Positions 1 to 64,000 of a DNA stretch of 64,000 nucleotides are shown here, in pieces. Each line of letters opens with the position of its first letter. The first letter of the stretch is position 1. A model generated the notes under the pieces. It saw only the letters and a program-made list of their open reading frames with translations. It had not been told where the DNA came from and ran no database searches. The position numbers were made by a program, and so were the translations under genes. Where the stretch lies: assembly GCA_951406725.2 (NCBI GenBank), contig OX597827.1:868001-932000 (forward strand), written 5' to 3'. This stretch comes from Octopus vulgaris (Eukaryota).

Positions 1-1762
1 TAATTCGACCATTATATCTAGTTGTAGTTTATATCTTCTTGTCTTTATTTTATGCATAGAAACACGTGGAAATTATGCACACACGCACACACTCACACAC
101 ACGTATATATACATACACATCCATACGTACACATATCTACATACATATGCATACATGCACACTCACGCATATATTCATATATGTGTATGTATATTTATAT
201 ATATATATCTGTATATATATAAATGTATACATATATAATATATATTTTTGTGTGTGTGTGTATATATATATATAAAGACAGCATATCTATATACATATAT
301 ATGTACGTATGTACATATATGTATGTATATATATGCATATATATATAGATATATATATATATATAAATATGTACACACATATATGACTGTTTATCTCACC
401 ATCTATGTATATGTTTACTATAGTTATATATATATTGTTTCTGTTCATGGGTTGTTTTTCTTTGCTACCACCCGCCTCCCCCGCCGCATATCCTATCTCC
501 GCTGTCATAGGATCATGAAGTGGTCTCTCTATCAACGTAAATATGTAAATATTGGCAAAAGAGAATTGTGTTTTGGCACAAAAAAGGAAGGAAAAAAATC
601 TATATCACGTTATCTCCCTTTCCCCCTTCACTCTCTTACGTAAATATGTCTTTTATTATAATATGTATATATTTTATTTTATTGCTTTTTGTTGTTATCT
701 GAGATAGATGCGAGGAGTTTGTAGTGATGTGGGCGGTTCTGTACAGTAGCGGCGATGGTGGTGGTGGTGGTGGTGGTGGTGGTTGTAGCGGTGTTGGAGG
801 TAGAGGTAGAGGTGGTTGTGGTGGTGGTAGTGGTAGTCGTTGGTGAAGCAAGGCTGTGACCGGAGCAGTTGCACTTGTTCACAGTCTTAGTCAGAACAGT
901 AAATATACTCATGCACGTGTGCATGTATGTATATGCGTGTGTGTATGTCTGTGTCTGTGTTTGTGTATATATCTGTGTTTGTGTAAGTGTGTATATGTGT
1001 ACGGATATATGTGTGTGTATATATATATATGCGTTTGTGTGTACACCCCACCACACATAATATACATGGGTTGCCTGTATCTATGTAGAAATGTACATCT
1101 TCATATATTTGCATTTGTGTGTGTGTATGTGTGTTTTGTCAGTATATTTGTGTATACATGCATTTATAAAACGCTTTAAGGAATATTGGACTTAGCCGTA
1201 TTCACCATTATTGACCATTATTGACCAATATTGACTAATATTGAACTGCAGCTTTATGAAATTATCGCAAAATCATATCGTTTTCTCTAAGCAGGATTAC
1301 AGAGGCTCAATGACAACACACTTGCATCTGATATCACGCTAGTTTTCTCGCAGCCATGCCTTCCGTTCTGTATTTTAGGCGCTTGCAACAATAAGGATCT
1401 ATAGTTGTAGACATGATTCATATTTAGCATTAATCTTGAAGACATATGACCAAAGGCATTCCAGCGATGACCATCACCAATAATGTATATCTGATCTGGT
1501 ATATATACGCAAGTGCAACAGTATTAAATCAAAATAGCCATATATCTATCATACTTAAAGTATTTACACCATTGATAGGCCTCCTACTGCATTATTTATC
1601 TTGGAATACCATCTCTTATGTACTTAGTGAGTTAAAAGTACAATAATATGAAGGAAAGATGAAAATTCGTCACGTAAGCATCTAGTGAGGACGCCAAATG
1701 CATTGAAAAGGTTCTTCTTGGACCTTTTCAATGGCATCTAGACAGGGTTTTATATATTTCAT

Positions 1763-1960
1763 TTCGTGCCGTATAGTAGCTCATTCCCTCCTTCAAATCG
1801 ACGTTGCCTCAACAGGTGCTCTGTGTAATACGCGTTAGGGGTGGAAGTAATCGCAGAAAAAGTGAGATGAGATGTTTTGTTCAAGTACACAACGCGCCAC
1901 TCGGTCTAGGAATTGACCGATCCTGAGCACAACACCCTAACCATTAGACTATGTTTCCTC
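1763..1960 (-). mobile_element. tRNA-derived SINE (family 2 variant), diverged
   Basis: Reverse complement of the copy at 1985-2265 over about 200 bp (e.g. TTCGTGCCG...CAAATCGACGTTG); tRNA-like head points left from about 1960. Confidence 0.7.
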
Positions 1961-1984
1961 ACACACACACACACATACACACAC

Positions 1985-2265
1985 ATGGTTAGAGTGTAGT
2001 ACTCACGATCGTGGGATCGTAGTTTCAATTCCTAGAGCGAGTGGTGTATTAGTGTTCTTGAGCAATACACTTCATCTCACGTTGCTCTGCGACCACTTCG
2101 ACACTTGATGCGTGGTACACATTACACCTGTTTCAGACAACGTCGATTTGATGGAAGGAGTGAGCTAATGTGCGGCACGAACATTTGATCACTGTAAACA
2201 AATCATTTTTGCAGGTCATTCGGCGAGCTGAACGGTCGTACGTGCTCATCAGCTTAAGAGTCCAT
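1985..2265 (+). mobile_element. tRNA-derived SINE (family 2 variant)
   Basis: A-box-like TGGTTAGAG, B-box-like GTTTCAATTCC, then GTGTTCTTGAGCAATACACTTCATCTCACGTTGCTC shared with the copies at 9705 and 27225. Confidence 0.75.
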
Positions 2266-2328
2266 CACACACACACACACACAAGAAATAACAGAAACGT
2301 AAAATAGAAAATTTGAGAATCTTTATTA

Positions 2329-2434
2329 CTCCCAACGATCGTTTCGACCCATGCTGCATCAATCCTTCGCGGTTGGAATACGGTGAAACCGGTTGTGGTG
2401 CAACTTTCAGTGCAAAAGCGTCTCGTCAGATGGT
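2329..2434 (-). ncRNA. Hammerhead ribozyme-like motif with long stem II, followed by AATAAA (Penelope-type pLTR remnant)
   Basis: Minus strand reads CTGACGA-GAC...about 75 nt...GTC-GAAAC-GATC-GTT-GGGAGT-AATAAA; stem I pairing is poor. Confidence 0.5.
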
Positions 2435-2636
2435 TTTACAAGAGTATCTTGTTATATCCTCGACGAACAGTGAGGAATTTCTCAGGTAGATCTAAGGCCA
2501 ATTGTGTAAATACCGTGAATGACGTCAGGTAGCCATAGGCGGTGAATGTGCTTCCTCTACTAGGTACATACCCGAAGCTTAAATAACTACTTATATACAT
2601 ATTTGTATATATGTACGTAAGTACATATGTATGTAT

Positions 2637-3066
2637 CAGGGATGTGCCGCCTAGGTTGGTAAGGTAGGTAGTGCCTACCCTGAATAAAATAGATCGATAT
2701 TAATATTTTCCTTTCATCGCAAAATATGAACCTAATTCAATAAATTATGAAGGTTACTCTGATTATTATGCATAAAATGCAAACTATTTTATTTATTTAT
2801 TTTCATTTATTTACTTATTTTTGTAGATTAGGTTGGCCTTATTTGCCTCTGCCTTTCAACATAGGTATTAAAGCTACGCATAGAACTGCTGTAGTACACG
2901 TGCTGCGTACATTCCTAAAACATTTTCTTTACACGCTATAAACTCAGTCTCGCCTACAACTCTGTCGCACGCCCGTCTTTCGCTTATTATTATTTGTGTG
3001 CGAGTGTTTTACTACATAAACGTCACCAACAGCCTACCCTGAGTAATTACTGACGGCACGTGCTTG
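2637..3066. mobile_element. hAT-like non-autonomous element (MITE)
   Basis: Imperfect 13-bp TIRs CAGGGATGTGCCG / CGGCACGTGCTTG; subterminal CCTACCCTGA motif near both ends; no clear TSD. Confidence 0.45.
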
Positions 3067-3162
3067 GTGCCATTTTCTGTCCATTTCCAAGTAAGTTTAT
3101 GTATGTATGTATGTATAAGAAAATGAGATAAAGGAATAAACGATTATCTTATGAACTTCATT

Positions 3163-3243
3163 AGCTTACAGCAGTTTCTGCTATATGATACAATGGACTC
3201 ATAGTTGAGTGCTTCAATAAAACTTTATAGCGTCATCGGAGCC
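3163..3243 (-). ncRNA. Degenerate hammerhead ribozyme with long stem II (Penelope-type)
   Basis: GGCT-CCGATGA-C-GCTATA...40 nt...TATAGC-A-GAAAC-TGCT-GTA-AGCT; stems I and II pair, one core substitution; the 3' half and flank recur at about 57955-58023. Confidence 0.55.
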
Positions 3244-4134
3244 TCGAATATGAAGTGCAATTTATTTGGGAAAGAATCACATTGTTCTACACCAGATCAT
3301 TAGTCTCACAATGCCTTACCGATATATATATATATACATGTATGTGTGTGTGTGTGTTTGCGTGTACAGACAGACAGACGGGCACACACAAACATATTAC
3401 GTGATCACGTGAACGATCAGACTATAAGATGTTACACATCGTTAGTTACAATATTTGTTCTCATCTTGTTTGTTGTTAACAACAAACAAGATGAGAACAA
3501 GTATCCATCAAATGTAAATAATGTAAATAATGTACATAATTCTTCACCTGTTAAATATCGTATTAGATAAATATGTTTTAATGTATAGTTCTATTAGTTA
3601 CTTGCTTAAAAGACGCATTCTGTTCGGTCTTTTAAGCTAGTTCCTGCCGAGGACCTGCAGTTGGACCTGCAGCCCCAAACTACAGAGAGCTATTTGGCAT
3701 GACTATGTTACGTCCAACGTCCATAATGACTATTTACCCCGGTGGTGGTTGAAGAAAGGTTTAGGATGGATGATAATTAATTCTGTAATGCAGTCAGTCT
3801 ATTGTTCAAGTCCCAAATTGAATTCCTAAGTTTTTATATCAGCCTAAAATTAACGAAGCAAATATCATTTATCTCCCCCTTGATCTCTAACGTCATCTGA
3901 CATATGCCAACCAAGATGGCGTGAATCAGCTAAGCTTTACCTGTTAGAAATAGCAACCTAAATGCTTTTAAATCAGGTCCCAATACTGGATGCTCAAGAA
4001 CCAAATGAAGAACAGATTTTCAATCCCAGGGTCATCCTGATACCAAAATGGTATAATATGTCTACATAAAGCAAATGTACACTGAGATACAGGTGTCCCA
4101 GACAGACAGAATTTTGCTTTTATTTACATAGATA

Positions 4135-4370
4135 TTAGGATAGTGTTTCATTTACGGTTTCAAGATAATGGTTTCGATTTCCGGACCGGGCGGTGCGTTT
4201 TGCTCTTGAGCAAAACACTTCATTTCACGTTGGTCCAGTATGTAAATGAGTAACCATGCGACGGATTGGTGCGCCACCTATTGAGGGAAAGTGTTACCAA
4301 CTCGGTTATTTATACATCACGGAAGCTAGGTATCCGGTTCCATGAGCCCATGGACTCGCGATACGTAACG
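4135..4370 (+). mobile_element. tRNA-derived SINE family 2
   Basis: GGTTTCGATTTCCGGACCGGGCGG...CTTGAGCAAAACACTTCATTTCACGTTG; 3' part CCGGTTCCATGAGCC. Confidence 0.7.
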
Positions 4371-4729
4371 TTAAGAGTTAGTTGCATTAGTTACGTAATA
4401 TATAAAAACAGTCAAATTTCAAACTGGAGGAAAATCTCGAGGCTGAGCCACGTCGAAGCAGCCATAATCGCGCAAATAGGGAGATGTTTGTGTGCGCGTG
4501 CGCGTTTATACGAAATAAACAAAGATGGCAGCCTTCCTGTTTATCTCAGCGAAATTATCAAATGCCAGACTTTACGTGTTCCTAACATAAGGATGTATTA
4601 AGCACTTTCATGTTATTCTACAATATTATAAACAAATAAACAAAAAACACTCCATCAAATTATCCTAATACACACACACACACACATATACATATACATA
4701 TATATATATACATACATATATATATATAC

Positions 4730-4771
<42 letters not shown>

Positions 4772-5094
4772 ATATATACACTCTAATCTAATATATTCAC
4801 AAACACTTAGAATCATAGACGTATTTGTGCGTATTCTTGCGAATGTTCTTTTTATAAATTAAAGTAACAACGACAAAAAAATATATATACGAGGAAAGTA
4901 AACATTAGAAATAGCAACAACAACAGCAACAACAACAACAACAAGAACAACCCTTTACCCCATCCATTGCCATTAATAAAAAGCTAAATAGAGAGAGAAA
5001 AATTTAGAAAAATGGAAAGAAACAAAGGCCAGATCAAAAGTTAAAAATGATTAAGTTATTCATAACGGAGGTCATCGAAGCTTTTGTTTCAGGA

Positions 5095-5515
5095 TGATGG
5101 TGGTGGTGTAGGTGGAGGTGGTGGTAGTGCTGTAGGTGGTGGTGGTGGTGTAGGTGGTGTAGGTGGTGGTGGTGTAGGTGGTGGTGGTGTAGATTGTGGA
5201 GTTTGTTGTGGAACGTGGTTATGGTGATGGTGGTGGTGATGGTGGTGATGGCGGTGGGGTTTTGGTTATGGTGTTGTTGGCGGTGGCGGTGGAGGTTGTG
5301 ATGGTGGTTGTGATGGCGGGGTTGTTGGTGTTGATGGTAGTGGTGATGGTAATAGTGATAGTTGTGGATTTTGTAGATGGTGGTGGCGGCGGTGGTAATG
5401 GTGGGAATGCAGTGATAGTAGTGGTGGTGTTGATGGTGCTGGTAATGGTAGCGGTGGTGGTGGTAGTGGTTTCGGTTATGGTATTGGTGGTGGTGACAAG
5501 GATCAGAGTGGCAGC
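5095..5515. repeat. (GGT/GAT)n degenerate trinucleotide repeat
   Basis: Directly visible; explains the His/Val/Thr-rich pseudo-ORFs here. Confidence 0.9.
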
Positions 5516-5731
5516 ACCGCCAGAGGAATACATAATATAACAAGAAGAAGAAGAAGAAGAACAGCGTCAACAATGTACAACAACAAAAAAAAGGAACCAA
5601 AAAACCTAATACGGAAATAAATTAAAAAGCTTATGTTTTAGAGGTTTTATGGTTTTAAGGTTTTAAGTAAAGGGAGTGGAGCCTGGGCACTAGGGAGTAG
5701 TTGCGGACGATGGGGGAGACACTAGGGAGAG

Positions 5732-5785
<54 letters not shown>

Positions 5786-6273
5786 AGGAGATGGAGAGGG
5801 AGAGAGAGAGCAGTACTAAAAAAAGACAAATTAATAATTTTGGTACAGAAAACATATCGAAACAAAGGATTAATTGATCAACGTTGCCAGTGTGAGGTTG
5901 AAGAGGTGAGTGATGGTGGTTGTGGTGGTGGTGGTGGTGGTGGTAGTGGTGGTAGTGGTGGTGTTTGTAGAAATTCCTGCTGTGGCGGTGATGGTGGCGG
6001 TGATAGCGATGGCGGTGGTGATCATGATGGTGGCGGTAGTGATGATGGTGGTGTTGGTGACGCATTTATGGCGGTGGTGGTGGTAATGATGGCTGGTGTA
6101 ATGGAATAGAAGTGGATAGGTTTACCTGGAAAGACATCGGATGTGTGGAGAAAGAGAGGAGGTAGAAGACGGGAAACAGTTTTGTGGGTGTGGGGTAAAA
6201 AGGCTCCATAGTTAAAATATTTCCTTAGTCGCCCTCCTCCGCCTTCTTCCTGTTATCTTTCTCTTTCTCACTC

Positions 6274-6324
<51 letters not shown>

Positions 6325-6386
6325 GCTTTCTTCGTCGACGATATCAAGATGAGAGGAATAACAGCAGATATGACGTACCAGATAGG

Positions 6387-6451
<65 letters not shown>

Positions 6452-6908
6452 CAGAGAGAGAGAGGGAAGATGGAAGTAAGATGAAGAGTGAGAGAGTGAA
6501 AAATAAGCAAAAGAGAGGAAGAAGTGAGAGAGGAGGAGTGGAATATGGGTAAAAAAGAGAAAGAGTATATAACTACAAATATTGCTCGCTCCGGAAAACC
6601 GTACCGTAACCTGGAGTTCCGTAATGTGAAATGCATTCCTTATAAACTCATGTTGGAATATGGGTTTCACGTTATGGAATTTCATTTAACAACGAAATTT
6701 TCCCGGATCGCAACGTTTCCGCAATGCGCGGTAATGGCTGTATAACTAAATACGTCTGGTCACATAATTCAACATAACAAATTATATCATAACACGATGC
6801 AATACGCGGTAACACGATGCAGCACAACGGTTGTGTTACATGAGGGAGATTTGCTACTACTTCTGACAGCGACGTAGAGGGTCCTTCAATGTTTACTATT
6901 ATCAAGAT

Positions 6909-7036
6909 GGCAGTGAGGTGGCAGAATTGTATGAGGCTCGAAGAAAATGATTTGCAGTTGTTAATCTGGCTCTTTACGTTCTGAGTTCAAATCCTGGCTA
7001 GACCAACTTTAATTTTTATCCTTCCGCGGCTGATAA
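6909..7036 (+). mobile_element. SINE family 1, diverged head
   Basis: GGCAGTGAGGTGGCAGAAT...TTTACGTTCTGAGTTCAAATCC matches the other family 1 copies. Confidence 0.65.
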
Positions 7037-7992
7037 ACACAGCGGAACTCATCGCAGCACAATACTCTGTATCATAAACCCACAGAACATAAAACGCAAT
7101 AATGCAAGATATGTCACAGCATATGTTACAATATAAAACAACGGATGAAGGCACAACACAACACTTGAATATAATTCAAAGCAACAGGACTCAGCAAAAC
7201 GACATTATCACAACATGATCAAAACACTGGATCGTAACGGCCCTGCTCAACTCAAGTCCAGTGTTTTTCTCACCATCACAATCCTGCAAAATTATAACAT
7301 TCTCCTTCTTCTATAAATACATGAGTCTATGAAAGACAGCGAAGAGAGAAAGGGAGAAAAGAAAGAAAGAAACGGGAATAGAGAAAGAAAGATAGAAAGA
7401 AAGCGCTGTAGAAAGAAAGGGGAATATAAAGAGAGGAAGGAAGAGTGGCAGAGTAAAAAAATATTCAAACAAACAAAAAACAAACTAAATGGTGCAAAAA
7501 GTAAACTTTGCAATCCCACCCCATTCCACCCAGAATCTCATAAACTACCCCATTGCACTCCACTCCACCCACAACTCCATCCTTGTCATATAGGAAGCAA
7601 ATAAAACATAAAGGCAGCGAGAAAAGCACGCACGTATAACAAAGAGAGCAGCGCCACCTCATCTTCACCACTGGAATTAAAATGCTGTTGTGAAATGAAT
7701 GACAAGGTTTCATGTTACTTCCTGTCACACTTGTGTCAGTAATGGAACAACAAATGCAAATTTATGCCTTGATACCTTCATAAACAAACAAAACAAAACA
7801 AAACAAATAAACAAACTCTCAGAAATAAACATTATCGTTTTTCTTTGTTTTTGTTTTCCCCTTTTTATAGGAAGAGGGGGGGGACTAATGGATTAAAAAT
7901 TAACAGATCAATATTTTTCGAAAAAAGATGAACGAAAAAAATAATAGAAATATTGATAATATATAAATACATACATACACACACACACACAC

Positions 7993-8051
<59 letters not shown>

Positions 8052-8348
8052 CTTTGCTTGTTTTTGTAAATGGCATCTTTCTGGTGTTGGTGGTGGTGCA
8101 TATTGTATTTCAAAGAATCCGTCATTATTCACAGAGTACGGAGCTTTTATTAGGCACACACACACACACATAGACACACACACACATACGCACGCACACA
8201 CACACACATACACAAATACATACACACACAAATACACACACTCAAATACATAATACACACACAGAGATACGCACACGCGCACATACATACACAGACACGC
8301 TCGCGTACATACGTTTGTGTGTATGTACATGTTACATGTACGTGTATC

Positions 8349-8418
<70 letters not shown>

Positions 8419-9704
8419 ATGTTTTATATTTTTATACCTGATTTTTTATATATTTATGGTTTCGTCGTTGTTGTTGTTGGCGTTGTTGGCGTTCATTTGC
8501 TTAAAAGCCTAAAACAAGAGAAAAGAAGCAAGCGAAGCGAGTCAAAAAAGAAAAACCCAAAAGACCAAAAAAAACAATAAAACTAAAAAATTGAACAGGA
8601 AAAACCATTGAAAGAAGGAAAGAAGAGGAGAAAGAAAAACATGAGAAGAAAATTTATAAACATAATTAAGAAATGAGTAAACAATCAGCGATAATGAAAT
8701 TAACAGGTAAAAAATATATAAAAAAAAGTAATTATTGAGCATGTAAATAATTCGTTAAATGTTTATGTTTTTAATGTTTACAGTGGAGTTGATTCCGTTG
8801 TTGATGCTGTTGTTGTTGTCTCCCCGAGTTAGTTCCTCAGCGAATTAGGCAGTGGCCCAGGTGACATTGACATTAAAAGTAATCAGTCAAGCGGGGTCAA
8901 GGAGGGTTTGATCTATGGATCTATAAGCTCTGGATATGCCACATCCCATCCTAGTTGACCACCACCGTATTTCATATTCTGACATGCCAGAGATGCTTTG
9001 TGTGTGTGTGTGTGTGCGTGCCTGTTTGTATGCGTGTGTGCGTGCGCGAGTGTGTGTGTGTGTTGCTGTTATTGGTTGTGGTTGCTATTATTGTTGTTAT
9101 TGTTATTATTGATGCTGTTGCAATTGTTAATGTTGTTATTGGTGTTTAGTTTAAACCTGAGTCGGATCTGACAAAAGGCGATCGATGATCAAAGTTGTTG
9201 AAAACCACTTCATGCATTTTAAGTTTGAATCACTTCCGAGATCAACTTTGCCTTTAACCATCCTAAGGGGTCGATAAATACAATACCAGTAATACGATTA
9301 TGAACTGGAGAAATCGTTAGAGCGTCAGAAGAGTTCTGCTTTATGGCATTTAATCTTACTCTTTACACGCCGAGTTCAAATCCTGCTCTGGCCGACTTCA
9401 ACGGCAGACCTCCTTGTTTAATACCAAACTTGGCCTTTCGGTGGGTGCTTTTAGCAGAGTCCCCTTTATCGCTTCTATTTAGATCAGGTCTCTGGTTTTC
9501 AGATCTTACCCAGATGCCTTTCTCCTTCCCTTCTATTAGTTTCGGAATCCCTAACTTCTAACTGATTAAAAATCCCCGTCTTTCCGTTTTCACACAATAT
9601 ATCACCAGCAAGCTTACTTGCTATGCAGCGCCGAAGAAGCTTTCATAGAATTAATTTGCTTCTTGCGGAGAGGCTGCAAGATCACAGATAAAAACGATAA
9701 ACGT

Positions 9705-9931
9705 CGCCCTTTTCAAGCCTAGTGTCCCGGTTTCTGTGGTGGATGTGTTCCCCAGCTGGACGGGACGCCAGTCCATCGCAGTGTTACTCACTTTTTGCCA
9801 GCTGAGTGAACTGGAGCAACGTGAAATGAAGTGTTTTGCTTAAGAACACAACGCGGTGCCCGGTCCAAGAATCGAAACCACAATCTTACGATTATGGTGT
9901 TGACACCCTAACCACTAAGCCACGCGCCTCC
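9705..9931 (-). mobile_element. tRNA-derived SINE family 2, near full length
   Basis: Minus strand GGAGGCGCGTGGCTTAGTGGTTAGGG...GGTTTCGATTC (A/B boxes); high similarity to 27225-27476. Confidence 0.85.
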
Positions 9932-10122
9932 ACTTGGCATTATTTACATAGATATATTTGTATACGAAACGTCATAACTTACAGTGCTGCTCTAGTTTTT
10001 TATAGAAAATCTGAAGGGATAACTTTCAGAAGTTAAGTAATAGAATGCATATTCATGCTACCTTTCTCCCGCTCCCTAAAATGACTGACGTTGTGCCAAA
10101 ATTTAAAACTATTCTATCTCAA

Positions 10123-10656
10123 CACGTTGGCTCCCGACCCTCATTTTACGTTTTATCCTAGGATCCCAATACGATATCTTAAATAATTTTGACATGAGCC
10201 ACATAATATTTTTACACTATACCGTATATGAGACTAGGATCACATACGGTAGTGTTAGATATCCACGTCCCAATGGAGGGTCGTGTGGTACCCTAGTTCA
10301 TATCACATTCTAGATACTACACGACTTATTTTCTATTGGAAGATCTCAAAATCTATACAAAAAGAACTATTTTGGTTTCCATGGCAAGTAAAATATTTTT
10401 CATTCCCTTCCCTTTCTTCTGGAAAATCTACCAATTTTTTAAAAAAAGAACTAGCTATATTTGTTTCAATGGCAAATAAATTTTTCTCATTACTCACTCT
10501 TTTATTTTACCTCATTACACGTTGAAATCAGAAGAAAAACGAAAAAAAAAAGAAATTTATCAAAGCAATCAGAGCATACCAACTCTCAGAAAGCCCATAG
10601 GAAAGAAATTAAAAAACGACCCGCTGGTGGGTCGGGCGGGACTCGCTGACCACGTG
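10123..10656. mobile_element. piggyBac-like MITE
   Basis: Ends tcaa|CACGTTGGCTCCCGACCC ... GGGTCGGGCGGGACTCGCTGACCACGTG|ttaa; TTAA on the right, TCAA on the left; internal ~40-bp duplication (AAAAGAACTA...ATGGCAA). Confidence 0.45.
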
Positions 10657-10689
10657 TTAATACAATTAAATATTATCATCAGTTTTAAT

Positions 10690-10872
10690 TGTTGGCAAAA
10701 GGCTAGCAATTTTGAGAGAGGTGGCTCGTCGATTAATTACATCGACCCTTGTGCCCCGAAAAGATAAAAGGTAAAGCCGGCCCTGGCGGGATTTGAACCC
10801 AGAACGTAAAGATGGACGAAATATCGTCAAGCATTTCGCACGGCGTGCTTACAATTCTGCAAGCTCGCCGCC
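10690..10872 (-). mobile_element. SINE family 1
   Basis: Minus strand GGCGGCGAGCTTGCAGAAT...TTTACGTTCTGGGTTCAAATCC...TTTCGGGG. Confidence 0.75.
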
Positions 10873-11278
10873 CTAAACTGTGATGTTATTAAGTGTGTAA
10901 GTCTGGTACACACTGGGCAGTAATTAATTTTGTTGATTAATAACCGAATTAAACCTTGCCGTCAGCTTCGACATAACATTTTATCCGACCGTTGTTCCGA
11001 AGGAAATATTTATTATATTCCATTCCAAAAGACTACGGCTGCTCTAACACATCATCTGTGTGTGCGCAGGCGCAAATTATATTAAGCGATAGAAATTTAT
11101 ACAGGGTCAAGGGTACAGCGTAGCCTAAGAGGTGTCGTGGGCAGATGCGACGACCACCACGACAGGACTTTTCGCTTTAAGATGTGTTCTATTTAATAAG
11201 ACAATAGGATTCTATCTCAAGCAGCTCCAGCGACTACATAGGCTTCTCTCTTTCTTTCTTTCTTTTCTTTTCTTTCCT

Positions 11279-11330
<52 letters not shown>

Positions 11331-12337
11331 AGTTTCTTACTCTCTCCCTCTCTCTCACACTCTGTCTCTTTCTCTCTGCCTTTGTCTCTGTCTCTTTTCT
11401 CTGTGTCTCTTTCTGTCTGTCTCTGTCTGTTTATCTCTCTCTCTCCCTTTCTTTCTTTTTTCTTTCTTTCTTTCTGTTTTTTCTCTGTCTTCATGTACCG
11501 GAGCACATTTCTTTATATGTGCATGAAGACAGGTAAAGTGTTTATGTCAGTCGTGTTCAATTAATAAATTAATATCTGTCCTCTAAGGCGTACTGGGGTT
11601 GATGAAATCGACAGGCGCCCGCCTCCCACAAAATTTCAGGCCTTGTGCCTAGAGTAGAAATGAATATCTTTCTGTCTTCTCGCCCCCTCTCTCTTCCTCT
11701 CTCTCTATCTCTTTAGCTGTATATGTACTATCTTCACTGACATACATGTCGACATAGTATATAGTGTAAACATTTCATATAAACATTCAAACATCGTCAC
11801 TGTTTTCAAATCCTACTAGATTTCTCCTGGAATCGTTGGTGTATAAGTCGACCTAACTACTATTCGACTGTAAATTTTGGTCTCAAAAATTCCAATTGTG
11901 TGCCGGAAAGTACAGTATGTTTCTGCATGTGCGTGCTTGCAATCCTGAGCGAGCGTGCGTACATGTTTGCCTCCAGTGCCAAAAAGTACTATCGCCAAAA
12001 CAGACTGAATATCCAGTCAGATATGTTGAATCGTCAGCGTCCCAGCAGCCGCGGCCATTCTCTTCAGTACACTTTATTCTTTCCTAGCAGTAGTCTCGGC
12101 GGTTTTATAAAGAATCATGGATTCTGCCTTCTCTCCTGATTAAAAGATAAAACCAAAGAACTCTCGAGAAATTAAGATTGCGATGCTGTTTCTCCTTCTC
12201 AAAATTCAAGCCGCTTTCTTCATAAAAAGACCCACAGAAAAATAATGCATCAATAATGCAATCTGCTAAAACAAAACCAAGTTAGGGAAGTGTTAAAATC
12301 TTTAATGTATCAAGCTTTTAACAGTTAATTAGAAATA

Positions 12338-12493
12338 ATTGGCTGTGTGCTTCAGAAACTCGCTTTGTAACCACGTGGCTTCGAATTTAGTCTTACTATA
12401 TGGGATCTTGAGCAAGTATCATCAACTATAGTTCCGGCTCAAACAATTCCACGTGAGTGAATTTTGTAGACGGAAACTGTGTGAAAGCCCGTG
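12338..12493 (+). mobile_element. CORE-type SINE family 3, diverged
   Basis: TGGCTGTGTG...ATCTTGAGCAAGT...GTAGACGGAAACTG; similar to 42419-42797. Confidence 0.65.
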
Positions 12494-12517
12494 CTATACT
12501 GTATTTGTATATATATA

Positions 12518-12999
12518 CCGTAAATCTTCGAGTATAATACGTAGCGGATTTTTATGGGGCTGTACCTCTGAAAAAACTAAACCTTGTGTATAATACGCAC
12601 CCCTTCTATAACTTGAGTCGTGCGTAATTAAGCCAGCAGCACCTAGTCGAACAAACACTTCCGCACATGCGCAATACAATAATGGGAATGTAAATATGTT
12701 TTCAAATTGTTTTTGTTACATGTTATTCTCTGTTCTGAATACTTTTATTTTAGTAAATGTTGCTTACTGCAAGTTATGGATGATTCTTTTATGACTTCAT
12801 TGCTTTCAGGCTTAGCTTAAGGTATTTTTGCGCCCGACATCACAAAATGCATCTGAATAAACATTGCCAGACAGCAAATAGAGACTCGGACATTGCTTAG
12901 AAAATATTTTTCATTTTTAACCTCGTATATAGTACGCATTAGAAATTTTTACCTTTAAATTTTGGGGAAAAAATGCGGATTATACTGGAGGATTTACGG
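12518..12999. mobile_element. Tc1/mariner superfamily (Tc2/pogo-like) MITE
   Basis: TA|CCGTAAATCTTCGAGTATAATACG ... CGGATTATACTGGAGGATTTACGG|TA; interior shared with 58980-59416. Confidence 0.85.
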
Positions 13000-13063
<64 letters not shown>

Positions 13064-13909
13064 GCATGTGCATGTTTGCACGCCACCACTTGACAACCGT
13101 TGTTGACTTTGTTATGTACCCGTAATTCAGCCGTTCGGTAAATGAGATTGATAGAATATATATCAAAGTTAAAAAAAAACAACATAAGTCTTTGTTCGAC
13201 TAAACTCCCCTGCCTGTAGAATAGCATGCTACTTACACGTTAATTTAATTTCTCTGCATATGTGGTTGCTCATCGTCGATTCTGACGGAGAATCCAATAT
13301 TTATTTCCTATATTGATATAATTCTGCAAACTTGGCGATAATGGTGTGGGGAGTATTCGAACCGATTACATCTTAAAATCCACCCGGTACTATAAGATGG
13401 AGGAGGAGGCCGAAGTTGCCCTCCGTGCGATTTGAAATCGTAACGTGTAAAAGATAAAAAGAAAAATATATAAACTCTGAGCCATAAACGTGAAGACTTT
13501 TCGTTTGCCGCTCGAATGATTCCACCAAGCCATTGGCCTCCGTACATTAAGTATATTAACACCAACGTAACCATGGCAAGAACGATCTATGCTCGATTTC
13601 TCACGTATCCTCCCCTCAATAAGAGATAAGGGCCTATTGTACCATGTGACAAAAGAAAAAAGAAAAATAGAAGACAGAAAAAAGACAGTTACCGTTTAGT
13701 TTTGGGTTACAGTTGTTGCTGTTGTTGTTGCGGTTTCTGTTGTTGTTTTTGTTGTTGGTGTTGGTAAGTGAATTCCTCCATTAGGGAAAAATACCGCTTC
13801 CAGCAAACTGACTTCATATTTCACCTGGTTGATTAATTCCTGGTTTATATTGTGTGCTTTTAATTCCCCGAACATAGCGAATGCCCTCGAGATAGATGCA
13901 CGAATGCTG

Positions 13910-13965
13910 CCATCGTCATCATCATCATCGTCGTCGTCGTCATCATTATCATCATCACCATCAGC

Positions 13966-14014
<49 letters not shown>

Positions 14015-14476
14015 CGATCATCAACATCATCGCCATCGTCTTCCTCATCATCATTGTCGTCGTCGCCGCCGTCGTCATTATAACCACCACCATCATCATC
14101 ATCATCGTCATCGACATCGTCATCGTTATCATCATCAACATCATTGTAACGAGCATCATCAATATCATCATCATCATTGTCGTCACCGTCGTTATCATCG
14201 TCGTCATCATCATCATCATCATCATCAGCGGCAGCAGCAGCAGCAGCAGCCCTATCTGCTTCGTCGCCATCATTGTAGTGGCGTTGATCGTCGGAGTCGT
14301 TATCATCATCAAGTTTTATATTATCATAAGTGTCACCGTCTCTATAGGTGTCAGCACCATCACCACACTTGCAACTGTCATCACCCCTACAACCGCTACC
14401 ACCATCGCCAACGCCGCCGCTGCCGTCGCTGCTGACGCTGCTAACTTCCACCACCACCACAACAAACATCATCATC
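13910..14476. repeat. (CAT/CGT)n low-complexity tract
   Basis: Directly visible; source of the poly-D/M/H ORFs. Confidence 0.9.
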
Positions 14477-14496
14477 AGACCTATCTTCTTTTCTGA

Positions 14497-14886
14497 TCAT
14501 GGAACAAGGCCCGAAATTTTGGGGGAGGAGGGCCAGTCGATTAGATCGCCTCCAGTAGGTAACTGGTACTTTATTTATCGACCCCGAAAAGATGAAAGGC
14601 AAAGTTGACCTCGGTGGAGTTTCAACTCAGAACATAAAGACAGACGAAATACCTATTTCTTTGCTGCCCACAAGGGGCTACACACAGAGGGGACAAACAA
14701 GGACAGACAAACGGATTAAGTCGATTATATCGATTCCAGTACGTAACTGGTACTTTATTTATCGACCCCGAAAGAATGAAAGGCAAAGTCGACCTCGGCG
14801 GAATTTGAATTCAGAACGTAAAGGCTGACGAAATACGGCTACGCATTTCGTCCGGTGTGCTAACGTTTCTGCCAGCTCACCACCTT
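14497..14886 (-). mobile_element. SINE family 1, partially dimeric form
   Basis: Two tandem copies of AACTGGTACTTTATTTATCGACCCCGAAA...GCAAAGTCGACCTCGG separated by a TTAATCCGTTTGTCTGTCC linker. Confidence 0.85.
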
Positions 14887-14927
14887 CCATCAGCTCTATC
14901 TTCATCTCCACCATTGTCTTAAGTTTG

Positions 14928-14963
<36 letters not shown>

Positions 14964-15713
14964 GTGTGTGTGTGTGTGTGTGTACTTCTGCAAGCTAAAG
15001 ATATTCTTAGCATACTAAAGTGAAGGAGTAACCATTAATATGAAGAAGAAATAATAAACAGAAAGAATAATAAAATACATACGTAAATAAATATATATAA
15101 ATATATAATATATATATATGAATGATAAAAAAATCAACAGATGAAAACAAAAAAAAATTAAAAATATGAATACAACAAAGAATAGAAGATTGTATAGTGA
15201 AGAAGTCCAAATTGTTAAATATATTATTTCTAAGTTCGATTTCGGATTCATGAGGCAGTTTCCTCACGTGTGAATCCAAGAATGACAGAATTCAGATCAG
15301 TACAGCTGGAAGGTGTTTGATTTAAGTGAGATCAGATTAAAGATATTAGTTACCGGATGATCGATAATAGTGCGAAAGAAGCAAAAGTTTAAGGAACAGG
15401 ATCGGTGGATCTGCGGAAAATACATGGCAGCATCCGAGGTTTTATATATACCATGTGATGCTGAACTGATAGCTGGCCCCAGCCATTCCTTCCACAGAAC
15501 CACATGTCACCCTCCGAGGCTTCCTTCCTACCCTATCCAGAGGTCAGTGGCAATCACCTTCCAGTACTGGGACCTGATCTGTATTTGTTATCAGAGTATT
15601 CTGTTCGTTTTCTTCTCATTCGGTGACACCAGCACTCATCAGTAAATAATTTGTTTGCTGATGTTATAAACAAGAGCCATAAACTCATGACAGATTCGTC
15701 TGTCGGAGGAAGC

Positions 15714-15759
15714 TTTGCCTGAGGAGACACAACGATGTCAAAACACTGGGTGTTCCAAA
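15714..15759 (+). ncRNA. Degenerate minimal hammerhead ribozyme
   Basis: TTTGC-CTGAGGA-GACA-caacga-TGTC-aAAAC-AC-tgg-GT-GTT-CCAAA; three stems present, G12 changed to A and one stem I mismatch. Confidence 0.5.
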
Positions 15760-16639
15760 CTCCCCTTAAAAAAGGAATAGTCTCTTATGAATACACATTC
15801 CTCTGCCTATTCATCCACTCATATATCTATCCATCTACCCATCTTCTTAAATACCCATCCATCCACCCAGCCCCACTCCTATCCCTCCTTTCATCCATTT
15901 GTCCAACTCTCAATCTACCCATACACACACTCACCCATCCATCCACCGTCCATTCACCTATCCATCCATCCATCCGCTTATATATCTGTCTACTCACCCT
16001 TCCAACCATGCCCCCATCCTCCTATCCATCCACCCACCAACTTATCTATCTATCCGTTAACCATCTACCTATATGGTCTCACCGGGCCCATGGCGCCAGG
16101 TAGTAGGATCGAATCAGACAGAACCAAATATCTCAACCACACAGCTTTGCCACCCTTATATGTTCTGAACACCAAACTCCACTCAGGTCGACTTAGTCTT
16201 TCGTTCAACCAGAGATCGATAAAATAATTTACCCGTCAACTAGTAATGACGATCTAACCATTTATATACCCACCCTCTAAACCGGGTGGCATTGTATTTA
16301 GATTAGAAACAATAAGTTATTGAGCTTTATATTCATTTTGGTGGTTCTTGTTCTGCCTGTCATTGTCTCTTTCTCTTCCTCTGTCAGTCTGACTGTCTGT
16401 CAAGCTGTCTCTGTGTCGCTGTCTATCTGTCGCTCGCTCTCTGTATGCTTGTCTCCCTGTATGTCTGTCTCTCACTTTCTGTCTCTCTCTCTGTCTTTTT
16501 CTCTACCTCTCTTTCTCTCCCTCCCCCTCCATCTCTCATTCTCACTTCATATCTTCACTACTTTCCTTGTCGTCTTCCCACCTCCAACTTTTCCCCCTCC
16601 TCCTCGTCCTCTCCCTCTCATGCTCCCTCTTCTCCTCCT

Positions 16640-16821
16640 TGTTATCATTATAAACGTCATTGTACTAATGATAATAATCACTACCACTACTACCATCTCT
16701 ATCATCATCATCATCATCATCATAATTATCGTCGTCATCATCATAACATTCATCATTATTATCGTCACCACCACCACCACCATCATCACAACCGTCATCA
16801 TCATCATCCTCATCGTCGTCG

Positions 16822-16854
<33 letters not shown>

Positions 16855-17535
16855 GAATCGTCATTGTAGCCGTAATTGTCGTTATTTGTCGCCATCATCA
16901 TCTTCATCATCATCATCATCAGCAGCATCAGCATCAGCATCGTCAACACCATATTGTTACTTTTGTAATAGTAGTAGTAGTAGTAGTAATAGTTGTTGTT
17001 GTTCTTGTGCTTAATCTGCTTCCTCTTCTTCTTAATCATCATCTTCATCATCTCCAATACTATTCTGTTCCTCCCCGTCACCATCATCACTCCTATTCAC
17101 CATTCTCTTCATTAGAATTTCATCAGCATCAACATCATCAACAACACCATTCTCACATTTTATCCCTTTCATCACCGTCACTACCACCACCACCACCACC
17201 ACCACCACCACCACCACCACCACCACCACCGCCAACCCCACCACAACCACTACCACCGTCACCGCCACCACCATCATCATCACCATCACTGACATCATTA
17301 CAACACTCAGCTCGCACCTCCTACCATCCCCCACCATCCGCAAGCATATCACAACCGCGTCAACACTGCCGGCTGTCCACCCATCCATCCACCCATCCAT
17401 ACAACCATCCATCCATCCATCCATCTATCCATCAACCCACCCCTAACTTCCACGTCCATCACCACCTTCTTATCCCCAACCAACACCACCACCACCACCA
17501 CCACCACCGCCGCCGCCACTGCCACCGACGCCAAA
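16640..17535. repeat. Compound (CAT)n/(CAC)n/(TCCA)n microsatellite region
   Basis: Directly visible. Confidence 0.9.
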
Positions 17536-17911
17536 CAGCTTTGCTGTTAAGAAAACCATAAAGATGTTCAAATTGGAACATTATTCAAAATTTACTGCTG
17601 TAAATAGCATCATTGAGAGTGCATTTTATTACTGAACCAGCCTATTATCAAGCTAAATCACTCTCTATCCAATAGCCTCGTAGTGTTTCTACAGAATCTT
17701 GCCAGATCATAGCATATTTATGACTTTATACCATGTCAGAGCATACACTAACGTGTCGTATGACATCTTGCCAAAATCCTATACCTGACTTCTACTAGAC
17801 TTCTATCGCTCCAGACTTGAATCCCAGGAAGAAAATATCTTGGGCATGTGTGTGTCTGTGTGTCTGTAAAACGGCATGCCACAAAGTGTATACGCAAATT
17901 TAAAATAATTA

Positions 17912-17942
<31 letters not shown>

Positions 17943-18017
17943 CTGTATGTATGTGTGTATGTATATGTCTATATGTATGGATATATATGTAGGCATAAAT
18001 ATATATGTATAAACACA

Positions 18018-18101
<84 letters not shown>

Positions 18102-18320
18102 CATATACACACACACAAAACATATACTTGCTCTAGCATGGCCGCAGTCAAATGACTGAAACAAATGAAAGTCCTTCTAGTCTGATTCAGAGTACTTGAT
18201 TCATGGATTTTTTTACTCTACCCTTGGATTACGTTACCTTTAAATTCCTTCAGAGTACGTCGTTTCTGCACCTTTGATTACATATATATATGTATATATA
18301 TATGAATATACACGTACATA

Positions 18321-18401
<81 letters not shown>

Positions 18402-18721
18402 TCCCCCCTCCCGTCGTTGACCCGCGACGAGACTTCGCTGCTGTCTTTCTGGTCTGGCCCTCTCAAGGTAATGGACGACAATTATTTTTGCTCCGCTCGT
18501 CGTTCATAAAAAAATCCGCGTTCGCAATACTTTTTTTCGTTCGGCGTTAACAGCCCTCATCTTGTTTTTCCTTGTCCTGTCTTTTACTGTTTATAATTTG
18601 TACTGTCGTTACTGTCCTGTTTTTGTTACCATTTTTTACCCCTCTGCGAAAAGATCTCAGAATTTTAATTGATTTGCTTTTCGCAGGAAGGAAAGTTTCT
18701 TGTCGAAGATACGTCTCGCTT

Positions 18722-18930
18722 TCACCTTCGAAACGTAGAGTAGATGAAACCATAGCGACTGAAGAAGGGTTTTTTTCTTTGCGTTAATTGTCCTGTACTC
18801 TATTTTTTTGTTGTTTAAAGAAATGTCCAGTTCCTTTGGTTTGTGTCTATGTTTTCGTTTCTCATTGTGTTCGACGTCTTTTTGGTGTCCTGTACTCATA
18901 TATGCGTGTATATGTACATGTAGAGGTAGG
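18722..18930 (+). mobile_element. Unclassified repeat family carrying hammerhead core motifs in permuted order (copy 1)
   Basis: CGAAACGTAGAGTAGA...CTGAAGAAGGG...TTGTCCTGT...TCCTGTACTCATATATGC; recurs at 19712 and 44912. Confidence 0.55.
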
Positions 18931-18976
18931 TACGTACATATATGTTTATATATATGCATATGTTTTATTTTATTTA

Positions 18977-19066
<90 letters not shown>

Positions 19067-19575
19067 CACACGAATATAACTGTTCTGCAATGTAATTTCC
19101 CGTTTTGTAGAAAGAAAAGCAGTGAGACGGAGGAAATATCTTCTATGATCTTATTTTGGATCATCTCTAAATAAACGAAGATATTTCCTCTGTGTGCCTA
19201 CTTTTCTTTATACACATATATATAATATTTCGTTTTGGGATTTGGTCTGCAGGATTCTTTATGTGAGTTCGTGTGTTTGAGCATATTCTGATGTGCCTCG
19301 GAGTCAAGACTATTGAAAAGCTTGCAAGACGCAACTCAAATTTTAGGAAAATAAAAATAAGGAATAAGTGGAAATTTTACTGGCGAGTGTGTTAAATTAT
19401 AAGGCACAAAAAGAAAATGACTCTCCCGAGACACAACCGTATGTATAATAATATAGGGCATAATTAATCAATTAATTCATTTTGCCAAGTAGTCAGTACG
19501 TTAAAAAATCCTTTTTAGGTAAATTATATAAAATATTCTATAATTATAATCGGGTGTCATATATATATATATATA

Positions 19576-19631
19576 GGATCTATTCCATCTCAGTCACCGA
19601 TTTTTTAATTAATTTTTTATGGAATAGATCC
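19576..19631. mobile_element. 56-bp TA-flanked mini element with perfect 13-bp TIRs
   Basis: GGATCTATTCCAT...ATGGAATAGATCC inside a (TA)n tract. Confidence 0.55.
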
Positions 19632-19711
19632 TATATATATATATATATATGTATATATAAACATATGGTTCGCGGAAGCAACTGCCTTCAAAGTTTTATA
19701 TTGTTGTTCAG

Positions 19712-19880
19712 TGCTCCAAATAAGGAGTAGAATGACACCCGACAACTGATGAAGTGTCGTTATTTATGTTACTTGTTTTGCATTTGTTTCTTACTTTGTT
19801 TGCGTACCCAACTTTATTTTCGTATTTCATGTTGTTTACGTTTTGTGACCTCCTGTACACATATACGCATATCTATATAC
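19712..19880 (+). mobile_element. Permuted-hammerhead repeat family (copy 2, diverged)
   Basis: GCTCCAAATAAGGAGTAGAATGACACCCGACAACTGATGAAGTG...GTGACCTCCTGTACACATATACGC. Confidence 0.5.
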
Positions 19881-20089
19881 ATATGTATGTATGTACATAT
19901 ATGCATGTATATTTGCGTATATATATTACTTATATTATATATATACATATAAACACATATTATAAACATACATATATAAACATACATACATACATACATA
20001 CATACATACATACTTACATATATATATATATGTTGTGGTGGAGATGGTGTCGGTGATAGTGATGGCGGTAGTGATCCTGATATATATGT

Positions 20090-20845
20090 GACCAGTTGTA
20101 TTTGGTTATACAGCTATTGTGTGGTTCTGACGCTTTTGCGCCCACTGCAGACGTGCCCGTCGATGACGATCCGTGATGATGGGATCCTTAGGTGGACGTC
20201 GACAAGACAGACTGAAAGATCTCAACCGGTGCTGAACTGTCTCTTCATAAATGGGTCTGTGGTGAGTCCCTATGATCTGCCTAGTTGATTCCGTTGCCTT
20301 CTGGAATCGGTCCTGCAAATGCTGACGGTGCAGATGGCGATCTGGACATACTGTTGTAACCCTCACTGCGTTGACGATCATTGTATCGTTTCTTAATCCA
20401 CTCAATTGTCCAAAAACTGCAGTTCAAGTCATTAGCAATGACCCATGTACGTTGACCAGCATGGAGACATCAGATGGCTTGCACCCTCTGATTTCGTGTC
20501 AGTATTGGCATGCTGGCTACGTTCGGAAAATTTGGGTATCTTTTATACCGAATCGGTAAATTTGGGTGCCTTTTATAGTCAGTGAGTTAACGTTTTGCAT
20601 GTGCACCATACTTTTCATAAAGATGCATTCAAGAGTATTACCATGTTCACGAAAAGTGAGCGAGTTCGAACTTTACATGCAATCTTTCTGCTTTCCAAAA
20701 GCAGTGATGTTGTGGGCCAATGACATCTTCCTGATGTCAAGTTACCAAGAAATATGATAGAATCCATATGATCTCAATATCGTATGTGAAACAAATAATC
20801 TTTTACTGTGCGACGTCTTTTTTCCTTTTTTTTTGTAGTTCAGTG
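20090..20845 (-). pseudogene. Tc1-like transposon 5' portion (N-terminal transposase remnant)
   Basis: ORF 20106-20405 RVTT..DRHL...DRFQKATE...ETVQHRLR....CRRP...PIITDRHRRARLQWA is typical of the Tc1 HTH region; putative TIR start TA|CACTGAACTACAAAA at 20845. Confidence 0.75.
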
Positions 20846-20902
20846 TATATATATATATATATATATATACTTTATTTAAAGCAGCAGAAAATTCAACAAA
20901 AT

Positions 20903-20940
20903 CTGTTACTCTGAGTTTCTCGTTGCCGTTCATCAGACAG
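20903..20940 (-). ncRNA. Minimal type I hammerhead ribozyme (Penelope pLTR-type), near intact
   Basis: CTGT-CTGATGA-ACG-GCAA-CGA-GAAA-CTC-A-GAG-TA-ACAG; complete core, GUA cleavage triplet, stem I extends to about 13 bp with one mismatch, AATAAA about 25 nt downstream. Confidence 0.8.
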
Positions 20941-21005
20941 TTTTTGTTAGAAAACTGTCTGATGAACTGTCTGTCTAACAAAAACTGTCTGATGAACGGC
21001 AACGA

Positions 21006-21945
21006 CGACCTCACGTAACTTGCCCGACGACCTCACGCAACACACCCTTCTATTTGCCGACGATATCAAACTGGTCGCTCCTCGCGGTAGTATAGAGGAT
21101 CTTCGTCGATGCCTCCACCAAATTTGGAAGTGGTCTAACGATTGGGACCTGTGTCTGAACGTGTCAAAGTGCTGTCATCTGCCTGTCGGCTCTACTCCTG
21201 CAACTCAACTTGATTTCGAGCCGGGTCGTCTGCTGCTGGAGAGGACCGATCAGGTAAAGGACCTGGGTATCTTGGTGGATTCCTCCTTTTCGCCTTCGGC
21301 CCAGTGCGTCCATGCTGCCAACAAAGCGCGCGGAATTCTGTTTTTGATTCGACGGTCATTCGGAGTGCTCACAGCAGCCATATTCCTGCCACTCTATGTC
21401 ACGCTGGTGAGACCCATATTGGAGTATGGGATTCAAGCCTCTTCTCCTTATCTCCTCAAAGATATACAGCACCTCGAAAGAGTCCAGAGGCTGGCTACCC
21501 GCCTGGTTCATGGTCTCAAAAATTTGTCCCACGAAGAAAGGCTGAGGACGCTCGACCTTTATTCTCTTGAAAAACGCCGCCGCCGTGGTGATCTCATTCT
21601 CGCCCACAACATCATAAGCGGGAAGTGTAACCTCTCGAAAGAGCTGTTCTTCACTCCTGCTCCGGAGCGTCGGCTGCGGGGTCATTCCGAAAAGCTCTAC
21701 CTGCGACGATTTCATCTCAATCGAAGGAGAGGAGCTTTCTCCGTCCGGGTTGCGGATCCGTGGAACAAGCTGCCAGATGAGATGGTGAAGATGCCAACGA
21801 CCGCTTTGTTCAAAGCCTCCCTGGACCACAAGTGGCCTGAACTCTTTACATGAACACCACCCTGTACTTAACTCCATGTCCCCCTACATGGCCTTGCTAT
21901 TTGCTTTTGAGCCAAATTAACTAACTAACTAACTAACTAACTAAC
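21006..21945 (+). mobile_element. 5'-truncated CR1-clade LINE with (CTAA)n tail
   Basis: Contains the ORF2 C-terminal fragment, a short 3' UTR and a (CTAA)n tail at about 21918-21945; GC-rich relative to flanks. Confidence 0.9.
21020..21853 (+). CDS. CR1-type LINE ORF2 C-terminal fragment (RT FADD motif to C-terminus), uninterrupted
   Basis: LLFADDIKL, KDLGILVD, LYVTLVRPILEY, LERVQRLATR, RRRRGDLI, RGHSEKL, FSVRV..WNKLP. Confidence 0.85.
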   Translation: MPDDLTQHTLLFADDIKLVAPRGSIEDLRRCLHQIWKWSNDWDLCLNVSKCCHLPVGSTPATQLDFEPGRLLLERTDQVKDLGILVDSSFSPSAQCVHAANKARGILFLIRRSFGVLTAAIFLPLYVTLVRPILEYGIQASSPYLLKDIQHLERVQRLATRLVHGLKNLSHEERLRTLDLYSLEKRRRRGDLILAHNIISGKCNLSKELFFTPAPERRLRGHSEKLYLRRFHLNRRRGAFSVRVADPWNKLPDEMVKMPTTALFKASLDHKWPELFT

Positions 21946-22036
21946 TCAGAGTAACAGATTTTGTTAAATGTTCTGCTGCTTTAAATAAAGCATATTACTC
22001 TACCACTGGTATTTGAGTACTCTTTTTTTCCACCTT

Positions 22037-22134
<98 letters not shown>

Positions 22135-22346
22135 CATGCATGTATGTATGTATGTATGTATGTATGTATGTATGTATGTATGTATGTATGTATGTATGTA
22201 TGTATGTATGTATGCATGTATGTATGTATGTATGTATGTATGTATGTATGTATGTATGTATGTATGTATGTATGTATGTATGGTGAAATGAAACACTAGA
22301 GTCTAAAGAGACTAGTGATGGTTAATGGCCGCAAATAATAAATATA

Positions 22347-22576
22347 AAATGTTCACCAGATGGAGTAATTTATTTTGCAGGAGGAAGACAATTTAACGTT
22401 TCGGGTGGAAATCCATCGTCAGTGTCAGATAAAATGTTTTCAATAGTGCTGAGTAACAAAAATAGATTCAGCAACATCAGAAAATAATTTATTTCTTTGA
22501 TGAGGAGTTTCCCACGAAACGTTACATTTCTTTTCTTCCTTACGACAAAACAACCTACACCAATTGGTGAACATCT
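22347..22576. repeat. Diverged inverted repeat with a hammerhead-like motif in each arm
   Basis: Left arm (minus) CTGACGA-TGGATTTCCACCC-GAAACGTTA; right arm TTGATGA-GGAGTTTCCCAC-GAAACGTTA; outer ends ATGTTCACCA / TGGTGAACAT. Confidence 0.55.
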
Positions 22577-22714
22577 TGCATTTCATCTTGAAATCGTAAT
22601 GGCAGCTTTAGTCATCATCACAATCACTAATATTATCGGAAACATTTTCTTTGGGAGTGTTCTTTAATATAAAGCTGCTCAATGTGGGTTTATGGTCACC
22701 TTCTGCAAGATATA

Positions 22715-23275
22715 TTAGGTTGTCTGGAAAGTTCGTGCCGATTTTTAAAGGAAAGAAAAAGGTCAATAAATACATTACATTTTTAATCAACCAAATATGA
22801 ACCATTTTGCTGTACAGTGCGTCTCCATGTTTCCTTTAACTTGAAAATACCTTCTTCCCAGAATTGAGGTGGATTCATGGCAAAGAATTCATCAAGGTAT
22901 CTTTTGACGTCATCCAAGGAATTGAAATTTTTACCATTAAGACTAGTCTGCAGAGACCTGGATAAGTGGAAATCCGAAGGAGCAATATCTGGTGAATATG
23001 GAAGGTGGGGTAACACATCCCAGCCGAGCTGCAGCTATTTTTGTCTGGTTCCCAAAGCATCAAGTGCCGAAAATGAACTTTCTCATCTTTTATTTTAAAG
23101 GGTTACAGAATTAACACAGTTTATAGGAACATAAACCTTCTTCCACGAAAAGATAGCTTAAACTGTTCTCTAAATGGAGGTGTATTCAAATCCTACTTCA
23201 TGGACTCAACCATGTTCTTAAATAAGTCGAAAGGTAAGCTACTATAAATCGGCACGAACTTTCCAGACAACCCAA
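22715..23275 (-). mobile_element. Internally deleted mariner transposon
   Basis: About 30-bp TIRs TTAGGTTGTCTGGAAAGTTCGTGCCGATTT / AAATCGGCACGAACTTTCCAGACAACCCAA with TA flanks; N-terminal KVHFRHLMLW fused to C-terminal LPHLPYSPDIAPSDFHL...GIFKL..W. Confidence 0.92.
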
Positions 23276-23655
23276 TAGAATAAGAAATGTAATGACCTTC
23301 ACAATGTTATTCAGTTAATGTATGCGGTATTATTGCTTGAGTTCACTACGACACTTGACAGTTAATAATGTCTGTCTTAGTGCACTATGATACTTGGCGG
23401 TTAGTAGTGTCTGCTGAAAGAATATGTTATTTAAATACAGCCTCATCTGATCTTCCACCCGTATTTCCTTGCTTCCATTGTGTTGTTGTTGAACCTAGAG
23501 CTGTCCGCTTAGAAGACAAAAAGCACTACAGCCGTGTTACAGCCGTGTTGCAGCCGTGACCATTTTATCTTTTTTGTTTTGCTTATATCTATAACTACAT
23601 TGTTTAGTGATTCATCTGTGTTATTCTAAAGGCAGGCATCCTCAATTGTGAATTA

Positions 23656-23687
<32 letters not shown>

Positions 23688-24542
23688 GATGGTATGAAGC
23701 AACATTGCGGTCTTCAATAAAAGAACATATATTAATAACTATTTCGCTGTAATCAAAAGAATATTCATTTACATAACAATGCTGAGAATGTTGGCAGAAA
23801 TTTAGAGGAAGCGAGAGGAGACAAAAACTTTGATTTGTTAGCGTTGCTATACACCAAAACATAACTGTCAAATGCAGTGCCAAGTTTATGTATGTATGTA
23901 TGTATGTATGTGTGTATGTATGTATGTATGTATGTATGTATGTGTGTATGTATGTATGTGTGTATGTATGTATGTATGCATGTATATTTCTGTATGCATG
24001 TGTTATGCATGTATGTATGTATGCGTATTATGTATGTATGTACGTGCATATGTATTTATGTATGTTTGTATGTACGTACACATGTATGTGTATGTATATA
24101 CGTATGTATGTATGGATACCTGTATTTTCGTACGTATGTATATGTGTTTATATATGGATGTACGAATGTGTATATATGTTTGTACGTTAGTATGTGTGTT
24201 TTTATGGATACATTAGTGTATTTATGAATGCATGTATGTATGTATGAGTGCATGTGTGCGTTTGTATGCATGTATGTATATATGTATGTGTGTAAGTGTG
24301 TATTTATGAATATACTTAAATGTGTGTGTGTGTATATGTATTCCTTTTCATTTAGTGATGCCATTGATTGGACTAAGCCCATGGACATCCTGGGGCAAGA
24401 ACCGTCAAGATTTATTCAGTCTACTGTCGTTCTTATATCTTTGATATCTTTTTAGCGAACCGCTAAGTTATGGTTTGATATAAAGTAGTGAAATTCCACT
24501 CACCGGTTAACAAAGGTGAACATGAACTCATACATACATTAA

Positions 24543-24589
<47 letters not shown>

Positions 24590-24614
24590 ACATACACATA
24601 CATACACGCACACG

Positions 24615-24660
<46 letters not shown>

Positions 24661-24959
24661 TACATACACGCACACGCACACACACATACACACACAACTC
24701 AACACAACACATACGGTGTCAGAACGCCTGCTGTGTCCCTTCTTGATGACTAAATCTTCGAAGTCTCCATTAGATCTGCCCGTGTCACGCCTTGCAGCCT
24801 TTACAGTGTTCACAGAGTATTGAGTTCTATGTTTTTGAGAACGTATTTCGCATTTTAATAAAACATATCTAATCTTGCACAAACATTCAAATAACAAGTT
24901 TTGCACATCTTCTCGATACGCTTTCCTATAAAATTGTACTATGAATGCGCCTTTAGTTT

Positions 24960-25850
24960 CGGCCACTGTTTTAATGCGGAATCGGAATTGTCAACATACT
25001 TGCACTAAATGGACATCACTTGGATAATGACAACCTTCTGTGAATCTACTGTATTGTGAGAATGTCGGTCTGTCTCCCATGCAGCAATGTTCCAAATGTA
25101 ATAATCCATAAGATTTACATCTGGTGAGTTTGGAGGCCACACATTTGGTGTTATATGATCGCAAAAAAAATTGTCCATTCTTAGATTTCGTGGGTTTTGT
25201 AAGGTTATGAATCTTGTTGAAACACGTATGACTTCCCACTGCGTACTTCATGCATCCAGAACTTAACAATTGTCTTCAGTACCTCAATGTATCCAGAAGC
25301 ATTTATTATAAATCCTTGTGGAAAGGTGTGCAGTGACATGACTTACATTACTTACCACTCTTAAAATCATCGCAGCTGCCGGAAGCGTAGTGTGTATCAC
25401 TCTGGAGACATCAGAATGATCTGCGCATAACCATCAGTCATTTCCCCTGTTAGACATTTGGTCTTGGTTGAAATTTTTCTCATCAGGAAAGAACCAAAGA
25501 ATACTATATTCATGAAGTCTTTTAACACTAAGAAACCGCGTTGCACGAATCAAATGGTTTTCCTTTGTAGACATGAACAGACCCATGCTCAGTAAATACG
25601 ATTTGCATCGAAAATCTTTATGCATCAGTTCTGATAGTCCACCTAGACACCAGAAGTTCTTTGGCGATGACTCTCATTGGTTTTTCGCGATCATAATCTT
25701 TAATTTTTTTAAAATCCATTGGATGAATTGCAGTGTCCTTGTAGTGTCCGAACATTTAGAATATTTGTTGCTTTTTATTTTTTGATACAAATAAAAAACA
25801 TTTTCACGAGAGTCTTCCAATTCCATCTGAACTTTGCGTACAAAACATCT
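24960..25850 (-). pseudogene. maT/DD37D-type (Tc1/mariner superfamily) transposase remnant
   Basis: Minus-strand motifs WFFPDEKNF, YVFQQDS and WPPNSPDVNLMDYYIW, with stops and frameshifts. Confidence 0.75.
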
Positions 25851-26090
25851 TACAACATACAAAAAGACGGCAATGGCAACAATGGCTGCATATGTACACA
25901 CATACACACATACACACATACATACATACATACATACATACATACATACATACACACATGCATACATACATACACACATACATACATACACACATACATA
26001 CATACATACATACATACATACATACATACATACATACATACATACATACATACAGATATTTATATGCAGTTAAGTATATGTCCGGTCATA

Positions 26091-26150
26091 GAGTGACCAA
26101 TGGTTTCGCATTTGTAAGGTGCTCAGCCCTATGAGCGACTCCTCAGATCC
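26091..26150 (-). ncRNA. Hammerhead-like motif with branched or extended stem II
   Basis: GGAT-CTGAGGA-GTCGCTCA-tagggc-TGAGCAC...GC-GAAAC-CATTG-GTC-ACTC; core intact, GUC triplet, one stem I mismatch. Confidence 0.55.
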
Positions 26151-26504
26151 TTATAATGGAGAGCATATACCTCTTCAAACTGGAGGTAGAAATCCGTTAC
26201 GGTCAGTTTAATAAACAAAGAATAAACTTTGTGGGCCGGCGAGGGCGACTTCTGTCCCTTAGACAAGTTCAGTTGGCAGTCGATAAGTGCTAAAGTGGTG
26301 AATGGGGTACACCGGTCTTAAGTTACTTCAAGCCCGTAAGGATCATTTCCTGTTCAAATTGATGAATGGGGAATCCTATTCTTGCAGTAGGTAGCGTTTA
26401 AAAGGGGGGCAGGGGATATAAGTCTCGAGTCGGGAATTTAATCGTAAGTCTGGATACCAGGAATCTTTGAAGAGGATCCTCAAAGACTCCCGTATCCAGA
26501 CTTA

Positions 26505-27128
26505 CTATTAAATTTGGTGTTAAACTGGACAAAAACACTACTGAAGCTTATGAAATACTTCAGACTGTTTATCGATTAACGTGTATGAGCCAAGCATCTA
26601 ATTTTCGCTGGCACAAGAGGTCAAGCAAAGGCCAGTTGGAAACTCATGATGATTCGCCTTTTTCGACAGCTAGGGCATCAACTATATCCGCTAGTTTCTC
26701 TCTGGCCAGACTCTCAACAAAAAGTACTTTGTGGAGGCTTTGAAGGTGTTCAGTAATAGATTTGATCGTAAAAGGCCAGAGCACTGCACCAGGACAATGC
26801 AGCAATCCACATTTCCACAGATGGTTACATTGGTAACCAACAAGTTGACAGAAATCGACATCAAAACTTCTCTTGGACAGTCCAGACCAAGCTGCCGGTG
26901 AATTTTGGCTGTTCCTCAAGCTGAAGAAAATGAAGGAGGCTGTGAGAAGTGTCCTGAACACCTTCACATTGGCGGACTTCCATTGGGCCTCCACGAAGTA
27001 GTTGGAGCGGGAAAACAAGAACATAGAACAAAGCGGATCCTGCTTTGAAGGAAATTAGAGTTTTGTACTTCTTTGGGATCAAAGAATATCTTTCTTGAAA
27101 AAGTGTCAAAACTTCTGGAATGCACTCT
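26505..27128 (+). pseudogene. Mariner transposase remnant (deleted, degenerate)
   Basis: IKFGVKLDKNTTEAYEILQTVY..CMSQASNFRWHKR N-terminus; later LMMI.FFDS-like segment. Confidence 0.7.
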
Positions 27129-27174
27129 GCATGTGGGTGTGTATATGTATATCTGTGTGTGTGTGCCCGCGCGC

Positions 27175-27217
<43 letters not shown>

Positions 27218-27224
27218 GCGCCCT

Positions 27225-27476
27225 TTTAAAGCGCCCTTTTGAAGCCTAGCCAGGCTCATGGACCCGGTTTCCCGGTTCCAAATGGCGTAAGTCTTCCCCA
27301 GCTGGATACGACGCCAGTCCATCGCAGCGTTACTCATTTTTGCCAGCTGAGTGGACTGGAGCAACGTGAAATGAAGTGTTTCGCTCAAGAACACAATGCG
27401 TCGCCCGGTCCAGGAATCGAAACCACAATCCTACGATCATGATGCTGACACCCTACCTATTAAGCCACGCGCCTCC
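27225..27476 (-). mobile_element. tRNA-derived SINE family 2, full length
   Basis: A/B boxes; 3' end GCTAGGCTTCAAAAGGGCGC with a duplicated terminal unit. Confidence 0.85.
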
Positions 27477-27539
27477 ACACACACACACACACGTACACAC
27501 ACACATATATATATATAAAGACATACATACACACATTGA

Positions 27540-27583
<44 letters not shown>

Positions 27584-27744
27584 CACACACAAACATCTAT
27601 ATATGTACACAGACACATGCATACACACATATTAATCTTACTCTTTAAGTCGAGTTATATTAAAAATAGTTTTACCTGAAACTGAAAGATTACTCGATAC
27701 TTCTTTCAGGGAAACATTTAATCATTTTTAACAAGAATAGTGTT

Positions 27745-27787
27745 GACAGTAACTTCGGAGTTTCGGCCTGTTTAGCCATCATCGGAT

Positions 27788-27790
<3 letters not shown>
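27745..27790 (-). ncRNA. Degenerate hammerhead-like motif
   Basis: CCGATGA-TGGCT-aaac-AGGCC-GAAAC-TCCGAA-GTT; stem I not paired, abuts (TA)n. Confidence 0.35.
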
Positions 27791-27846
<56 letters not shown>

Positions 27847-28631
27847 CGTGTGTGTATGTGTGTGCGCGCGTGCGTAAGTGTATGTAATTGTTCGTTAATC
27901 ATGCAATAAACCGGGACAATTAAGGCAATTTTTTTTTGATTGATTGTAGAATGTAGCGTTCATAGCTCTCTCTCTCAAAGGGAAGTAACCATGGAGACTG
28001 TGTACAAATACTTTTTACATCACCAATAGCCAGAAAATTGATAGAAGCAGTAGCAGCAGTAGGAGCAGTAGGAGCAGTAGCAGCAGTCAAAACAACAACT
28101 ATAAAAATAATAAAGTAAAAATATAGATTTGCTTTTTTTTTTTTTAGCCTGTAAAGGAAAGCTAGAAAACAAATATTGGAGAATATCTGGCCTGGCTTTC
28201 GACCAGGTTGCCAACATTCTGCCTCGCTCTGTGTTATAAAAGTATAATTAATAGCAAGAATAACAACAACATTTGCAATCGTTACAATGGTCATTGTCGT
28301 GGTTGTGGTCGTCGTGGTCATCGTGGTGGTAGTGGAGGTGGTGGTCGTCGGCCTCCTCCTCCTCCTACTCCTCCTCATCATCGTCGCCATCAACACTAAC
28401 AGCCACCGACAACAATAACCGTTCAAATTACAATTTATCTTTCTTTACCTGTGTTTGTCTGTCTGTCTGTCTCTCTCTCCCTCTCCCTATCTCTTTCTGC
28501 TTCTCTGTCTCTCTGTCTCTCACTCTCTTCTCCCAGTCTCTCTGTCACTTTCTCTCTCTCTTCTCTCTATCTCTCTCTCTATCTATCTATCTCTATATCT
28601 ATATCTATCTATCTATCTATCTATCTATCCA

Positions 28632-28680
<49 letters not shown>

Positions 28681-29050
28681 CTATCCACATAATATATACA
28701 TACCCTCTCACACACATGTATTTTATGGAACTGTTCCATGTAAATGCCAGCCCAGTTCCCTGTCTGTCGACCCTCCAAAATAACAATCTAATATTCCAGA
28801 TTATTTATTTTATATTATTATTATTAATTTTCCTGTAATATTTAAAAAGAAAAATACTGATAAATAAATTATTGTAAAATAACTCACAATACGAACAGTA
28901 ATAATGGAAATACAAATAATAGTCCCTTCTTCTTCTTCTTCTTCTTCTTCTTCTTCTTCTTCTTCTTCTTCTTCTTCTTCTTCTTCTTCTTCTTCTTCTT
29001 CTTCTTTCCTCCTCCTCCTAGTAATGATGATGATGATGATGATGATGATG

Positions 29051-29101
<51 letters not shown>

Positions 29102-29110
29102 GTAATAATA

Positions 29111-29285
29111 ATCCTTTCTACTGAAGCACAAAGCCTCAAATTTGGGGGAAGGGATTACATCGATTACATCAACCCCAGTGCGTAACTGGTACTTATCTAA
29201 TCGACCCGAAAGAAATATTGGCGAAGTCAACCTCGGCGGAAGTTGGATTCAGAACGTAGCGACGAGCTTAATGTCGTTAAGCGAT
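29111..29285 (-). mobile_element. SINE family 1 in a (TAA)n tract
   Basis: CCCCAGTGCGTAACTGGTACTTAT...GTCAACCTCGGCGGAA. Confidence 0.75.
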
Positions 29286-29351
29286 GGGCTACTCGACCAG
29301 AAGAAAATTCTAACTGGGCCCCCACCTGCAAGATCATGCGCTGTTGATTTT

Positions 29352-29560
29352 AATACTTTCTATGTAATCTGAAGTTTTAAAACAAACATAATTTTCGTAT
29401 GTTTTTTTTTAGACATTCACTAGTACAACACTAAATACAAAACCAAATATATGGCACACTAGGCATAACAACAACATGAACTTCCAACCTGTTGTCTCTT
29501 GAGGTCTCTGGGTGAGACTTGGAGCCAACTTGTACAAATGTAAAGCAAAAGTCAAACATA

Positions 29561-29561
<1 letters not shown>
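29352..29561 (+). mobile_element. R4/Dong-like family B 3' end (last codons plus 3' UTR)
   Basis: Begins ATACTTTCTATGTAA (ILSM*); 3' UTR closely matches the reverse complement of 62869-63070; ends in (TAA)n. Confidence 0.85.
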
Positions 29562-29598
<37 letters not shown>

Positions 29599-29601
29599 GT
29601 A

Positions 29602-29680
<79 letters not shown>

Positions 29681-29681
<1 letters not shown>

Positions 29682-31152
29682 GAATTAGACCAAAGCCAAA
29701 CTTACAAATACTTAGGAATCCATGAACTAGATAAGACACAACACACACAAATGAAAGAGAAAATAAAAAAAGAATATTATAGACGAGTTAGATCAATACT
29801 AAAAACAGAGCTCAATGCTAAAAACAAGATAATAGGTATCAACACTTTAGCTGTCCCAGTTATAAGTTACAGCTACAATATCCTTAACTGGACACGAAAT
29901 GAGCTGACCAAAATAGATAGGAAAACAAGAAAAGTAATGACAGGATCTAGGATGCATCACCCAAAATCTGACATAGAAAGACTATATATACAACATATAG
30001 AAGGTGGTAGAGGCCTTATACAGCTGGAAAACTACTATAAAATAACCACCATAGGACTGCAAAAATATCTACTTCAGAAGGAAGGAAAACTGATACAAAT
30101 AGCGGCAAAACACGAGCAAAACAAAAAAACTATTCTCAGTATTTAAGGAAGCTGACAAATACAAACAAGAAATCATACCACCTAATAAACATGAAGAAGA
30201 AGAAGAAGAAGAAGATGAAGAAACAACAAAAGCTATAAAACAAATGAAATCCAAACTAAAAATAGAACAGCAACGAACCATGATAAAACGATGGCAAGAA
30301 AAGCCCCTTCATGGTAAATACTGGACTAAACTAAACGCAAAAGAAATAGACAAAGAAAAATCCCAGCAATGGCTGAGAAGCTCAGGACTCAAAGCAGAAA
30401 CAGAGGGATTTTTAATTGCAGCACAAGATCAAAGCCTCCCCACCAGAAATTACCAAAAACATGTAATGAAAAGAAATATTACAAGTAACTGCAGAATATG
30501 TGGAGATGGACAAGAAACAATAAATCATATTATCTCTAGCTGCCCAGTCCTGGCTAAGAAGGAATATATTCACAGACATGACAGAGTTGGAACCTACATA
30601 CATTGGAAGCTATGCCAACATTATGGAATAACAACAGAAAAAAGATGGTATAGGCACACACCAGAAAAGGTCACAGAAAACGAGAAAGCAACCATACTCT
30701 GGGATATGCCGATACACATAGATAGAGAAATTAAGGCCAACAGACCAGATATATTTGTCAGAGATCATGAAGAAAAAAATGCTTTCTAATTGATGTATCA
30801 ATACCGGCAGATGACAACGTGTCTTTAAAAGAAATGGAGAAACTTTCAAAATACAAAGACCTGGAAATAGAGGTAACTAGAATGTGGAATCTGAAAACAG
30901 AAACAATTCCTATCATAGTAGGTGCATTAGGCATGATAAAAAAATATTCAGACAAATACATAACAAAAACACCAGGACTTACAAACACATATAACATACA
31001 GAAAATTGCACTACTAGGCACTGCACACATCCTACGCAGAACACTTTCCATACAATAACCATCAGAGCATCACAACAAATCACAGCACATACCCAAGGCA
31101 CACAGAGCTGCGCTCGGTAGTGAAGTGAAAGCACGCTATAAAAATAAAACTA

Positions 31153-31155
<3 letters not shown>
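29681..31155 (+). mobile_element. 5'-truncated R4/Dong-clade non-LTR retrotransposon (family A) in (TAA)n
   Basis: YKYLG RT motif, GGRGL, CCHC finger CRICG...ETINHIISSC, RLE motifs RHD, RPD, K..KY.DL; two frameshifts in poly-A runs (ORFs 29751, 30244, 30819); (TAA)n on both sides. Confidence 0.92.
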
Positions 31156-31191
<36 letters not shown>

Positions 31192-31200
31192 CAACATATA

Positions 31201-31257
<57 letters not shown>

Positions 31258-31825
31258 TCAATTCAAACAAACTGGCACTGAAAGTGGTTGAATATTTCTG
31301 TCTGTCTCTGTCTCTCTCTCTCTCTCTCACACACACATACACACACGCACATGCACACGCACATATGTGTGCACATATATATACGTGTCTGTGTGTGTAT
31401 GTATTTATAATGGATGTATTTGTCCATCCATCCATCCATCCATCCATCCATCCATCCTGTTTTCCATGGCGCACAACTGATCGAATTCATAATACCCCAT
31501 TTTGAACGGGATGCCGGTTACTTGCAGGTATCAAGGCCAGCAACTTTAATGGCAAGGGACAAATCAACCGCAAAGAATGAAAGGCAATTCGACGACAGGT
31601 GGAATCTAAAGATCCGGGAAAAAAGTACACCAAAGCATTTTGTCCAATGTGCTAAAAGTTCTACCAGATCCCTACCTTATATGCGTATATACTTCTACGT
31701 GTATAAGTATATGTATATGTGTATGTGTGTATGCTTATGCCGTCTAAGTATGTGTCTGGCTGTGTGTGCCTATGACAAGGTCCAGCGTTCCCGCTAGACG
31801 TTGCTTGGTCGATTTTCATCAATTT

Positions 31826-31897
<72 letters not shown>

Positions 31898-31979
31898 TGT
31901 GTTTTTAAACACAGCACGTCCATAAAAGATATAGACAAATTCCGTTGTAAATTTGCCTATTTATGCTTATTTTATTTGA

Positions 31980-32011
<32 letters not shown>

Positions 32012-33222
32012 CGTGCGTTTATCTCGTCCAAGTATGTGGCTGGTAGTGAGTAGGCACCAATGACAATGTCCAACATAGTCGCTAGCTGTTGTTTGGTAAA
32101 TTTTTTTTCCCTCCGATTTATAAATTGTATTTTTAAACACAACACGTCCATATAAGATATTATCCCTGGACAAATATTTTGCCTACAAAATATACTACTT
32201 ACATAGCTATTTATGCTTATGTTTATAGATATGTATGTGTATGCCTGCATATGCGACGGGGTTCTACCGGGTTTCCGTCTACTGAATATTATCCAACATT
32301 TATTGTATAAGCAGAGGTTATTGTTGACGCTACTTACAACGGAACCGAACCCGAAAACAGGTGGTTGCGAAGCATACTTCTTAACTACAGTCATGTCTAC
32401 CCCTCTTTTCTTTCTTTGCTTGTATTCATGTATGTGATCATATATGTGTGCGTATATATGTATGTATGTGTGTATGTATGTACGTATGTATATATACATG
32501 TATCTTTGTATGTGTGTATGTATGTGTATATGTATATATGTATATATTTGTGCGTGTGTATATGTGTATATATATGAATGTATATATGTATGCATAAATA
32601 CATAGATACATGCATATACACACATAGGCACACACACACTCACATACACAAACACACACATACACCCCCCCATATATATATATATATATGAGTGCTTGTA
32701 CTTACATATAATACACATGTGCAAAAACATATGTGTGTATATATATATACACACACACACACGCTAACAATTTGCATGTGTGTGTATACATATGCGTATG
32801 TATGTGCGTTGTGCGTGTGTGGGAATGTATGCGTTTTAGAAAACATTCCAAACAAAACAAAAACAGAAACGATAAGAAAGAAAGAAAGAAAGAAAGAAGG
32901 GAAAGCAGAAAGACAGAATTGCAAAGAAAAAAAAACTTCTTTGGCCTTTCTTTTCGACTTGGAGCCAGTTGCCAAAAATGTGCCCATCACTCAACAAAAT
33001 GGTCATGTTTGTATAGCCTAATCCCAAACTACTCAGTCTTGCATGCCAAATTCTTCCTCATTGACTCCCACCCCACCCACCCCATTCTCTCCCTCTCTCC
33101 TCATTTTTCACTGCTAACATGCCACCATAATTCTTTCTCTTGCATTAGGAATGTTTTGAAAGCAGGAAATGATAATAAAATATTAATAGATTAAAATAGT
33201 AATACACACACACACACACACA

Positions 33223-33254
<32 letters not shown>

Positions 33255-33392
33255 TACACATAAGTTTATGCATGTGCATATATATATATATACACGTTCC
33301 ATATGTATATGTATGTATGTATGTATGTATGTGTATATATATACATGTATACATAAATATATATATATATATATAATATATATACACACACA

Positions 33393-33435
<43 letters not shown>

Positions 33436-33467
33436 CTTGACACACACTTAAACATACGAGAGCCTCC

Positions 33468-33605
33468 ACATTCACTCACAAGACACAAGGCATCAGTCGG
33501 CCTGGGGTTATAATAGAAGATACCTGTCCAAGGTGCCGCGCTGTAGGACTGAAACTCAAACCATGTAGTTGCAATTAAAGCTTCTTAATCACAACAATGC
33601 CGGCA
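33468..33605 (-). mobile_element. CORE-type SINE family 3, 5' half
   Basis: Reverse complement of GCGCGGCACCTTGGACAGGT...CTTGTGAGTGAAT. Confidence 0.65.
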
Positions 33606-34239
33606 GCTACAGCTATTCTTACAACTATAAGCCATGCCTGGTCACCCATATAATCAAACACATATACCTAAATACAATCACACACACACACACACAAAAT
33701 AAACTTCAAGTGTTTCGATATCCTTAATTACCAAAATCTGCCAGACAAAGATAACTGAAAGTATGTACCTAAATATGAAGACACGGGGTACGTGAGCACA
33801 TGCATGCATATATGTAAAAGGTACATAGACTATTTGATTGCATTAAAGACGCACGGGCATTTTAGGTGCATCGCAATTTCAACAGCGTATATTTAATTTT
33901 AAAAAAATGCTTTTAGTACATTAAAGGTTTTGGGAGGTCAATCATCATATATAGGAGCGGAGCCGGGGGTGGGGGATGAATTTATTTTGAGCTTTGTTTT
34001 TTTGAAAAGTTAATCAGCAACAAGAACACGCAGAGTAAACATTCAAATATCGTTGCTATCTTTTCAGATCCTGCTACATTTCACAGGGAAGTTTTGATCC
34101 TCCAAAGTCATCTCGATGTATAAGTCAACCTAACTTTTAATGAGAGTAAATTTTGGCATGAAAGATTCGATTTGTACACCTGAAAATACGGTACATACAC
34201 AGATACATACATACATACATGCATACAAAAATACGAACG

Positions 34240-34283
<44 letters not shown>

Positions 34284-34767
34284 CATATACATACATATAT
34301 ACATAAATACATATATACACACTCATATAAATATATATATGCATAAATGCATATATATGTTGAGGGTGATGACTCACAGGAATCCTAGTGGAACCTGAAA
34401 ATAAAAAACTGCCGCCAAATTAAAACACAACGAACCAAAGTATAATTAAACTTGATTTGTGAAGGAAGAACGTAGCTTCTTAATTCGTAAGCTACAAATG
34501 GTTGCAATATCTGAGAACTTCAAAATCTGTTAAATGTTCTTACGATTCAGAGAGGGATTAACACTTATAAAAAAAGACGATGACCATTTCCTTTCCTTTA
34601 CAACATTGTAACCGGGAAGGGGGACGGTCAAAATGTATAAAGTAAATATTAAAAACAAGCAGAAGGAAAACTGGACCAATTCATTGAGAAGATAGCACAT
34701 GGGTACTTGACACAACCTTGCTACCATGTAGGTGTCAGGTCAAAATTTACTCTAAAATTAAAGAAAG

Positions 34768-34798
<31 letters not shown>

Positions 34799-35218
34799 CG
34801 GAAAGAATTAGTCAGAAATCAAATGTAGCGACATTTACGAGCTTACACTAATATGCGTAAGCACTCATAATTGTTTGCATATGAGGACAACATACGTGTA
34901 TAGGTGCACTCAGATAGGTACGTATACAGCATGTACATAGACATATGTAAATACATATATATGTGTGTATATATAGATACACACACACATACACACACAT
35001 TTATATATACGTGCATGTGTGTGTAAGTGTTTGTGTGTGTGTATGTGTTTGTGTGTGTGTATCTACGTAGAAGGTTTCACGTATTTGCATACGTGAAACC
35101 TACTTCTTTGGCGATAGAAAAGCTGATAAACAGACGTGACTACATTACCTGACAGATCCCTGAGAAACAATTAACCGATCTATTTATATAAGCATCAAAT
35201 CTAGTACCTCGAGCTATA

Positions 35219-35249
<31 letters not shown>

Positions 35250-35252
<3 letters not shown>

Positions 35253-35564
35253 TATTTAATAGACACAACACATGTTTTTATGTAATACTAAGAGCTTCTT
35301 AGGCCGAGAACATGCCAAGTAATGAATTATAATATGTAAAACATCCCAACACAGTGATCAAACACAAACCACATAAGGTAACGAACACACACACACACAC
35401 ACACACACGTTGTACTGTTCCATGATGTACTCAAACTTTAGGTCGTTATGCTATGTGGTTTGTGTCTGATGACTGTGCTGGGATGTTACACAGGAACTTC
35501 ATTATTTTGCATGTTCTCAGCATAAGAAGATATTTGCAGGAGAGATAGTGGCTATTAAATAATA
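35250..35564. repeat. Diverged foldback element with about 130-bp arms
   Basis: TATTATTTAATAG...GAGAACATGC...CATCCCAACACAG...CACAAACCACATA versus TATGTGGTTTGTG...CTGTGCTGGGATG...GCATGTTCTC...CTATTAAATAATA. Confidence 0.7.
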
Positions 35565-35673
35565 TATATATATATACCAATTAAGGACTGAACACGAAAA
35601 AGTGGACAGTCAACATGCTAGATATAGACGTCAAATCGCCATTCTCCACAAAGATTTTGTTCTCAAATAAAAT

Positions 35674-35711
<38 letters not shown>

Positions 35712-35771
35712 TAAATATAAATGTGTGTGTGTATGTATATGCATATATATATATGTGTATATATATGTATA

Positions 35772-35811
<40 letters not shown>

Positions 35812-36076
35812 CATATATGTGCGTGTATGTATGTATTTATGTCTATGTATGCATGCATGCATGTATGTATGTATGTATGTATATATATATATGTGTGTTT
35901 GGATGTATGTATGTATGGATGTATGCATGCATGCATGCATGCATGTATGTATGTATGTATGTATGTATGTATGTATGTATCTGAGCGTCAATAATACTTT
36001 AATTGTTCCACGTCCTCGCGTTGCTGTGTTTTTTCTCCTTTTTTTTCTCTTTTTTTCTGTGTTTTCTTGTTTGGAT

Positions 36077-36133
<57 letters not shown>

Positions 36134-36146
36134 GTACATACTTATG

Positions 36147-37201
36147 TATGCTACAGAGGAGACATTTAGCATGCTTCGGCAAGCTTACGGCGACGAGGCA
36201 ATGGGTCGTACCCAATGTTTCGAGTAGCACAGGCGCTTCGAAAGCGGAAGAACGTTCCTGGAAGACGATGAGTGAACTGGAAATCCTGCTACGAGCGTCC
36301 TCTCCTGAAATGTAGAGAAAATTCATCAACTTGTGAATGTGGATCGCTGGAGGAGAACCAACGACATTACTGATGTTGATATATCGTATGGGTTCGTGCA
36401 GGCAATTCTAACAAATTCTCAATTGAACATATTGCATGTCTCTGCTAAGTTTGCCCCGCGCCTGCTAACCACTGAGCAGAAAGATCATCGCGTCGATATC
36501 TGTCAAGATCTCCGTCACTGTGCCGCTGATGACCCATCCTTCATGTCGAGGATCGTCACCGGTACGAGAGTTGGGTCTACGGGAACGATCCTAAGACGAA
36601 GCAGCAGTCGTCACAATGGAAGCGCTCTTCATCTCCACGACCGAAGAAGGCACGACAGAACAGCAACTCAATCAAGAGCATACTCATCGCTTTCTTCGAA
36701 ATCTACGGTATTGTGCATCGAGAGTTCGTACCTTAGGGCCCGACCGTCAATTGAAAGTTCTGCGATGTTTTGAAGCGTTCGAGGGAGGACATTCGGTGAA
36801 AGTGTCCGGATCTTTGGAGCGCGAAGAATTCAATTCTTCACGACGACATTGCACTCTGTCACCGCGCTCCCCTCACTCGTGAGCTCCTCGCCAAAAACAA
36901 CATGGTATCGCTTCTACACGCGCCTTATTCGTCAGATTTAGTACCTGCAGACTTCCATCACATCCCCAAGTTGCAAATACAGCTCAAAGGTCGCCGTTTT
37001 AACACTGTTGTCGAGATCCAGAGCAAATCACGGAAGGTCCCCGGTTCGCTTACGGAAAACGACTTATAGGACGGATTCGAAAAATAGTAGGAACTCTGGG
37101 ACCGGTGTATTACTGCGTAAGGTGACTATTTCCAAGGAGATGATGCCAAAACTCAGATAAATAATTTATTTTTTTGATAAACACAACTAGTCCGGGGACT
37201 T

Positions 37202-37203
<2 letters not shown>
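36147..37203 (+). pseudogene. Mariner transposase pseudogene, nearly full length
   Basis: ETFSMLRQAYGDEAMGRTQCFE, KFAPRLLTTEQK, FMSRIVTG, PYSSDLVPADF, LKGRRF; multiple stops and frameshifts. Confidence 0.88.
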
Positions 37204-37254
<51 letters not shown>

Positions 37255-38157
37255 GAAATATTAAAATTACTAAGTCTCTCTAAAGGAGATTACGGCAGCG
37301 TTACTGGAAATTAATAGTTATCGCCATACTAATATGGCAATCTTATAAATATAAGACTAAAGCTGTCGCTGATTAGCTCCAAGAGGCCACCGCCTCAAGC
37401 TAGCTATTTGACACACAATCTGCGTCCATTATAAACTTTCGAACAGACATCCTGAAAAGTTTGTATTGGAGCTTCCGGTGCGAATGCAAGGCAGCACAGC
37501 ATGTCATTTCCAAATTTCTGGCAAAGTGAATTGCGTCATGGTGCTGTTTTTCTTACAGACGGTGCCCAACTAACCCTACTATACTGTGTAGTCGACAAAA
37601 TCAAAACAAACAATGTGTATGCGTGAAATTAAAAATATAAAATGGCGTCAATTTACCCATCGCACCCTGTATATATATGTAGATACCCATATATGCATAT
37701 AAATACATAAATATACACATGCATACATACATACAAACTTACATATATGCTTGTGTGTGTTCATATATATGTACGCAATGTTAGTATACATAATAAGTAT
37801 TTTGACCCCTCCCTCGCTGTCCTTTAAGAAGCTACAACGATTCTTCTGGATATTGGCCAACTATAATCTTCAATGGAAAATTCTTTCTTCGCAAACAATA
37901 TTGACACTTAGTCAATCAATGCTGATTGCTTCCAAAATTTCGTCTCTCTTTCTCTCTCTCTTATTCTTTGTTTGCTTCTTTCTTTCCTTCTTTCTTTCTT
38001 TCTTTCTCTCTCTCTCTCTGTTTCTCTCTCTCTCTCTCTGTTTCTCTCTCTCTCTCTTGCTCTTGCTCTTTGTCTACCTCCTCACATTTTTACTGTCTTT
38101 CCTTCCGTGTTTACTTAACATTTCAAAAACAACAATACACACGCAGTCGTAAGCATT

Positions 38158-38197
<40 letters not shown>

Positions 38198-38361
38198 TGC
38201 ATGGACACATACATACACGGACACACATACACAGGTCTATAATTTAACTGTAACGTTCCATAAGGTGGCTTGGAGGTTGAACGTTTCTTCCATTGCACTT
38301 ATTAAACTTTCGCTTTTGAACCATTTTTGTGATTTTAGAGCCGAATAATAATATATTCGGT

Positions 38362-38545
38362 CCTTTATTCTTTTATTCTTTCACTTGAACAAATCAACCC
38401 CAGAACTTATTCTTTGTAAACTTAGAACTTATTCTATCGGTTTCTTTTACCGAACCGCTAAGTTACGGGGACGTAAACACATCAAAATCGGTTTTCAAGC
38501 TATGGTGGAAGGGACAAACACAGACACACGAACATATACATACAT

Positions 38546-38581
<36 letters not shown>

Positions 38582-38742
38582 GACAGGTTTCTTTCAGTTT
38601 CCGTCTACCAAATCACTCACAAGGCTCTGGTCAGCCCGAGGCTATAGCAGAAGACACTTGCCCATAGAGCCACGCAGTGGTACTGAACCCGGAACCATGT
38701 GGTTGGGAAGCAAGCTTCTTACCACACAGTCACGCCTGCGCC
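38362..38742 (-). mobile_element. CORE-type SINE family 3, full length
   Basis: Minus strand GGCGCAGGCGTGACTGTGTGGTAAGAAGCTTGCTTCCCAACCACATGGTTCCGGGTTCAG; similar to 42419-42797. Confidence 0.85.
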
Positions 38743-38762
38743 TATGTCTATATATATATATA

Positions 38763-39239
38763 TAAAGTAGGCAGAAAATGGAGAAATATTGATGAACAAC
38801 TATTGACTTACATCAATTATTACTTTTTAATTCAATACAAATAAACTGTATCCCATCTGACAGCTGTTTCTGTTTCCAGTGTTACATGGTATTGCGATTG
38901 AAAAGTTTAAAACTAATATTCACCATATTAGCGACACATAAGCAAAATGGTATGATTTACATATGTTAAGCATTTCATCTTCTTCTAGAGGCTCTTCTTT
39001 TCTTTTCTTTTCTTTTATGTATGTATTTTTCTTCACCCTGATAAAGCTCCATATTTCCAATTCGGATGTATTACCAAATATGATAAATTTTTTTAGCATA
39101 TTAATGGCAACACCATACAACATTGGAAGCAGAAACAGCTGTCAGATGGGATACAGTTTATTTGTATTGAATTAAAAAGTAATAATTGATGTAAGTCAAT
39201 AGTTGTTGATCAATATTTCTCCATTTTCTGTTTACTTTA
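38763..39239. repeat. Outward-facing inverted repeat of Penelope-type pLTR ends
   Basis: Outer 120 bp nearly identical in inverted orientation; each arm has GAAACAGCTGTCAGATG (hammerhead 3' half); right arm has CTGATAA about 95 nt upstream. Confidence 0.8.
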
Positions 39240-39329
39240 AATTCGATTCTTGATAAACTCTTGTTGATCTTTGGCGTTACCTGTAACCTGTAAGCATTAT
39301 ATGCCTGCTTATGTATGTTTTGCGTATGG

Positions 39330-39397
<68 letters not shown>

Positions 39398-39654
39398 AAC
39401 AACAACAACTACTAGTGATGCTGTTGTTAGTGTCGTTGTTGTTCTTAATAACTATATCTAGCTGGAAAACTATTTGACCAAATGGTTTATATGCCGTTCC
39501 GCACCACATTCTTTCGCGTCTTTAGTTTTTGCTTTTCTGGGGTCGGCGAAATAAAGTAGGGTACTGAGTTCGATCGCAAACAATTACATCGCTATCGTCG
39601 TCTTCGTCTTCGTCTTCGTCACCATCATCATCATCATCATCCTCATCCTCATCC

Positions 39655-41250
39655 AGGTATCTTCCCTGTGTGCCAGGAGTCTCCAGTCCCTTCTGAGTTT
39701 TGTTGCATGTATACAATCCTCCAGGTTCTTGTTTCCGGTCCATTATTTGATAATGTCAGTCAAGAAACGTCTTTGATCCCCTCTCATTCTCTTCTTCTTT
39801 CCTCTCTCCCCACCCACTCCCTGTCAGGATGACTCCCGGTGTATCGCACCTCCAAAATTTGATTCTCGACAGTCGGTGTCCTTCAACTTTCAGTATTTCT
39901 AGTTCTGCAGCATTTGTTACCTATTCTTTCCAGTTTATTTTTCCCAATCTGCGAAAGACCCACATCTGAAATACATTTGTCCTTTTTGTTCAACTTTCAG
40001 TTCCGTAGAGGACTTTTGGCAAAATATAACAAGTTAGCCATTATGTTTGATGCAGTGTGATGTCTTTTGAGGTGAAAATTCCTTTCACTTTTATAAATGT
40101 AGTTTTAGTGTTATTTATTTCTTTGAATAACTTCTTCACAGCAATCTTCCTGGTTTATTATTTTTCCTAAATACTTGAATTTTCTTTTTATATTTCTTCA
40201 AGCTTCTGTTCATCTTCCTTTGTATTTGCTTCCGTTTGTTTTGTCTTACCAATAACCATTGTCTTTGTCTTTTTGCATTCATATTCAGGCTTTTCTTGCC
40301 ACTTCGTTCTTTTATAACAATTTCTTGTAATTTCTTATTTTTGTCTGTCAGTAACGCTGTATCATCAGTTTTTCTTGTATTGTCAATGTCCATGCCATTG
40401 ACTGAGAACTCTTTTATCTCGTTTGATTCTGTGAATATATATTCAGTTTATGATTATACACTCAGTGTGTGTTATATTCAGTGTATGTGTGGTTATAATA
40501 TAATCCTTGTCTTACACCGCTTTTGATCTCTGCTAATTTTGACAATTCCTGGTCTATTTTGATGGCTACCTTTTTGGTTTCAATACAACACAAAGGATTC
40601 TGATGGCCTTTCCTTCTAAGCCGGCTTTATCTAAAGAGGAGAAGAGATTTCCCTAGTATACGTGGTCAAATGCCTTCGCATAATCTATGAAGCAAGCAAA
40701 AAGATCTTTTAGTATTGACATTTACTTTTGTGCGGACTCTAGTCGTAGAATATGGCATTGCATGCACCTCTGTTGGCTCTAAATCCAAACAATTCCTCAA
40801 TGACTTCTGCAGTTATTTTGCATTTTTATTCTTTATAATATCGTTGTAAGAAATATTTTAAGAGTATAAGTTATGAAATTGATAGTCCTGAAGTCACTCA
40901 ATGACCTTTGGGTTTTACGGCAGCTGATAAATACCAATGTTTTGAAATCTCCAGGAAGATATCCAGATTCATAGATATCGTTGAAAAGATCTGTTTTTCA
41001 ATGCCGTAATCGTCTGGTACTTCTAACATCTCATATATTATTGGAACATTTACCTTATCTCATCTTTTTGATGAGTTCCATCTCAGACTTTAAAATCTTA
41101 GGTCAGTTAAGTTGGATGGTAAATGCGTTTCGGGTCTCTCATCCTCAAATATCTCTCCTATGTATTTTGACAGTGTTTTCATGATCTCTTTTCAAAAAGC
41201 AGTTTTCCTTCTTCACTTTCAACACATTCCACTTTGAAGATTATTCGTTC
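39655..41250 (-). pseudogene. Old RTE-clade LINE remnant
   Basis: Minus-strand motifs FGFRANRG..NAIF, CFIDYAKAFDHV and TDDTALL (YADD); ends at a (GAT/GAC)n tail near 39650. Confidence 0.75.
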
Positions 41251-41679
41251 ACTCTCTGTCGGTCGGCGAAATAAAAAATCAGTCAGGAACAGGATTCGTT
41301 CTCAAACGACTACATTTTCCCACCTATATGTGGGGGTATGTTCTTATTTCGCAAAACAGTAATTAAAACCGAATAAAAGAATGTGGTACTAAATGCCTTA
41401 CAGAGATTAGTACCGTTGTTTCTAGTCAAAATATCGATAAAGGTCTTTAAAATTCCTTCCTTTTGGGGTCCTAGAGTAGAAAAAAATAACGATGATAATG
41501 ATGATGATGTCGATAATAGTACGACGACAAGAATGATGTTGATGATAGTGACAACAATGACGACGACGTGGGCGAAGATGATGATGATAATAACGACGAC
41601 GATGATGACGATGACGACTATGATGATGATGACAACGATGATGACGATGACGACTATGATGATGATGTTGACGATTATA

Positions 41680-43155
41680 CCAGGTTGGCAGATTCTATCT
41701 CCATATTACATCATTAATTTGATACTTGTCCAATCATTGCTGAATTGTTTATTCTTTATTTTCACATATAAGATAGGAACATAAATTGTTTATCCCTTTT
41801 TTTTATAGCTTTGAGCGGTGAAAAAATTGCAATTCAAGTCTGTGGGAAAAGAGGACTACAAAGGTAGCGGCGAAAACAAAACAAAAAAATTAATGATGTG
41901 GAAGGCCCAGGAACTCGATGAACGTTTGGCACAAAAGTGGTTCGGACGTTTCAAGAAACGTGACATTAGCTTCGAAGACAAACCATGGTTAGGGAGACCT
42001 TCTGTTGTGGAAGTCGGGGCCTTGCTTGAAATAGTTGAACAATGGCCAAGCACAAGCACTCATACATTGTCGGTGGACCTTGGTACTTCACAAAGCATCA
42101 TCCATCGACACCTCTTTAAACCCGGCTTTGTAAACAGACGTTGTCGAGCATCTCTGCATGAATTGACCATTGACCAGGCTCACCGACATGTGAGAATTTT
42201 CAAACAACTGCTGGCAAGTCCTGCTCATGTCCATTTTTGGCGTCGAACTGTAACTGGAGATGAAAAAGGAATCTATTTTCCTAATCTTAATAAGAAAAAT
42301 CAGTGGCTTCGTTCCAGGCAAGCTTTAGAACTTGTGGTGAAACAAGGGCGGTTTGGACAGAAGGTTATGCAGTGTGTTTGGTGGAAACGCTTGCTGCAGA
42401 TGGTTATTCTGCATGACGAGGAGTGGCTGTGTGGTAAGTAGCTTGCTTACCAACCACATGGCTCCGGGTTCAGTCCTACTGCGTGGCACCTTGGGCAAGT
42501 GTCTTCTACTACAGCCTCGGGCTGACCAAAGCATTGTGAGTGAATTTGGTAGACGGAAACTGAAAGAAGCCCGTCGTATATGTGTGTGTGTGTGTTTCCC
42601 CCCCACCATCACCATCGCTTGACAACCGATGTTGATTTGTTCACGTCCCTGTAACATAGCGGTTCGGCAAAAGAGACCGATAGAATAAGTACTAGGCTTA
42701 CAAAGAATAAGGTCCTGGGATCGATTTGTTCGACTAAAGGCGGCGCCCCAGCATGGCCGCAATCAAATGACTGAAATAAGTAAAACAATAAAAGAATATG
42801 ATGCTTTGAAAACCGATTATCTGGCTTTCAAAGCACTCCGACATTATGACAACGTTCCAGCGCACACTGATTACAACCCCCTCCGATCAGATTACAATCC
42901 CCCCATCCTGAGCTATGGTATATTCCCCACACGGATGGAGGTCCAACAAAGTGGATGAGGTTGAAAACGAGTGCTTGGGGGATCATTTTGCCCCTAGAGT
43001 CTAGTGCTATAAGCGTAGAATCGAGCTCTGGCACACTGTGATTGCAACAACAGACAATAGGGCATGATGGGATATATATACGCTGATGAATCCACGCTTT
43101 GCGGATGTAATTAGTTTGAGCTGTTAATGAAAGCTTGAAGAACCTTTCAACCTGG
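41680..43155 (+). mobile_element. Mariner-family transposon interrupted by a SINE
   Basis: TA|CCAGGTTG ... CAACCTGG|TA ends; ORF 41818-42441 QKWFGRFK...EDKP..GRPS...VTGDEK...KVMQCVWW; HYDNVPAH after the SINE. Confidence 0.85.
42419..42797 (+). mobile_element. CORE-type SINE family 3, full length, nested in mariner
   Basis: tRNA-like head TGGCTGTGTGGTAAG...GGTTCAGTCC, CORE-like CACCTTGGGCAAGT, A-rich tail. Confidence 0.9.
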
Positions 43156-43157
43156 TA

Positions 43158-43241
43158 ATGATGACGACGACGACGACGACGATCATGATGACGACGATGA
43201 TTATATGATGATGATGACAACGACGTGGACTATAATGATTG

Positions 43242-43278
<37 letters not shown>

Positions 43279-43547
43279 AATGAGGAGGAGGAGGATTGTG
43301 ATGCTGCTGCTGATGATGATGACACGGCGACGACGACAACAACATGGACTATGATGATTATGTTAACGGCAACGACGATGGCGATGATAATAATAACGAC
43401 AAAACCGATGGCGATTACGGTGACGATGACGATGATGATGATGATGATGATGATGATGACTCGGCGACGACGACAACAACGACATGGACTATGATGATTA
43501 TGTTAACGGCGACGACGACGATGATGATGATGATGATAATGATGATT

Positions 43548-43646
<99 letters not shown>

Positions 43647-43709
43647 ATGATGATGATTATGATGATGATGATGATGATGACGATGATGACGATGATGACG
43701 ATGATGATT

Positions 43710-43741
<32 letters not shown>

Positions 43742-43809
43742 AATGATAATGATTATGATGATGATGACGATGATGATTATGATGATGACGATGATGATGA
43801 TGATGATGT

Positions 43810-43842
<33 letters not shown>

Positions 43843-43879
43843 CGATGATGACGATGACGATGACGATGATGACAATGAC

Positions 43880-43924
<45 letters not shown>

Positions 43925-44062
43925 AATGATAATGATTATGATGATGATGACGATGATGATTATGATGATGACGATGATGATGATGATGATGTTGATGATG
44001 ATGATGATGATTATGATGATGATGACGATGATGACGATGACGATGACGATGATGACAATGAC

Positions 44063-44111
<49 letters not shown>
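43158..44111. repeat. (GAT)n microsatellite array with higher-order duplications
   Basis: About 950 bp of GAT/GAC/TAT units. Confidence 0.95.
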
Positions 44112-44911
44112 TTTATTTCACCTTAGTTTCTTCAGATTGACAAACACTTAACAAATTGTTCCCCGTTTTTGCCACACCATTACAAGCTCGCTCCTTCGAC
44201 GTTATTTGTTAACGATTAGACTAGCTTCTATATCTCACATTTCTATAGCTTCCAAATCAATGGCAAATATGTGCGTGTGTGTGTGCGTGCGTATGTATGT
44301 GTGTGTGTGTGTCTGTGTACAATGGAGTATGGCGATTAGTAAAACATAGATTGGATGTCGACTGGCCAATGAACACATTATTAGAGGCTCGGAAAGTAAA
44401 TTGAAACCTATTAACTCAAATTTGATAACGCTAATGAATATAATAATGATGTCTTACTTTGGCACGATACCACAGATTCCTGGGGGAAGGAGGAGAGCTG
44501 GTGGGGCTCATTTGTATAGAAACTCAACCACTAATGGCCAGAATTTCAATAGTTGTTTATTTTATGGAGCCCTAGGAGAATGAATAGCTACACTGACATC
44601 GACTGGTTTCGAACGATTAACGTACATATATGGATGTAGCAAAATTCCTTAATGTTCTTTTTTCCCGACGTTTTATCAATTCTGTTATTCTTACTGTAAA
44701 CCTATTATAATGAAGCTAATGTAAGTGTCTGCCTGTAACGTCACATAAGTAGCTAAAACGCCGAAAGTTTGATGAATGCAATGAACGAAAGTTTTAGCCT
44801 TTGACTTGATTTGGTCACTTTACAGCAAAATAAAATAAAATATATTCTGTGTGTTTGTCTATTTGTCTCTCCCTCTCTCCGTACATGCGTGCATTTAGCT
44901 ATCTATGCATT

Positions 44912-45090
44912 GCTCGAAATGAAGAGTAGATAGACAGCCGACAACTGATGAAGGGTCCTTTCTCTGTATTTGCTTGTCCTGTTTTCCATTTTTTCTTGAG
45001 GTTTACGTATTTAACTTGCTTGTTTATGTACTTCATGTTTTTTCCACCGTTGGTGACGTCCTGTACCTATATATGCATGTATATATGTAT
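44912..45090 (+). mobile_element. Permuted-hammerhead repeat family (copy 3)
   Basis: GCTCGAAATGAAGAGTAGATAGACAGCCGACAACTGATGAAGGG...GTGACGTCCTGTACCTATATATGC. Confidence 0.55.
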
Positions 45091-45157
45091 TATATTATTT
45101 ACTATTTATATATAGCATAATTAAATCTCAGAATGAGATTGAAACAGTAATCGCTCG

Positions 45158-45501
45158 ATAATGTAAAGTATAGAAGCCATCTTATCATGGCTAACCACAT
45201 TGGGGAGGGGGTGTTACTGTAGCTTTATAGCACCAAGAGATCTTCGTCTCTAGCTGGCTCTAAACACAATATCTGTGTCTTTGGAGTATTTGACGAGGGA
45301 CAACCATCCCGAAACTAGTTCGAGCGTATCACTCAGGCTTGCGAGGAAGGGATGGCATCCCTTTGCAAATACTCCAAAGACACAAATATTGTATTTAGAG
45401 CCAGCTAGAGACGAAGATCTCTTGGGGCTATAAAGCTACAGTAACACCCCCCTCCCCAATGTGGTTAGCCATGATAAGATGGCTTCTATACTTTACATTA
45501 T
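45158..45501. repeat. Long near-perfect inverted repeat (about 150-bp arms, 38-bp spacer)
   Basis: ATAATGTAAAGTATAGAAGCCATCTTATCATGGCTAACCACATTGG... is mirrored by ...CCAATGTGGTTAGCCATGATAAGATGGCTTCTATACTTTACATTAT. Confidence 0.92.
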
Positions 45502-45780
45502 TTATATATAAAATTTCGTCTAATAACGTAATGTTAAAAGTATGTACTGTAAGTGCTTGGTTTAGTTTACTACTAATAACCCGGCTCGTACTGCGATTGA
45601 AACAAAGGCAGTACTGAAGCTGCCTATGAAAGATACCTATAAGTGGTTCAACATTGAGAAGGTATATATATATATATGCGTGTGTGTGCGCGCGTGTGTG
45701 TATGTGTGTGTGCTTGTGTGCGTGCGCGCGTGCGTGCTTACGTATATATAAATATATATATATGCATGTATGTATGGATG

Positions 45781-45816
<36 letters not shown>

Positions 45817-45821
<5 letters not shown>

Positions 45822-46081
45822 TGTTGCTACACATCGCTGGTGACAATGCGCTTCGCATTGTTTTAGCCTTCATTGACGCCACCCCGCTGGCTAAGCGAGC
45901 AGGCCGACAGAAGAAAGAGTGAGAGAAAGTTGTTATGAAAGAGTACAGCAGGGATCAACCCCACCCCCTGTGGGAGCCTCGTGGAGCTTTAGGTGTTTTC
46001 GCTCAATAAACACTCACAACGCCTGGTCTGGGAAACGAAACCGCGAGTTCGCTGCCCTAACCATAGGGCCATTGCACCTCC
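45817..46081 (-). mobile_element. tRNA-derived SINE family 4
   Basis: Minus strand GGAGGTGCAATGGCCCTATGGTTAGGGCAGCG...GGTTTCGTTTCCC; 3' part TGTGTAGCAACATCTGA also seen near 3425-3450. Confidence 0.7.
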
Positions 46082-46089
46082 AATTTGTG

Positions 46090-46165
<76 letters not shown>

Positions 46166-46615
46166 TGTATGTATGTATGTATGTGTATATGTATGCATGC
46201 TTTAAAGTGCTTCTAGCCACCTTAATTATTTTACACACACTTACTAACATATTGCGCGGCTATATATTGTGAGAGTTATAATGTCAGTCCAGGAACCAGT
46301 CCACATGAGTCCAAATACTTGACTGTATGTTGCAAAATTGTCTTTGCCCTTTAGCACGCAGACGGTTGATTTCTGTAGTTATTGTCAGTGTTCTTTCGGT
46401 GATTTAAATATGAGTTTTGACTGTTATTTCCAGCAGATAGACATACCTAGTATGTTCTTTGATTAATTTTAATCCTTCAACCATTTAATGCTTTTTGAGC
46501 CTGCAATCGCCTATATTATTGATTCTGTTATTATCATTTTAAAATTGTTACACTAGATAATAACAGAGTCAATAATATATTCGCAAATACTTTCTCCTGA
46601 ATTATTTGCCCCGTA

Positions 46616-46667
<52 letters not shown>

Positions 46668-46681
46668 CATGTGTGTGTGTG

Positions 46682-46840
<159 letters not shown>

Positions 46841-47750
46841 CGATCGAGGGAGAGAGAATGAGAGCGAGAAGGAGGGAGCGAGAGAAAAAGAGAAAGAGAC
46901 ACAGACACACACACACACACACACCAAACAGACAGACAGGTAGAGAGAGTCTTAATAGCACTCAACTGATTTGAACTTACACTCCGAAATCTTTACCACG
47001 TGGTAAAGAATGGCTATAAGAGAAGTCCAGGTGAGCAGATATGGAGGTATGATACAAATAAACAAATAAAACCGCTTGGGCTAGATATACAAAATATACA
47101 TTCATATATACAAGTAAATAGAGAGAATACAAAGACTGAAATATTCAGATGATGAACACTCATGTATAAATATATAAATATTTATATATTAACAGAGCGA
47201 ATTTACGTAAGTACAAAGACAGAAAAAAGCTAAATGGAGAAGTTATGGTATTACAGGTCCGACAACTGTTTCTGTGAGCTCGGAATTACATCATAATGTT
47301 GGCAGATGTAGTTTGAACAAAGTCAAGGATATGCGTCTGGTAGTGGAAGTATATAAACATTAGGTAAATCCAGCTTCTGGGTGAAGAGATAGGTATCGAA
47401 CCCTCATAGGTACAAAGCAAAGGTCGTAAAGATAGTACTGGGATACTAAAGACAGAGTAAAAAATATGATGCTATCAAAACTAAAGAGTTTCATGAGCCG
47501 TTACTCCGAGTTTTAATTACCCGATGATACTTTGATGATCGACTACGTGAAACTCGAAGTAGTTGTTTGTGAAGTTTTAACTTCTATGAAACCTTATATA
47601 TGTTTAAATATATGGTATTTTTGTGCATGTGTTTAAACACACACACTCACACAGATAGATACACATATATGTATTTATATATTTATACATGTATGTATAT
47701 AAATGATTCCTATATATGTTTATGTGCTAATATATATTAATGTATATATG

Positions 47751-47793
<43 letters not shown>

Positions 47794-48907
47794 ATGAATA
47801 TGGCTATATATAAACAAATACACATAAATCTATGTATGTATTATGTATGTATATATATATATATACATGCACATTAAGTATAAATAAATAGAGGTTTAAA
47901 GTTCTTTATAATCCCCGTATATCGCCAAGCTTACCAACCGCCCTCCGCACCCCCATACCTTCCTCTATCTACCTGAACGACAGTAACCTCTACCTGATAT
48001 GCTAGGTTATCTTATAGTTGACATAATCTTTAAGCCGGCCGCCATTAATTTTGTAGGCTTTTCTTTTTATTTTCTTCTCTTTTCTTCTCTTTTCTCTTCT
48101 CTTTCTGTTTTAATAGCCAGCTTTATAATCTTTCTTAGTTTATCTTCTCTTGTCTTGTAAATTCTTGCTAACATACATTCTGAAAATGTCATTTTTGCAA
48201 GACATTTTCGTTTTAATGATTCGTAGAAATAAAATTCGGATTAGCGTTCCAAAGCTGTTCATCTCAAATAGCAAGAATAAGAGACATTTATTGTTCCTCG
48301 GGCTAAAATTGTTTCTGTTTTTGTTGCTGTTGCTTTTGTTATTGCCTTTGTTGTTGTTTAGCCCCAGGTCAGTCCTGTTTGAAAAATCTTATAACCAAAA
48401 GCATTCCATCCGTGATCAGTCCGCCTTATTTTCAAGCATAATGGGTTGTATCGACTTATCTACGACCATATCAAACATGTCTACTTCATTTGGAAGACGC
48501 GTGATTTGCGCGAGATTTGGCTGCTATTTCTGGCGGATCGTATGTCCACCTAGATGTTGCAACTGCTTATAGCTAACCTCGGGAATGATATTAAATTCTT
48601 CTGACAACTCTACTACATGATGCATTGTCGATAACTTTGTCATAAGTTATCGTAGAAAGGTTACGAAAAGGTTTAATTTAGGTGACTTTTATTTTATGTC
48701 TAAGGGTAACATATGGAGACAAGATGTGGGTTGTAAAGGTTTATACCAACATAAATACACAAACAAAAACGGCTTAAATTAGCTAATGACAGTAATATTG
48801 TTGCCGGTTGTTGTCAATATGTGGGTGGTCAAGGTCTATATCAACACATATATAAGAAAAAAACTGCTTTAAATTACACAATGACAATAATATTGGTGTT
48901 ATCGTCA

Positions 48908-49124
48908 AGATGGTCAGCTGGCAGAATCATTAGTATGCCGAATAAACTGCTTAGCCATATTTCATCCGTCTTTACGCTCTATCTTCCAATTCCACCAAGG
49001 TCGACTTTGCCTTTCATTCCTTTCGAGGTCGATAAAATAAGTACCATTTGAAAACGGGGATCGCTGTAATCGACTTACCTCCTCCTCCGAAATTACCGGC
49101 CTTGTGCCAAAATTTGAAACCAAT
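48908..49124 (+). mobile_element. SINE family 1
   Basis: GCTGGCAGAATCATTAG...GGTCGACTTTGCCTTTCATTCCTTTCGAGGTCGATAAAATAAGTACCA...GGCCTTGTGCCAAAATTTGAAACCAA. Confidence 0.8.
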
Positions 49125-49435
49125 ATTGGTGTCATCCTTATCGTCGTTGATGTTTTTGTTGTTGTAGTTGTTGCTATCAATCTTGAAGTTGGCCTAAAAT
49201 CAAAGTTACAGTCTAGTCACGACAACCCCTTCTCTTAATTCTGATTTTTCTCTTTTTTTTAATTATTTAATATTATATTTTTCATTTTCTCCTCTGGTTA
49301 CTCGGTTTCCATGGTGCATAAGTGGCCGAGATTACATTCTCCCTGAACGGAACGCCAGTCCCTCGCAAGCTTATTCACTTACAGCTGAGTGGACTGGAGC
49401 AACGTAAAATGAAGCGTTTTGCTCAAGAACGTATG

Positions 49436-49612
49436 ACCTGCAATGCCATGTGCCGCTTATCTTGACATAAGGTCACCATATCACGCATATATAGTTGTGA
49501 TGCATGTGTCTGATGTACTCATATCAGACGGGTAGTCATGATGGGCACACTGGGTTTCGTAGATTTGTACAGAAGTGTCACTTTGATGGCGTGTCCTGCT
49601 CTATCACTCAAT
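49436..49612 (+). mobile_element. 3' end of a (TAA)n-tailed element (family C)
   Basis: Matches the reverse complement of 62675-62785 (GGGTAGTCATGATGGG...GTGTCACTTTGATGGC...CACTCAATA); upstream part resembles 29320-29350. Confidence 0.65.
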
Positions 49613-49621
49613 AGCAATAAT

Positions 49622-49828
49622 GCTTTCAAATTTCGGCAGGAAACCAGCAATTTCAGCTGGCTTACGTCGATCACATCGACTCCACTGCTCAAAGGATACT
49701 TATTTTATCGATCCCGAAAGCATGAAAGGCAAAGTCGAGCTCGGCGAAATTTGAACTCAAAACATAAAGAGGGGAAAAGCGCCGCTAAATATCTTGCCCG
49801 GCATGTTAATGATTCTGCGAGGCCACCG
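49622..49828 (-). mobile_element. SINE family 1
   Basis: TTTTATCGATCCCGAAAGCATGAAAGGCAAAGTCGAGCTCGGCGAAATTTGAACTCA. Confidence 0.75.
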
Positions 49829-50287
49829 TCACGCACACACACACACACACACACACACATTGCGTAAACAGTAATTTGTTTGTTTTGCCTATAAATTTTT
49901 CTGAATTTTAAAAGAACAACAAAAAGCAAAAACAAAATGGTAATGCTATTGTCAGGAATGAGGTAGAATCGAATCCCAGAACAGTTTTCGACGCTGTGAT
50001 AATCCCGATAACAAAGAGAAGAACCGCGATTAAATTATGGTAAATGAATCGATTTTACTTATTATTTCACCTTGTAAACTGAAATAACAATGAGAACGTG
50101 AGGAGGGAGTGTGAGGTGACATTGTTAACTGAGTGGTTTGTTTGTTGGTTGGTTGGTTTGGTTAGCTGGTTGGTGGTCAGTTCATTCGTTTCGTTTCGAA
50201 GTGATTCAGTTTGGTCAACTCACTCACAATAATAATAAAGACCACGGCTCGATGCTCCTTTTCTCTTTCTCCCTCCGCTCTCTCCAC

Positions 50288-50322
<35 letters not shown>

Positions 50323-50359
50323 TTCTTTCAGTCTCTCTTTCTCTACTGCAAACAAGAGT

Positions 50360-50440
50360 CGTTGGAGCGTTAGCGCGGGGCGGAGGGCGTGATGCTGATT
50401 TGAAGTGTGGCGGGAGAACCTATTAGTCGGCCATCTTTAA
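50360..50440. promoter_or_regulatory. Possible promoter/enhancer motif cluster
   Basis: GC box GGGGCGGAG (50377), TTTGAA (50399), E2F-like TGGCGGGA (50408) and YY1-like CGGCCATCTT (50428) in a short CpG-containing non-repeat patch. Confidence 0.3.
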
Positions 50441-50465
50441 ATATTATGTCTCTATCTTTCTCTCT

Positions 50466-50502
<37 letters not shown>

Positions 50503-50779
50503 TGCATATATACATATAAGGGCCACTATGTATTTCTCTCCCCACCTCTCTCTCACGATGGCCACTACCACCACCATCTCCACCACTACCAGCACCAACA
50601 CACCCATTACCAAACAACCACCGCTACCACCACAACCATTTCCACCTCTACTACCACCATCAACACAGCCGTTACCACTACAACCGGCACCATTCTAAAG
50701 ACAGCACCAGCAACAAGAGCTGAATCAGCAGCAGCAGCATTATTATTATTACTATTATTATTATTATTATTATTATTAT

Positions 50780-50823
<44 letters not shown>

Positions 50824-50933
50824 ATGATGGTGGTAGTAGTAGTTTGATTATTATTATTAGTGGTGGTTGTGGTGTTGGTGGAGGTGGTGGTAGTGGTAAT
50901 AACAGCGGTGGTGGTAATAATAGTGGTGGTATT

Positions 50934-50988
<55 letters not shown>

Positions 50989-51290
50989 CAGCAGTAGTCA
51001 TTACTGTTGTTTCGTTGTTTAGCGCCATGACTAAAGATAATGCGAGTACTTATAACTAATATCCCCTCTTTCTCATCCTTATCTTCGTTCCTCTTCTTGC
51101 TCCATTCAACCCTTGTCTTTTTGCCCCCTTCTCCTCGCTCCCTCTTAATCTGCTCCTCATCATCCATTTCCCTTCCCCTTTTCCTTCTTCTTCTTCGTAA
51201 TCTCTTCTTTCCTCCCTTTAATATCGACCTTCGCTCACCCTCTTCTCACGATCAGCGCCATATTAGATAAGAGATAGATCGATAGATAGG

Positions 51291-51372
<82 letters not shown>

Positions 51373-52385
51373 AGTGATTGGCTGACAGGCTAGCTACAGA
51401 GGCCGGCTGGTTAGCTAGTTGGCTGGCTGAGTGACCGATTCTTTGTGGAAAACATTCCCAGCAGTCATTAGTGCCGTATCAAGCCGAGCGTGAAGGAAAT
51501 CTCTAGAATCTACAAATTCATTTCATATAATGGACGTTCAGCGATTCATTAAATTTTTCTCTTTACATCTCATCAACTCCACAAATTATCCAATTTTACC
51601 TGTACTGTTTTGTCTTAATTACTATTTCAGTTACAGAGAGCTTTTCTCAGTGATGGCTGTATAGGCTGTGTGTGTGTGTATGTATGTGTGTGTATGTATG
51701 CATATGAGGGTGTCTGGCAGTTATTGTGTATATGTGTTTGTGTTAGTGTGTGAGCGCTTGTGGATCTCTCGTGTGTGTGTGTATGAGAGGAACAATGTTA
51801 GAGTAAATAAATATGGTTAGATTTATGGTGTGAAGGCTCAGGGCTAGGATTGGGAAAGGTTTCAGAATTAGGTTTGGGGTTGATTTTATATTATATCATC
51901 ACCACCACCACCACCACCATATCCTCTTCGTCGTCGTCGTCCTCCTCCTCCTCTTCCTTAACATCATCATCATTTAGCGTCCGTTTTCCCCGCTGGTATG
52001 GGTTGGGTGGTTTGACAGGAGCTGGCAAGCCAGAAGGGTGTATTGTCTGTTTTGGCAGGTTTCTACGGTTTGCTACCCTTCTTAGTGCCAACCACTTTAC
52101 AATGCATGGATGCATGCATGTATGTAGGCATATATATATACATGTGTATGTATATTATATGTGTGTGTATAAGGATAGACATACATATTTACATACGCAC
52201 ACACAGTCATAAACACACACGTGTGTGTATATTGCTGACGTCATAAGAATTTAGAAACTTCGATAACGTGAAATAATTCTTTTTTGGAACGGTGAATCTT
52301 GAAGCAAATAGAGCTCCAAATAATAGCATGTAAATACCGAGTTTAAAACAAACCTCTTAGGATAGAAAAACTAGAAAGCTGCGTT

Positions 52386-53015
52386 TGAGTTGGCAGAAAC
52401 GTTAGCACGCCGGGCGAAATGCGTAGCCGTATTTCGTCTGCCGTTACGTTCTGAGTTCAAATTCCACAAAGGTCGACTTTGCCTTTCATCCTTTCGGGGT
52501 CGATTAAATAAGTACCATCATCATCATCATTGTTCGACCGTGGTCGAGACAATGGAATTTACCATGATACGCCAGACTTCACGGTCCATCATGGCATTAC
52601 GGAGGTCCTGTTGCTGGATGCCTGTATCCCTGGAGTTACATCAGGGTAGGAGAGTGTGCGCCCTCTGGTATTGCGAGTAGATGGCTATTAAGTGCGTAAC
52701 TGGTACTTATTTTTTTTTTTTGGCTTCCAGAGGAGAAGAGTAGAAATTACTTCTCCTCTGGAAGCCAAAAAAAAAAATAATAAATACCAGTTACGCACTG
52801 GGGTCGATGTAATCGACTTAATCCGTTCGTCTGTCCTTGCTTGTCCTCTCTGAGTTTAGCCTCTTCCGGGTAGTAAAGAAATAAGTATTTCGTCTGTCTT
52901 TACGTTGTGAGTTCAAATTCCGCCGAGGTCGACTTTGGTTTTCATCCTTTCGGGATCGATAAATTAAGTATCAGTTGCGTACTGGGGTCGATCTAATCGA
53001 CTGGTCCCCTCCCCC
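52386..53015 (+). mobile_element. Dimeric SINE family 1 interrupted by an RTE fragment
   Basis: SINE runs to AATAAGTACCA (52517) and resumes at AATAAATACCAGTTACGCACTGGGG (about 52779). Confidence 0.85.
52518..52750 (-). mobile_element. RTE-type LINE 3' fragment with (TGA)n tail
   Basis: Minus-strand translation VISTLLLWKP / PSTRNTRGRTLSYPDV / RDTGIQQQDLRNAMMDREVWRIMV. Confidence 0.7.
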
Positions 53016-53682
53016 ATACTATTTTACGAGGCCGTGTGTCACGTGTAAACAAATAAATACAAGCGATTCACATGTGACAAAAATCCATGTAAAATACTTG
53101 CTATAAAATCGTCTTACAGAAAGTGTCCTGCTTCTAGTGGACGTGGCCATTACAGAACCTGTTATTGTTGTTTAGCCCCAGGTTAGTTCTGATATAATAG
53201 ACCAATGATGAAAACAATTTACCGCTGACCACACCGTCTTTTCATTAGAATCACTAAGATTACATGAACTAAAGCACTTTTTTCTGATGATGGAAAAGGC
53301 GGTGAGGTGGCAGAATCTATAGCGCGTTGGACGCAAATCCGAGCTCAGCTTTGCCTTTTATCTTTACGGGATCAATGGAATAAAGATCGGTCAGGTACTG
53401 GGGTTAAACAAATCGACTTGCCCTCTCCTCTCAAAATTGCTGGCCTTGCGCCAAAATTTGAAAGGATTAGTTAAGTCGATGAAACAAATTTGGTTGCTGT
53501 TTCTTACAGGACATGCCAAATATACAACCCACTGCAATGTTTAGTTTGGACCGGACATTTTATCGCAAGTTTTTGAATTCATATATTAGATGTGACCTAT
53601 TTCCCCTTCACTTTGCCTATACATTCTGAGGAAAACAGTTTGATTGATTGATTGATTCTAGTTTCAGCTCACGAGCTGTGGA

Positions 53683-53860
<178 letters not shown>

Positions 53861-54164
53861 TTACAAATTTACCTATGTTTCCTTCAAATATTAATGATAT
53901 TGAAAGGTTTTGCAAATGAAACAGTGTAAGCTTACTATCAAGTATTAATGTTCTCATGAAATGTACGCATTCAGTTGGACACTTTTTTATATTCTTTCTC
54001 TTTCTAACCACTAATTAGAATCCTTGTAGTTTGAGTTTTTCCCATATATCTCTGTGCACACACTTTATTACCTTGGCCTGCATTACTGATTTTAGTTTCT
54101 ATAGAAAATAATTGTCTTTAGCTGTCCTGTGAAATCTAGTTTATGTTTCAATCCGCCTTGCAAA

Positions 54165-54575
54165 TTGACTTAATCCGTTTGTCTGTCCTTGTTTGTCCCC
54201 TCTGTGCTTAGCCCCTTGTGGGTAGTAAAGAAATAGGTATTTCGTCCGTATTCACGTTCTGAGTTTAAATTCTACCGAAGTCAACTTCGTCTTTCATTCT
54301 TACGGAGGTCGATAAAATAAGTAGCAGTTGAACTCTGGCATCGATGTAATCGACCTACCCTTCTTCTAAAATTGCTGGCCTTGTACCATAACTGGAAACC
54401 AATATGTGTATTATCATTAAGGTAGCGAGCTGACCTGGCAGAACCGTTAGCACGTCAGGCAAAATGACATTTCGTCCGTTTCTACGTTCTGAGTTCAAAT
54501 TCTGCCCAGGTCGACCATATCTTTCATCCTTTCAGGGTCGATCAAATAAGAGGGGTTGCGGCAAAATTTGAAATC
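54165..54575 (+). mobile_element. SINE family 1 cluster (linker plus monomer, then a second head)
   Basis: TTAATCCGTTTGTCTGTCCTTG linker; GTAGCGAGCTG..GGCAGAACCGTTAGCACG head at about 54421. Confidence 0.75.
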
Positions 54576-55068
54576 ATTATTTTCTCTATCATTGTTGGGT
54601 TAGTTGCTGCTGTTGTTTAACCCCAGGTCATCCCCGACTGGTCACCAGATTACTGTATTAGATGTTATATAGGTTGATCTTATCGTTGGTATTTCATTCG
54701 GAATTAAGTTAGAATTGCTCTCATTTTCTCTCGTCATAAATTGTTTTTGTTGCTGTTGTTGTGGTTATAGATCGATATAGATAGTTAGATTGGTAGATCG
54801 ATAAAAGGATAGATCGATAAGAATATAAAGAGCGAGCCACAAAATGCATGGCAGTTTTAAAAAGAAAAAGAATCAATGAATTTGTTTCTGTAATAAATAC
54901 AATTAGCAAATAATTTATTGGATTAAAAAAAAAAGAACTCCGACGCAAATTACGCCGCCACACACACACACACACACATACACACACACACTTGCTCGCA
55001 CAAGTACGTAAGTTTAAACACACACACGTAGACGTGTGTGTGTATATATATATATTTATACATACAAA

Positions 55069-55140
<72 letters not shown>

Positions 55141-55190
55141 TGATGATGATGATGATGATAATAATAATGATGATGATGATGATTATGATG

Positions 55191-55222
<32 letters not shown>

Positions 55223-55228
55223 TATAAA

Positions 55229-55295
<67 letters not shown>

Positions 55296-55556
55296 CTGTG
55301 AATAGAATTTTCAATCGAATTCAAAACATTCTAGGAATAACTGACTTAGCAAAAGACCTCTATAAACTAAAATACCCTGAGAATATTATGTATATGTACG
55401 TATACACACACACACGCGTACACGCGCGCGCACATACATGAATTTACGTAATGTTATCTTAATATGTTATGCAATAGACTACATATTTTGGGAATAAGCC
55501 GCACTATGTAGCTATGTTTAGAACTATACATTCGTTCTTGCTTACTATATCTGTCA

Positions 55557-55611
<55 letters not shown>

Positions 55612-55651
55612 CATCTATCTATCTGTCTGTCTGTCTGTCTGTCTGTCTCTG

Positions 55652-55685
<34 letters not shown>

Positions 55686-57629
55686 CATCTACCTTTATAG
55701 ACGTCGAACAATTCGAATGAGTGCTCAATACCGCACAGCAGGATAGAAATAAAGTATACACACACATACACAAACACAATTGCTGAATCTCAACGTTATC
55801 CATTATTTATCTTGGTTTTCTCACTTGGTGAGGCATAAATGATACGTCACATATATTCATTGGTGTCACTAGATCACGTGGTAAAAATATAGATTAGTCC
55901 TGGCATATAATTATTTGGTTATCGATGAGTAACTTTCTATGTAAATTTCTGTAGAGAAAAACAGCTGTTGTAACTCATTGAGTCTCGTCTTAAGTGTTTT
56001 CCAATGCATTTATGAAATAAATATATTGAAGTATGTATCACAATTGATTCTAAAAGTGAAATATTCTCGAGACGAGACTAACGATTTTTTCTTTACGTAG
56101 ATTGAAACGCTTCATCCATTGCACTTAAAATATTGTCTGGTATTAATACGTTTTACAGTGCGTAAAATGTGCGATGCATCGTGTTAGCTTCACCATTTAC
56201 ATTTACCGTCACCCGATCGAGTGCTTCGAGCGTAAAACTTAATACCTGTGTCGATAACTAATGTTAATGGAACTAATAGTAGTACTCGCTATTAATTTAT
56301 CACTTTAATTAGACCTTCCATTTCCTATGCCCTACCCATCACCTCATTTAATATCACTACTTGGCCCTTGGGTTCTTTTAGTGGAGTCCAATCTGTTGCA
56401 AGCATTCGGACCCGCAGTTAAAGACTCTTTCCTCCTGCAATTCTTCTCTTTCCTCTCTCCTACCATTGTCAAAGATCCCCTAAAAGATTCATCGATACTG
56501 CTCTTCATTCTGACTTAGTATTAAAGACATTGTTCCTTGACCTGCTAAAAACACCAGTCATTTATTCCTTAAAGTTAAATATCGAACCTCTTAACAAAAG
56601 AAGCCAAATCAACGTTGGATAATGGAGGTGTAGATACGTTTTTGCAAACAAAGATGAATTGGTCACGGTTGGGTTACAACTATGATTTGATCTCACCTCA
56701 CAATTTTGTTGATTTAATAATCAAACAATGGTATACATCAGTGCTTATAGTAATTGAAGGTGTGTGTATATCTGCGTGTATTTACATGTGTGCGTGTTCG
56801 TGTGTGTATATGTGTGCGGCTGCGTGTAGGTCTTGGGGTGTGCAATGCGTTTCGTTGTATTTTTGTATCTGTGTATCTACATGTATCAATGTGTGTATTT
56901 GCGTGTGTATTAGTTTGTGTTTGTGTGTAGTATGTGTGCATGTGTTTGTGCGTTTGCGTGCGTTTCTCAGTATCCATTTGTGTTTGTACACGCACGTTAA
57001 TGTGTGTGTACATGTGAGTGTACGTGCGTTTGCGTGCATATGGATGACTGCAAATGTTTGTGTATATATCGGTGTATGCATGTATTTGTGTCTGTGTATG
57101 CATATATGCTTGAGTGTATCTACGTGTGTCCGTGTGTATGTGTCTGTGCATGTATACCTGAGTGTATGTGTGCGCGCATGCGTATATGTTTGCAGTGCAG
57201 AATTATTATTTATCCGTGTCATGACAACGTGTGACTTATACACCTGGTTAACAACATAAGTGTGCATTAAAACATAATAAAATCGTGATTTTAATATAAC
57301 AAAAAATATTTCCAATAAAAACCAACAACGAAAACGCAATTAATCATGTAAAACAAACACAAGATATTAATAAATTTTATTTCGTTTATTTTTTAGAAGT
57401 TTTCTTGTCACATCATTTATCTTCATTTATCAGGTTGTATCAGTTCTTTCTCCTTTTGATATTCATTTCTAGTTGTTCATATTATTTATCAAGTTTTCAT
57501 ATTCCTGGAGGTTAATTGCTGTTCTTGATATGTCACCCACTTATCTGCCAAGGATTCATAAACATAGATCTATCAGTAATACAGACTGGAGAGTCGCCCA
57601 GCTGCAGCTAGACAATTGTTGAGCCGTGT

Positions 57630-57838
57630 CTTTCATCTTTTATTCGCTTCGGTCATTGGACTGCGGCCATGCTGGGGCACCGGCTTAGTCGAAAGAATCA
57701 AGTTCCAAAATTATTTTCTAAAGTTTGGTACTTATTCTATCATCCTCTTTTGCCGCGCCCGCTCAGTTGGGGAGACGTAAACAAACCTACACCGGTTGTC
57801 AAAACCTGGGGAAGAACAAACACAAGTACAAAGACACA
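57630..57838 (-). mobile_element. SINE family 3, 3' half
   Basis: CATTGGACTGCGGCCATGCTGGGGCACC...GGTACTTATTCTATC is the reverse complement of 42650-42775. Confidence 0.7.
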
Positions 57839-57851
57839 CGCACGCACCCAT

Positions 57852-57890
<39 letters not shown>

Positions 57891-58979
57891 GACACTCATT
57901 CACATAAGTATCATATATTTTTTATCTTATATATATATATATCTTTTGTACATAAGAAATTAAAATGACAAGGAGATAAGAAATTATGTCATGAACTTTA
58001 TTAGCTTGCAGCTGTTTCTGCTACAAGAAGCAATGCAGTTGAGCGTTTGTGTATCGCTTGATGGCTTTATATATATCAAGTCAAGTCATTTTCGACTTTT
58101 ACGTCTGTTTCGCCACAAATACTGAAATCGTTAAAAGCACATAAAATCATGTTACTGTACAATAAATAAGAATAAAAGCATATGAAATCATATTAAAATA
58201 CGTACAGTAAATGTTAAGATACACACCATAAAGTAATGTAGCTTAGTGAACAAAATCATGAAATCAGCTGTGTTGTCTTATTTATCGGTCTTTCGGAGCT
58301 CATATTTTACTGTCTTATTGCAAACTGCATTCATAAATAAAGCGATCTACGGTAAACACCACCAAATTGTATTGACAAATTAAAAAAAATAAAAGCTATT
58401 TGTTTGTAAGCTTAAAATAGGTTTTTATTATCCATGTATTATTGAAAATGCATTCATAAATAAAGTACAGAACTTTTTCTAATCCGTATTTAGAGCATTT
58501 CAAGACAAGATACGCCTTCGATAAAACAGTTGTTCCCGCAAAGCAAATTAAATGAAATTTGGGATTTTACGATGAGTCAAAATCGGTAACGAAAGCAGGA
58601 CAGTGAAAACAAACGGGAAGGGATGCTAAGCTTAAACGAAGTTGTGGTGACGAACGCGAAGAAACAAGCTTAGACAGGAGACAGGCAAGAATACGTCTTC
58701 TTTGTCCAGCTGCAAAAGGAAGAAATAAAGAAACATAAGTTAGGAGAAAGAAAAATGGGCGATGATTACGTGGGAGCCACGTGAGCAAAGGAGGAAGAAT
58801 ACGGGAAAGAGAGTGACAGACAGAGAACTGTAAAGGGAAGAGGAAAAGATTTGGAGATAGGATAAGAGAGAAAAGCAAGAGGGGGAAGGGGAGGTAAAAG
58901 AATAAGAGAAAGGAAGAGAGAAAACGAAAGAGTAATAAGATAGAATAGAGAATATATATATATATATATAATATAAATA

Positions 58980-59416
58980 CCGTAAATCCTTGAGTATAAT
59001 ACGCACCCCTTCTCTAACTTGAGTGAAGGAGGTCCTTGGTTTGTAAAAATGTATACGGTAACGTCCTTTATTATTATTGTATATATAACATAATGCAAAC
59101 GTGTAGCTTTTTTGTGCATTTTGTTTGTAGAAAATAAAGAAATAACAGTAATAACAGTAATAATGTTTAATAAATGTTACTTACAGCAAGTTATGGATGA
59201 TTCTTTTATGACTTCATTGCTTTCAGGCTTATCTTAATGTGTTTTCGCGTCTGGCATCACAAAATGCGTCTGAAGAAACATTGCCGGACAGCAAATAGAT
59301 ACTCGGACATTGCTTAGAAAATATATTTCATTTTTAACCTCGTATATAATACGCACTAGGGATTTTGACCATTAAATTTTGGGGAAAAAATGCGTATTAT
59401 ACTCGAAGATTTACGG
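58980..59416. mobile_element. Tc2/pogo-like MITE (same family as 12518-12999)
   Basis: TA|CCGTAAATCCTTGAGTATAATACGCA ... TGCGTATTATACTCGAAGATTTACGG|TA. Confidence 0.88.
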
Positions 59417-59445
59417 TATATATATATACACACATATATATATAA

Positions 59446-59528
<83 letters not shown>

Positions 59529-60110
59529 CATACATACATACATCTGTATATGTATATGTGCGTGCATATGTTCATATACATACATACATACATACATACA
59601 TACATACATACATACATACATACATACACTGACGATTATTAATTTCTGCAACTGCTTGAATGATACCCCTCGCAATATCATATTCCCCTCTTACTTCTTG
59701 GACAGTAATGTTGACCCTGAAATGGTCACGCGATTGATGATTGGTTTGAGTCGCTTATCAATTCATTCTAATTCCTGATGAGCAGACACGCTGTGCCATT
59801 TCTCTACTTCTCAGGACTGGCTGATTGCTTTTGTGGCAGCTTCACTCAAACCCACTCAACTCATACATTTCCCCTTCCTGTCGTCTCCCACATTGTATGC
59901 AGTTCCCTTTGCCCCACTTCGCACTAAACACTATTTGCAATCCTTCTCTCCCATCTTCCCCTTAGAACGTCATCCCACTGGAATCCCCTTTTTAGCAATG
60001 TTATTCTTGCTGTTATCAGTCTGCAGTACTTAACACATCAACTTCATCAATTTAATCAACCTGTGAAGTTCTGTAAGGGACATGTGTACAGCTTTTCCCT
60101 CACTCTCAGA

Positions 60111-60464
60111 CAAGGGCTCCCAACTATTTTTTCCTTATGAACCCTTTTGACTACTATTTTATTCTGGTGGACCCCGCCACCCAAAGCCATTCGATGTTTA
60201 AAAACTTGTTGTATAGAAACTTCTTTCAAAATCGTATTTTGTTTTTTACACATTCACCTGTGTAGGTTGGACTAAGTAAAATGGTACAGGAAGAAATCTT
60301 AATGTTTCTTGCAATACATAGCAATGCGTACGTCTAAAGCAAACTTTTTTCAGGAGCCCTTAAAATACAATTGTGGATCCCCAATTTACTATTTTGTTGC
60401 GTAGACCTCCAAGAATATTATATGAATCCTCAGGGGCCATATGGACATCGGTTGAGAACCACTG
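60111..60464. mobile_element. hAT (Charlie-like) MITE
   Basis: TIRs CAAGGGCTCCCAAC / GTTGAGAACCACTG; 8-bp flanks CTCTCAGA / CTCTAAGG (6 of 8 match). Confidence 0.7.
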
Positions 60465-60873
60465 CTCTAAGGCATTAAAAGCCTTTTTGATATCAATTCT
60501 TAACTATGACTCTAAAACGCTAAAGCCTGTCTATTTTATTTTCATTGGCAAAGTTGTGTTATTTAGCTTCGATATCGCTACTATCGTTAGTATAACAGCT
60601 TGTGTTTTCTTTCTTCCGGTGAGATGGCAGCATTAGTGGCTTTTATCGATTCCAATCTCCACTCCCACTTCTTTCTGCAAGCCCAGCTTTCTTTTGCATT
60701 CTCCATTACGGCGGACTAGTTTTAACGAAACAGCAATACATACTTCATGAAAAAGAACACCGTACGGGTACAAGACATATGTAATGTTACGTAAGATGCA
60801 TCCGATGTGCTTTTGAAACACCTGTTGTACTCGACTACCTCTTCCACCCTATATATATATATACACACACACG

Positions 60874-60919
<46 letters not shown>

Positions 60920-61167
60920 GGAGCAGATAGACAGATATATAGATTGATAGATAGATATGTATATACATACATGAACACATGTACACATCCATCCATCCAT
61001 CCATCCATCCACCCATCCGTACATCCATACATACGAACAAACATACAAACGTTTGCATTCTTTCATCCCTGCCAACAGTTTCTCACTCAATGAATCGCTT
61101 CCTTCATTCTCCTTCTTTCGTTTTCTTTTATTTATATTTCAGTCGTAGCTTTTTTCTCGTGTCAAGA

Positions 61168-61481
61168 GTCTTCTTCTTCTTCATCTTCTTCTTCTTCTTC
61201 ATCATCTTCTTCTTCATCATCTTCTTCATCTTCTTCTTCATCTTCTTCTTCTTCTTCTTCTTCTTCGTTTTCTTCTTCTTCTTCTTCGTTTTCTTCTTCT
61301 TCTTCTTCTTCTTCTTCTTCTTCTTCTTCTTCTTCTTCTTCTTCTTCTTCTTCGTTTTGTTCTTGTTCTTCTTGTTCTTGTTCTTCTTGTTCTTGTTCTT
61401 GTTCTTCTTCTTCTTCTTCTTCTTCTTCTTCTTCTTCTTCTTCTTCTTCTTCTTCTTCTTCTTCTTCTTCTTCTTCTTCTC
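61168..61481. repeat. (TTC)n microsatellite
   Basis: Directly visible. Confidence 0.95.
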
Positions 61482-62313
61482 ATTTTCCACCTCTTTTATT
61501 TTCTTCTATATCTTCGTTAATACATTGAGCAATAACAGAAATAGTTTTTTTTTTTTTTGCATTTCTCATGCTATCATTTGGTGATGATGGCGATGGTAAT
61601 AATGGCGGCGGTGGGGGTTGTGTCGGCGATGATGGCGATGGTCGCGATGGAAGCGATGACGGCGACGGTACCGATGGCGGCGGTGGTTTACGATGTTGGC
61701 GATGGCGTGTAATCATCCTAGTTTATTTAGATATCGTTGAACAAAGACACACAACAGCAGCGTGTCTTCGAATACATTAGCGATATTCTGTAAGAATATC
61801 CATTCCTGATAATAATTGCCAGGTCGTGTATGGTTTGTGTAGAAAGAACGCCGTTGAGTTTAACTCACACTTTCATTCTGCTTCGTTGAACACCGACCAA
61901 CCATGTGCAATAGCAGCAGGCAACCCAATGCACACTCTCGCTCTGTGAAGTGTAATAAAGAGGTGACTCATTTCTGCATGATGGAGACTACAAATTAGTT
62001 GAGATTTAGCCACGATCTCGCACTAAGTTGATCAAAATCACGAACAAATGGTGTTTGAATAATTCCGGTTTTACATTTCATTCGGAAGAAATTAAGGAAG
62101 GAAAAAAAAAAGTGGACAGGAAAAAAGATCACAGAATAAATAAATAAATGAAACCCTTTGCAGACACCAAAGAAATGCAGCTTTCAGACATGTTGTCAAA
62201 GATGGAGGATAAGAATTGTGGTTTAGATAGTTACTATTATTATTATTATTATTATTATTATTGTTGTTATTATTATTATTATTATTATTATCATCATCAC
62301 CACCACCACCACC

Positions 62314-62640
<327 letters not shown>

Positions 62641-62674
62641 TTTCATCATCATCATCATCATTATTATTATTATT

Positions 62675-62785
62675 GAGTGAGAGAGCAGTGCATGCCATCA
62701 AAGTGACACTGAGGTAAAATATACGAAGCCCAGTATACCCATCATGACTACCCGACTGATAAGGGTACATCAGGCACATGCATCA
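62675..62785 (-). mobile_element. (TAA)n-tailed family C 3' end
   Basis: Second copy of 49495-49612; tail runs into (TAA)n. Confidence 0.7.
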
Positions 62786-62800
62786 TCATCATCATCATCA

Positions 62801-62868
<68 letters not shown>

Positions 62869-62869
<1 letters not shown>

Positions 62870-63553
62870 TATGTTTGACTTTTGCTTTGTCTGTACAAGT
62901 TGGCTCCAAGTCTCACCCAGAGACCTCAAGAGACAACAGGTTGGAAGTTCTGTGCCATATATTTGGGGTTTTTTTCCCCCTTTTTTTTTGGTGTTGTACT
63001 AGTGAATGTCTAATACATAAAAAAATAATAAAAAATAAAAATAAAAATTTTGTTTTAAACCTTGGGATTACATAGAGAGTATTTTGCGTAGGATATGAGC
63101 AGTTCCCATGAGCACTATCTTTTGAATTTCTGCCATTTTGGGGTTTCCTGGTATCTGAGTTAGGTAGCAATCAGTCCCTTTCGCTATCATTCCCAGGGCA
63201 CCTATGACAACAGGTATTGTTTTAGTCTTCAGCTTCCACATTTTGCTGATTTCTATTTCAAGATCTTTATATTTGCTCAGTTTTTGGTAGGTCTTGACAG
63301 ATACGTTTATATCGATTGGGACAGTCATATCAATGAGGAGGCATGTTCTTTGTCTGAAGTCTTTCAATATAATGTCTGGCCTATTTGCATCTATCTTCCT
63401 GTCAGTTTGAATGGTGAAGTTCCAGAGGAGTGAGATGTGGTCATTTTCAAGCACAGGAGGTGGATTGTGCTCCCACCAGTTTTTTTTCATGGGGCAAATC
63501 CAGGTTTTTGCAAATTACCCAGTGAATATATTGTGCAGCTCTATCATGCCTAC
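62869..63553 (-). mobile_element. 5'-truncated R4/Dong-clade element (family B), RLE domain plus 3' UTR
   Basis: RHDRAAQYIHW, LWNFTIQTDR, NRPDII, LIDMTVP, KLSKYKDL, PVVIGALG; (TAA)n on both sides. Confidence 0.92.
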
Positions 63554-63555
63554 TG

Positions 63556-63915
<360 letters not shown>

Positions 63916-63923
63916 TAATAATG

Positions 63924-63982
<59 letters not shown>

Positions 63983-64000
63983 CTACAGCAAATATTCTGC

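Follow-up and report, generated by a model that had tools for sequence, protein, structure and literature searches.

Two copies of a hammerhead-like motif face outwards from each other in a 64,000-nucleotide window of the Octopus vulgaris genome (GenBank assembly GCA_951406725.2, contig OX597827.1, positions 868,001 to 932,000 of the forward strand), and one of them is split through its GAAA core by a LINE. How did this composite arise, and does the LINE favour ribozyme or cruciform sites, a question that the first-pass annotation of the window had raised?

Anatomy of the locus

The features of the locus are collected in Table 1, in which the first C of the 81-nt arm of the Penelope-type element (PLE) is arm position 1. 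The left arm (20870-20950, minus strand) is identical to the commonest sequence of the PLE family. As the first-pass annotation had it, the inverted twin starts at 20975, with a match to arm positions 1-31, and is taken up again at 21943 lacking only the GA of GAAA; the restart is at position 34, G32 and A33 being the sole loss from the right arm at an insert of 937 bp (21006-21942). The same annotation correctly placed the end of the LINE tail on an AACT microhomology with no target-site duplication (TSD), AACT at 21943-21946 being shared between the (TAAC)n tail and the target, and its extra partial copy at 20951-20967 corresponds to arm positions 7-23. A second short arm copy (positions 10-16) lies at 20966-20972 within the centre, and centre fillers of this templated type also occur at loci L030, L077 and L079. 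Of the PLE tail's 72 nt, 54 are present on the right arm and none on the left, and the inverted pair is flanked by (TA)12 on one side and by (CA)31, (TA)n and (TATG)n on the other. The PLE copy in the window contains no ORF.

Table 1. Features of the PLE/LINE locus (window positions)
Feature	Positions	Strand
(TA)12 microsatellite, left target of the PLE	20846..20869	
Left PLE arm, tail-less 3' end, positions 1-81, with hammerhead-like motif	20870..20950	-
Centre filler of short templated arm copies (positions 7-23, 10-16)	20951..20974	+
Right PLE arm, positions 1-31, same sequence as left arm	20975..21005	+
Extra nucleotides at LINE 5' junction, copied from LINE 21028-21039 (11/12); 3-nt CGA microhomology ahead of them	21006..21017	+
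5'-truncated CR1-like LINE; end of ORF2 (stop 21853), short 3' UTR, (TAAC)7 tail 21918-21946	21018..21946	+
Right PLE arm, positions 34-81, 2 private substitutions	21943..21990	+
PLE tail, 54/72 nt, equal to the 5' UTR ahead of the ORF in full-length copies	21991..22044	+
(CA)31, (TA)n and (TATG)n microsatellites, right boundary	22041..22282	

The arms belong to a young Hydra-clade PLE family, as judged from sequence

The arm forms the 3' terminus of an element that has a reverse transcriptase (RT) together with a C-terminal GIY-YIG domain. In longer copies, ~1.2 kb of 3' UTR lies upstream of the arm and is preceded by a single ORF running from RT to GIY-YIG, in a unit of ~3.4 kb. Intact full-length Hydra-clade ORFs are present in L149, L151 and L155, those of L151 and L155 being 710 aa long when counted from the first in-frame Met common to the copies. 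The latter two carry the Hydra-clade motifs RWK, DKT, CxxC and CxH, with CxCX5C seen in L151, where the motifs read RLRWKAF (RWK), SDKTRN (DKT), CNCKNESSC (CxCX5C), CRLC (CxxC) and CRH (CxH). Comparison by eye with the Hydra alignment further revealed a YRDD RT motif and a C-terminal VVYRAKV...YTG in L151, L155 and L149, and a Pfam search gave no match to the PLE protein of the family. The pLTRs of L151 and L155 are arranged in tandem, and in L151 the 72-nt tail lies after the 5' pLTR and before the ORF; consequently, the next unit has the tail as its 5' UTR.

Elements of the Hydra clade are described as having RWK, DKT, a CxCX5C linker and CxxC and CxH around conserved E and N within a single ORF from RT to GIY-YIG, with a stated preference for insertion into (TA)n, a hammerhead near the 3' end, inverted 5'-truncated copies and a tail at one end (Craig et al. 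2021, PMC8557442). The octopus PLE is alike in all of these respects, and (TA)n flanks nearly all copies of the family. It differs from the clade in its longer 3' UTR, its tail of 72 nt as compared with 30-40 nt, its 2-bp stem II behind an A·A mismatch, and its thousands of near-identical copies. By eye, long protein motifs are common to the octopus PLE and both Hydra-1_Obim and Hydra-2_Amil, and its hammerhead is much like the one in the supplement entry just ahead of Hydra-1_Obim, which by file order would be Hydra-2_Amil. Hydra-1_Obim itself, listed with a (TA)n preference (PMC8557442 supplement), has another hammerhead and a clearly different protein, and by this comparison the octopus PLE is a different family.

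The exact 30-nt hammerhead core occurs in 3,754 copies in the 2.8-Gb genome and its reversed control in none, and the arm thus exceeds chance as a repeat; at least 42 perfect matches to the full-length arm were listed (40 of 495 candidates scored). Taken by their sequence, the inverted arms are the Penelope-type pLTR ends of a young Hydra-clade PLE family, and the earlier reading of the arms as Penelope pLTRs is borne out by the element with RT and C-terminal GIY-YIG upstream of the arm. Literature searches returned no description of this Hydra-clade family, which is very young, equipped with intact ORFs and apparently undescribed. Assignment to the Naiad clade was dropped, as the endonuclease sits C-terminal, and a non-LTR retrozyme was ruled out, as the arms are inverted ends of a coding PLE and not tandem non-coding hammerhead units.

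Several loci of the family have features of their own. L151 (G000:C1:64214200-64222500) consists of two near full-length units in inverted orientation, 99.8% alike. L089 (G000:C1:4677794-4680823) holds two mini inverted pairs with 730 bp between them, in one of which both arms carry an A>G change just ahead of the core. A subfamily with CTAG for CTAA at arm positions 1-4 is represented at L089, L100, L106, L159 and L161, and its arms are repeatedly joined at the CTAG palindrome, forming perfect MITE-like palindromes.

The hammerhead-like motif

In the left arm, CUGAUGA is found at 20936-20930 and GAAA at 20919-20916, with the predicted cut between 20907 and 20906. Helix I comprises 4+8 bp, helix III is the near-palindrome ACUC-A-GAGU, and the predicted cleavage triplet is GUA. 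The core of a type I hammerhead (CUGANGA, GAAA, NUH, helices I and III) is thus present. The G10.1-C11.1 pair that closes helix II in this type is absent, helix II consisting of two pairs (C-G/G-C) with a GCAA loop behind an A·A at 10.1/11.1. The same A·A was found in 141 of the 150 motifs of the fetched loci, and among the first 100 of 3,952 relaxed matches 90 were identical and none had G-C. Across these copies the mismatch is evidently the standard form of the family and not decay; the first-pass annotation gave the coordinates of the left arm (20870-20950) correctly, but its term near-intact is misleading. Related motifs with U·U at 10.1/11.1 and an AUUA loop, or with A-U and a GGAA loop, were also observed (G000:C1:53518564-53518598, L209, L244), and there are hints in the sequences that the 2-bp helix II may be conserved across subfamilies despite the varied 10.1/11.1 positions and loops.

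Metazoan PLE type I hammerheads likewise reside in pLTRs and have a small palindromic helix III suited to a dimer, and opposite-strand hammerhead pairs, 100-700 bp apart, have already been reported from Schistosoma (Cervera and de la Pena 2014, PMC4209133). They differ in having a highly conserved G10.1-C11.1 pair and a long helix II, both absent in the octopus arm, and in vitro they are reported to cut weakly and only as dimers (PMC4209133). Rfam searches of the whole window and of 20840-22620, even at E<=10, returned no hammerhead family, only microsatellite and hairpin noise. In folding predictions, the monomer MFE structure (-12.2) blocks the core, the active fold having -7.5, and for two molecules the MFE fold (-26.6) is a double hammerhead; the proposal that stem III suggests a dimer thus agrees with prediction.

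A genomic footprint of cleavage was sought in the starting points of the copies. Twelve of 30 copies examined (45 matches) start exactly at the predicted cut site, position 45, as compared with 9 of 25 examined at control position 48 and 12 of 30 (38 matches) at control position 42. There is no clear excess over these two controls, and starts at the cut site were rejected as evidence of activity. Read from the copies, every PLE arm was evidently copied through an uncut motif. At the PLE/LINE locus itself, the intact left copy in a minus-strand read-through RNA is predicted to lie in a hairpin with the first 31 nt of the right arm (-66.9 kcal/mol, z -10.9). With the right copy broken and the left predicted to be locked in this hairpin, a functional ribozyme is unlikely to be produced from the locus. 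The A·A at 10.1/11.1 throughout the family provides a natural experiment on the need of PLE hammerheads to cut.

Formation of the inverted pairs

Among 99 PLE loci, 53 distinct outward-facing pairs were found (the PLE/LINE locus included, a few probably duplicated). The tail is confined to one arm in 47 of these 53, the tail-less arm ending at 81 and the tailed one at ~153 (P=6e-9 against 0.5). In nine close pairs the tail-less arm extends >3 nt further 5' than the tailed arm, with zero overlap between the arms in two of them (L104, L108), and in the long pairs L146, L148, L149 and L152 the tail-less arm likewise reaches further 5'. Since neither arm contains the other, fold-back of a single cDNA cannot yield both, and the non-nested arms would favour priming on both strands over fold-back. 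Arms that are non-nested and non-overlapping are hard to obtain from one folded cDNA and are consistent with two-strand priming as performed in vitro by PAc, a Poseidon element of Anolis (Frangieh et al. 2024, PMC11167929). In PAc, the tail is set by a pair of internal RT start sites, both strands are cut and extended, a dimer is predicted, and the insertion substrate is uncleaved RNA. The two fixed 3' ends of the octopus PLE fit this two-start pattern. PAc differs in belonging to another clade and in having its start sites within the ORF, whereas those of the octopus PLE lie in the 5' UTR, and mini inverted pairs are not described in the accessible portions of the paper.

The 5' ends of the arms were compared in a sample (n=109) that is biased against short arms and in which long ends are limited by indels: 47 fall at -6..+2 (42 of them at -2..+1), 6 at -39..-7, 41 are longer and 15 shorter. 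The sequence at the pile-up is CCATTCT, with A at -2, and fits an initiator consensus. Run-off at the RNA 5' end is the preferred reading of the pile-up; a splice acceptor was dropped as its cause, as the AG is downstream of the ends and is missing from one subfamily. We tentatively propose, at odds slightly short of even, that the many mini inverted pairs of the family, the PLE/LINE locus included, are integrated run-off cDNAs: a PLE dimer would prime both target strands at two fixed 5' UTR sites of one uncleaved transcript, both cDNAs ending where transcription starts, at an initiator-like site that precedes the hammerhead core by 16 nt. If this is true, twin priming and the start site are recorded afresh thousands of times in the genome, and the family spread with a hammerhead that lacks the G10.1-C11.1 pair.

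One-sided tails and inverted 5'-truncated PLE copies were already known (PMC8557442; PMC3846280), and for PLE inverted repeats self-priming on an antisense template had been proposed (Arkhipova 2013). In a literature search for Penelope and twin priming, the latter term was not found in the matching papers. The octopus copies bear on the question of how PLE inverted repeats originate.

The LINE and its junctions

Full-length copies of the LINE are ~5.7 kb long and contain ORF1 and an APE-RT ORF2. In L252 (G000:C10:25692200-25698900), a near full-length copy with an intact ORF2, the latter matches PF03372, PF14529 and PF00078; Pfam gave no match on ORF1. Another near full-length copy, L254, has a 495-aa ORF1 frame. 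Exact LINE 3' ends number 2,525 genome-wide and have (TAAC)n tails. The CR1-clade features present are an ORF2 with APE endonuclease and RT, a short 3' UTR and a tandem-repeat tail, together with a C-terminal RGH..KL...WN.LP signature that we take to be CR1-like, and the CR1 label appears fair as an assignment by features, not by tree. CR1-group LINEs and zebrafish ZfL2 share the APE-RT ORF2, short 3' UTR and tandem-repeat tail as well as 5' truncation, microhomology and templated extra bases (PMC4760211); the octopus LINE is set apart from the group by an ORF1 without a Pfam match and is placed in the clade by features only. Recent CR1 activity has been reported for Octopus vulgaris (PMC13282606).

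The copy in the window begins at 21018 and, when set against 23 copies, shows 3 private changes in 900 nt. The LINE is accordingly young, as first described, and the interruption of the right arm by a CR1 of ~940 bp was likewise correct, the label again by features. At its 5' junction, a 12-nt templated filler (11/12 copy of LINE 21028-21039) is combined with CGA microhomology, and microhomology and templated extra nucleotides are reported as standard at zebrafish LINE junctions (PMC4760211). Among the 44 LINE copies in which both ends are visible, ~5 lie in recognisable repeats and have blunt ends or 3-6 nt overlaps. By their sequence features (short microhomologies, templated extra bases, no TSD), both junctions of the window copy thus look ordinary. 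A related LINE subfamily lies inside or beside another PLE-bearing locus, ~1.2 kb from the arm (L073:1818-2750).

Origin of the composite

We hold with high confidence that the locus is a two-armed mini insertion of the young Hydra-clade PLE in a TA repeat, and that the young CR1-like LINE most likely struck its right arm afterwards, in a single chance event. The anatomy of the PLE insertion is observed directly, and its mechanism may be pictured as follows. The PLE protein likely nicked both strands of the (TA)n site, and two cDNAs would have been primed on uncleaved RNA, from arm position 81 and from ~153 (the end of the tail). Both likely ran off near +1, probably the RNA 5' end, and, following a few abortive templated extensions (20951-20974), would have been linked head to head. 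The LINE would then have entered through target-primed reverse transcription, in which the exposed AACT strand paired with its (UAAC)n tail, and its 5' end would have been joined via CGA microhomology and the 12-nt templated filler with the loss of 2 bp. In arm numbering only 2 nt separate the two halves of the right arm, which supports the order of PLE first and LINE later. The ages overlap (3 changes in 900 nt for the LINE, 2 in 214 nt for the PLE arms) and say nothing about which came first.

A preference of the LINE for hammerhead or cruciform sites would have mattered, and it was addressed genome-wide. PLE sequence was found in the ~1.5 kb flanks of 0 of 59 other LINE loci, and the exact PLE/LINE junction is unique in the genome. 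Searches for a LINE tail followed within <=30 nt by hammerhead sequence in sense returned the PLE/LINE locus only, and those in antisense, or with sequence further down the arm, returned none; the patterns were exact-match and covered arm positions about 15-68. The flanks of the LINE are diverse and AT-rich, 28 of 59 beginning with ATA or TAT and 12 of 59 lying directly in microsatellites. Tabulation of the CR1 flanks, which the first-pass annotation had recommended, thus gave no enrichment in the hammerhead repeat, the flanks being random apart from microhomology. The number of LINE hits expected by chance is 0.10 in the 30-nt core (P>=1 0.10) and 0.43 in 120 nt, for a site that was chosen because it was hit, and the landing in the core is not clearly more than chance. 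With 0 further core insertions among 2,524 LINE ends, enrichment is bounded to less than ~30-fold; the bound does not extend to a weaker preference, and nothing suggests one for the arm. Recurrent insertion at one target, by which sequence-specific LINEs are recognised, was not seen. What speaks for a preference is the one core insertion against 0.10 expected and the ability of the centre to fold as a stable DNA hairpin (-43.3 kcal/mol); the 24-nt centre is, however, not a perfect palindrome, and the insertion lies 31 bp inside the arm. Together with the searches and the diverse flanks, this makes a preference for hammerhead or cruciform sites very improbable, and site-specific targeting of them, which the first-pass annotation had raised as a question, is largely refuted. 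Nested insertions are routine in a repeat-rich genome.

Insertion of both elements in a single event is improbable, though a little less so. The cDNA of the tailed arm would have stalled at GAAA, switched to LINE RNA via AACU microhomology, copied 930 nt and joined a filler copied from the left arm. Both families are young with overlapping ages, the centre already shows repeated template jumps, and PLEs in Adineta are reported to capture unrelated sequence between pLTRs (PMC3846280). LINE-free PLE arms starting at positions 31-32 (L011, L077) also indicate that a break at GAAA can arise during PLE insertion. However, this route needs a filler that ends by coincidence 2 nt before the restart of the right arm, whereas the LINE has a normal tail and a typical LINE 5' junction, and the genome-wide junction searches yielded no other LINE within an arm. 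An assembly chimera joining repeat copies from different places is the most remote of the alternatives. All 24 public runs listed consist of short-read contigs; in the five different runs that were compared over 20640-22040 or 20925-21050 (four on each stretch), with joints near the tail skipped, none spans the locus-specific centre or the LINE 5' junction, and no empty allele was seen. The lack of such a contig in four public runs would fit a chimera, but contigs built from short reads are lost or interrupted at hairpins and repeats, and other individuals may be their source. Moreover, both LINE junctions are biologically typical, the halves of the right arm are in register, and similar centres occur at many other loci.

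Other features of the window

Microsatellites dominate the output of a repeat finder run on the whole window, and a Pfam scan of 60 of the 130 listed window ORFs gave 3 matches, all to transposon remnants. A Tc1 transposase remnant adjoins the inverted pair (20109-20423, minus), and remnants of an L1/Tx1-type zf-RVT and of a mariner element lie at 30103-30786 and 41815-42438, respectively. An older outward-facing pair of hammerhead-like cores, of a different family, is found 350 bp to the right of the PLE/LINE locus, at 22394-22422 (minus, CUGACGA...GAAACGUUA) and 22497-22524 (plus, UUGAUGA...GAAACGUUA).
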